This document shows positions 1-64,000 of a stretch of DNA of 64,000 nucleotides, one piece after another. The DNA is taken from positions 434,001 through 498,000 of the forward strand of contig JAWMAR010000256.1 of NCBI GenBank assembly GCA_036785375.1, in the 5' to 3' direction. The notes under the pieces are model-generated. The model saw only the letters and a program-made list of their open reading frames with translations, had not been told where the DNA came from and did no database searches. This DNA is from Leucoraja ocellata. Taxonomy: Eukaryota. The stretch's first letter is position 1. Each line of letters opens with the position of its first letter. Made by a program: the position numbers and the translations under genes.

Positions 1-830
1 GTGAATGGGGTGAGGGGAGGGGGAGCTCTCCTAAAGTCTACTATCAATTCCACTGTCTTAAGGGCATCGAGCTCTTAATTGTTGCGATGGCACCAGGACG
101 CCAGCTGTGTCACTTCCTGTCTGTAGGCAGATTCATCCCCACCCTGGATCAGTCCAATCAGGGTTGTGTCATCCGCAAACTTGAAAAGCTTGACAGAGGT
201 CAGTGAAGGTGCAGTCATTGGTGTAGAGTGAGTAGAGGAGAGGGGAGAGTACGCAGCCTTGCGGTGCTCCTATGCTGAGGGTTTGCGGGTCCCAGATGTG
301 CTTTCCCAGCCTCACATGCTACTTCCTGTCTGTCAGGAAGCTGGTGATCCACCGACAGAGGGGTTCAGGCACAACTTGGAAAATTTGGAGTGTATTAGCT
401 CTAGCACAATGGTGTTAAATGCAGAGCTAAAATCAACAAACAAAATCCTTGCATAGGTCCCCTGGCGGTCTAAGTGCTGGAGGATGAAGTGCAGGCCCAG
501 GTTGACTGCATCATCCACAGATCTATTGGGCCGGTATGCAAACTGCAGAGGGTGATATTTTTCATCTGGGCCAGCACAAGCCTTTCAAGGGTCTTCATGA
601 CTACAGAGGTCAGTGCGACGGGCCTGTAGTCAGTAAGACCAGTAATCCTTGCCTTTTTGGGCACAGGGACAATAGTGGAGACTTTGAAGCAGGCAGGGAC
701 AGTACAGGTTTGCAGGGACTGGTTGAGAATGTCTGTGTAGACCGGTGCCAGTTGTTCGGCACAGAGCTTGAGAGTAGAGGGGAAAACATTGTCTGGTCCT
801 GGAAATTTACGGCTTTTCTGTCTTCTGAAC
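1..830 (-). mobile_element. Rex1/Babar-type LINE reverse transcriptase fragment (frameshifted)
   Basis: ORFs 470-868 ([50 protein letters not shown]) and 333-518 (YARILFVDFSSAFNTI), plus a reverse-strand KFADD motif near 170-190. Confidence 0.9.
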
Positions 831-1410
831 AGCCTCTCCAATATAACAGATATATAACAGATATACAAGCCTGATGTTGTGCAGCACGGAGGGGATGGGT
901 AATTGGGTGTTTATGTGAATGCACATATATGGTACATGCATATAATTGGAGGGTGGTTTTCAGATGAATTGCTAGTTTCTTGCTTACTTTGCTGCATGGT
1001 ATACGGCATTTATCACTGCGCCATCTATGTCATTCACCCACCAGGAAGGGGGGTACAACACAAACTATATGGTGAGAATCAGGAGAGCTATCATGACACG
1101 ATCTTTCTGAAGTCAACCTGATACTGTACCCATGAACCAAACATGGGTGGAAAAGGATACTGGGTTAAAATTAAGTGAGTGGAGCACCTTCATTGGATGT
1201 ATATAGTCTCATATGACATGCAGTTGATATTTGCTAATTAGCCAAATATTCAGAGACCACTATCAATATGATTTTGGTGGAGTGCAATATTGTACATTTA
1301 ACTACATGAAATGCAATCTTCTGCTGCTGGGTTCTTAGAAATAGAACCTTCTGCTTCTGGTCAAATTAATAAAATTACAGCTGGCGGATGAATCCATGGT
1401 GATATTATAC

Positions 1411-1572
1411 CACAACTCCAAAGATGTACAGGTTTGTAGATTAATTGCCGTGCTACAGTTGTAAAATGTTCCTAGTGTGTCTAGGATAGTGTTAATGTGC
1501 AGGGAACACTGGCTGGCACGGACTCGGTGGGCTGAAGGGCTTGTTTCTGCGCTGTATCTCTAAACTAAACTG
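1411..1572 (+). mobile_element. HE1/V-SINE 3' part
   Basis: ctccaaagatgtacaggtttgtag ... tatctctaaactaaactg tail, shared with the full copies at 17298 and 54133. Confidence 0.75.
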
Positions 1573-2089
1573 AAAAAAGTAGTCATGACGGCCACAAAAT
1601 AGAAAACCAAATCTTGTTCCTTGAAGATGAAAAAGTTTTAAAAATCAGACGGGTGGAAGAAGCAGCTGAGACTTGTGTGGTTATTGTATACAGCTCCTGA
1701 AATTAAATGAACTTCCACACGTAGAGGGACATGGAATTCCATAATCCCTCTTCAAATAGGATTGGTATAGACAGGCCTGGATATGGTTTGACTATCGGGC
1801 CTGTTTATCTGCTGTACAACACTGTAACTCGCTGACTCTAAGTCTGATATTCCTGTACCTTGACTTCTGGCCTTCTGATGTTATGCCTCACGTACTTCAC
1901 AGGAGCACTATCACATAGAGTGTGACAATGACTCACATGGAAGATAATCAGATATATAAGCAATAAAAGAACATTTGCATTCACAAAGTGTCTTTTTTAG
2001 TTTCAGGAAACCCAAAGTGCTTTACAGCTACTTCTCAAATGTAGTCATTTTGATAACCAGAAGCGCAGTCAAAATAGTTTTTAAGAAGC

Positions 2090-2850
2090 ATCTCTTTGTA
2101 TATGGGAGATTGGATCTCACAAATCTGATTACGTTTTTTGAAGATGTAACCAAAGCAAAGTTAATGAGGACAGAGTTGTAGACATTGTTTATATGGTTTT
2201 CTGCAGTATTCGACAAGGTTGCTCTGTAAGTTTAGTCTGCATGGGATCCAAGGAGAGCTAGGTGACTGGATAGAAAATTGGCATCATGGGGGGAAGCAGA
2301 GGGTGATGATGGGAGGTTGTTTTCCAGACTGGACTGTGAATAATTGTGTGCCTCATGGTTCAGTACTTGGTCAGATACTGTTTGTGATTTATATCAATGA
2401 TTTAGATGAGAACGTGCAAGGCGTAAGTAAGTTTGTAGTTGACACTAAAGTCAGTGATATTGTAGAAAGCAAAGATGGCTGTCAAAGGTTACAGCAGGAT
2501 CTTGATTGGTTGGGCAGCTGGACGGAGGAATGGCTAATGGAGTTTAATCAAGAACCAGAGGACATAGGGGGAAGGGGGGGGGGGGGGGGGGGGGGAAGAA
2601 TTAACAGGAACCTGAGGGGGGATTTTTTTAATGCAAAGGGTTGTGGGTATATGAAATCAGCTGCCAGTGGAGGTAGTTGATGCATATACTATCACAATGT
2701 TTAAAAAACATTTGGACAGGTACATGGATAGGATAGGTTTAAATGGACATGGGCCAAATGCAGGCAAATAGGACTGCATCTTATAGATGCGGCATCTTGT
2801 CAGCATGGGCAAGTTGGGCCAAAGGGTCTGTTTCCATGCTGTATGACTCG
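2090..2850 (+). mobile_element. CR1 LINE remnant (RT region with internal deletion plus 3' UTR)
   Basis: ORF 2219-2680 VPHGSVLGQILFVIYINDLD..SKFVVDTK..LQQDLD; typical shark CR1 3' end ending tgtatgactc. Confidence 0.88.
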
Positions 2851-3865
2851 AAGAAGGAAAGACTAGAGATGATTAAGAGCAATTTCAAATTTTCTGTCTC
2901 AGTGGGTGAAGTTCTGCCTGCCAATTGTGAAATTAGTTAAGTCAAGGAGGCATGAGGCCAGTGCTATTTTATTACTGAAGAAGCCTACAGTGGTAGTAAA
3001 GAAAGCTGTTGTACAAAAACCTAACGGCAAATCCAAGGAAGCATCCGACAGTAAACTAATCTAGGTCAACGAAGACAGGGCAATGGGTCAACAGCACTTA
3101 ATGAGCATTAGGAGGTAGCTAACAGAGCTCAGGTTTGCCGATGGAAGTAGATGGAAGTCTGGCCAAGGGACAGTGGCCAGCCTCCCTTATATCTAAGAAT
3201 AAACAGTTTCACCAACTAATGACCTAGAATTAGAGGTAGTTGGTTAGGAATCTGAAAGATCCATAAAAGGATAATCAGGGAGATTTCCTGAAGCACTAGC
3301 CAACATTATTCAGGAAGTTGAATGAAAAACAAAAGCATATTAGCTGGTAATTTATTCCATTGTGGTATATGACGCTGTCTGCCAATGTACTGTAGCTACA
3401 AGCCTTCGAGAAATAAGTCATTGTCCGTGAAGTGCTTTGTGGAGTTTCAGTATGAAAGCATACTTCCTAAACATTTCCCTTTGTAAATATGTTGCTGATT
3501 TGATTGCATGTTAATTCTGTGTCAATATCCCTGGGTCTTTGGCTTTGTGTTTCATTCCCCCTCCCTACTTATGCCCATGTGTATGTCCAGTGTGTATTTT
3601 TATTGTGTACTTAATCGTGTACTTCAGACATCAAGATGCCAATGTACAGTTTACTAATTCCTAATAAATCCCAATATAACTATATCCACTTCCTACAGGC
3701 AATGATGCCATGTACTGATTATGGTTAGACTGAACAATATTAAAACAATAGGGAGGTAATTAAGTCATGCAGGTCACTGAGGGGTCAGATTTGCAGCTTC
3801 AAATGAAGTTGACTTAAACCTATAAGGAAGTTGAACATTCACAAAAGAACCTAACCAATGAAGGG

Positions 3866-4020
3866 GGGCACTGTTGCACAGCTGCTGCCTCACAATTCCA
3901 GACCTCGGGTTCAATCTGGAACGTTGTGCTGTCTGCATGTTTGCATGTTATCCCAGCGACCAGATGGGTTTCTGCCTGTTGCTCCAATATCCTTCCAAGA
4001 ATAGCTGGTAAGTTAGTCGA
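3866..4020 (+). mobile_element. Degenerate HE1/V-SINE
   Basis: tRNA-like head (gctgctgcctcaca..gacctcgggttcaatc) and V-domain-like body. Confidence 0.6.
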
Positions 4021-4129
4021 TGGGTATATGAGTAAAGTGCATGGATCTGATGCGCTGAATAACATCCAACTGCGTCATAAATAAGCAAGTTACCCTCTGC
4101 TGCCTCTTTACCCGTTCAGTGTCCTTTTA

Positions 4130-4492
4130 GGGGCAGCTCAGTGGCACAGTTTGTAGAGTCACTGCCTAACAGCGCTAGAGACCTAGGTTCAATTGTAACC
4201 TCAGGGGCTGACTGTGTGGAGTTGGTACGTCCTCCCATTCATCGCATGGGTTTCTACTGGGTGCTTCAGTTTCCCCCACATTCCAAAGACATGCATGTTG
4301 GTAGGTCAATTGTCCTCTTGTCCTAGGTCAGTTGTCCTTTGGGTGTTAGTTAATGATAGAATCGGGGGTGGGGGCGGGGATTTAAAACAATATGGAGAGA
4401 ATGAAGTTGAATTAAATTAATGTAGGATTGGTGTAATGGGGTGGCTGATGTCAGCGTGGACTCAGTGGGCCACAAGACCTATTTCCATGCTG
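4130..4492 (+). mobile_element. HE1/V-SINE
   Basis: gtggcacag..gagacctaggttcaatt A/B-box head; gggtttctactgggtgcttcagtttcccccacattccaaagac core. Confidence 0.75.
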
Positions 4493-5259
4493 AAGATGGA
4501 CATAAAGTACAGGAGTAACTCAGTGGGTCGGGCAGCATGTGTGGAGACAAAGGAAAGGTGATTCTTTGGGTCGGGACCCTTCTTCAGACTAATTTTCAGG
4601 TTGGAAACAGTTTCCACGCTGCATCTCTCTACCTCTGAATACATTCTGAACTTCATTTTTTTCCAATGCAGAGCACATTATGAACAACATAGGCCAAATT
4701 GCATGAACCTGCCCCATATCACACATTCCTCTCTCACAGAATACTTGCAATCGCATTTACATTTGGCAGCCACAGCTAATCCTTTGGTCCTATCAGTTTG
4801 GTCATGGGTCTGATGGGCTCATCACCTCATCAAGACCTCGTCTGTCCATTCCATCCACAGATGCTGCCTAACCCACTGAGTTACTCCAACACTTTGTTTT
4901 ATGTTCTGTATTCCAGCATCTGCAGTCTTTTGTGCCTCCCATTGGTCTTGCCACTGTTATTTTGCTGTGCAGCGGCCTACTTGTGGACCATTCTAAAATA
5001 AGGCTATTTTCCACTGTATCTAAAGATCAATTTAAAATAATTTAAAAAACTCAAACTTTCAAGCAATAAACATATTCAACCTGTACAAATTAATTAAAAC
5101 CAATAGCATTAATTATAATTTTAAAAAAAAGAAGCAAATCACCTTCTCTTACCACTTTAGCTGAGGTCAGTGGCTCCATTCAATAAGTAATATCAAACTG
5201 AGGAGAGAGATGAGTAGTGTATGTAGCTCTTCAGCTCTAGATATAATGGATGACACTTA

Positions 5260-5876
5260 AGCCCCTGTCCCACTTAGGAGACCTAAACAGCAACCTCTTG
5301 TGATCTTGCCCGCCACCCAAAAAAAAATCAAGGTCGAGGTGACCTGCATCCTCCTACCACCTCCCAAGCATATGTGTCCAGGTTCAGGAATAGCTACTTC
5401 CCCACAGCCATCAGGCTATTAAACCTGGCTCGGACAAAACTCCGATCATTAATTCCCCATTATCTGTTATTTGCACTTTAGCAGTTTATTTATTCATGTG
5501 TGTATATATTTATATAATGGTATATGGACACACTGATCTGTTTTGTAGTAAATGCCTACTATGTTCTGTGTGCTGAAGCAAAGCAAGAATTTCATTGTCC
5601 TATCAGGGACACATGACAATAAACTCTCTTGAACTTGAACTTGGACCTGCGACTAAAAAATTATCGATTTTTAAAACAGCAACCTATTTTTAATCGAGGC
5701 CGGATTTAATCATGATGAAAAAATAGCAGCAACCTAGATGAAGCCTCAACCACGCGGAAACCACTTTCAAACATTAGGGAGAGTGACCAAAACCTCCGGT
5801 GACCTCATGGAAACCTTGGGTGGCGGGCAAGGTCACCAGAGGTTGATGTTTAGGTCTCCGAAGTGGGACAGGGGCT
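5260..5876. mobile_element. MITE with ~60-bp TIRs and TTA target duplication (PIF/Harbinger-like), containing a nested LINE 3' end
   Basis: TTA|agcccctgtcccacttaggagacctaaac...gtttaggtctccgaagtgggacaggggct|TTA. Confidence 0.88.
5378..5644 (+). mobile_element. Rex1/Babar-type LINE 3' end nested in the MITE
   Basis: aggttcaggaatagctacttccccacagccatcagg (RFRNSYFPTAIR) followed by a UTR and a (CTTGAA)n tail. Confidence 0.75.
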
Positions 5877-7410
5877 TTAGACTCAATGCTGAGTTATTTG
5901 TCAGTCACATCTGACCTCCGACACATTCTGTGTTGCCATGCAGATATATACATACAGACGCTTTGTTACATGCACGATGACTAACGAGCAATATAATTCA
6001 TCCCATTGTCACCATATGTGGTACATATTTATGCAGATCAGAAAGATGCTGCATTGAATTCCTGCTTTTGTTTGCATTAATGATCTCAGCAAGTACGATA
6101 ACGGTGATTCTTGTGATTGAAAGGACTTCACGATTTATAACATAGCACGGTGCAGCACAGGAACAGGCCCTTCAGCCCAGAGTGTCCTTGCCAAGCATGA
6201 TGCTGTTCTATTCTGAAATCCTTAACGGAAATGTATAAATAAAATACAGGGATTACTGATCCACGAAGTAGAAATAGCTGTTGTAACCAATGGCTATTTT
6301 TGAAGAGGAAAAAAATACCAGTGGGTCACATCTAAACAATATCCAATAGAACCATTAGAAACAGTCAGTAATGATCAGCAATAAAAAAAAATGATGTAGC
6401 AATAGTTAAAATAAGCACACATTACTGGAAAATGAAGTTCACCGTCTTTGTGTTTTAGTTGGGAACCTACATTCAATCCAATTAATGACCTACAAAAGAA
6501 AAACTGGTGAAAAATCCATTGAAATAAATCATCAATTTGCGTGGTTCATCAAGAACAAAGTTGATGTGTCATTTCCAAGCTGAGCATAAATAGTGAGAAC
6601 AGACGCGGTGCATCAACGTGAAAGGTAGCCAGAGAGTTGATGAAACATTGTGGTGAAGAGGGACATCAGATGTGATCTTGCAGTAGTCCACACACTTGCT
6701 GAGAGGCTCAGGCTGATCACAACATCTTGCACTGAGATGCATAATATAGAGATGCTGCTGTCATTGTTAGTGACGGTCGTGAATAGAAGAGAAATGCAGA
6801 AAAATTAGTGTGGCTAAAATGGTGGGCTCCTTCAATTTGTGCATTGTCCGCAACTAAAATCAGAAATGTCCACGGCATACCAGATAACATCCTTGGTTGA
6901 GCTTCTGACCCTGGGTAAACCTACAGTGCACTAATGAGAATCGTTTCTGGAAATGCTGGGCCCATTTCGTCTTGGTCAATAATTGGTCTCGAAATGATGA
7001 CTCACAATCAAATGTGAACAAATTGGCTTTTATGCGCAAATTGCACATAAAAGCTATGCGCAAAGGCATCCGAGAAAAAGCCAAGTACATTCTGCAAAGA
7101 TTCCACCAACAATTGTTTTTAGTTAATATTGTTGGCCAAAAAAAAACTAGAGCTAACTGCATTTAACTTTATATTGCCTTGGAGTCGTGCCTGTCGAACA
7201 CTAATTCACAATTACAAACATCACATTCTCTCATGAACAATTGTATTCACTTGAGTCATTTAACCTGCAGCTTGCAATAACAGATCTCAGATATATAATT
7301 AACCAGAGCATTGTGCAACTGAAATAATTATTTAAAAAAAAAACACCACTGTTATTAATCACCTTCACAGCCATGTAAAAATGTAACATGTACAGTATAC
7401 TGAGGAATTG

Positions 7411-8195
7411 ACCTTGGCTCAATGCTGGCACTCTTGCCTCTGAGTCAAGAGGCCACAGGTTGAAGTCCAGGGACGAAAGTACATCATCCAGACTGATATT
7501 TTAGTGCATTTATAAGGCAAGAGGTTTTTTTCTTTTTCAGACAGCGTGTTAAACCAACTTCCTGACTTCACACATAAACAAAACAATAAATGCTGGATGT
7601 CAAGGAGCATCTGGAGAGAGAGAGAAAGAGAGAAAGAGAGGGACTGAACTAAGTTTCAGGTCTTTGACCTATCATCGGAACCGGGAAGGCAAGTTCGGTA
7701 AACAAATGAAAAGTAGGAAAAATTAAAGGAATGAGATGCAAATCATAAGGCCATAAGGGATAGGTGTAAAATTAGGCCATTTGGCCCATCAATTCCGTTC
7801 TGTCATTCAAACATGGCTGATGGATCTCTCCCTCCCAACCCCATTCTCCTGCCCACTCCCCACAACCTCTGACCTGTAAGAAGGTCTCAAGAAATATTAC
7901 AAATAAAAAAAATGCTGAATATTTATCAGAAATTACACGAAATGTTAGAGGACTTTGGAGTTCCCATGGTATTACTGAAGAAAAGCATAACAATTCTCCA
8001 ATATTAATTGTGTCCAAAGACTTGAAAGAATCCTTTCCTGATCATTATCACTGCTTTGTGCAAGTGAGCTGATGTTTCTCCAACGGTACAAAAGTACGAA
8101 GATGCAACGGTGTTTCCAAATATATCATTGATCTAAAGCACTTTGGGGTATCATGAGGTATGTGCAAGAAGTCAGATAAATGCAAACTCATTCTT
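7411..8195 (+). mobile_element. SacSINE1/Deu-domain SINE, split by Penelope-derived (~7586-7690) and CR1 3' (~7745-7870) inserts
   Basis: Head ttggctcaatgctggcactcttgcctctgagtcaag; Deu/3' part ttcccatggtattactgaag...aaagcactttgggg...ataaatgcaa. Confidence 0.6.
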
Positions 8196-10749
8196 CCATT
8201 GACACCAAACACCGTGCTATCAAAGTATAATTTGTGTTAGGATATTCCAGGTTTAACACCTCATTTAATAAATTGTACTCAACCATTTGAGTTCTGTTTC
8301 AGCTAGGTGATTTCTGTGAAGGTACAGTAAATGCCCATTAGGATTGATAGTATTAGTCCACTCCATAATAGATTTGATATCATTGTATAACTACGAAAAG
8401 CTGCAATGGATCTCCTATACTGTTGCTCATTGTAAGTCAAGAAGGATATAATTTTAATGGGACTTGAGTACTCACCATGTAATCCATAATATATTATTCT
8501 GACACAAAGTTGGAATGATATGTAACCAGGATTGTCATTTTTAAGATCACATAATCCATCTGTTATAAATGGACATATATTAAGTTTACTTATAGCCTAA
8601 TTGTTGAAATGCAAATTGTGAATTTAATTAGAGAAAAAAAGTTGGTCCCTATAATTCCATAGTTTCAAGGAAATTTGTTCCACTGATGAACATGAAATCC
8701 GGAAAAAATAGGGCGCTATTACATAACCCTTATGCATTATGATCTGAATGCTTTAAAACAAAACTCCAGTACAGAACAACCTTAATCCTTTGTACTGCTG
8801 GCTTTAGTTGGTGTCGCAGTTAGTTACCTCATCGAAGCCATGTTGAGTAGAATGATGCAAATTGCTGACTCCAGGATGGGAAAGAACGTCATATCACAGG
8901 AAATTAAATGGACATTCCTGTGTCTTTTTGTAGTTTCCCCTAAGGGAAAAGGCATGGGATTAAGCCACAAACCCATCTTTTCATCTGTAAGAATGTAAGG
9001 CAAAGAAGTTAAAGGAGGTTAGATTACATAAGAAAATGGGATGATTTTTCTGCATGAAAATGCATCCCATTTAACAAAGAAAACTCTTAATATAGCACCC
9101 ACTGACCTGAGTATTTCAGCAAAATATCAAATAATCACATTTATTCATGTAGCAGCTATTGTGTGCTAAATTGACATAAAATATCGACTCATTGGCTTGC
9201 AAAAAAAAAAAATTACAGATTTAAAATCGAATAAATTAAAATAGTATGTTGTTTTTTAAATTTGTTACTAACTTCAAAGGAGTTTATTAAAAGCCGGAAA
9301 AAAGGATAACGTGCTTGAAGGAAAGGATGTAGATTTAAACTCTGAAAGCTTCCTTTTTCTCATTCTGAATAGGAAGCCCAAAGTGTTCTCCTTCTTTAAC
9401 ACAAACACTTCATTATATTCAGCGGTGAGCTGCTGAGGTAACATCTTTAAAAATAATGGTCTATTTACCATTAGCTGAAGTAGTTGAAAGTTTTCCAGGA
9501 AGCATGAAAATGGTGTCAGAAAAACTAGTCTTAGCAGGTTTGTACGAAAGAACAGTGTTGTGACTGGGTGATTTATAACAACAAAAGGTATCCAGAAAGC
9601 ACAATTTTCTACCTAGCTGCAAACTATAATTCATACTGAGTTCTTATCAAGATAAAGTACCTTTACTGCAAATGACCAATGCGGTTAAATTATTTTGATA
9701 AATGTCAGCACATAACAGGTAACTGCATTACAAGCAGCCAGGATCAACTGGAGTTACTGCAAGATGCATTGTAAATTGTACTTTGCTCCCCACTTCCTCC
9801 CTCCCCAATCTATGTTTAAGCTCTTTGACCAGCTTGCCAGTGTGTACTGTTGACTTCAGGTAGTGCTACGAGAAGATTGGAGGAATTCTGTTCGCATCAC
9901 TTAAAATGTGGCAACAACTTATAATGAGGTAAAGGTAATGGCGCAAAATATATATATATTTGAAGCATTTTGTAAGTGGCCGGAAGATATGTATTACTTA
10001 GAAACAAAACTCAAGTCTTCCCATTAAGTTAACACCTTGTTAACAATTAAGTCTTTACAACAGGTAAAGGCCAAAAGTAAATGGAAAATTAAATATATTG
10101 CCTTGGAATTGAGAAAATTCACATTATTTCCAACATATATTTCCATTCTAATTTCCTCAGGAAAGCCTAGAAACTACCCCAGAACAGGTTTTGGCATAGA
10201 AATTAAATTGGTGGCTAGTTTTGGGAGATGAGGTGAATCAATTTTGCCCCATTTCTACTTTCTACTAAACAGCCAGAGATGGTAACATCAAACTGATGCC
10301 AGTAAAATAGGCAATTTGACTTACTTCATTTATTTATAAGACTGATGGATGAGGAAACTTTTTATAGGAAAAAATAGGAAACTGAAAATGAGGAATCAAA
10401 TTAGGAAATGTGAAAAGCATCATGAGCATGAGAATCAAAAAGCAAACTGCTGGAGGAATGTAGGAGGTCACATAGCATCTGTGGAAGGAAATGGACAGTC
10501 AATATTTTGGGTTGAAACCCTTCCTTGGACTGAAAAAGTGGGGGGGAGGAAATAGCTAGTGTAAAGAGGTGAGTGAGGTAAGCAGGAGCTGGCATATGGG
10601 TGGATCCACTTGTGGAGGGGTGGTTTGGTGGATGGATTTAAGTGGGGAAAGAGGGGTGATGATAACAGCAAAGGATTGGCCATGATGAGAACTACAGATG
10701 ATGGATGACTGCAGATGATGGATTCTAATGGAAAAGGAAGGTGGAGTAT

Positions 10750-11440
10750 AAGATCGTAGGTTGATAGAATGGAGCGGCTGAGCTTGTATACTCCTGAATT
10801 TAGAAGGATGAGAGGGAATCTTATTGAAACATATAAGATTATTAAGGGTTTGGACACGCTAGAGGCAGGAAACATGTTCCCAATGTTGGGAGAGTCCAGA
10901 ACCAGGGGCAGTTTAAGAATAAGGAGCAAGCCATTCAGAACAGAGATGAGGAAAAACATTTTCACACAGAGAGTTTGTTTTGTAATCAAACCATTACAAA
11001 GTATTAGGTGAACCACAAAGCATTTATTAAAACCCATGCAGAGAGAACAATACATACTGTTACATCCATCGCATCATCTTACAGACTACCAAACTAAGGG
11101 ACGAGCAGGCTGTTATCAGTGGCTGCATTCCTACTCAAATCCTGGACTGGATTACGTGGTGGAATGTGTATCATGCATAATATATGTGGTGAAGGTTATA
11201 TTGACAGAGATTAATATGGTTGATCTACAGAATTGTGAATCTGTAGAATTCTCTGCCTCAGAAGGCAGTGGAGGCCAATTCTCTGGAGGCTTTCAAGAGA
11301 GAGTTAGATAAAGCTCTTAAAGATAATGGAGTCAAGGGATATGGGGAGATGGCAGGAACAGAGTACTGATTATGGATGATCAGACATGATCACACTGAAT
11401 GGCGGTGCTGACTTGAATGGCCAAATGGCAATTGTCTATA
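10750..11440 (+). mobile_element. CR1 LINE 3' end interrupted by a solo LTR
   Basis: ORF 10769 MERLSLYTPEFRRMRGNLIETYKIIKGLD...; CR1 sequence resumes at 11235 (gtgaatctgtagaattctctgcc). Confidence 0.88.
10976..11229 (-). mobile_element. Solo LTR (~254 bp, TG...CA, 5-bp TSD gagtt/gaatt)
   Basis: Removing it restores the CR1 text cagagagttgtgaatctg. Termini are imperfect inverted repeats, and there is an AATAAA on the minus strand (~11023-11028). Confidence 0.65.
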
Positions 11441-11449
11441 TAGTCTATG

Positions 11450-12310
11450 ATCAAATAAGAAAAAAGGATACATGGCAAAGGTGATTAAGTGTGTCTCTTA
11501 AAAATATAGTGTGTATAGAGAACTTAGGAAAAAAATTGGAAGTGCAAAATGGGGCCAGGAAATATCCTTGGCAAGCAAGATTAATGAGACATTCTGTAAG
11601 GATTAGGAAAAGAGCAGGTCCTCGTAGTAACAAAGGGAGAATCTGTGTATGGCTTCAGAAAATGTGGGTTGGGCTCTAAATAAATATTTCTCATTTGTAT
11701 TCACCATGTGGAAGGGCATGGAAGATGGTGAGTTCAGAGAGGGGTACATAGATAATTTAGAGCGGGTTAATATTAAGTAGAGGTAAAGGTTACGGGGCGT
11801 ATAATAGCCAATAAATCCCAAAGGCCAGATGAGATCTATCCTTGGTTCCTATGATAAGCAAGGGGGGAACTGCGGCCCTGGCAGAAATTTTTACAGAAGG
11901 AGTTTTAAAAAGGATTTGTATGGAATGTTTGTTACCCAGAAAATAGTTGATGTCTGGAAACCACGGCCAGAGAGTGTGCTGGAATCAGATACAACCATGA
12001 AGTTTAAGAGGTATATTTACAGGCAAATAAATTGACGAGACATGGCAAGTTTGGTGTAGGAAGGAACTGCAGACTCTGGTTTACACCGATGATAGACATA
12101 AAGTGCTGAAGAAGGGTCTCGACCCAAAACATCACCCATTCCTTCTGTCCAGAGATGCTGCCTGTCCTGTTGAGTTACTCAAGCATTTTGTGTCTCTGGA
12201 AGGGTTTGGGCCTCGTATAGGCAAATGCGATTGATGTAGATGGGCAAAAGAGTTGGCATGGATGTGGTTGTCCAAAGGGCCTGTTTTGTGCTGTTCAACT
12301 CTATGACTCA
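11450..12310 (+). mobile_element. Older degenerate CR1 fragments with a Penelope-derived insert (12055-12195)
   Basis: CR1-like aaatatttctcatttgtattcacc and ccaaggccagatgagatctatcc; 3' end ctctatgactc. Confidence 0.6.
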
Positions 12311-13018
12311 CCGATGGTTCTGTTTAAACTGAAAAAAGTCATGCAAATCTCTTCACCCAGCGAAAATGTGCTACAATGTTCTTGCAGCTTAATAATGGCA
12401 AAAATATTCCAGGAAATTCCAGGCCTATCAGATAAATTTAAAGCATGTGTATCTAATTCTATTTTAATCCCAGCATGAAATAAATGGTTTAACCTCTTTA
12501 AACTAGTGAAACGTGGTGCTGGAATGTTAGGCCAATATACAATCATGCTAATGGCAGTCATTTCTGCCGTACAACTCCAAGATTTGAAGCTGTGATTAAC
12601 AGGTTAACATCTTATGATATGTTGTATCTGATAAACCAATTAAAATGAATTATCACTGCTACCTTGAACTCAAAAACCTCTGCAGATTAAGATTTAGATT
12701 TTTCTTTCCATGCCGATGTATTACAATAGACCTACTGTATTGATTTTAAAGATTCAGAAACAGAACTGTAGAAAACTCAGATGGCAATCTGGGTCATGCC
12801 TGCCTTCCATCACTGTCATGAATCTCTTGGATTAAGTGAACAATTGTTTAGTTAAAAGAACTAAAAATGCATTCAGTTTCTCTCTTATTGTAGTATCTTT
12901 ACTCAGCTGTCACTGTCACATATGCATCAGAATGCAATAAATGTGTCACAAGAAACCAGCTGAGGAAAAATAATGGTATTCAACTCGTGTCCTAACTGTA
13001 GTCATTTTCACCCAACAG

Positions 13019-13124
13019 AAAATCAGGATTACGATCAACGTGTTCAGTGTGTTGCAAAACTGGTGAAGAAACTTCCAAAACCTAACCACGATACCTTGAG
13101 CGTTCTCGTTACACATTTACAGAA
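13019..13124 (+). CDS. ARHGAP15: ARHGAP15 penultimate coding exon (RhoGAP domain, 106 bp, phase 1 start / phase 2 end)
   Basis: Acceptor ttttcacccaacAG and donor GTAAGC. Translates (K)NQDYDQRVQCVAKLVKKLPKPNHDTLSVLVTHLQK, matching the RhoGAP segment of ARHGAP15 (human recalled as KQDNNTRIEAVKSLVQKLPPPNRDTMKVLFGHLTK). Missed by the ORF track. Confidence 0.92.
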
Positions 13125-13917
13125 GTAAGCACACAAAAAAAGTTATTTATTATTTATTTTAATATGCAAGATTCCTTCTATAGTTTTCATTCCCTTTACA
13201 AGAAGTATAAAATTCTGGTCTTCTAGCACTTAAAACTGCAGGCGAAAGGTTCCATCTGATCGTTTCTGCTTTAGCAATATGTTAAATGCATTCTTTCAAA
13301 ATGCATGGTGGAAGAGATTAAATGTAGAAACTACTACCGTAGAATTATGGTGCTATTAATAGAGGGATTTTGTACTCTCATCCCTGAAACTAAGGCGGCT
13401 ACCAGTTTGCAAAAAGGCAATCAGGAAGCTTTTTTTTATGTCCCCTTGCAAGAAAGAAAGAGTTTTCATTTATATGGTGCCTTCCAGATACAAAGCATAT
13501 GATAATGATTCAAGGTCTGTTTTATGAAAATAAAAATGCAGAAAGCACAGAGATAAAGTACTAAGATTATTTTGATGGTACAGTGAAATTGGAATGACCT
13601 AGCAACTGATTGTTCAGGAAGCCTGATGGTGCTGCATCTGGTTCACTCGTTTATCTAGACTATGAGTCTAGAGGGTAAGCGTGGAGTGCTGCCAGAGCCA
13701 GGGGTTCAGGGTACGGCTGAAGCTGGGTTATGGACTGTGGGCCAGAGAACAATAGGAACTGGAGTTGGGGTTGGGGTTGGGGTTGGGGTCCAGTACATCA
13801 GGGATCAAGAAGGTGGGTAAATTTGCAACTGGATTCACAGTTCAGAGAGCTTGTGTATATTCCATTTCTTATTGGGTAATATGTTTAAATAATTAGCATT
13901 ATTATGACAGCAATTAT

Positions 13918-13929
13918 TAAATAATAATA

Positions 13930-13985
<56 letters not shown>
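13918..13985. repeat. (AAT)n microsatellite
   Basis: About 22 near-perfect units. Confidence 0.97.
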
Positions 13986-13986
<1 letters not shown>

Positions 13987-15117
13987 TTGTTTGGGCATTA
14001 ATAGGGCTAACTCAGGAAATCTGCTGGTCCACCAATATCTCAGGCCCGTGAGTGCTAGATTATCGTAGTTTTACCGTTTTGGTTAAAGGATAACATTTGC
14101 ACAAGAGTTTAAGAGAATTTTCCTGCTCTCTACCTCAGAATGAGATGGAGCGGATCCACACCTAGTGTCTTAGTCAGCCAAAATAAAAAGATTAATTTTG
14201 GCAAATGCTCCACTAAAAACAACGACATGGCTTCTAAATCATGCAGCTTTTTACATTTTCAGTCATTATTGAGAACAATCATTTACAACAGTTGTTAACT
14301 TGGAATACAGGCCTATATTTTCAAATTGGCAAACACAGAGTGCCCCTCCCACACTCAGCTGATTATCCTGCTGAGAAGATCTGGATTCAGCTGTGCTGTT
14401 AAACTTTTGGATTCAACATATGGCATTGTCCAGTGGAACAGTTCAGAAAAAGGAATGCATTATTACATTAACATCTAAGGCTTGCATTCCAAATGCAGGA
14501 ACTGGTAAGGATCCTATTAACATCAGCAGTTTTTAGACTATTTTCTCAGCGTAAGCATTTAGTTTCAGTTGCTTATTTTTCTTTCAGAAGACTTCACTAT
14601 TTTGATTAGAAATGATATGATCGTTTGGCTTTATTAAGTAAGATGACAGCAATAAGCAGAAAGTGACCATAACTATGCATTGCAGCTATATGGTGTATCA
14701 GGACAACATTCAAAAGCAGCCACTTAGCAATAATTCTACTTAAAATAATTTTGTAGGCTGACCCGACATGGGACATTTTTCTTATCTTGATGGCAAGATG
14801 GGACCAATTTGATTCTGTAAACTTGGATCTACTCCTTTAATGAATGCACACATTTTATATCTGCTGAATTATTTTACATCTTGTAGAAGTTTTGAGGAGC
14901 ATTGATATTTCATTAGACATTCAAGGAATAGTGTAAATTCTAGTATCTGACTGGAGCGGCAATTGACTCATAACAAACAAATGTACAGAGCTGGATTAAA
15001 GCAGTAGGCAACTATAATAGGCAATACCTGATCCGAACAGAAACAGCAACCAGCTGAATTGTATCTGAAGCTACTGGAAAGCACTAGGATTCAACAGAGA
15101 TGGCAGCATATGTAGTT

Positions 15118-15340
15118 AGGTAGACACAAAATGCTGGAGTAACTCAACGGGGCAGGCAGCATCTCTGAAGAGAAGGAATGGGCGATGCTTCGGGTCGAGA
15201 CCCTTCTTCAGACTGAAGAAGAGTCTCAACCCGAAATGTCACCCATTAATTCTCTCCAGAGATACTGCTGTCCTGCTGAGTAACTCCAGCATTTTGTATC
15301 TATCTTCAGTGTAAACCTGCATCTGCAGTTCCTTCTTGAA
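15118..15340. mobile_element. Inverted (head-to-head) pair of Penelope-derived short elements, palindrome axis at 15212
   Basis: agacacaaaatgctggagtaactca...cccttcttcag A ctgaagaagag...tgagtaactccagcattttgtatct. Confidence 0.85.
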
Positions 15341-15431
15341 TCTTGAATCTTCCTGCACATGTGATAAGGTGATGGGTAGAGGCACTGCTGTGCACTGTTG
15401 AGAAGTAGAGACCTAATAAGTCCAGCAAATG

Positions 15432-15620
15432 AAAGTGCTGAGGTATCTCAGCAGGTCAGACAGTAATTCTGGAGAACATGGATAGCCTACATTTAGTGTC
15501 GGACCCTTCTTCAAACCATGTTCTCTATCCATGTTCTCCAGAGATGCTGCCTGACCTGCTGAGTTACTCCAGCACTTTGTGTTTTGCTCAATATTCCATC
15601 ATCTGTAGTTCCTTGTGCCT
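15432..15620. mobile_element. Second inverted pair of Penelope-derived short elements
   Basis: aaagtgctgag..ctggagaacatggatag mirrored by ctatccatgttctccagagatgctgcctgacctgctgagttactccagcacttt. Confidence 0.75.
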
Positions 15621-16392
15621 GTGTGAAGTGCAGATTAGCTGAGCCAGCACACGTATTTTAGCTATTGGGCTAAATTCCAAGGGTGACATATGAAATTAGC
15701 AGATAGTGAGATATTTATGAATATTAAACAAGAATTAGGGTCTACTAACTCAATAATGATGGTTGTCCTGCCATGCTGTACATCCACTTAGCTACCACCA
15801 TTAATGTAAACATGCCTTGAGATGCAGAGAAAATTAAAGTATCATAAAGATAGAAGAGAGCAAGACAAGAGATATAATATATTTTTTAATCTCAAATGAT
15901 GTCGAGTGTAAGTATAATCCAGAATTGCCTATTTTGTCAAGAGAAAAGAAACTCATAGAAGAAATTTATAAATAAGTAAGTATTTGCATGCACAAACAGA
16001 AATACATATTAGTAAAACTGTGGTTTTGGATATGAAGACATGGTTTTATTTTAACCTGCTAATTCATTTTGTCTGATTTACACTATAAAGTCTAATTTTT
16101 TCCAAACACGTTGAAATCAAGAGCAGCTATCAATAATCAGAAGGGTCCCAACCTGAAACATCACCTATCCATGTTCTGCAGGAATATTCCTTGACTTGCT
16201 GAGTTACACAGGCTCTTTCTATTTTTTTAAATCAAAGTGAAATAATGGGCTTATTCTTCTAACCTGATTTCAGCATCAGTGCCAGGATCTGCCCATATTG
16301 GAGATCCAATGTCAACACAGAGATGGATACAAGCCTGGGCTGCCAGCTACCGTTGTGAACTCCTCACGATTACAACTGACTAGCATTTAGTC

Positions 16393-16483
16393 TGAAGAAG
16401 GGTTTTGGCCCAAAACGTTGCCTATTTCCTTCGCTCCATAGATGCTGCTGTATCTGCTGAGTTTCTCCAGCATTTTTGTATAC
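16393..16483 (+). mobile_element. Penelope-derived short insert with 13-bp flanking duplication
   Basis: ctagcatttagtc at 16380-16392 and 16484-16496. Confidence 0.85.
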
Positions 16484-16794
16484 CTAGCATTTAGTCCCAC
16501 TGGCTTCCCATCTTATGGACCGTGCTATCAAGTAGCACTAACTCTCCAATAACCTACTCATCAATACCCAGTTTGGGTCTTACCATGACTACACAGCTCC
16601 AGACCTCAACACAGCCTAGGTTCAAGCATAAATCTCAAAGATGAATTCTGCAGGTAAAGTGAAAGTTATTGCCCTTGACATCAATGCAGCATTTTAATCT
16701 GTGTGCCATCAAGGCACTCTGGTCTGTGAACATCAAAGGACAAACATGGTTGGAATTATACCTCAGGTAATAGAAAGCTGGTTTTGTTTTCATT

Positions 16795-17098
16795 TACAGA
16801 GATAAAGTGTGGAAAAAGCCCCTTCGACCCAAGAAGTCCGCACCGCCCAATGATCACCCGTACACTAGTTCTATGTTATCCCAGTTTTGTATCCTACACA
16901 CTAGGGAAAATTTATAGAAGCAAATTAACCTACAAACCTGCACATGTTAGGAAGGTGGGAGGAAACTGGAATACATAGAAAAAACCCATGCGGTCAGAGT
17001 GAGAATGTACAAACTCCATACAGACAGAACCCATGGTCAGGATCAAAACCAGGTCTCTGGCACCGTAAGGCAGCAACTCTACCGTTGCGCCACTGTGT
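16795..17098 (-). mobile_element. HE1/V-SINE
   Basis: Reverse complement reads cacagtggcgcaacggtagagttgctgccttacggtgccagagacctgg. Confidence 0.82.
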
Positions 17099-17297
17099 CG
17101 CGGCTGTTGCATGCCAATCATTCCAGCATCAACCATTCGAGCACCTGGAGATCACTACAAGAGCTTGTTAAGGCAATGTCTTCAGCCCACAGTCTTTAGT
17201 TACTTTATCAATGATCTTTCTTCCATCATAAGTTTTGGAGTAAAACTATTCACTGATGATTGCACAGAAGTTCATTTCAATTCACAATTCACAATAG

Positions 17298-17630
17298 GGT
17301 GGCACGGTGGCGCAGCAGTAGAGTTGCTGCCTTACAGCGCCAGAGACATGGATTCAATCCTGACTTTGAGTGCCGTCGGTACGGAATTTGTACGTATTCC
17401 CCCGTGATCAATGTGGGTTTTCTCCGAGATCTTTGGTTTCCTCCCACTCTCCAAAGACGTACAGGTTGGTTTATTATAAATTGTAATATTTAATTGGTTT
17501 ATTATAAATGTAAATTGTCCCTAGTGTGTGTAGGATAGCGTTAGTGTGTGGGGATCGCTGATCGGCACGGACGTGGTGGGCCAAAGAGCCTGTTTCTGCG
17601 CTGTATCTCTAAACTAAACTAAACTAAGCT
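17298..17630 (+). mobile_element. Full-length HE1/V-SINE
   Basis: ggtggcacggtggcgcagcagtagagttgctgccttacagcgccagagac head; (TAAAC)n tail. Confidence 0.88.
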
Positions 17631-18942
17631 CAACTAAGCAATGCCTGCAATCAACAAATCCCAAACACCATTTAGACATGGGCTGTTAAGTGGCAAGTAA
17701 CATTTGTTCCACAAAAGTACTCTTAATGAACACCTACCCTGGCATTTGATGGCATTACTCTCACTGAGTTTCCACCATTGATATCCTGTCGTCATCAATG
17801 ACCAGAAACTCATCTGACCTGCCATGTAAATACTGTGGCTACAAGAACAGGTGAGAGGCTGGGAATCCTGTGGTGAGTGACTCTCTTCCTGACACTCCAG
17901 GACAAGAGTCACAAGCACAGCAAGAAGCTCAACACTATTCTAGGCGTCATCATTTTGACTGGTACCACATCTGATGCCCTAAATATCAGATGCCCTAAAC
18001 ATCAGTTTTGCCTTCCACTGCTGCAGTATGAACCGTCTATAAAATGGACTACTGTTACTTTCCTAGACTATGCTAACACACTTCCCAAATCTGTGACGTC
18101 TACCATCAAGAATGGCAAAGGCAGCTCGTGTATAGTAATACCACCACTTGCGGTTTGCTCTTCAAGTGGCACCATTATTTTGACTTGGAAATGTATTATC
18201 ACTGGATTTAAATCCTGGGAACCCCTAATCAACTACAGTATGTGCAGAAGTGCCTTTACTCAAAGTACGGCAAAGGTTTTCGGCACAGTACGTGCCTCAT
18301 CAGTACTTTCTCAAGGACACGGGCCTGGATGTCGAATTTTTAAAAAGACAGAAAAAGCTGTCTGCTGAACCTGCACTCGGGTTAAATAGAAGAAATTGGC
18401 TGCTGGGAGAAAGATAAGTGAAACTTTTTTTAAATTTTAATTAAATTATTGAATCTCTATTTGTCTGTATAAAACACTCATTCAGCAGCTGTGACAGCTT
18501 TAACAGCTGGCTAGTTCTGTGGCGGGGCTTCACCAGATTTAAAAGTAATTCTGTAAGTACAGCCATCTGCCTGGGCAGAGATAGATCCTGTGCCACTGTG
18601 CTCTGCACTGCAAAGCCAAAGTGCTGGGAGTCAGGCTTCCAGCAGCAGAATACATCCAAGGCCATGAAGGAAGAAATTAAGTTAGGCAGCCAGTGGTGTT
18701 AGAACATTGGAAGTTCAGCCCCACTTATTTAGCTCCTTTCTCCACAGATTCTGCTTAACCTCTTGAGTAGTTCCAAAATCTCTGGTAATATTTCAAATTC
18801 CCAGCATCCACAGCATTAGGCCTTTGTATCTACCTGTATAAAATGAACAGAAAATAAGTACACTTTTGCCAATAATGGTAAGCATATAAAAGGAACGTCC
18901 ATTATGAATTTGAATACAAAAAATTGTAATATGGAAAGTTGA

Positions 18943-19335
18943 TGGCATCTCTGGAGAAAAAGAATAGGTGAATATTGATTTCTCCAATTTCAGGTAATCC
19001 CAGCATTCCATCTTTCTCTGCCCCTCCCTCAGCCTAGTCATCCTGCTAGTTCCATTGCTTGCATCCATATATCCCTTCATTATCACCTCTTCCACAGCCA
19101 ACAATGGACCATTGGGGGTTCACCTTTGCCTTGGTCATAGGTGTCGGCTCTGATTTGTTCTGAACCTTTTAATACCTCTAATTTCTCTCTCCCCTGACTC
19201 TCAATCTGAAGAAGGGTCTTGACCTGAAACGTCTCCTCTTTATTTTCTTCATAGATGTTACCTGACCCGCTGAGTTACTCCAGCATTTTGTGTCTATCTT
19301 CAATGTTAACCAGTTTCTGCAGTTCCTTCCTACAC
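18943..19335 (+). mobile_element. Penelope-like element 3' end (ORF end plus pLTR with hammerhead-like core)
   Basis: gtgaatattgatttctccaatttcaggtaa (.NIDFSNFR*), pyrimidine-rich UTR, ctgaagaagggtcttgacctgaaacgtc, and a short inverted piece at the 5' side. Confidence 0.8.
19206..19233 (+). ncRNA. Putative minimal type I hammerhead ribozyme core
   Basis: CUGAAGA-A-GGGUC(UU)GACCU-GAAA-CG-UC: all core nucleotides present with a GUC cleavage triplet. Helix I is weak in this copy. Confidence 0.6.
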
Positions 19336-22300
19336 AAAGTTGATGGCATGACTGAACACACATTGCATTCTTAAATGTTACTTGACCACCCTCTTATATT
19401 CAAGGATCGTCACAGTCAAGTATGACCTGTACCAGGTTTCCAGATTTGGTGATGCAAGTCATTTCTCAATTTGGATTAATACATTTCTATTATTATTATT
19501 GTCATAATTTAATGTTATATTGGAAAATCACATGTAAATATTCACATAACCACTCTCCTAACTAATTGTTGTAGCATCTCTACGTGTCAAAGTGTCAAAT
19601 GACAAATACATTCCAAGTATAAACAAGATGAGAAAAGTTGCAGACACCTTTTGTGCATATCATACATTATCACATTTAAAATATAGACAGATTGATAAAT
19701 GCAAAGTAAATTTAATTTAATTAGCATTAACTGACAGTTCTTCTTGTCGAATCCACACACAAGATAAGATGTTGTTCAGCCAGAGCTGAACACACTTCTC
19801 GGCATCCGCATACAATGATGTCTGCATTGCGCTTCTTGGTGGAAAAATTGGTTTAAATAGGGCTGCGACATGAAAGCTCTTTCCTTGATACTTTACACTG
19901 AACACTGATACTTTAGTTAACTTTTGATTAGCTTGATTATAAAATGTTTCAAACTGAAACAAATGAATTATTTATACACTTATTAAAGAAGAATATATTG
20001 GGCAGCAGAAATTTTGAATCTTTTTCAAACTAATCAAGACCATATAAAAAAAGTAGCAAGTATCTCAGGTTGTTGCCTAAGTGATGCATTAGCCCAGATA
20101 TACTGCCTATGCATTTAATAGTATTTACTGATAATATTGGAAAGCCATCGAGCAGATCTTATCAAGCAATGTACCTTAGCAATATCTGGGTTTTGTATAA
20201 TTTCCTTCTCAGAGATAATTGTTGACATAACTGTCCAACCCCGAGGTAGGTGGGTAGAGTACAAGTGAAATGGTCGTGAAGGTCGATAGTATTTAAACAA
20301 CATGATAATCACTTCAACAACCATTTCCTTTAATAATACTCTAGCTCATGGAAAAAAAACCTGTCAGAGATATGCAAGATTATGATTAAGATATCAGCTA
20401 GGTGAAGATTTATATCTGTCTTCTATGCAAAACAACAAAACAGACAACTCAGCTTCTACCTTTCCCATCTGACCTTTTACATTACAGTAATTGCCACTCG
20501 TTATTTTATCATGTAACCGGTGTACAATTGCTCACTTTTCTGTGGAATTACTCAGTCCCTCTTTCATGTGTCATGAATTAACTGCGTTACCAATGTGTGC
20601 CTGAAGCAAGGGAGCTGAGGATTGATTCATTTCCTCCGTAAAATCCTGGGGGATGGGGAGGGGAGGAGCGGAGTGGAAAGGTGAGGAGAGAAGGGGTCCT
20701 TGTGAATGAGGGAAGGGAATGTGTTGAATTAAGATTGGAAAATGGTGGAGCAATGGTGATACCTTTTGTGGTCAGGAAAAAGGAAGAAGAGCTTTTTAAA
20801 GTATGTTTCTTGAACATTCAACTCTGCTGGGCTGTGCATCATTTACACATGTTGCCACAAGTATTCTGCATACTTCTTACAACTAATCAGGGATGCATTT
20901 TGTTATTTTAGTTGATGATTCTTGTCCTTGAAGTCTACAATCATCCAACTCTTCAGCCATAATGAACTTTATAAATGGGTCCTGGGAGATGGGAGCTGTC
21001 GCTAATTAATATTTAAGAATGGATTCTGCAATCATTGATGAAGGGACAGTAACAATTCTGACTTAAAAAAAGGTTCCCTACAATTACCTTGCCAATTCTA
21101 TGGCATGGCATCTTTCCCAACACTGGTTCTGACAGGTGTAAATTCAAAAGGACCTTTGGCATCCAGTGACTGGAATATCATCAATGTAAGTAAGCAGCCA
21201 CTGAAATTGCATACGAGATAGTGAAATACCATGCTCTGTATTAAAAAAATATATATATATATATTTTGTTACCTTCAAATTCATCATGGTTGTATATATT
21301 TTTCCAGGAAAATTGCAAACCGCATATAAAATTAGATATTTAGTTCCAGCCAGATTGGTGATCTATAATTATGGGCTCAGAATAGCACCAAAATGTCACT
21401 TATACCATACATCAATGTATAAACTTTAAGGATGTTTACAGTGAAAAAGGTTTTTGTAAACCTAAAGTTCATTGACACAAGGAGGTCATACTGTGGAAGA
21501 TTGCAAGTCAGTGCACGATGCAGGGGATAATTCATGAAAACTTTTGGATTTCCATCTTTGAATCCATATTTAAGTACTCCGAAAGTTAGTGTTGGTGTCA
21601 CAATCTCTAATGTCTGCGAATACCAACAACATTACTGCAATCATAAACCTGGGCCTTTAAATTGGCCTAATGCTCAGACCATATGAAAACACAATGTCAC
21701 TCCAATAAAGTTAGCAGTATGTGGAACTCTTGTTCAAGATTGGGATTTTTTTGTACAGATTTGTATACTGAAAAGTTTAGCATTTATTTATCTCGAAAGT
21801 AGGCTTGGTGCACATCTTTAATTGAGGACAAAGGTATATAGATGAACATTTTGATGAAAAGCTGAGGGCAAAGGTAGGTCAAGAGACATTTTGATGAACA
21901 ACTGAGGGAAGCTGTATATAGACAGACATTTTGATGAAAAACATCAGTTTGAAATAAACAAGGAAAGATACCCCACTCAAATGCCCTGGAACTGCCAGGA
22001 GCATCCATTTCAAAATGTTTATTACTTTTAAAGGAGGTTCTTCTGCAGGAAGAGTGCTTTCATTACTCGGTAAGCATCATGTTGCAAGACCATCCTCATT
22101 ATGCATTGTGATCAACTTATGAATTTACCAGGGAGCCATATCCATTAGTCTTTCGGGAGGTAAATGACCTGTGAAGGGACAAAACCAAAAAATGCAATGA
22201 AGCCAATTTTCATCCATCTTCAAGCGTGCTGATTTGAATTCAAGCTAAGTGATCTGTTAATTGTCATATAGTCATAGTACAAACTAGCAATTTGGATATT

Positions 22301-22387
22301 TTGATTTATGCTATTAAATTGTTTTTGATGATTTACCACATAGAGTGATAGTCACTTGCTAATCCTCCATCTTATTTTGGGTGAAGA

Positions 22388-22460
22388 AGGCTGAAGAAAG
22401 GTCTCGAGCCGAAACGTCACCCATTCCTTCTCTCCAGAGTTACTTCAGCTTTTTGTGTCT
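22388..22460 (+). mobile_element. 73-bp Penelope-derived insert with hammerhead-like core and 19-bp flanking duplication
   Basis: atcttattttgggtgaaga at 22369-22387 and 22461-22479; core ctgaaga...gaaacgtc at 22391-22418. Confidence 0.82.
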
Positions 22461-22794
22461 ATCTTATTTTGGGTGAAGATCTGGTGGTTATGGGGTAACT
22501 GATAAGTTGGCTACAGAGTATTTAGAGGATACACATTACCTCTGTTTAAGCCCAAAAGTCAAATATCTGAATTCCAATTGTTGTTAGCTTGAGATAATTA
22601 CTTTTTGTGACAGTGTCATCTACCATTTTCTTTTGAGTTATGTACAAAGAGAAATTTACCAACGAATAGATGGTTAACAGATGTCCCTATTGTATTACAA
22701 GTCTTTGCTGGGGGATATGAATATTATTGATTTATGTGATTAGCTGTGGAACAGTTTGCAATGAGGGAGCATTCCCTTTGTCATTCAAGCTAAT

Positions 22795-23070
22795 ATTTAG
22801 GTTTAGGTTAGAGATACAGCATGGAAACAGACTCTTCAGCCCACCGAGTCCACACCAATCATCGATCACCCATTCTAGTTCTGTATTATCCCACTTTTCC
22901 ACTGACTTCCTACACATAAGGGCAGTTTTACAGAGGCCAACTAGAACCCCACTTTTAGGAAATCCACATGGTCACAGGGAGAACATGCAAACTCCACACT
23001 GACAGCATCCAAGATTAAGATGAAAACCAAGATTCTGGCACTGTGAGACAACAACCCTACCAGTCATTGT
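22795..23070 (-). mobile_element. HE1/V-SINE
   Basis: tttaggtttaggttagagatacagcatggaaacag (tail) ... gggagaacatgcaaactccacac. Confidence 0.78.
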
Positions 23071-25344
23071 GCTGATGGCAACTTCAAATGTTGGCTCCCA
23101 ATAGCTCCATTGCAACAGAGAGAGCATTTGTAGAAATGTATTTCCTATACTTCTCAGAATTTTCAGCCTACAAAACTACTGACATTACTGGATGACATTC
23201 TCTCTCGCCCCCATTGTCAGCACTCACTTTCCCACAGCCCCAATCACATGAATGTGGAAAGAACAGAGGTTGAGTTCTAATACTGACAATCTCTAGAGCT
23301 GCACCCATATGTATGCTGTAAATGCTTTTAGTAAAAAGGTGCTTCCTTATGGTTGTGGCAGACTACCTCTTGTTATAATGGAAAATCAATTAATATGAAG
23401 CAATGGAACCATTTTAGGTTCATTTATTGGTTCAAAATTGGTTCTGATCATTTAACTGATAAATCATGGGATGTTTAAATATTAAATAAGTTTTCTTTCT
23501 ATGATAAGAAATTGATTACAAAAGAGCAATAGAATGAACTAAAAAGTATCAAAATAAGTGAGCATGAAATGAAATGACATCAGTGAATTTGTTGATACAT
23601 ATTGAAAACTCTCACTTACCAGAAAATACAATGAGAATTATGCTTCTGAGGTGCAAGACAGCTGCTAATCATTGTTTATCTATTTAAGCCACCATCTTTA
23701 GAGTTGCATTGGTCATTATCATGCTTAATTTGCTCTCATGTTGGTGATCTCATGTTACCTTTAAGATAAAAAATAGACTATCTGAGACAACATATTTCTA
23801 ACAGCTCTTTAGCTTTATAAAGACAGATGGATGCCTGCCTCAAATATTTCTGGGATACTTTATGGGAGTGCCTCCAGTATTTGTCAGTGCCTCCAGTATT
23901 GTGGGTGTCACACCCATACCTACTGATGTGGTTCAACTTTATCCTGGAAAGGCATGGAATTAAGCAACTCTGGATTGTCTACATGGATACTTTTGATCTA
24001 AATTGCATTGGAAACCACTCCAAAATTAAAAGCATCTGTAAAAATGTGAAATGTTTGTTTCCTATGTCTGGTAGAAACAACACCAACTCTTTTAGGCACA
24101 TGTTCATGTCAAGGGGGAAAAAAAAGAACTTATTCAGAAATAACTCCAGGGACATTCCTTTTACATATTATAGAAAAGTTTTAATCTATATTCATTGACA
24201 TCTTTTAGCTATTTTAATGTACTTTGTGAAGAATTGTTTCTAATTTGCTACCATGTTCGCAAGAAAATTAGCACCAAGATTAATGAAGAATCTTGTTATG
24301 TAGTATAATCAAAGCCATTTGAGAGATTGCACAATTAAATGTGATGTCATTATTTTCCAACATAAATACATATGACGGTGCCAGTTCATTTCTTGTGGTG
24401 AAAAATGAGAAAATGTAGTTGAATATTTCTTAAACAATCCTGATGTTTAATTGATTTGAGGCAGAAGGTAACCTCCACACAGTGTTCTAAGATGTGTATT
24501 GTGTAGACTTTGTAAATGTGACAATTTTACGTAAACGTCAACTAAACACAAAGTACGTGATTACAAGTTTGCATTGTTCAGTGTTCACGGTGTTCCGATC
24601 GTCAGGAGATGCTGGAGGCAGGGAAGCGAGATCTTCTGTGCACAAAAGAAAATCCTGTGTAAAAGTGATCTCAAACCTATCTAACTGACCTTCAACACAA
24701 CCACTGTACTTATGACCCTAATGAGGTGTGCCGAAGGGCAAGAAAGCATCAGTAACCAACTGCTATATCCTGTTGTATTATGGTTCAAATTAGATAATAA
24801 TTAATTACTCACAGAATCTTCAGTGCTGCGTAAACATGTTGGGATGTTGCCATTTATGTTGGCTGCCATACCACCTCAGTGCCATTTGTTTGGCCATTAT
24901 TGTTACTGCATTAGCTCCCCTAATACTTAATATCTATTCTAACTCACATTACACCTTCCATGTTTGTCGTTCTTAACTATTGTCAATCTTGATTAATGAA
25001 CCTTCATTAATAAACATCCTGTTTTCTGGTTTCCACCTTCAATTGCTGCTGTTGCATGGAATCAATTAGTCCGTACAATGTGATTTATTCTGCTAAGATC
25101 TTGGGAGCAGGTCAGAGTTCATTGATGTTAATTGTAACAGTTGCGTTTCCATACTAATAACAATGCCTTCTCTTTTTTAGCTAGATGGATTTTTGAAAAA
25201 AACATTTGACTGTTGTACCAACTGAACTCAAAAGACATTTGACTTTTAAACTTCTTTCAAATTTGTCAAATCAGATAGAAGTCTTTCACAACAGGAAAAC
25301 CATTGAATTCATCCTTAAACTCTTTGTGGGTGTAATTCAATATG

Positions 25345-25783
25345 AAAGAGAAATAAATAATTTGTATTACATCTTTCACAACGTTGTTATGTTCCAAAAC
25401 ACTTCACAGCCAATATTAATGCATTTTGTAACCCAAGAAAACATAGAAGCCAACTTTATACACAGCAAAGTCCCACAAATGACAAGAATTAAATGACCCT
25501 GTAATTGGTTTACTTCGCCATATTGGTTGAGAGATAAATACTGGCCTTGACAACCTTGCTGCTCTGGTTTTAATAGTAGCATGGGATCTTTTACATCCTA
25601 CTGAGAGAAGGTCGACAGTGTCTCGATTTAAAAATGCATCAGAAAGATGGTGCAGTACTTCCTCATTATCTCCACTAAATTGTCAGCCAGTATTACATGC
25701 TCCGTTCTCTGGAGTAGAGGTTTAAAACACAACCTCATGACTCACAGAGGCAAAACTGCTATCATTGAGCCAAAGCTGACAGC
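25345..25783 (-). mobile_element. Near full-length SacSINE1/Deu-domain SINE
   Basis: Reverse complement: tgtcagctttggctcaatgatagcag..gcctctgtgagtcatgaggttgtg...gtaaaagatcccatgctactatt...tatttatctctcaaccaa...ttgtgggactttgctgtg. Confidence 0.75.
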
Positions 25784-27040
25784 TTGTTAGATTGCTTTCG
25801 AGTTGATTTTAATTGCACTCTCTAAAGGAAAGACTAGCAACATTTCCACAATGCTTTTGTCTTCGGAATCATAGTAATTATCAAAATGTTAAGTTTTGTC
25901 AGTTTTATCTGCTCTGCTCAGCTATGTACGTAACCTGTAACACTATCTGTCAATAATGGGCGTAACTTTACGACTCCAGGCCACCAGTGAGGAACTTGGC
26001 CCACCAGCAGTGCAAATTAAAAATCTGAATGACTTTCCGACCATTGGTTGGAAAATGGTGGTCTGTGAATTGCTCAGTCTCTGATTTGTGCTGCCAGCAG
26101 GTGAGGGTGTGTGTCAGCAGCATGTACTTGTAAATCTACCCCTGATGTATAATTAAGAACTGCTGAAAATAAATGAAGCTGCAATACAACCCATTAATGC
26201 CTCCTTTCTTGGCACCTAATGAAGAATGACATTGGCAGTTCATTGGACCACACAAGATACTCCAGCTAATGCCAACTACGAGGCTGCACAAATTCATCAT
26301 CATCTCATTCTTTTTTTATTCATTGCCCTGCATATAAAAGTCCAATTTTCAATTAGTTAGTACGTGGTATTTTTTCATTGACAATTAAGTTTTAAAAGAT
26401 AAAGGTTTGCATCACCCATTTTGTTTAAGCATAAATCTCCATCAAAAAATGAGAGCCAGTGTTACCATAGTTCATGGGTCCGTAGTGGCATTGAAGTTCA
26501 CGTGCATCAGTTAAGGGCCTGTCCCACTTAAGCTATTTTATAGGCGACTACAGGTGACTAGGCTGTTGCCACATGGTCACTGGGGTGTCGCCTGTATGGT
26601 CGTGAGTAGTCTCCTCAGTCGCCCAGAGTCGTAGCGTCTTTCTGGTCGCCGTTGGGTTTTCAACATGTTCAAACCTTTTCGGCGACAGTCGCCAGGTAAC
26701 GTAGGTTGTCGCCGGTGCCGACTTTGGTGAATTCAATTGGCGACTACCTACGTCAACCGGCTTCAGGTACCGGCGACTGAATTGTCTTCAGTTGTCGCTG
26801 ACAGGGTCGTAGATTGCCGCGGGTGTGCGTAGATTGACTTCGGTATTCGTAGGTTGTCGCCTGTGTGGTCGTAGGTTTTAGGATGTCATGGGTATGGTCG
26901 TAGATGGACGTCCTAATGGGTCGCCGGTTGTCGGTTGCTTGACGTAGCTTGACGTCAACTAGGTGGTAGGTTGTTGTAGCTTGTCATTGTCCTAGACATT
27001 GGCATATGTTGAAATTGGCTTTTGATTTTTTTATTTATGT

Positions 27041-27214
27041 NNNNNNNNNNNNNNNNNNNNNNNNNNNNNNNNNNNNNNNNNNNNNNNNNNNNNNNNNNNN
27101 NNNNNNNNNNNNNNNNNNNNNNNNNNNNNNNNNNNNNNNNNNNNNNNNNNNNNNNNNNNNNNNNNNNNNNNNNNNNNNNNNNNNNNNNNNNNNNNNNNNN
27201 NNNNNNNNNNNNNN
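27041..27214. other. Assembly gap (N run)
   Basis: 174 N. Confidence 0.99.
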
Positions 27215-27220
27215 AAGATA

Positions 27221-27292
27221 TCATTCATTCAGTCATTCAATCAATCATTCATTCAAGCATTCAATTCATTCATTCATTCATTCATTCAATCA
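27221..27292. repeat. (ATTC)n imperfect microsatellite
   Basis: tcattcattc repeats beside the gap. Confidence 0.9.
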
Positions 27293-27431
27293 TAGGGGGG
27301 TCCAGTCGCCGGTTTTTCGGCGACCTGCTACGACTATGGCAAACGCCTAAAAATTGCTTAAATGGGACATCTCATTATGGCAATATCTCATTATGGCTAT
27401 AATGTTGTATTTAACCTACAACCGTCCTGTA

Positions 27432-27950
27432 TGGGTATGGCTGCCCAGCCTGCAGCTGTCCGTTTTTCACCTCTTTTTTTATTTTTAGTTAGTTAAAGTG
27501 TTTTGTTTCTGGAGTCTCCAGAAACAAAAGGGGGAACTGCTTTTCAGGTCCCTACCTGGTCGGGCAGCACCTTCGATCCATCCTCACAGCCTACCAGCGG
27601 GCCTGGAGCGGCGTTTCCTGCCGGGACTGGCCAGAACTTCGGCTTCGGCGGCGGTACAGCGCTGAAGCGCTATCATGGAGCGGGCGATGCCTTGCCCGGG
27701 TCGCCATGCTCGAACTCCGGTGAGCTGAGACCGCCGATAAAAACATCGCAGAGCTGCGGGCCTGTGGAGCGAGCCGCAGCGCTGAACTTTACATCGGGTG
27801 CCTGGGATGTCTCGCCGAGATCGCCAGTGGTGGAGCTCCATCCAGCGCGGCCTGTCGTCTTCGGAAGCCGCGGTCTCCGGTAAGGAAGCGGCCATTCCAG
27901 GTTTCCCATGCCGCTGTGAGGATTCTCCCGATGCCAGGGCACCATCATCC
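27432..27950. mobile_element. Unclassified GC/CpG-rich fold-back repeat
   Basis: Sharp GC shift against AT-rich flanks; internal inverted symmetry 27580-27923; perfect palindrome 27501-27529. Confidence 0.55.
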
Positions 27951-28204
27951 AAGTTAAACATCCAATCATTCCAACATTACTGTGACATGGTTGCAGTGCG
28001 TATTATATACAGTACATGGAGAGAGATAAACTATTGATGTCAATATTTCTACTTTCAAATTAATCTTGAAGTTGTATGCAATTTTAACTTGGACAAATGT
28101 TGCTCTTCATAGAACAGTGCAATACAGGAGTGGCTCCTTCTGCCTACAATTCCTGCGCCGAACATGATGCCAAGTTAAGCTGATCTCATCTGTCTGTACA
28201 ATAT

Positions 28205-28427
28205 GCCCGTCCCACTTAGGAAACCTGAACGGATACCTCTGGAGACTTTGCGCCCCACCCAAGGTTTCCGTGCGGTTCCTGGAGGTTTTTGTCAGTCTCC
28301 CTACCTGCTTCCACTACCTGCAACCTCCGGCAACCATCTGTAACCTCCGGGAACCGCACGGAAACCTTGAGTGGGGCGCAAAGTCTCCAGAGGTTTCCGT
28401 TCAGGTTTCCTAAGTGGGACAGGGGCT
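28205..28427. mobile_element. Near-palindromic MITE (79-bp arms) inserted in a CR1 3' remnant
   Basis: 28209-28287 is the reverse complement of 28342-28420 with 3 mismatches; terminus gtgggacaggggct as in the 5260 element. Confidence 0.9.
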
Positions 28428-28969
28428 ATTTCTTGCACTTCCATGTGCCTTTCTAAAAGTCTCTTAAACAACACTTTATCTTCCTTTAACAATGCAAAGG
28501 TCAAATCCCAAATTTCCCTTACTAATAACATTACAGAAATACTTTAGCAACAAAGTCTGAAGTATCTCAAAGGATACATTCCACCAATGTTAACAGGACA
28601 GTGAAAATAAATAGGCTAGCATTGAGGATATTCTTAATGATATATGTTAAGCCACATCTCAGGTTAATCTATATATATTACAATTGAGATATCATATTTC
28701 ATTTGAGTCAAACATAGTTTTGTCATTGACTACATCTAGGTAGATTCAACCAATTTGATTGACAGAATTCCTAGTGCATCATTCAATAGCAAACAAAAGT
28801 CAGAAGATAGACCTCTTTTTATCCTTTGAGTCAAAGAAATAAAAGAGGAAACAAATCATTCTCTGTTCTTGTTACATTTCAGAAGTGAGTTTAGATAGGA
28901 AAATCTGACTCACACAACAGTTCTGACCCAAAAGGCTAAACAGAAAATGTGGGATAATGTGACATAGCA

Positions 28970-29712
28970 AAGGACACAAAGTGCTGGAGTAATTCAGCTT
29001 GGTCAGCCAGCACCTCTGGAGAGCATGGATAGATGACTCTTTGGACAGGACCCTTTTCAGACAGATTATGGGGGAGGGGGCAAGAAAGCTGGAAGAAAGG
29101 AAGAGCAGGACAAAGCCTGACAGCTAATAGGCAGAAGGGTCTCTTAAAACGTCACCTATTCCTTTACTTCAGAAATGTTGCCTGACCCGCTGAGTTACTC
29201 AAGCATTTTGTGTCTACCTTCGGTGTAAATCAACATCTGCAGTTCCTTCCTACACTGGTAATAGCTTGATACAGGTGAAGAGGTGTTTTTACAGGCAGAT
29301 GGCTGGATAAAGGCCAGTAGTGAAAAGATAGAATGTGTGAGACAAAAATAGTGATGAGTTATAAATTGTGAAGCTAGAAGAAGGAATTAGGTGCAATGGG
29401 AGAAGAGAAATAGGTGCAAGTTCAAGTGGGGGAAAGGGCAGGGGCTAGGGGAAAGAAGTGTGGGATGTGAGGATAGAAGTAAGGGGTGGGGGTTGTGTTT
29501 ACCTAAATTTGGAGAATTCAAATATTCATACTCATTGGGTTGTAAGTACCCAAGTGCAATATGAGATGCTGTTCTTCCAATTTGCATGTGGCCTCACTCT
29601 GGCCAATGTAGGAGGCTCAAGACAGAAAGGTCATGTTGGGAATGGGAAGAGGAGTTAAATTATTAGTATCCAGGAGAACTAGTAGGCCTTAACGGACTGA
29701 GAGCAAGTGCTT
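28970..29712 (-). mobile_element. Penelope-like element 3' portion (GIY-YIG end plus pLTR), with nested short copy 29133-29255
   Basis: Reverse strand reads degenerate HL.SVR.GLL..P...FNS.SHS...GLLH..SEAT.KLEEQHLI..LG.LQP..MNI.FS.F. Confidence 0.8.
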
Positions 29713-30122
29713 GATCTTCCAAGGCCTTCTGGATCTCTCAATTATTAACCATTTAATCTCAACTTCCATTCTCATACCGACCTTTTTGCCTTGCACCATC
29801 GCCATTGCCAGACTGAGGCCACACAAACTGGAGGAACAGCACCTCATATTCTTTGGTGGTTTATAATCCAACAATCTGAACATCGAATTTTAGATAACTA
29901 CCCCCACCCCCTTTGTCTGATCATCTGCCTATCAAAAATCCCCTCACCCATATCAACCTTGTACCAGCCAGACCTTCTCCTGTCCGTCATCTCTTCCAGC
30001 TTTCTTCCCCACCCACCCCCACCAAAATCATTCTGAAGAAGGGTCCCAACCTAAAATGTCACCTGCCCATATTCTCCAGAGATTCTGCCTGTAAACCAGC
30101 ATATGTGGTTCCTTATTTCTAC
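29713..30122 (+). mobile_element. Penelope-like element 3' portion, inverted relative to the adjacent copy
   Basis: cattgccagactgaggccacacaaactggaggaacagcacctcatatt (CQTEAT.KLEEQHLI); pLTR ctgaagaagggtcccaacc at 30033. Confidence 0.8.
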
Positions 30123-30799
30123 TTTCTCCGTGGATTATTCTTATTCTTATTCATAAGCAAAAGTTAAATGAAGTTTTTCTTGATTATAACCTGCCTTCTG
30201 TAAAATCAACCTGTAATTGGCCTTGACTGATTCAAATCTCTTCAGTTTGGCAACTGGCAGATTGGCAAGGTGCACTTAATGTTAGATGCAACACCCAGAA
30301 CATCTAATTCGGACCACAAGGGGGTACTCTTGTAGTGCCCTCAGGTCATGCCTCTGTGCAAAGTGTCAGTGGACGTTAAAAAGTACTCCTTTAATGTCAT
30401 GGACTATGTGGACAGATCCTCCTGAATCCAAAACAATATTGAAAGTGGATGAACATTTTCATATGGAGCAATACCTTAACATAAATAATGTATTAGTAAC
30501 TTATAATTCGGTACAAGAAAACAAAAATGTATCACATCAGATTATATTTCAAAGCCAATTTTGCCACCTGGCTACAGAAGTCAAAGGATGCATTAGCTGT
30601 GATCTTCCATAATTTCCTATATTCTAGAATGGTTCCCTCGATTTGAAAAGTATCCAATAAAAGAATTGTTCAAGAGAAGAGAGAGAGAGAGAAAAATTAT
30701 TATTGTTTTTCTCTGATAAAAGTAATAGAAAAATATGGTCACAATTTATCATTGGGTATTGGTGCAAAACCATATGATTACAGACTGTCACCAAAGTTT

Positions 30800-31450
30800 T
30801 ATAAAAGGGAAACAATATCTATGGTTCTTTTAGATTTGTTTTGATGCAGAAACTGGCAGGGTGGATACAGGAGAACCAATGGAAGTGTAAAATTTAGATT
30901 TTCACAAGAGGTTTGATAAAATGCTGCATAATGGATTGTTATACAAGGCGGCTCAAGGAATATTTGCTCATATGAACTGGGATTAACAACACATGGCAGA
31001 GCAGGAAGTAGACGTCAGTGGGCCAATGTCAGGACGGCAGATGTAAACAGATGCTAGGATCAGGGCTTCAATCTCAGCTACCTACAATGTACAGTTACTT
31101 CTCGAATGAAGGAATTCAGTATAATATATTTATGTTTGCCAATGATACCATACTGGGAGGTATAGGAGAAAAAAATAAGCCTTGAGGAGGATATAGGGAG
31201 GTTGCAAAACAATGCAGACCAATTAAGTGATTAAGCGAGAAAGTGCCAGGTGGGGTACAATATGGGAAATGTGAATGTATCCACTTCAGTTAAAAAGCTA
31301 GAAAGTAAAATAAGTTTTAAAGGAGACTAATTGGGAAATTTGGGGCTTCCAAAAGAAAAGATAGTACCCAAATCACAGAAATCTAAAGCGTAGATGCAGC
31401 AAGCCATTAGAAAGGGAAAAGATGAATTAGGTTTAATTGGAATGGGGTTC
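30800..31450 (+). mobile_element. Highly degenerate CR1 RT remnant
   Basis: ttagattttcacaagaggtttgataaa (LDF.K.FDK) and atgtttgccaatgatacc (FA.DT). Confidence 0.6.
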
Positions 31451-31849
31451 AGAATCATTGTAAAGTACTACTTAATGCATTATCTTCATTAGCTAATAAA
31501 TCTCAATGTAAAGGGCATCAGTTAGATCCACACATCATCCGTAGACAGATAATCACAATGCTGTGTACAATGCAGCTGTTAATTGAGTCTTGTGCAGAAC
31601 TTACAGCTGGTCCACATCAAAAAACTTCAAGTGCATGGTGCAAATGTGATTACAGTGCTTTTTCTGCAAAGTAAAAATGTCATACTGCTGTTCTTAATCT
31701 GTGTGGGAATCAAAATGATTCAGATCAGACTCATCAAAACAGGCTGATTCAACTAACCACTGGACTTCTACCCCCGTGTTCAATATAGCAGATACAGCAA
31801 ACTCTATAATTAGAGCTTGTGACACATCTCCTACTTTTGAAGGTAAGGT

Positions 31850-32165
31850 ACTCCTGTCCGACTCCACAAGGTAATTCAAGAGCTCTCCCGAGTTAAAAAA
31901 AAAATCAAACTCGTGGTAAACACATAGAATGTATGTAGCGGGTATGTCAGAGGTCGGGACGTCTCTTAGTGGCTCGTAATGCTAACAGCAGGTACTCGGG
32001 AAATGCGGTAAGCTCGTGAAGACTCGTGAAGATTTTTTACCATGTTGAAAAATGTCCACGAGAGCCCCGAGTACCTACGAGCGGCTATTACCGTAATTCT
32101 CCGAGTTCGAATCAAGGAAAACTCGGGGGAACTCTTGAATTAGCTCGTACAGTGGAACAGGCCCT
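31850..32165. mobile_element. MITE (PIF/Harbinger-like ends), left tip degraded
   Basis: Right end agtggaacaggccct|TTA; subterminal inverted repeat taattcaagagctctcccgagtt / aactcgggggaactcttgaatta. Confidence 0.75.
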
Positions 32166-32859
32166 TTAGCAATGAAAATATTCAGTAAGAGGATGTTGCC
32201 AGTAGTCTACTGATCTTATAAACAACAAGCGGAACCATCCAATCCTTGGAACATCAAAGAGAAGGAAAGGTTTACTAAAGAACTACATTGCTGAAATAAA
32301 ATTATAGTAGACCATTAATCCAGTCAAAATGAGCATTGGCGATCTGGTTTATCAGGTGAACAGATCAATTATGCATGTTTGTGATGGCTTCATATGATCA
32401 TATGTGAAAGTGGCAAAATTAGGCCATTCAGCCCATAAAGTCTACTCCACCATTCAACCATATCTGATCTAACTTTACCTCTTAACCTCATTCACCTGCC
32501 TTCTCCCCATAACCCTTAATACCTCAATCCATAACCCTGAGTTATATAGGATTCTGGAAAAAAATCACAAACATCTTTCTTTGTGCAGCATATGATTGCA
32601 GCCCATTGGACAATGTCCCCATTTTTGCTCATTTACATCATTTTTAGCAGGACATCTGGAAGCCACACTCAGTGAAATGTTCTTCTTATATCAAGATGAG
32701 TGTTTTTTCCCCATCTCACCTCTGGAATTGGAATTCATCTCTCTGATTCATGTTTGAGCCAAGAATGTGCAGACAGGCGGTCATGGTGAAACTCGAATAG
32801 CACAAAGGAGAGCAGGGTAAAACAATGATCTTATAGAGGTGTATTGTTCTTATGGAGGT

Positions 32860-33090
32860 AGAATAGAATAGTGTATTTATTGTCATTGTAACATGAACCA
32901 TGTACAACAAAATTTAAAAATGTCAGCCAGTCAGTGCACCATTCAAACATTTCTAAAAGCTAACGATACATACAAGATAAAATATTAAAAGATAAACAAC
33001 TAAAATAAATATCACGAAAATAGCACGCCTAAACACCCAACCCTCCATCCTTCTGTCGATTTCACAGTGTACCACATTCCCTTAGTATAG
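32860..33090 (-). mobile_element. LINE 3' UTR fragment with (GAATA)n tail inserted into the CR1 minisatellite
   Basis: gaatagaatagtgtatttattgtcattg: reverse-oriented tail plus AATAAA. Confidence 0.55.
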
Positions 33091-33093
33091 TAA

Positions 33094-33215
33094 AGGTGTA
33101 TTGATCTTATAGAGGTGTATTGGTCTTATGGAGGTGTATTGATCTTATAGAGGTTTATTGGTCTTATGGAGGTGTATTGGTCTTATGGAGGTGTATTGAT
33201 CTTATAGAGGTGTAT
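33094..33215 (+). repeat. 19-bp minisatellite (6 units plus partial) derived from CR1 coding sequence
   Basis: aggtgtattgatcttatag / aggtgtattggtcttatgg units running into CR1 DLIEVYKIM. Confidence 0.9.
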
Positions 33216-33568
33216 AAAATCATGAGTGGAATAGATCGGATTGATGCAGAGTCTCTTGCATAGAGAAGGCAAATCGAGAACCAAAGGACATAGGTTTAAG
33301 GTGAGGGGGAGAGATTTAATAGGAATCTAAGGGGTAACTTTCTCACACAAAGGGTGGTGGGTGTATGGAACAAGCTGCCAGAGGAGATAGTTGAGGCAGG
33401 GACTATTGCAATGTTTAAGAAACAATTAGACAGATACATGGATAGGACAGGTTTGGAAGGATATGGGCCAAGTGCAAGCAGGTGGGACAAGTGTAGATAC
33501 GGCATCTTGTCGGCGTGGGCAAGTTGGGCCAAACAGCCTGATTCCACTCTGTATGATTCTATGACTCT
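33198..33568 (+). mobile_element. CR1 LINE 3' end
   Basis: DLIEVYKIMSGIDR; ORF 33354 VGVWNKLPEEIVEAGTIAMFKKQLDRYMD; tail attctatgactct. Confidence 0.9.
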
Positions 33569-33839
33569 AGCAGGCACCTACCCGGCACTTCTGAGGGAAA
33601 TGGTTGCAAATGAGTGGAACTAATTTCAACTTTGCCAGACTGAGTACACTGGCATCCTTGAACTGACCAATCTAATATATAATCACATTAAAGCTGAATC
33701 ATATCCAGAATATATGAAGAACACTTTACATTCCACATTTCTACCTATTTCCTTTTGTTTCAACTGCTGTGACCAAAAAGTGTAGTAAAAATGTATTGAC
33801 TTTCATTGATGAGTAGGTAGAGCAGGACAATATGATTGA

Positions 33840-34020
33840 TAAAAACACTAGGTGCTGGCGTTGCTCAACAGGTCAGGTAGCATCTCTGGAAGACAAGGGT
33901 CTGAAGTAGAGTCCCAACCTAAAACATTGCCTATCCATCTCCTCCAGAGATGCTGCCTAACACGCTGAGTTACTCCAGCACTGTTTTTCAATATCAGCAT
34001 CTGCAGTTCCTTGTGTCTCC
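33840..34020. mobile_element. Penelope-derived inverted pair
   Basis: caggtagcatctctggaag mirrored by ctccagagatgctgcct; gggtctgaagtagagtcccaacc core variant. Confidence 0.7.
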
Positions 34021-36759
34021 AGGACAATATGATTATTCAGTTTCCATGAGGCAGCGCGCTAAAAGGAACCATTTAAAATCTTCATCAGTCGTGTCTGTTT
34101 TTCATTTAACTATAAATAATTTTGACCTATTTAATTTAATTTGTACTGAACTCCCCCTTGACCTTTTAACTTGCTTATATACACAAGTTCGCAAGGGTGT
34201 TTATTAGGTACAATATGGGATTGTGATTAGCTGGTGTGTTCCTACTTAGGTCTTGAGCGTGGGTTAAAATAAGCAACATGAAATAATGGTTTAGACCCTA
34301 AATCCAAACGATTTTGGCCGATGCAGCTAAGCACTGCTGACTAAACATAAAGAGCAAGCGCACAGATGTAGCACAGAAGAACATCAAAGGATTTGTGTTT
34401 GAACTTAGCCCACTGGATGCACCATTTAATAAAGACAGGGGTTGGACTTGGTACATATCTGCTTTTTAATGTTCCACCAACAACAGTACTGTAATCCAAA
34501 TGTTGAGAGAACTATATTCCTCGAATAAAATCATTTTTCATTCTGGAAATTTTAGGTTGACTTGAGTTAAATTGGTCATGTAGTCAACATGCCAAAATTA
34601 CCAAACGTTTTATGTGATTCCAATTGAAAGACAATATTTAATCATCAACTTTGTGGCAGTAGTTAGAACCAAAGATATGTCAAATTTGAGATGTGAGTGG
34701 ACCAGATGCCACAGGAAACAATTCAGCACCATTCATGGTGCTCAGGTGGGGGTGGGGTATTTGTACATTTAGGAAGACTGAATGGAGAAGAAAATGAGCT
34801 CTGGCAGTAACTGGAGGAAGTATTGTTTGGTTTCCTTTACTGGAGTTAATGTTTCACTGGTGGATAAAGAGAGGATACCAGCTGTCTGCTGCTCTGCAAA
34901 TCTCAAATAGATCACACTTTGGGTGTGCAAAGCTCTCCAGATACATTTTGCAAATGGCAGTCATAGCAAGTGTTGCAGGTGACAGCACATGGTCAGTCCC
35001 TATGGTGCACCATGCCTATGGCAAACATCCAGTACCCAACTATTCAACTTACAGCACTTGCTTTATAGCTTTCAATGTCTTGGTGATTCAAGTTGAGGAC
35101 CCAGGCATACTATGCTGATCCAATTGACACACAACTCACATTGATAAACTTTGTAGTTTCTTGCTGACTCTTCCATTCTACCCTAGCAGGCTTTACCTGT
35201 TCATTATTATTTCTCTGGGTCAGTTGACTCTCAGAATGTTCTTTGAGTCCTGACTGGTTCTCCGATCAGGTTAAAATGTACAATGTCTCACTGATTCAAG
35301 TGATCACCCCTGCTCCCAAGTGTTGAAATAGAGGCAGAGTGATGAAGCCCAAAGGTTTTATCTCCTGCTTAGCATGGCAAAGGTGGTTGAAATCATATCC
35401 TTAAGCATGGAATTACTGACAATTTAACTTCAGCATGAAGTAACTTCAATTTAGTTTTGGCCATGGTATCTCTAGAGTGAATTTGCATTGGACTTCACTC
35501 TCAAGTCCCTAGATCAAAGTTACACTGTACATAATTGGTTCTTGCAGTATACATGGACAATTAAACTGGTAATGATTGTACCAGTGTAAGCATCCTGAAA
35601 TATTCTTATATGAGGTTGCTAACAATTTAGTATTACAATTATTGAGTACTCATTTATATTTTGAATAATGATAAACTTTTAGGAACTGGTACATTTCACA
35701 GGCTTGTACCATTGTTCAGGTAATCGCAGCGATAATATTATTCAACAGGTTAGTGAGGCTTGCAACTTTCAGTGTAACAGAGGGTAGAGTTTCCAATTTG
35801 GATTGAAATCCCTGACTCAGATGTAGAGTAATGCTGGTTTTTGTAAGTAATTTTTCCCCCAAATTCTGAACAAACTCCTTTGAATACAGAATCTGCCATG
35901 AATCACCAAATTGGACTGTTTGCATTAAAAAATATTACTCAGTTTGCACAGGTTAACGGTAAAATTTGGATAATACAAAACCAAACCGCTCAGTCTGATT
36001 AGTCCAACTACAAAATAAAACAAATTAAAACATTTTAAATAAAAATACTGATAATTACATTTTGAAACAATATTCAAACACTTGCTTGTTATAAAGCAAG
36101 TATTTACAAAACGGAAACCTCAGAATGGTGATTAATTTAGTCTGAGGATGTAGCTAGTTTATATTACACAGGGCCATCTTGTGCAGTAGTTTTTAATCTA
36201 TGAATAAGATTGCTGAAACTCAACATGAAATATATGTAATTTGTGCTGGAAATTCTGAAATATTTTAAAGCAGTCTGGACAATTTCTTGCAAGCTGCACT
36301 CAAATAAACAGTGCAATCTAGCACAAACTGCTATACTGTGCCCGACACATGGCCCAATATCACCAAGGACATAAGGGGTGCACTTAATGTGGCTCAGTTT
36401 GCAGTCATATTTCAACACTGGTACATACCCCTGCTCCCACCCATAATGTGTACAGAAACCAGTAGTACTAATAGGAATAGAATAAACACTTTGATGTCCC
36501 TAGGGTTTCCAGGAATGATTACGAGGTGTAACAAAGGGAACATCTGGCAGTGCTTCATCTACCAGATCTCTGTGGAATTAATACCATGCATGCATTTCTG
36601 GGTAGAAAACTAATTAGATTAAGAACTCCCACCTGGAAAAATGATGCTTAACTTAACCTTTCAGGAGCATCATCTGATTGTTTTGGCAACTTATTTTTTC
36701 ACTCTTCAGTTCCAATTCTGCCACCAAAGGATTTCCCAGTGGAACTCCCCACAGATGGA

Positions 36760-37230
36760 AATTTTGGAGCAAAGTGACAAATGGGAGTATGTCGAGTGTC
36801 AGAGGTTTTTTGTACCTGGTCCTCAGTATCCCCATGCCCTTCTGCTACCAGCAGTGAGCAGCGCGTCTTGCCTTGGCAGAGAATCAGTGCGTGCAGAAAC
36901 TTAAATTTCCAAAGGAGTCTGTGATGCCAGATGCAATGGCACAAATATGCCTTGTGAAGGTGTGACTGGCTAATGCAGCACAGTCCCTGGAAAGGTCCCA
37001 ATCACAGTATGTCAATCTTTAAGTGATATCGTAAGCATGATGTTATGCCAGGGGACTCCACAGACAGCTTAAATTGACAGACCAGGTGCACACAGTGCAG
37101 TGATCTGCAGACACTGGCATCCCCACCTGGCAAAAACTATGGGATATTGCCATTACAGGTTCTGGGTCAGCAGAAGGCCAGATGCACAGCTGTGCTATTT
37201 TCTCCAGCGGATCCCAGCAGGTACCAAGCT
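36760..37230 (-). mobile_element. Possible Tx1/L1-clade ORF2 C-terminal remnant
   Basis: Reverse strand gggacctttccagggac (G.FPG)...gactcctttggaaa resembles Tx1 ends; weak. Confidence 0.35.
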
Positions 37231-38554
37231 TAAAAAGTAGTTAACAATTCCTCAGGAATACTAACTGATTTATCCACCTTTTTGTAAAAAGAAGGCAGGA
37301 AGATGAATGGTGCAATAAAAAAAAAAACAGGAAAGAAAGCAAACCAAATAAAACAATTTAAACAAAAGGAGTGATTAATTCAACAGCAAAAGTAGGAAAA
37401 GTAATACTGAGTTCTGCATGATTTCTAACGCACTAAACTTTTGCATATGTAAAGAAAGGCATGGCAATGAAAATATAAATTGAAGAGAGATTGACAGGGA
37501 AATGTCTGCATGCGGCACATGGTTGAGATTTTCTAATTTTGAGATTGTCAGTATGCAATTTTCTAATGTAAAGGAACAGAAAATTATGTGCTGATGTGTA
37601 CAGGGCTCGTTGTTAAAAGACTTTGACCCCATGTGTTATTTTTGAATGTGTCTAAAATAAAGTACAGATGGGACACATGCACCTAGTTCTAATGTTTGTT
37701 CACGTCTGGCATAAATCCATCACTGTAAACTTGGCTCTTGTTAAGTAAGTTGTGCAGTACTGGGCCATTCAAATATCTGCTTGATCTTGGTAAAGATAAG
37801 CATAATATATATGGACTATTAGCTGATAATTTTACATTTATTGCTGATGAAGGATGTGCAAAAATTGGTTAAAAGTGAAAAATATAATTTCTTCATTGAC
37901 AAATTCAAATTGAATCAGGCAGGATGTGTGCAACATCCGACATGCTAAGTGAAATTGAAGGGTGCAAATATTATATACAAGGGAAAGATGAGGCTCAAAT
38001 GTTGATGGCAAAAGTTCAATGTATCAGCACAGTAACAAATTAGTAAAAGGTGTACCCAATTAATTGTGTATTCTTCCTTGATTTACTATTTACATTATGC
38101 TGAGTTGCTGAAAAAAGAATAAAGAGTCAACCTAAGCTTGTGTAGCACCTTTGATGAACAAACAAGGTCCAGGAGACAATGAATTCAAAAGTCTTGCTCT
38201 TCAGACACTATTTCTCTGGACTGATAAAGGCCGTGCTGGAGAGAGAAAATACATGTTTCTGATCTGCATTTCATACTCGTGATCCATTGAACAATAATGA
38301 TCTTTGCTCCTCTGCAACATGGGCTACTACCACAGATGCCTTTAGGCACACGAATGCTACCACCAACACTGCTTCCACAGAATCCTCCACTGGTGTTGGT
38401 TCAGATGGCTTACCCTATCTTATCCTTGGAGGATAAGATAATGTAAGATAAGTGAAACAGCAACAGGTTTCCTATCCGAAGCCAACATCTACACCATTCA
38501 GACTCCCAGTAGCTTTCTGTCAGCTACTTCGTACAGGCCATTACATAGAAAGTA

Positions 38555-38803
38555 ACATAGAACATAGTTCCAGGAGTAGGCCATTCAGCCCTTCGAGCCA
38601 GCATCACCATTCAATATGATCACGGCTAATCATCCAGAATCAGTACCCTGTTCCTGCTTTTTCCCCATATCCCTTGATTACATTAGCTCTAAGAGTTATA
38701 TCTAACTCACTCTTGAATACATCCAGTGGATTGGCTTCCACTGCCTTCTGTGCCAGAAAACTCTACAGGTTCACAACTTTCTGGGTGAAAACGTTTTTCC
38801 TCA
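38555..38803 (-). mobile_element. CR1 3' end
   Basis: acatagaa tail; ggagtaggccattcagcccttcgagcc. Confidence 0.82.
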
Positions 38804-38929
38804 CTGCCATTTGCATTCACTTCATTACACTGCCAAAACAGATACTCAATTCCAAGCTCTTTGTGGGAAGAGATTACCAGGTGCGCAAGAGAAAATATTC
38901 AAGGTTGGGTTCAACGCCTCCTTGAATGA

Positions 38930-39145
38930 AACACAACATCTCCACTAACTCTTGGGAATCGCTCATACATGACTGTCAAAATGGAAAGGCAGCATTTGAG
39001 ATGGAGTAGAAAACCTCAAGTCCATGTGTCAGGAGTGCATTGAAGACCTGTAGAAACAGCAAGAGTGCATCACTTGGCAATCTATGCACTTGCCTGCCCC
39101 TTTGTGATGTGGTCTGTGCTTCCCACATTGGCCTCATCAGGCATA
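38930..39145 (+). mobile_element. Possible RTE-clade 3' remnant
   Basis: tgcccctttgtgatgtggtctgtgcttcccacattggcctcatcagg (C..C..VCASHIGLI.H-like terminal motif). Confidence 0.45.
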
Positions 39146-39402
39146 GTTTTAAGGTGAGAGGTACATGAAGGGCAAGTTTTTCCACAGAGGGTAGTGTGTA
39201 CATGAAATGAGCTGCTGGTGGAAGTGGCAGAGGCAGGTACAATTACAATGGTTAAAATATATTTGGACAGGCACATGGATGAGAAAGGTTTAGAGGGACA
39301 TGAGCCTAATACAGACAATTGGGACTAACTGAGGGAGACACCTAGGTGGGTATGGATGAGTTGGGTCAAATGACCTGTTCACACATTGTATGACTCTATG
39401 AA
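39146..39402 (+). mobile_element. CR1 3' end
   Basis: ttttaaggtgagagg...ttggacaggcacatggat...tatgactctatga. Confidence 0.82.
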
Positions 39403-40203
39403 TCAATTACCTCAGAATATACAAAGCCAGATAGGAAACAGATCTTTGTCGATCCCAAGGCTTTGGCTAAAAAGGAGCTCAAAATGATATCCAGGTCTTG
39501 TCCAATATCCTGCTTCCATTTGACGACTCATTATCATTTTCTTCCACCCAGGCTCTGAAGAAATTAGAGACTATTAATTTTATTCCATTTGAATCAACAA
39601 AGTATAATTACTCATTTAAAATATAATTTTATAAACAGGAATCAAAACCATGAGCATTCCTTAACTTGTTTTTGATAACTAGTATGTTTTGTTTATTTAT
39701 ATTCCAACATAATAATTATAAGCTTTAACGGGAGATTAAATAGAATTACTGTCAATGATGATACAGTTTATTTTACTTAAACTAATATTATAATTTTGCA
39801 AGAACTATCTCAAACAACCTGATCTTTCTTTCTGATCTAAGATTAATTAATTTGGGACTTGATTTGGGATTAACTTTATTATAAAGACATCAAGGTGCGC
39901 ACTCTAAAATGTAAAGGCAAACGGAAATGTTAATAATATACAAAGAGGATATAAGTTTGTAAAAAAAATGGAAAAGTGGAGACAAAATGAACTTGTCAGA
40001 TATGATTGAGGAATAACAACATAAATGTTGCAAAACTTTAGAAACAATTCTGAGCTATTATGCACCATTTATTATATCAAGTATCTGATAGACTCTCAGA
40101 TCACATGATGTACTATTGTTTAATAATACTTTAAACTATTCCTACAAATCAACAATTGCCTGCACTATTTTTTTCATTAAATTGGGATTGTCTCAATCTT
40201 TGT

Positions 40204-40315
40204 GTAGGAAGAAACTGCAGATGCTGGTTTAAACTGAAGGTAGACTCAAAAACCTGGAGTAACTGGTGACGTTTTGGGTCGATACCCTACTCCAATTTTG
40301 TGTCTATCTTCTTAC
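40204..40315. mobile_element. Penelope-derived insert with 12-bp flanking duplication
   Basis: ctcaatctttgt at 40192-40203 and 40316-40327. Confidence 0.78.
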
Positions 40316-41893
40316 CTCAATCTTTGTCAGATTCTATATCATTCAATTTGCTGATTGGGAAATTGGTATCTTAGCACAGTCGGTAGCCATTAGCAAATGC
40401 CTTGATTCTCGTGTTCTTAAAGAAAATCGAGATCCCACAAGGGATAGACTTCAAAATCCCTAGTTTTATTCATAACTGGACATAGTAATGAAATATGAAA
40501 CATTTAACTTATCATTCCGCAAGAGGATAAAGATGGCAGAGGGACGGGAATCACAGCATGTAGACACCATTGTATTGTTATTATTTCCCTCAATTCAGAA
40601 AGACTACACAAAGGAATGAGTGCCTGGTGTCCTGCTACACTGTTATTCTGGGAAGTTGATCTCTGTTGGTTGATGAGGGGATGGTTGGCAATGATTAACT
40701 AACAGCATGAAGCTCTTAAGGTCAACTTTAGCTTGCCAGGAAGTGCTTAAGCTTAAGTAGGAATGTGGTCACAACAGGAATCAATGACTGAAATGGCTAA
40801 GACCAACAAACTGGCAAATGTTTTATGAGAGCGCAAAATAAATGTACAAAGAAAATCTCACTGGAATTCATTACGCAAGTCAATTTTACCTAGACCAAGA
40901 ATGGAATTATCATCTGTGCATCCATTTTTTTTTTAATCGTTGACACATGTCACTACCCTCCTACCTGGTACACTAACTTCCATGTGCCACAGGAGATTTG
41001 CATTAATTGTAATTATTTCGTAAAGATGCTGCAATGTAAAGAAAGACGTTAACATAACAAAAATCAGCTTGAAGTCCTTTCAGTGTCCATCACATCTGTA
41101 TATCGCTTAATATATTTAAAATCATTTTGACAGTTGGCCTCAGAAGTGAAAAACTGTGATTTTTGTGTCTCATCATATTAATAGTGGATTTAAGAAAGTT
41201 CTTGAGGACCTTCTAAAGCAATCAACATGAGAGAACGAGGTCACTTGACATTTTGTAGACCTATTTCCTCCTCGCCATAGTCAGATTCTAGGCAGTATTA
41301 TGCCCAGGAGGTGCAAAATTAAAGAACTTTATTAGTGCATGTATCATTGAATATGCTAGAGAATGTTGATAGGAGAGATAAAATTGATCTTTGAGACACT
41401 TGCCTTATAACCACAGCTACACACGTAAAACAGGTGTGTAGGAAGGAACTGTAGATGCTGGTTTTTACCAAAGATAGAAACAGAATGCTCAGCCGGTCAG
41501 GCGGCATCTCTGGAGAAAAAGAATAGGTGATGTTTGGGGTCTGAACCCTCAACTTTGGACTTTGGCTGGAGGATAGCGTACACTTGATTTTAACCATGTT
41601 CTGAGGTCCCCACCAGCTTTAAAAGGATACCCGTAATACCGATGTCCAAGAAGAGCAAAGTGATAGACCAAAAATCACCAAATGGTGGCACTCAGGTCTA
41701 TTGTGATTGAAGTACATCAAGAAGTAGGTTGTGATGCATATCAACTCCAGTCTTCGTATGGACCAAGACCCACTCCAATTTGCTGACTGCCTCAATGGAT
41801 TAACAGCAGATGCAATCTTTCTGGCTCTCCATTCTGCACTGGACCACTTGGACTATAGGAATAAGCACACCAGACTGTTGTTCATTGACTACA

Positions 41894-41981
41894 TATAGAC
41901 ACAAATTGCTGGAGTAACTCAGTAGGACAGGCAGCATCTCTGGAGAGAAGAAATGGGTGACATTTCTGGTCGAGACCCTTC
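41894..41981 (-). mobile_element. Penelope-derived insert with 13-bp duplication splitting the Rex1 FIDY motif
   Basis: ttcattgactaca at 41881-41893 and 41982-41994. Confidence 0.88.
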
Positions 41982-42868
41982 TTCATTGACTACAGCTGAA
42001 CATTCAATACCATCATCTTCTAAACTCATCAAGTTCATGGAACTGGGTATCTATTTATCCCTATGCAACTGGATCCTTGACTTCCTATCAGCGGACCTCA
42101 AGCAGTATGAATTCTCATCAACACTACTTACTCACTGACTATTAGTATAGGGACACCTCAAGGTTATGTGCTTAGTTCCCTGCTCTACTCTTTCTAGGTC
42201 CATGATGTGTAGCCAAACACAGCTGCAACACCATCTTTAAGTTTGTTGACAATACTACCATTGTTGAATGAATAATAGGTAACAAATCAGGGTACAGGAG
42301 GACGATTGATCATCAGGTTAAGTACTATCAGAATAGCAATGTTGCTCTCAATGCCAGCAAGACCGAGGAGCTGAGCAGAAAGGGAAAGCAGAGGGTCCAT
42401 GAACCTGTCTCTATCAGCAGGGTATTGATGGAAAGAGTCAACATCTTTAAGTTCCTCTACTTGCATATCTCTATCCTGGGCTCAGTACAATGATACATTT
42501 ACATAGATAGGTCATCCATACCTCTATTTCCTCAAAGGTTTGTGGAGATTCAGCCTGTCGCTGAATACTCTAACAAACATTTACGGGTGTATGATGAAGA
42601 ACATATTGACTTTTTGCATCACAGCCTGGTTTGGCAACTTGAACACCAAGGATCACAGAGACTACATAAAATGGTGAACATTGCCCAGACCATCACAGAT
42701 ATTGACCTATCCACTATTGAAGGGATCTATAGGAAGCCCTGCCTCAAGAAAGGAGCATAATATCATCAAAGACGCACACTACCCCAACCATGCTCTCATC
42801 TCACAGCTAACATCAGGAAGAAGATACATACAGATATTATGGTCTGATCACCTGGTATAACAGATAAT

Positions 42869-42917
42869 CGCTCCATAGATGCTGCTGCACCCGCTGAGTT
42901 TCTCCAGCATTTTTGTG
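42869..42917 (+). mobile_element. 49-bp Penelope-derived insert with 11-bp duplication
   Basis: taacagataat at 42858-42868 and 42918-42928. Confidence 0.8.
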
Positions 42918-43269
42918 TAACAGATAATTTGTTGCATTATTGTTTATCGTATAAGTATTTGTAATGTTGATACGTTAATATTCCCTCCAGCGAGTAAGAA
43001 TTTTTTATTGTTCTGGTGCCAATGAATATGACAGCAAAATATTTGTGATCCTTGGAAAGGTATTGAAATTTTCAAGAAATAATAACAGAAATTATAGTTT
43101 TAGTTACATAAGATATTGGAAAACATAGAGATGGAGATGGTTGAGGTCCTGTGGTCAATGTTCATAGTAAAAATATAAATTATTTATAATGCCGGACAGT
43201 AGTGCGGATAGAAACAATAATCTAGAGCAAAATAACGAACCACTCAGAAAAATATGAACTAATGAAGGA

Positions 43270-44720
43270 TTGAAAGGTTAGATTTGTTCAGGGTAAATCC
43301 TGTTGGACTAACTTGACTGAGTTTTTCTGAACAAAATAACTTAGAAAGCGGATGGAGGTGTTGATGTGCATATGCATGGGGAATTTTGTGTTTAATAAAT
43401 TGGGTGCTTGAGAGAATAATGCATTGCAGCGTTCATAGCAAAATGAAAGTCCATGGGTTAGAAAAAATTGTAGCAGCAGTGAGGCAAAATTGATAGAGGG
43501 GCGGAAAGAGGTTTGTAGTGAATTGGTATTTTCAAACATAATGGAGATCTATATAATGTCCTTAAGCTACAACTGTATTGGATATGCATTAATGATTTGG
43601 ACGTTGCACACAACACAGTCAAAATAAGCAAATGACACAAAATGATTTGAATATAATAGTCACTGAGGATTATGAGAATAAACAGAATAAAGTACTCGGT
43701 AATTGTCAGACACATACATGGTAGTTGAAATTCAGATCAGTTTAGTTTATTGTCTCGTGTACTGAGGTACAGGGAAAAGGTTTTGTTGCGTGCTATCCAG
43801 TCATCAGAAAGACAATACATGATTACAATTCAGCCATTTACAGAGTATAAATACACGATAAGGAAATAATGTTTAGTGCAAGGTAAAGCCAGCAAAGTCC
43901 GATCAAGGATGGTCCAAGGGTCGCTAAAGAGGTAGGTAGTAGTTCAGCACTGCTCTCTGGTTAGGTCATAAGTGATAGGAGCAGAATTAGGCCATTCGGC
44001 CCATCAAGTCTACTCCACCATTCAATAATGGCTGATGTATCTCTTTGTCCTAACCCCATTCCCCTGCCTTCTCCCCATAACCCCTGACACCCGTACTAAT
44101 AAAAAATCTATCAATTTCTGCCTTAAAAATATTCATTGACGGCCTCCACTGCCTTCTCTGGCAAAGAATTTCATAGATTCACCACCCTTGACTAAATAAA
44201 TTTTACTCATCTCCTTCCTAACGGAACGTCCTTTAATTTTGAGGCTATGACCTCTCGTCAAAGACTCTCCCACTAGTGGAGAGATCCTCTCCTCATCCAC
44301 TCTATCCAAGATGGTTGTGGTAGGATGATTCAGTTGCTTGATAACAGCTGGGAAGAAACTATCCCTGAATCCGGAGGTGTACGTTTTCACACTTCTATAC
44401 ATTTAGCAAATGCTAGTTTACACCAAAGATAGACACAAAATGCTGGAGAACTCAGCAGGTCAGGCAGCATCTCAATGAGGCTAATGAAGGGTCTCGACCC
44501 AAAACATCACCTATTCCTTTTCTCCAGAGATACTTCCTGAACTACTGAGCTACTCCAGCATTTTGTGTCAAACTTGAAAAAAATTGTTTTATCATCTAAA
44601 TGCTGAGAGACTCAAACAAAGTGTAGCGAATGCACTCCTTGATTTTTTTTATGGCAAGCAGATATATTCTGGATAAGCAATGGTGTGAAAGATTATGGAG
44701 CATGAGTGAGAACGATGTAG
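43270..44720. mobile_element. Nested cluster: old CR1(+) > Rex1-type 3' end(-) 43735-44400 > CR1 3' end(-) 43965-44308; Penelope-derived pair 44410-44572
   Basis: The Rex text breaks at ctctctggtt and resumes at tggttgtggtaggatgattcag, as in the uninterrupted copy at 48060-48100. Confidence 0.78.
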
Positions 44721-44859
44721 CAAACTCAAGGGCAAGTAACCTATTCTTTCTCCCAATTCGTATTTTCTTATTGCATTACCCCCATTCTTATGTAGATTGT
44801 CCCATGTTAACTAGAAAATGATAAAAGAGAAACTAATTATTTGATGATTGCAATTGAGT

Positions 44860-45120
44860 GCATGGGATCACATGGCACTATTTCAGTCAAGAACAAGGAA
44901 ATTGCCCCTTGTGCCTTGGATAATATTTATCTCCCAATCAATGTCTTCAAGCAATGTTTACGTGGCTATTATCACTTCACTCTTTATGGGATCCATCTGC
45001 TTTTAAATTGGCTTTTGCATTTCCCACAATACAGTAAACCAGCAAGGCATTTTATTACCAATGACGTACTTTTGGACATTGTAAATTTGTGTGAGGGACT
45101 TTGTAACTGCAATTGTTTCA
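44860..45120 (+). mobile_element. SacSINE1 Deu-domain/3' remnant
   Basis: gatcacatggcactatttcag..gaacaagg..aatatttatctcccaatcaa..attatcac. Confidence 0.65.
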
Positions 45121-47209
45121 ACAAGGAATTTGGGTGCATAATCTTATACTGGGAAGTTGGCATCAGCGGGATGCAATGTTAAACCATTGCTGACATTGAC
45201 ACTCAAGTATCATAACACAGGATTCATTTCATCCCATCAGACCATGCCAGAAATTCTATGTGCCTTTCTCTGTGGCCTGTCAGCCTATGGTTTTTCACAA
45301 GCCCATCACTCTGATTCTTATGTCACTCACCTGCACCAGAAATAATTTAGTGACTAATTAACTACCATTTTATCTTTGAGAAATAAAAAAATCCTTTAAC
45401 ACCCATTGGTGACTATGAGTGAATTATCCTTATGTTCTAATGAACATACAGCTCCCAAATAAAGTCACCAAAAGCAAATTACCTGAACATCCACTCATTT
45501 CTTTCATCATGTCGCATTTCTGTGCATAAAGTAGCTACCAAATACATCTGCAGGATTGTGCCTTTTACCTCAAAAATACATTGTTTGCTATAAAATACTT
45601 GAGGACACAATCAGGCACCATAGAAATGTTTATATTTCCACTATTTCCTCTTACTGTGAAGCTCGTTTACACAAGAAACTGTATGTAAATATATATTCTT
45701 GGTGTTCTCTAGTTTTTAATCAAAATGTAATTGCAATACTTTTGCAACTGATTAGAAGGTACACTGATGTACATAGCATTATGTTCAAACAGAGTTTGCA
45801 GTTGGGGGAGATTGCTGCCTCTCAACAGGAAATCATTTTTGCCTAACATGTAGACTAGTAATAACAAAGTACCCATCTCACCAAATAATGATGCACATCG
45901 GAAAGCAGCAGCCTTTAATCCAACAGCAGGGTTTTGATTTGGTAAAAAAAAATGACCACATGACTTATGTGTGTAATGGCTTCGTTGAAATTGCAACACT
46001 TTTTCAACTGGCCTTTGGAAAATATTACACATAGCAAGGAACCAGAGTCCATGCTTGTACGTTCCAGCATCTTTAGCCTAGGATTATAGATTGTCTCTGT
46101 AATAATCTTAAATTGATGGATCACTGCTCTTTCCAGTTGTGCTTGACAAGGAATAGCTTTGGCATTTCCTTTCCACTTCTTTTATGTTATTAAATTTATA
46201 TTACTTTTCTGTCTGTTGCCAAAAGACTAATGGGTGTACAAAGCCTTCTTCTGTAAAGATGAATTCTTGCTTAGTGCTATTAAGCCATAATTTTTTAAGA
46301 AGCAGCATCCTGTTTGTGTTTAATTTGGCATGTTTTATTTGGGATTCAAATACAGTTTATTACTGAACTCTCTACATATTTTATCTTTGACAAATTATTT
46401 TGTTTCTGTCTTGTATATCTATCTCATTCCAATGTTAAAGCATGCCAGTAATGTAATCTAGTTGATTTGTGCAAGTTTTATTTTCGTTACATTTTTATTT
46501 AAATGCATACTGAAGCATCAGTAAGTTTATTTCTCATTCCTGTTTTAACTCTGAAGGACTGCTAGTTATTAAAACATGCTGCTTAATATTTATCAAATAT
46601 CCAATTGGATTCCATTTCTTTGTGCAATGCCAAACAATACATTACTACACCCTTCAAGGATACTGCAGTTGTACTAAGTGGTGAAGCCAAGTTGTTAACA
46701 TTGCCTCACCATTGTTGCAATTTCCTCTTTATAAGGTCATCAGCCACACGTGTTGATGATTGCAAAAATGTGAACCAGAAAGTAGCATGATACGTGCGAT
46801 CAGATTTATTTTTTTCGGGAAAAGCTGGAATTCCCAATGCAAAAACATAGTGAGAGTACTTTCCACAGGACTACTGCAGTTCAAGAAGCTGACTCACCAC
46901 TACCAATTCAAGGGCAAATATCTTGGGGCAAATAATGTCAACCTTGATACTGATGCTTACGTCTCCAGAAATAAATTGAAAATTAGTGTAGCAATTGATA
47001 ATGTAACATAAGTCAATGACCTGAAGCATATGTGTTGCAGGAAACGGTGTACAGATCAGCAAAGTCTATATAGTCAGAGAGCAGAGTCTATATAAAGAAA
47101 AGAAGGAACAGAAACTGCAGTAACTCCAACCTCAATTAAAATGGGTCCTTAATCCAGAAGAAAAAATGCAAAAGCGGAGAATAGTTATATCAAAAACAAG
47201 GAATCAGCA

Positions 47210-47502
47210 TTTAGACCTTAGAGATACAACATGGAAACAGACCCTTTGGCCCATGAAGTCCACGCTGACCAGCGATCACCCCATACACTAACACTATCCT
47301 ACATACGAGGGACAATTTACAATTTTACCGAATTAACCTACAAATCTGTATGTCTTTGGAGTGGGCGAGAAAACCGGAGCACCCGGTGAAGACCCACATG
47401 GTCACAGGGAGAACGTAAAAAACACTATACATAATCAGGATTGAACCTGGGTCTTTGGCGCTGTAAGGCAGCAATTCTACCACTGTGCCACTGTGCCACC
47501 CC
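47210..47502 (-). mobile_element. HE1/V-SINE
   Basis: Ends ggcgctgtaaggcagcaattctaccactgtgccactgtgccacccc. Confidence 0.85.
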
Positions 47503-47884
47503 CAATCATTTATGCAAGTGTTTTGTGTGACAAAAGAATTGCCTAAACATCTCCATTCTGTCTAGCTGCACCATGCCATTAAACATAATGAAAAATAAAA
47601 TCAGCTTGTCTGCTGACATCTTTGTCCACAAAATTTCCTATTTAAGGAAAGAGGTAAAATCATCGTGGGTGCCTACTTTCAAACATAGGCCCAAGGCTCC
47701 CATGTGAAAGTGAGGACATAGATCTGTGATGACCTCACGCGAAACATCCTGCAGACAACAATAACCAGATACGGACACGATCAAGAATGGTGACAGAAGA
47801 CAGCCACTACCCATGAAACTTTTGGAATTGTTGGGGGAAATTAATACATTTTCATGTATTTCTTTTGCAACCCAAGCTTTCATT

Positions 47885-48452
47885 TCAATTTAGTTTATTG
47901 TCACGGTAGGTACAGTGAAAAGCTTTTGTTGCGTGCTAACCAGTCAGCAGAATGACAAAACATGATTACAATTGAGCCAAGTGGCTTACATGATAAAGGA
48001 ATAACATTTAGTGCAATGTAAAGCCAGCAAAGTCCAAACAAGAATAGTCCAAGGGTCAACAATACTGCTCTGGTTGTAATTGGATGATTCAGTTGCCTGA
48101 TAACAGCTGGGAAGAAACTGTCCCTGAATCTGGTGGTGTGCATTTTCACACTTCTATATCTTTTGCCTGATGGGAGAGGGGAGCAGAGGGAGTGGCCAAG
48201 GTGCGACTCGTCCTTGACTATGCTGCTGACCTTGCCAATGCAGCGTGAGGTATAAATGAAGTCAATAGAAGGGTGATTAGTTTGTGTGATGGTCTGGGCT
48301 GGTCCATGTCTTGCTGTCATGGGTGGAGCTTTTTTCCAAACCAAGGTGTGATGCATAGTGATAAAATGGTTTCTGTGGTGCATCTGTAGAAGTTGGTGAG
48401 AGTTGTAGGGAAAATGCCAATCTTCCTAAGCTTTCTAATGAAGTAGAGGCGT
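47885..48452 (-). mobile_element. Rex1/Babar LINE 3' end
   Basis: ORFs 48317-48505 (RLYFIRKLRK..LTNFYRCT.E.IL..CIT.WFG) and 47901-48383 (LPSGKRYRS...TTRFRDSFFPAVIR). Confidence 0.88.
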
Positions 48453-48619
48453 ATCCGATTCAGAAACTTCCCCAATGCAAAATGAATGTAGATAATCTTT
48501 AACATAATAAGAACTAATAAAAATTATGTCACTGAATAAGATAAAACCACTAGTTTTCAACTTACACCACATATGCAACGTATCTTGTAATCCATATCTT
48601 TACTTTACTTATTACAATA

Positions 48620-48915
48620 CAGAATAGAAACAGGTCCTATGGCCCACCAAGACCACATGGACAATTGGTCACCTGTTCACACTAATTCTATGTCATCTCA
48701 CTTTCTCATCCTCTTCCTACACATCTGGGGCAATTTTACGGAGGCCAATTAACCTAAAAACCCACACTTTTTTGGAATGTTGGATGAAAATCGGAGCACC
48801 TGGAGGAAAGCCACAAGATCGCAAGGAGAACATGCAACCTCCACACAGACAGCACCAGGATTGAACCCAGGTCGCTGGTTCGGTTAGGCAGTAGCGCTGT
48901 CACTGTGTCACCATG
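48620..48915 (-). mobile_element. HE1/V-SINE
   Basis: ggagcacctggaggaaagccac..ggagaacatgcaacctccacacagacagcacc. Confidence 0.78.
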
Positions 48916-51900
48916 TCACTTTCCATGGACTGTCACTGTGGGGGTCAATGGAATTCATTCCTTAAAAATTGTGCTTTTATAAACTCCAAGCATGTGAGAA
49001 AAGTTGCATTTTGTTAAAAAGAAAAGTACTGGTGACATTAGTAGGGCTAACTTAGTGGACATGAATCTCCCCAAAGTATTTAACATTCTCCTTTGTCATC
49101 CTCAATATTTTACACAACTGCAACACCACAAATGGAAGTACAGTGCTGCATTATTGAAGAGCAACCAAACATAAATGAAGTGTTAATAAAATCAAAGATT
49201 CGCGTTAACTCTTTCCTCCTCCAGCATTACTGACATCCAGCAATGAAAAGTGCAATAGGTCCCTGCATTTATTTTCACAACACCATGTCCCACAAGCAGA
49301 ACAGCCCAATTACACTTCAGTCAAAAATAGCAAATCACAAGGTCTACTCTGTAGGAAAGGTTTATGTGACTTGAAAAAGAGACAAAATGGTACATTCAAC
49401 CGGCTTTCTTTCAATGAGCCTGACCATTCAATTCTATAAGCAGAAAACCCATATACTGAAAGTTAATCTTAATTAGTAACACTCGGCTTGCTCAATGTTG
49501 TCACTGAATGGCAATAAAGTGCTTAGCGTTTAGGCAGCATGTTTAGAAGCTCAACTCTCATTCTCCATTTCTGCCATCGAAGCACCTTCTAAACTGATGC
49601 TGAAGGTTATTTTATCCATTGTATTTGATTCAAGTTTTGTTTTATTGTTCTCAGAGTTCTGAAGTCTTGTTTTCATTATCACTTGCCAATAAATGCCACA
49701 TGGAACATTTTGTGCAGCTAACAACAGCTTGTTATTCTATTCTTTAAAAAGCACATCTGGTCCACTTCAGTCTTGTTTATAAGTCAAATAGCAAACGTGT
49801 TTTCTTTATTAATGTTTTGTTTTCTTATCATAAATGTTTGTTACAGTGTCCTCAACTAATGCATAACCTTATGGATTCCTTTTGAGAAAGGATATGCCTT
49901 TTCCGATGCTTTATTTAATCCTCCCATTTAAGTAGATTTGCCTTCAATTGAGAAGGTGAGAGTGGTCCTGGAAGAAAATGAACCAATAATGTTTGCCAGA
50001 ACACCATCATGAAAGTGACCTACAATTCAAGCAGGACATTAAAAAAAAATCTGACAATGTCTATATTTGCCAAGTAGCTCTGATCACTCAAGTAGATTGT
50101 CCAGCTAATTTGACCCACTTAAATACTTGATATTATACTTGAAACTCTTACGGTATCAAATCATAAATAATTAAAAATATATGTTCTCAGTGTACCAATA
50201 TAAGAAATCCTATATCGGTGTATTCTAGACTATTGTAATAGTTACGCACTTTGAAAATGATCATTAGTGCTAAATGTGCTATTTAGATGCAACTGAATTC
50301 AATATTCAGTTCCCCCAGATGCAGAGTATAAATGCAGTCTATTGTATCGGGAGTTTAGCATTACTGATCAGGAAATAATTTTTATTCATACTGTTGAGGT
50401 CAAAAAGCAGTTAAGCACAAAAAATGTTTTTCTGTTCATTAAAATGCAAGAGAAATGAAAAAATAAGTTTATTTTTTGCATTTTGCATCCACATTTATCA
50501 TTAGCTTCAATTCATAGATTAAAAGTATTGCTCAGCAACACATGTAATTAATTATGAAAGAGCACTTGTGGTGAGAAACTTGGGTTTGTTTAGACATTGG
50601 ACTACCTTAGAGTTGCAGAGTGATACCTACAATATAAGTGTGCACCTGAGGTGTGTTTACATTGGTCCAATCTTACTGAAAGGTGTGAGCACATAACAGT
50701 AAATGATGATTAGAAACAGGCTGATCAGTGTCCAATAATAATCTGAAGTGTCATCTATTCTTTTGAAGCTCATATGTCTTCCATCAGGCTTATATGACCA
50801 AGCTCACATTCATTAAGAGAAAAGAATCACCGTCTGAATAAATAGTGAACTGCATCAATGTAGAATGTATGCAAAGGAGCAGGCAGCATGTGTTTGGTGT
50901 ACTTTGACCATTTTCCGTGGCTTTCCAACTTAGCCTCCATGTGTTTTAATGTGGTATTTGTACTAATCATCCTTGAGGCCTCATTCAGTGAGGCTGCCAA
51001 TTTAGTGCCAATTAGTACTGAAATATAGGCAGCTTTGTGCCATGGACTGAAACCCACCAGGAACTAACCTGAGATTGCTCACTCATTAATTAACATTACT
51101 TTGACTGTCTTTGGTGCCCAAGAGCAATTTTACGCGTAAAAATCCAGTCAGGTACAAGGATATCTAACTTTACAAACAAAATTTTTTGTCTTACATTACA
51201 ACCACATCTTTGTAATAAAGGCAATAATTTAAATAAAGGAGTATCTCGCCAGTTTTTGTGATCTTTCATATGCCCGGGCTGGTTCATACAAAGCCAGATG
51301 GGGCCACATCTGAAAGTTCCAAGTATCAGTACCCATCAGGAGGCATTCACTTAGCAATGAACATTTCCCTGGTGTTGTAATTAATGGGCTTACTTAATAT
51401 GCATAATAAGGACTAATAACCTCAGCCTGTTTGATGTGCAGAAATGCAGACAATCTTAAAAAAGCTGTTTTCTTTTATTTTCCCGTCTGTCCCATAGTTC
51501 CTACCTAACGTGGAGATGTTTCTGGCACATTCTCAAAAAGCCTTAGTTTGCCATCCTCTGAAAAAATTGATTAAGAGCCTCAACCTCAGGAGGTGACCTG
51601 CAGTCAATAAATGCAAGAATGCCACTGTCTGTTCTTTGAGTAAAATTAACTTAAGATAAAGGTGTTCAGATCAGAACAACTTATTGACACAATGAACAGA
51701 GCACCAGTTTTGTACAGTCTGTAGCGTGGTGCAACAAGAAAAACTTGCATTAAAAAAAAACAACAATATAATAAAACATACAGTGGTGAATAATGGCAGC
51801 ATTATCAAAAGAATGGATCATATATAATATGATTATTGAGAGACTCATCAGTTAAATTGTTTTTGACAATCTTTTAATTTTTAACATTGCCTGGAAATCT

Positions 51901-52242
51901 TCCTTGGTACAAATTGGTTGTATTATTTCAGTTTTAAGGAAAGACATAAAAAATATGCAACCCAGCAAAAATACTGTCAGCTAAAGCACGAATCACCAAT
52001 ATAATAGTTACTATTTCATAGCAGCACCTTGCAGGATGAAAACCTGCAAAGCACTCATGAGTGAGGTGTTAAGTCTCCTTTAACATTGCTTCATGTCGCT
52101 GCAGGAAGAAAACCATTTTCTGCAGCAGAATTTTATTTGAAGAGAGCTTGAACCATTAATGGTAGTTGCCACCAGATGTGCATTTATAAATCGAGTTATT
52201 GTAATGATTGCTCGAGACATGCAGTACTTTATGGCACTAAAA

Positions 52243-52630
52243 AGTGGCAACTTGGCTCAGTTGATAACACTGTCGCCTCAGGATCAAAAACTTGTGGGTT
52301 CAAATCCAACCATTTTGTTCAATATATAATGCAACCTGCTATTTCAATGCAGCACTGAGCGACATGGTATTGTCCTTTAATCATTAGATTCCATCTGCCA
52401 ATTAAAATCCTAATGTTACCCTGCCAATACTTGAAAATAATGGTGCTCCCTTTGTCTTCTGGTCAATAATTGTTCCTAGTCATCCAAATTGATACCCATG
52501 ATCTCAATGGTATTATTCAGTTGGACATGGACAGTATGTGAAGTATTTACTCACTTGCACTTAATTTTATGTGACTTCACTCAAGGTACTTCATTAGATG
52601 TGAACACTCCAAGAAATTTTCCTTGAACAC
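52243..52630 (+). mobile_element. Degenerate SacSINE1/Deu-domain SINE
   Basis: ttggctcagttgataacactgtcgcctcaggatcaaaaacttgtgggttcaaatcc head. Confidence 0.6.
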
Positions 52631-53029
52631 CTTGATTACAGTTGCGGATTGATGTAAACAAATGTATAGAATCTAAGTAAGATCAGACAATCCACAACTG
52701 AAACTAAAAACTACCAATTTTCCACATGTTAAAATGTTGTATTTTTAATATAGACATTCTTTTAAGTTTATGACTAAAATATATCTTGTGTTTAAAAAGA
52801 ACTGAGCTAATCTATGTTATATACAATAAACAGTCTAAAATCTATTGAGATGCCAAATCTATTCTCTTCTTTAGGGTTATTTAAACATACAAGATAGGTT
52901 ATCATAGGTTGGGACATCATTAAGAGCATGCTACCTTAGTGATAATGTGGACTGATATCTGGAAACATGTACTATTGGTTTACAAACATTCTTGAATGAA
53001 CAAATTCTGCTCCCCTTATTTGATCTGTT

Positions 53030-53595
53030 TGTCTGGTATTGGTGTATTAGTGTCCCACACACCAAGAAACAGTGAAAAACTTGTTTTGTATATTATCCAG
53101 GCAAGCCATGCCATATGCAAATACATTAAGCAGCACAAAAAAATAAATAAACTATGTGCAGAATATAGTGTTGCCAGTACAGAGGAAGGGAAAATATTTA
53201 TTTTAAAGTGCAAGAACAGTGAGGAAGATTGGAAGGTCAGGAATTCATCCCTGGCATATGAGAGATTTGTTCAAGAGTTTGGGGACAGTAGGGAAGAAAC
53301 TGTTCTTTAATCTGGAGGAATCATCTTTCAAGCTTTTTCATATTCTGCCTGATGGAACAGAGGAGGTGTGTGAGTAGTCCTTGATTATGTTGGCTGCTTT
53401 CCTGAGGCAGCGTGGAGTTGGACGGAGGCTAGTTTGTGTGATAGACTGGGCTGTGCTCACAACTCTCTGCGATTCCTTACAGTATTTGGCAGGGCAGTTC
53501 TGGAGCCATTGTAATGCATCCAGATAGGACACTTTCTCTGGATTAAGTGAAGAGATTGATTAGAGTAATTGAACACATGCTGAATTTCCTTGGTG
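53030..53595 (-). mobile_element. Degenerate Rex1/Babar 3' end
   Basis: ORF 53338-53532 QRVVSTAQSITQT..RCLRKAANIIKD.SH..PSGR. Confidence 0.75.
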
Positions 53596-54132
53596 TATGT
53601 AACTCCTGACTCACTGATGTTGTGCCCTTTGAAATGACGTGGTAAACCAGGTCAGGGGACAGTTAGAGATGGACAATAAACGCTGATATATTTGCATCAT
53701 GTGAATTAATACATTTAAAAAATACATTGAATTGTCAATAGATGGAAAAGATTATATTGTTCACCAGGTCCATAAGCATTCAAATCAGTTCCATACCGTG
53801 CTCTTTCCTCAATGCCAGAAAATTATTTACCGTCAAAGATTGGTGGCCACCAATTGGCACACAGAGGGATAGCGTGGGCTCCAAAAATTAATTAGCTTCC
53901 AGAATTGTTCAGGAATTGCTGTTGATATTTCAGAACATTATTGGACCTTCCTATTTAGGATTATCGTTGATGTCTTTACATCTTACAACAGTTTCCAGGC
54001 GTACACTGTTGCTCAAAACAGGACAATAAAATTTAAGATGGGATTGCGGGGCATCAGCTGATCTCCAAAAGTAATTTCACAACTGGTTCCACAGCTTTAC
54101 TTTCAGACTTGTCGTAGTGTCCTATAGCAGAG

Positions 54133-54425
54133 GGGTGACATGGTGGCGCAGCGTAGAGCTACTGCCTTACAGCGCCAGAGACCTGGGTTCGATCCTGATT
54201 ATGGATGCTTGCCTGTACGGAGTTTGTACATTCTCCTCAAGACCTGCGTGGGGTTTATCCGAGATCTTTGGTTTTCTCCCACACTCTAAAGATGTACAGA
54301 CTTGTCAGTTAATTGGCTTGGTATAAATGTAAAATGTCCCTTGTGTGTGTAGGATAGTGTTAATGTGCGGGGATTGCTGGCCGCTGCGGACTTGTTTCCG
54401 TGCTGTATCTCGAAACTAAACTGAG
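54133..54425 (+). mobile_element. HE1/V-SINE
   Basis: ggtggcgcagcgtagagctactgccttacagcgccagagacctgggttcgatcc; aaactaaactg tail. Confidence 0.87.
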
Positions 54426-54754
54426 TAAAATGCAATGTGCTCTCCCATCTGTAAATAATTTGTGTTAGTTTTTTATCTTGAAAATATCACAAAAAAATTA
54501 ACAATTTATAGTGAAGTTGGTTCATTTTCTTCTCACTATGGGATTTGGATGTAACTTTCTGACAAAAATCTTTTTTTATAAAGTCATAGATTTTCATTGC
54601 ATCGGGACTTTGCAAAGCATGTTTGAAATGTCTCAACTAAGTTCCTGAAAGTCAACAAATTACTGTTTGTAATTTGTCATTGATTGCCAATAATTCTACC
54701 TCAATAAATTAGGATGGCTATTGATGCAGCAAATTGCATCATCTGACCTATAAT

Positions 54755-56065
54755 TATTTTTTTTAATAATTATTTTTATTAGAAGCATATGTACAAATAA
54801 TAATAAGCGACAATTTAATTACAGATTTCTTACATAGCTTCAGTTTTTTTTTTTTAAGAGTAAAGATAAAGGGAGAAAGAGATGAGAGAAAGTAATGGAG
54901 AGAGAAGAAGAAGAAGATATTTTTAAAAAAGGAGACGCAGAGAGAAACAACCAATGACAAGATTATGGGGACAGATCCGGGAAATGTTGAATGTAACTAT
55001 TCATCCAGTCCAAAACTCAGGTTTCAACCCTGATTATGTGTTAAACCAGTTTACCTTTTCAAATATTCAATAAATGGAGACAAAAAGTTCTGGTTTATCA
55101 ATTAAGACAAGTCTTATTTTTTCCAAATGCAAGGTCTCAGTCATTTCCGTAACCCACATTTTAATTGTGGGGGCTGCTGGTTTTTACCAAAATTTTAGTA
55201 TTAACTTTTTTGCAGTTATCAGGCTGTAGTCAAGAAATTGACTCTGACTTGTCGTAAAGTTTGTAGTATGTTCTGATAATCCTAATATTATTAATTTTGG
55301 CTCTGGGTCCAATTGGATATTGATAACTTCAGAAATAATTTTTAAAATGTCCACCCAGCCATTTTGAATTTTTATACAAGTTACAAAGGTATGCATTGTT
55401 GGCTTCTTGAAATTGACATCTATCACAAAGCGGGGGAAAATATTTGGAAAAATCATATTTAATTTTACCTTCAAATGATGTAGTCTGTATAATATTTGAA
55501 TTGAATCAAGGAGTGTCTAGCATTTAGCGAACAGTGATTTATATATTGTAAACTTTCATCCCATGTGTCTTTTATTATGGGTTGAGCCAACTCGTCTTCC
55601 CATGCTCGTCTACATGATTCTGAAAACGGGACCTCAGTATCTAAGAGGATATTATAAATATAAGATATTAATTTATTTGTGTTAGGATGTCTATTCAAAC
55701 ATTTATCAAGGGTTTCTGGTACAAGTCTGTAATCTTGCATTTGTAGTTTTACATAGTCTCTAAGTTGCAGATATCTAAAAAAATGATTAGTGTGTAACTC
55801 GTATATCTGTTGTAGTTCCTGAAATGAGAGAAAAATACCATTTTGGTAAAGGTCTCCCACTGTTTTAATTCCATGGGTTTTCCATTGAACAAATCCTCTA
55901 TCTAGAACAGACGGTTTAAAAGAAGGGTTATTTGTAATCGGGGAAAAAAGGGATGTATTACCCAATTTTAGAGTGGGTTTTAGTTGTTTCCACATACGTA
56001 TAGCACTATGAATAATCGGATTTCCTCCGTATGTTTTTTTATTCAAATTAATCGGAGCTAAAAAA
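54755..56065 (-). mobile_element. 5'-truncated L1-clade LINE with 12-bp TSD
   Basis: ORF 55471-56046 is fish-type L1 ORF2 C-terminus (FFRYLQLR..AWE.EL..LIQFK); A-rich tail; TSD ctgacctataat at 54743-54754 and 56066-56077. Confidence 0.9.
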
Positions 56066-56967
56066 CTGACCTATAATATTTATTTGCAATGGAATATCAC
56101 TCAAATATGGATTACATTAGTCCATACGATACAATACGATAGAACTTTATTGTTTCCAGGAGGAAAATTTGTCTGCCAACAGTCATGAAACACAACAAGA
56201 TACATGGAACATGAAATTAAAGTGACGAGTGGAAAGACCAGGATTGAGGATGTTCAAAGATTGTGGACGGGGAAGGAGAATCAGTCTACCCTATGACAGA
56301 AGGGGGGAGGATACAGCTTGATAGCCACAGGGAAAAATGATCTTTTGTGGCATACACTGTAGAAGCAACTAAGCAAGTTAGGAAGTAACATTTTATATTC
56401 TATTCTGTGCACTAAATGTGCCAAACTAACATCTTAAATGGGATTTCTTTGATCACTATTTGTCTTTATTGGTTTACTGAATACAGAATAGGCAAATAGC
56501 AACTCCTAAATGCAGCCTTTTTTTAAACTAAACTGAGGACAGATGGTGTTTGGCCCAGATTGAAAAACATTGTTGAGATGGCCTATTGACGGATTAGTGA
56601 AGTCTATAGAGGGATCTATTCAGGTTTTAATCATTTTGTTTTTGACCAAATTCATATCAGTAAGTCAGAAATCAGTCCATCTTCAGGATTGTATTAGTTC
56701 ACCTGTATTTGTCCATGTTCAACCAATTAAGATACGATAGTGGCGGTTAAGAAGCTCTTAAGAAGACACATGGTTCTGGACATGTATGGATCATGTTCAG
56801 GCAAATAAGATTAGTATATCTTGGCACCATTTTCGGCCCAGAAGTTGTGGGCCAAAGGGCCTGATCCTGTGCAGTACTTTTCTATGTTCAATGTTTCATG
56901 TTCTAATTAGTGGAATGAAACTGACTGACTGGTTCTCTTTTCTCTTTTCTCTTTTTTTAAATTCCAG

Positions 56968-57151
56968 GATAATAGCAAAGGCAATGGTGAACCTGATGTT
57001 GTCGCAAAGTGTAGGCATCGTATTTGGACCAACTCTTATGTGGCCTGAAATGGAAAATTCAAATATGGCAGTGAACATGATGTACCAAAACCAGATAATC
57101 GATCTGATACTTACCGAGCATGCTGAAATCTTCAACCCCGAGGGGTTGTGA
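56968..57151 (+). CDS. ARHGAP15: ARHGAP15 final coding exon (RhoGAP C-terminus to TGA, 184 bp)
   Basis: Long polypyrimidine tract then ttccAG. AA|G completes a Lys codon in frame with the upstream exon. IIAKAMVNLMLSQSVGIVFGPTLMWPEMENSNMAVNMMYQNQIIDLILTEHAEIFNPEGL* carries the NLM..GIVFGPTL RhoGAP motif and the ARHGAP15/12/9-type 'NMA..M.YQNQI' tail. Confidence 0.93.
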
Positions 57152-57560
57152 GCGTGCCGTACTCTTGTTCTCAGATATGATGTTTGTGAAAACATTGTTA
57201 ATTTGTGGTCCTGCTGCATGCACAAGGTTGCGAGCACATTAGCATGCTCATTTTTTTTGTTTTTTCCCTCAGTTTCATTTATATTAATCTGTACAGATTA
57301 ATTTTACCTGGAATTGTGTTTTTATTATTTTGTTTTGTTTCTAATCACCGATTGATGGTTGCTTATTTTTATATGATTCAGTACAAACTATTTGGACAAA
57401 AGTGCCTTTACTTTTCTAATCTAAAATATTCTGCTAATATTGGCCAGATTGCAGTCAAACTCAAAGCTGCATGATTATTTGAACAGTCAGTGATTGAAGA
57501 CAACAAAATGTAATTTTAATTATTAAAATAGAGTAAATAAAAGGCATATTTTTAACGTTA
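57152..57560 (+). promoter_or_regulatory. ARHGAP15: Proximal 3' UTR with candidate poly(A) signals (ATTAAA 57522-57527, AATAAA 57536-57541)
   Basis: U-rich sequence after the stop codon, hexamers followed by T-rich downstream sequence. Confidence 0.55.
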
Positions 57561-57679
57561 TTTTTTTTAAAGGAATAGTCTGGAGAATATCGCTTATCCC
57601 TTTGGAACATTTCAGAAAAGATAAAGGACATCTCTTTATAGCAAGGCATAAAGAACTATCTCGTAAATAATTTAAGGTA

Positions 57680-57767
57680 ATCAAAAATGCTGGGGAAACT
57701 CAGCGGGTGAGGCAGCATCTATGGAATGAAGGGATAAGTGACGTTTCAGATCGAGACCCTTCTTCAA
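57680..57767 (-). mobile_element. Penelope-derived short insert
   Basis: caaaaatgctggggaaactcagcggg...gacgtttcagatcgagacccttcttca. Confidence 0.78.
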
Positions 57768-58331
57768 TTTACTCAGTTAATTGAGCTTGCTTTATTTTAA
57801 CATGAGGAATATAATAGTTCAAGGTCTTCATAGACTTGGATACGGATCATCGATGATTGATTGGTGGAACATACATAGGGATCAATAGGCCCACCTCTGC
57901 TCTTATATTTTCCTCCACCCTTGTCCACCAAATCTGAGCCTCTGCTTTAGATTTCTCACTGCACTCATCTATTCAAAGCCCCACCCCTGCTTCCTGGGTA
58001 TTTTAATCTGATATTTGATTTATCCCAATTCCTCATCCATCTGAATATCACACCAAGCAACGAACTAATCATCACATACTCTTCATCACATAAACTATTC
58101 CATTAAAAAAATCAAGGCTTGTGACCAAATACTAAGTGTCTTTTGCTCTTTCGATAGATGTGGGTGTAGATAGTCAAATCAGCATTCACTGACAAACTTA
58201 ATTTTCCTTGAAATGTGTAGCATTCTGGATCACTCCCAGGCTAGAAGAAGGATCAGATTACAACAGATTAATAAACTTTGTGTCAATTGAGGATTTTGTC
58301 TGATCTGTTCCATGAGATTGAATAATTTGAT

Positions 58332-58460
58332 TGAAGAAGGGTTTTGACGCAAAACGCCAACTATCCATGTTCTCCGGAGATGCTGCCTCACCTGCTGAGT
58401 TACTTCAGCACTTTGTGCCCTTTTGTGTATTAAACAGCATCTGCAGTTCTTGTTTCTACA
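58332..58460 (+). mobile_element. Penelope-derived short insert
   Basis: tgaagaagggttttgacgcaaaacg...gagatgctgcc...catctgcagttcttgtttctaca. Confidence 0.75.
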
Positions 58461-59412
58461 GATTATCAAAACTTATTGCCAAGTATGAACAATTAGCACT
58501 CATGAAGTAGTAGAGGGTTGCTGGCAATGATGACAAAGTTGCCAAGTGTTAATATTGCAATAACTTTCTAATTAACCAATTATAGCTACTTGTACATCAA
58601 TCAACTTTTTTTTATACCCACTCATAGATACAACTTCGGGTTTGATCAATGGTTAATTCAATAATTCACTGGAAGATTGCTTTTCTCTTTGAGCAGTGAA
58701 GCTATCCTAACAAACAGAAAAGCTATTTCATGTTATCTTTAAGACTGGGTTTCTCCTACTGATATTTTGCTTTTCGTGTTTGCTAGGTTCCTTTTTCACT
58801 TCCGCTGACTTTCGCACTCAGAGGTTTACCTCATGCCAAACAGTTTATTTTCTGAAAGACAAAATGTTGGCTTTTTTTCTCCCTCACTGAGGTGAGAAAG
58901 TTCTACCCACCTCCAAAAATTTGGCTTTGAACTGGTAACACTGATCACGCATGTTTGCTGGACTCAAAGGTGCGAGCCAGGCAGATCTGAAGCACAGCCC
59001 ATGCTAATTTTCTCATCAAAAACCACTTCCAGTAGGGTGTGAACTAAACGTTGTCTTAACATCTAGTCCTCATGCATGAATCACTTTCAACTGATTATTG
59101 ATTGAGTTAACAAAAAGCTCAATGAGTTTTGCACAACCGTTGAAGGGGCATTGCTGGCAGGAATTTACAGCTCGCAAGGCCAGATTTCTCCAGAGACAAC
59201 ACGGAATACAACTCCTTGTATTTGATCTGCAAGGTTTGGATACAGAGACTTGCTGAATTTGGAAAAAGGTGCCTTCCGCACAAAAGACTGAAAATTAAAG
59301 TCCAACATTTGCTATTGACTTTGAGTCTCTAAATTGTCAACACACAGTGGCAGCTGAAAAAATAACTTCAATATACAATCTCCAAATGTCTTCTCTCTTA
59401 CTTAATAAGAGA

Positions 59413-60130
59413 ATATAACCATATAACCATATAACAATTACAGCACGGAAACAGGCCATCTCGGCCCTACAAGTCCGTGCTGAACAATTATTTTCCTTTA
59501 GTCCCACCTGCCTGCACTCATATCATAACCCTCCATTCCCTTCTCATCCATATGCCTATCCAATTTATTTTTAAATGATACCAATGAACCTGCCTCCACC
59601 ACTTCCACTGGAAGCTCATTCCACACCTCTACCACTCTCTGAGTAAAGATGTTCCCCCTTATGTTACCCCTAAACTTCTGTCCCTTAATTCTGAAGTCAT
59701 GTCCTCTTGTTTGAATCTTCCCTATTCTCAAAGGGAAAAGCTTGTCCACATCAACTCTGTCTATCCCTCTCATCATTTTAAAGACCTCTATCGTCCCCCC
59801 TTAACCTTCTGCGCTCCAGAGAATAAAGACCTAACTTATTCAACCTTTCTCTGTAACTTAGTTGTTGAAACCCAGGCAACATTCTAGTAAATCTCCTCTG
59901 TACTCTCTCTATTTTGTTGACATTCTTCCTATAATTGGGCGACCAAAATTGTACACAATACTCCAGACTTGGTCTCACCAATGCCTAGTGCAATTTTAAC
60001 ATTACATCCCAGCTTCTATACTCAATGCTCTGATTTATAAAGGCTAGCATACCAAAAGCTTTCTTTACCGCCATGTCTATATGAGATTCTACCTTCAAGG
60101 AAATATGCACGGTTATTCCCAGGTCCCTCT
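59413..60130 (-). mobile_element. Young 5'-truncated CR1 LINE
   Basis: ORFs 59778-59981 (VRP.LEYCVQFWSP.YRK...ERVQRRFTRM) and 59498-59776; (ATATAACC)n tail. Confidence 0.93.
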
Positions 60131-63100
60131 GGTGTGTTATTATATATTGTGACTCTGTTGGTACTGCAATACTGATAATATTTGTTTTTATTATTTAGTA
60201 CCTGTATTCTTAAAAGTTAAACATAAAATATGTTGTATAAATATTTCTCTGTATCTGCTTTATGAAAGAGCAGGATTATCTCTTTGTTATCTCCATGTTA
60301 TGGAAATATATGGATTATCTCCATGTTATGGAAATATATGTCAAGAAATCAGCGAAATTTAGAAAGTTATTGCAATAACAACTTTGGGAAGTTTTGATGA
60401 TCAGCCTTTCCGAATTAGATCCATTTTCGAATTCCGGTCACATGATGTTGTACCGATAGGAATTGACGAAAAAAAAGCGTCCTCCAACTATGTAATTCAT
60501 TGAGTTCCTAACAAACCAACTGCGCAGATAAACCATTTTCAGATGGTTGTATGTTTGTGTCAAGATGTGAACACTGCAAGGACAGGGTTTAATCGAGATT
60601 CCAGGTCTATTTCTAAATCGCTTCAGCATTGAATGTATTGAAAAACTGACAAGAGAAAACATTTGTTTTCTGATCAATTATCATTGTACAATTCAGAAAA
60701 GGGGAATTTATAGAAGAAAAAGGAATGCAGCTTTCTAAATTATATCACCTGATAGTGGTTGTTGAAGCCCAATTTTATTCGGGTTTTAACATCAAATGAG
60801 AACAACCAAAATATATGTCTGAGTGACCAAATTATATTTCATCTTTTTTAAGTGATATTGGCCTTTATGGAACAATCCTAAATAAAATTTCTCCCAAATT
60901 GCTATCTATTGTGCAACAATTTTGTATACTTCAATTGTAAGCAATATTGTACAGGTATCTATCTGGTTTTGCTAGGTAAATGCATTACCATTTTTCCACC
61001 ATGTTATCTGTTTTGAAATTGAAAATAAAATTGGAACTGCTTAAGCTTCTTGCACAACGTCAACTCATCTGATTTATTTTGTTCTTGCTTTCTTTTGAAC
61101 CAGAGGCTGTTTCATTTCCATTATTTCTACTTTATGATTCACATTATATTTATAGCCCATATACAGTAAATGAGTGGACATTCAATTCCTCAGTTTTTGC
61201 TAAATATAACACTCACATGTATGAACTGGTAGATAAAGAAAGACTAATATTTCCTAGCTTGCTTTCTACCAGCTTGCCTTCCACTAACCCTTTACTTCAT
61301 ATAATTCCCACACAATGAAGTTATGGACTAATCATAGCAACCAATGCGTATCAATCAGAACAGTATGTGGTAGTAAGGAAATCATAAATCCAAGGAAATC
61401 ATAGATCCAAAATTAACTTATTATCTCAACCACATGACTAACAAAATGGCCATATCCTGAATCCAAAATAATTTCTGTATAAAGACTATCCTGTTTGATT
61501 TAGAATGATATTAATGCTTCCATTGTCTCAAGCCTGTTCCAAGTTTGACAAAATGCTCTGTTTTTTTCTGCAGATTAGTTTTGAAATTACTCCATTACTT
61601 CACCTTTCCAAATGTGGTGAAATAAATTATAGTGTTATATAGTTCCAGAAATAGTCATTATTAAACTTCCCATTTATTGTCTTTCCCTGGCCATTTGCAC
61701 CAACCAAATATCCAGTCTCAGCTCCAGGGAAACACTGAGTTTGCCTTTGAACTCTTATCAGAGAAGCAGAGAACAGTGGAAGGAGATACATTTCAGGTAG
61801 GTGACATTCAGCCTGTGGTGTAAAGATCATGAAAAAAAAACATGGGGGTAAACCAACAGGGGATAAAATTGTACTGATCCGTTGCCAGAAGAATATATGT
61901 TTATAATGACATCTTTGGTACACAACACTTCCTTGTGTTGCACAACCATCCATTTTATATTGCAAAGAATGCTGAGAAAATAGAAAAACATCACATGCAC
62001 TACTATAAATAATTTTTTTGTACTATAAAAAGAATAATGCATATAATCTGTGGTGTTCATTTCCTATATGTATAGATGTAGATTATATTAAAATATTTGA
62101 AATAGAACTGCTTGAACTTGAATATGTAGCTTTATAATATCAAAGTAACATGCATCATATTACTCCACTGACGTTAGATTAAGAGTAACAAACCACTGCA
62201 GTGAACTTTGTAGAGATCATTTATCACCAAATTAATTATTTTCAGAAGTCCGGGTCTTAATCCTGCCTTCGATCCTCAGGTGGGCATGATAACCACTACT
62301 TGCTGGGTAGTTATGGCTGATCAAAGCACGTATAAATCAATAACCAACACATTGGGCTTGCATTACATGGGTAGACCCTGACAGTGCTAAGCCCACCCAG
62401 TAAATAATGGGCAGGTTTCCGTTCATTTTTGACTTACCTTCTGCACAAAGTTCAGATAGGACTCATTTGGAACCTAAACAAATCCAATGGATTGCTGCCA
62501 AAACAGAGCAGAAACAACCATGGATTGTCCATCCCAAACATTGTAAAAATAATTTACCTTACTACTTAACTATAACGAGAAACACTTTGAATTCTTCCCA
62601 CTGATAGTTCTGGCAGTATATGGTTTTTTTTTACTACTGCATCTTCACTGGGCATGTATTTAACTTTTTGCACTTTTATCATGTCTTAAAGATTGTTACA
62701 AACACTCAGTGGCATCACTCCATTGGGATATCAATCCATTATGAATACTGGTAAACCTTTGAGGGTCTGTGGCATCTATGAAATATAAATCAGAGCAATA
62801 TCTATTAAAAAAAAGACCAAAGGCTGGAGAGGAAGAAGTTAAAGGCAGTAACACAAGCTCAAGGTTCAGATTGCACGATAACCAACCTGAGCTTATTTTT
62901 GCCGCACACAATATCATCTTGCTGCTCTTGTAATCCCCTCCCCAATCTGTTGCTCTATATTTACTTTGTTCAGATATCTATTACAGCTTGAGGTTCTGAA
63001 GATCTCTCGCTCAGAAGCTAAGCAACAGCTCCTGACTATGACAAGAAGGCACATCAATTCTGACACTTTAGAGCTTTGCAATCTCACTAGGTACAAACTA

Positions 63101-63944
63101 ATCTGCTCTTTCTTCATATTCACTGAAACCTCATAAATTAATAACTCCTAGAGGTCTTTTCAATTTTTGCATATTTTCAAAAGCCTTCGGTTGAATCATG
63201 CGAGCATATAGGGAGAATCTGTGATTTGTTTTATGAGCAGTACACAGGAAAATTAAAGATACTTTAATGTAGACATTCCTAAAGGGCCTAATTAGTGGAA
63301 AGAACATATTGTTAGTTTAATGCAATTAAAACAGGCATTGCTGAACATGATTTAAGATTCATGGTGATATGATAAACCTTATTAACATGACACTCCTTAG
63401 TTTGATTTGATCCTTTTAACCAGTCTACCGTGTAAAAGGTACAGAATATTTTTTATGGTTTGAATCTGAATTTAACCCTCATTAGCCCAGGCAATTTAAC
63501 AGCATGCTCAAAGACATTTCCTTGATAGATTTATCTGACCAAAACAAAATAAACTGCAGTAAAAAAATCAGATGTGAGAATACAGAACATTTTGCAAATT
63601 GCTACTGGGGTTGTATATGCAGTAACTTTCAAGAATGCCAAATAGAAAATAATATTCTCTTTTCTCTGTCTAGTTTACAAGCAGAGTTGTTCTTAAAGGG
63701 ATATGCCATGGGATTGTTTTCAACAAACAATTTGATACCTCTCTGGTGTTGGTCTGCAAACTGCATTCAAAGTAATAAATATGTAAATGCATTCAATGTT
63801 TGTTTTCCATTGAACACAACATCCCACGATGCAAATACATCACATCAAGGTGGAATTCCATGATTACCTCATTGTGTGTGTATTGCCCTGTAATGGTTTA
63901 TTCCAAAACACAAGGAAAGCTCCATCTGCAGAATTAAGGCAGTA

Positions 63945-64000
63945 TAGTGGTGCAGCGGTGGAGCTGCTACCTCGTAGCTCCACAAACCCCTGTTCGATCC
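63945..64000 (+). mobile_element. HE1/V-SINE head (cut by window end)
   Basis: gtggtgcagcggtggagctgctacctcgtagctcc...gttcgatcc. Confidence 0.75.

Follow-up and report, generated by a model that had tools for sequence, protein, structure and literature searches.

A window of 64,000 nucleotides from the skate Leucoraja ocellata (contig JAWMAR010000256.1, positions 434,001 to 498,000) contains about 20 short, decayed copies of a repeat that carries a minimal hammerhead ribozyme core. In all likelihood these are truncated or inverted pseudo-LTR (pLTR) ends of Penelope-like elements (PLEs), probably of the Neptune type, and each copy taken individually is predicted to be dead. The copies carry the motif in high number, together with target duplications, inverted 5' partners and an optional tail, and every scored copy has lost at least one required element.

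The last exon of the host RhoGAP gene is 92% identical to Amblyraja radiata ARHGAP15 (the best of 11 matches), and on this exon comparison the host gene is ARHGAP15, nearest to that of skates. Its penultimate (13020..13125, plus strand) and last (56966..57148, plus strand) coding exons both lie within the window, which places the flagged copy in the 43.8-kb last intron, in sense orientation. The window also holds an assembly gap of 174 bases (27041-27214) beside a (TCAT)n tract, and LINE-like decayed frames at 473-910 (minus), 2168-2677 (plus) and 55474-56070 (minus), the first two with weak, sub-cut-off RVT_1 matches and the third with none. A minisatellite (33094-33215; 19-bp unit, 6.4 copies) lies within a LINE-like stretch, and inverted arms of 82 nt at 28206-28423, 95% complementary and 54 nt apart, are related to 5775-5872. 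A separate dispersed SINE-like family of about 300 nt (16796-17097, 22808-23075, 47218-47495, 48611-48915) has no relation to the hammerhead repeat.

A 31-mer motif allowing at most three mismatches matches the window six times and 100 shuffles not at all; at up to 10 mismatches it finds 15 ungapped copies, against none in five Markov controls. The profile built from the copies recovers 31 pieces in the window (29 at E<1e-3) and none in the reversed window. The hammerhead part is present in 20 pieces, a density of one per 3.2 kb. The initial annotation had proposed some 20 copies with a shared hammerhead-type consensus and a very high abundance of roughly one copy per 3 kb, and both figures hold. 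Its positions are right within a few bases; several of the copies are on the minus strand (cores at 4587, 41986 and 57767), and its position 4495 marks the opposite end of the copy whose core is at 4587.

The family is abundant beyond this locus. When reads and contigs were matched to a 451-nt stretch at 80% likeness, 152,254 of 20.4 million and 170,925 of 24.9 million contig records matched in two runs, as did 41,913 of 12,895,792 records in a polyA RNA run, none of these counts being a copy number. The RNA runs used belong to a run group whose species label differs from that of the best-matching source. No RNA dataset is listed as containing the exact stretch, and an exact-pattern scan of viral, prokaryote-genome and metagenome contigs returned 0 loci. 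The skate genome probably holds above 100,000 copies.

The majority of the 15 ungapped copies reads AGU, CUGAAGA, A, GGGU-CUCG-ACCC, GAAA, CG, UC, ACC, and the family reads concur (G at 19204, C at 19220 and 19225, A at 19234). The core bases C3 U4 G5 A6 N7 G8 A9, G12 A13 A14 A15.1 and U16.1 H17 are all present in the family majority. The closing pair of helix II has G10.1 in 14 of 15 copies and C11.1 in nine, 86% of helix II cells are paired, and the 15.2-16.2 palindrome (majority ACGU) is without a stable helix III. An extra base between positions 9 and 10.1 is A in all 15 copies. The hammerhead of the CChMVd viroid likewise has an extra A after A9, a comparison drawn in the initial annotation. 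It is unneeded, and a viroid-like origin of the base is ruled out, because an extra base belongs to the consensus of metazoan PLE minimal hammerhead ribozymes (min-HHRs), NNN CUGANGAH-helix II-GAAAN-palindrome-NUH (Fig. S3, PMC4209133). The family consensus agrees with this published one in every letter, bearing out the proposal of a PLE-type minimal type I hammerhead in a pLTR.

The core of the flagged copy (19206..19233, plus strand) consists of CUGAAGA, the extra A, GAAA, the CG palindrome and UC, with a predicted cut after 19233. Its helix II is GGGU/ACCU with a G10.1-U wobble; at the position of the helix I 5' strand (19201..19205, plus) it has A at 19204, against G in about 90% of family reads. 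A second copy (22391..22460, plus) has an intact core, an internal deletion, two of four helix II pairs and a 19-nt target duplication (22369/22461). That 19206-19233 and 22391-22418 keep all core nucleotides was correctly recognized, and 15213 does too, making three of 15. The helix I of 2-3 bp credited to the two named copies is in fact 0 bp in both; it is 2 bp in the majority and 5 bp in the subfamily of 10496-10532. Judged by their predicted pairing, 19206 and 22391 are unable to form a complete hammerhead.

None of the 15 copies combines an intact core and helix II with a helix I of 2 bp or more, in agreement with the view that most copies are inactivated. G12, at a CpG, is G in seven copies and A in eight, which confirms the suspected decay of GAAA to AAAA. 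A type I hammerhead search had been recommended: with a descriptor of core and helix II, 19206 is the sole match in the window, there is none once helix I is required, and the Rfam search at E<=5 gave four chance matches and no hammerhead. When six single copies were folded, all z-scores were -1.1 or higher. Individually, the window copies are predicted to be catalytically dead.

An old sister-subfamily hammerhead (10496..10532, minus strand) has a 5-bp helix I (CAGUC/GACUG) and a decayed core, and helices I and II both form in its predicted lowest-energy fold. In the main family the innermost helix I C-G pair of this subfamily is missing on both strands, the one paired helix I indel between subfamilies, based on this single copy. 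In the pLTR 3' of the flagged core (19234..19296, plus) the family majority holds UCUCCAG, the predicted partner of the CUGAAGA box (pairing probability about 0.96), in a fold predicted to lie 8.6 kcal/mol below the hammerhead-like one. With its 2-bp helix I and predicted sequestered core box, the dominant subfamily may never have cleaved. By nearest-neighbour energies, which ignore core contacts and make this a weak line of evidence, a double-hammerhead dimer reaches -6.1 kcal/mol versus -21 to -28 kcal/mol for other dimers.

The covariation check suggested earlier yielded no two-sided compensatory change in the helices among the 20 window copies, and pairing was below the shuffled mean. Differing cells number seven of 142 at non-CpG core sites versus 82 of 542 at non-core sites (P=7e-4; cells from truncated or gapped copy ends dropped), a test that is biased because the copies were chosen partly by their core. 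Much of the non-core variation falls at subfamily-diagnostic sites. CpG sites, catalytic G12 among them, differ in 31 of 90 cells. The pattern fits selection on the parent elements and neutral decay of the copies, the helix I point coming from one copy, and we infer that CpG decayed fastest.

The flagged insertion is bracketed by a 14-nt target-site duplication (left 18935..18948, right 19336-19349). Within it, in order, are an inverted 5' piece of the pLTR (18945..18971, minus strand), whose own 5' end lies in 3-nt microhomology around the predicted cut site; the final nine codons of the element ORF (18971..18997, plus; NIDFSNFR and stop), 208 nt upstream of the 19206 core; about 200 nt of pyrimidine-rich pLTR from the ORF stop to the hammerhead (18998..19200, plus); and, after the core and the pLTR 3' of it, an optional 3' tail of about 35-40 nt (19297..19335, plus) that is found in about half of the copies. 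Two of three long copies have a donor-like AG/GTAA where the ORF stops (18990-18997 in the flagged copy), and a pyrimidine tract with an acceptor-like CAG immediately precedes the core (19190-19206). These splice-like signals point to a putative pLTR intron, retained in the copies, with its end at helix I, an arrangement that has been described in D. virilis (PMC4209133).

Other copies have similar anatomy. Target duplications of 11-19 nt were found in eight of 22 insert windows, and another match, of low complexity, was discounted. There are head-to-head inverted pairs at 12051-12195, 15118-15335, 15432-15614, 28973-30100, 33840-34020 and 44405-44575; in the palindromic pair at 15118..15335 the cores (15211 minus, 15213 plus) are joined at a TCAG-A-CTGA centre. 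The 3' ends fall into two classes about 35 nt apart, and diagnostic sites point to several subfamilies. The copies look like separately inserted, 5'-truncated or inverted pLTR pieces of several subfamilies, and not like the single very high-copy non-autonomous family that had been proposed. Truncation at the 5' end, inverted partners, junction palindromes, two 3'-end classes, an optional tail of 30-40 nt and target duplication are described as hallmarks of PLEs (PMC8557442, PMC3846280).

Three copies are preceded by an endonuclease-like end. The first is a frameshifted C-terminal remnant, Neptune-type GIY-YIG endonuclease-like (29749..29890, plus strand), which is followed by pLTR and, about 140 nt downstream, by the core at 30033. 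The second is inverted (29500..29690, minus), 74% identical to the plus copy, and shows the pattern E..LI..L.T..P..N; its pLTR extends to a core at about 29060 and holds a younger, tailed copy (29133-29255) nested in opposite orientation. The third is the nine-codon end at 18971, which matches the last part of the 29500 remnant at 87%. Penelope ORF ends had been noted at 18970 and 29880; the former amounts to these nine codons including the stop, the latter is the longer frameshifted remnant, and the minus-strand one at 29500-29690 had been missed.

Compared by eye with Fig. S2 of PMC8557442, both longer remnants are similar to Neptune/Naiad endonucleases in the H..HS, E, N region. From that figure the pattern E..[WL][IM]..[LA].T..P was derived; it has one six-frame match (29574, minus) versus 0.015 per shuffled window. 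Searches with the remnants gave 0 Pfam matches, no homologue and no solved structure; protein searches returned three unrelated repetitive proteins, and the Atlas leads were all sub-threshold. The GIY-YIG motif itself is absent from the window, as is the element's reverse transcriptase, every copy being truncated before it. With the protein database searches blank, we infer the clade, and even the PLE identity, of the protein; it looks nearer to Neptune/Naiad than to Poseidon.

Copies begin preferentially at the 5' edge of the hammerhead core. Relative to C3, the 5' starts of 16 of 28 pieces fall in -8..+6, none in +7..+23, and three in +24..+33 around the cut site (+28); among the 25 pieces starting in -60..+70 the clustering is significant at the 5' edge of the core (P=6e-10) and not at the cut site (P=0.30), these junctions being hand-read, blurred by microhomology, in several cases without target duplication and possibly non-independent. 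Across the family, nine of the 15 joints listed involve 19205-19206 and depth climbs steeply there; a mismatch at 19204 in the reference pulls alignment ends to the same place. On the simplest reading, uncleaved RNA was the source of the copies, and strand joining at the core 5' edge is favoured by the TCAG-T-CTGA palindrome together with the complementarity between core and downstream sequence.

The same clustering could arise if a single short non-autonomous master, or a small number of them, resembling SINEs or retrozymes, gave rise to most copies; such masters would start at the hammerhead 5' edge and be mobilized in trans by PLE proteins. This is a possibility to be weighed, though an unfavoured one. 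The concentration of starts, the rise in depth with the converging DNA joints, and a similar junction common to copies 12106 and 40295 all speak for it. The 5' junctions nevertheless vary from copy to copy, using microhomology with the target or the partner; four copies extend upstream into three different pLTR sequences; and the diagnostic sites define several subfamilies. Nor is there a tandem array of the unit among 17 tandem-repeat entries, unlike in retrozymes, and for want of head-to-tail units retrozyme identity is ruled out.

Under the preferred reading of truncated and inverted pLTR ends, selection would have maintained the core in active parent elements, where it would have served as a weak ribozyme assisted by dimer formation or by protein, in line with publications on other PLEs. 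The element endonuclease and reverse transcriptase would have begun priming in the tail region, on a single target strand or on both, copying mostly uncleaved RNA and stopping near the 5' edge of the core. The ends would then have been joined by microhomology, and the inserted copies would have decayed neutrally, fastest at CpG. A bolder version is speculative and rather improbable: that the dominant skate subfamily is a switched-off hammerhead, with its 2-bp helix I and UCUCCAG-locked box, which reached more than 100,000 copies by way of uncleaved RNA, with copying that stops at the 5' edge of the core, an acceptor-like CAG/U palindrome, and not at the cut site. If true, the fossil 5' ends would be a genome-scale in vivo record of a PLE hammerhead as a reverse-transcription stop and strand-joining site, and cleavage by PLE hammerheads would be gated by protein or dispensable.

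It is very improbable that host pre-mRNA is still being cut by some of the intronic copies, whether singly or as neighbour dimers, with effects on ARHGAP15 or other genes. The very high RNA abundance in the polyA run, the three copies with all core bases and the spacing of only 257 nt between the same-strand copies 16135 and 16392 could be taken as signs of it. Against it, no copy combines core, helix II and helix I; sense copies are not depleted, 10 of 18 intragenic copies being sense to the host (P=0.81, no strand bias); and published min-HHRs are without activity as monomers and of low activity as dimers (PMC4209133). The earlier suggestion to look for RNA ends after GUC found no pile-up of read starts or ends in two RNA runs, cut site included, which is a weak test of cleavage. 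No sign of ribozyme activity in host pre-mRNA was found in these runs or in strand bias. Decay and the lack of strand bias also rule out host co-option.

Two joints in the RNA reads were recorded. A back-joint 19290->19225 (66 nt) has 741 reads in one RNA run and 88 in another, with none among the contig-run joints listed; it is off the cut site and is more probably due to tandem duplication at an expressed locus than to a circle. An opposite-strand joint from the ORF end (19000) to 19233 (C17), with 250 RNA reads from 85 starts, may have arisen because the mismatch at 19234 shifts where alignments end. A minus-strand excess in the single-cell run was set aside as a possible product of internal priming on the purine-rich strand.

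A chance resemblance to a hammerhead, in a repeat that never held a ribozyme, is likewise highly unlikely: the lack of an Rfam match up to E=5, the lack of covariation in the window and the hammerhead fold of the majority at 8.6 kcal/mol above the predicted minimum are outweighed by conserved positions, extra base, G10.1-C11.1 and palindrome that all match the PLE consensus and lie where expected, past the ORF stop, and by the 5-bp helix I kept in the sister subfamily.

The closest known systems are the PLE min-HHRs, of which Cervera and de la Pena (2014) give the extra base, G10.1-C11.1 and the palindromic 15.2-16.2 as recurring traits (PMC4209133). The skate family has in common with them the type I order, CUGANGA with the extra base, the G10.1-C11.1 pair, GAAA, a two-base palindrome without loop 3, UH, and the site after the ORF stop; as here, thousands of dispersed solo copies come from truncated elements. 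The fish examples in that source, CUGAAGAA...GAAA C G U C, are like the skate family, and no cartilaginous fish is among the supplementary alignment rows compared. Helix II in the skate main family has 4 bp and a tetraloop, and its 2-bp helix I is under most of those listed there (3-5 bp) and equal to that of D. virilis (2 bp). No publication on elasmobranch hammerhead ribozymes was found in the literature searched, and the skate family may be undescribed in detail.

The Poseidon element PAc of Anolis carolinensis (Frangieh et al. 2024, PMC11167929) also has a pLTR hammerhead, a tail between two reverse-transcription start sites, and no RNA-seq reads ending at the cut. It inserts from uncleaved RNA, as is proposed for the skate copies, and in vitro its insertion did not require cleavage. 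PAc is an active element with experimentally tested, protein-assisted cleavage, whereas the skate window has relics only and a Neptune/Naiad-like endonuclease end. The non-LTR retrozymes of Li et al. (bioRxiv 10.64898/2026.07.22.740005), with one cartilaginous fish among the reported hosts, are derived from PLE pLTRs and carry a type I hammerhead, as in the skate; they form head-to-tail tandem units with a hammerhead in each, whereas the skate copies are solo or head-to-head. In Adineta vaga the Penelope elements are low-copy (Arkhipova et al. 2013, PMC3846280), in contrast to the skate family with its target duplications of 11-19 nt and probably above 100,000 copies.

The arrangement itself has been known since 2014, and the skate family is a further member of the PLE minimal hammerhead class, here as relics that are predicted to be dead. 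Since PLEs were already known to carry min-HHRs, the initial recognition of the motif is correct but ordinary. For the role of PLE hammerheads, a skate genome with a copy every 3 kb gives well-powered material: its copies allow insertion starts to be tested against the cut site, and selection on core and helices to be tested across subfamilies.
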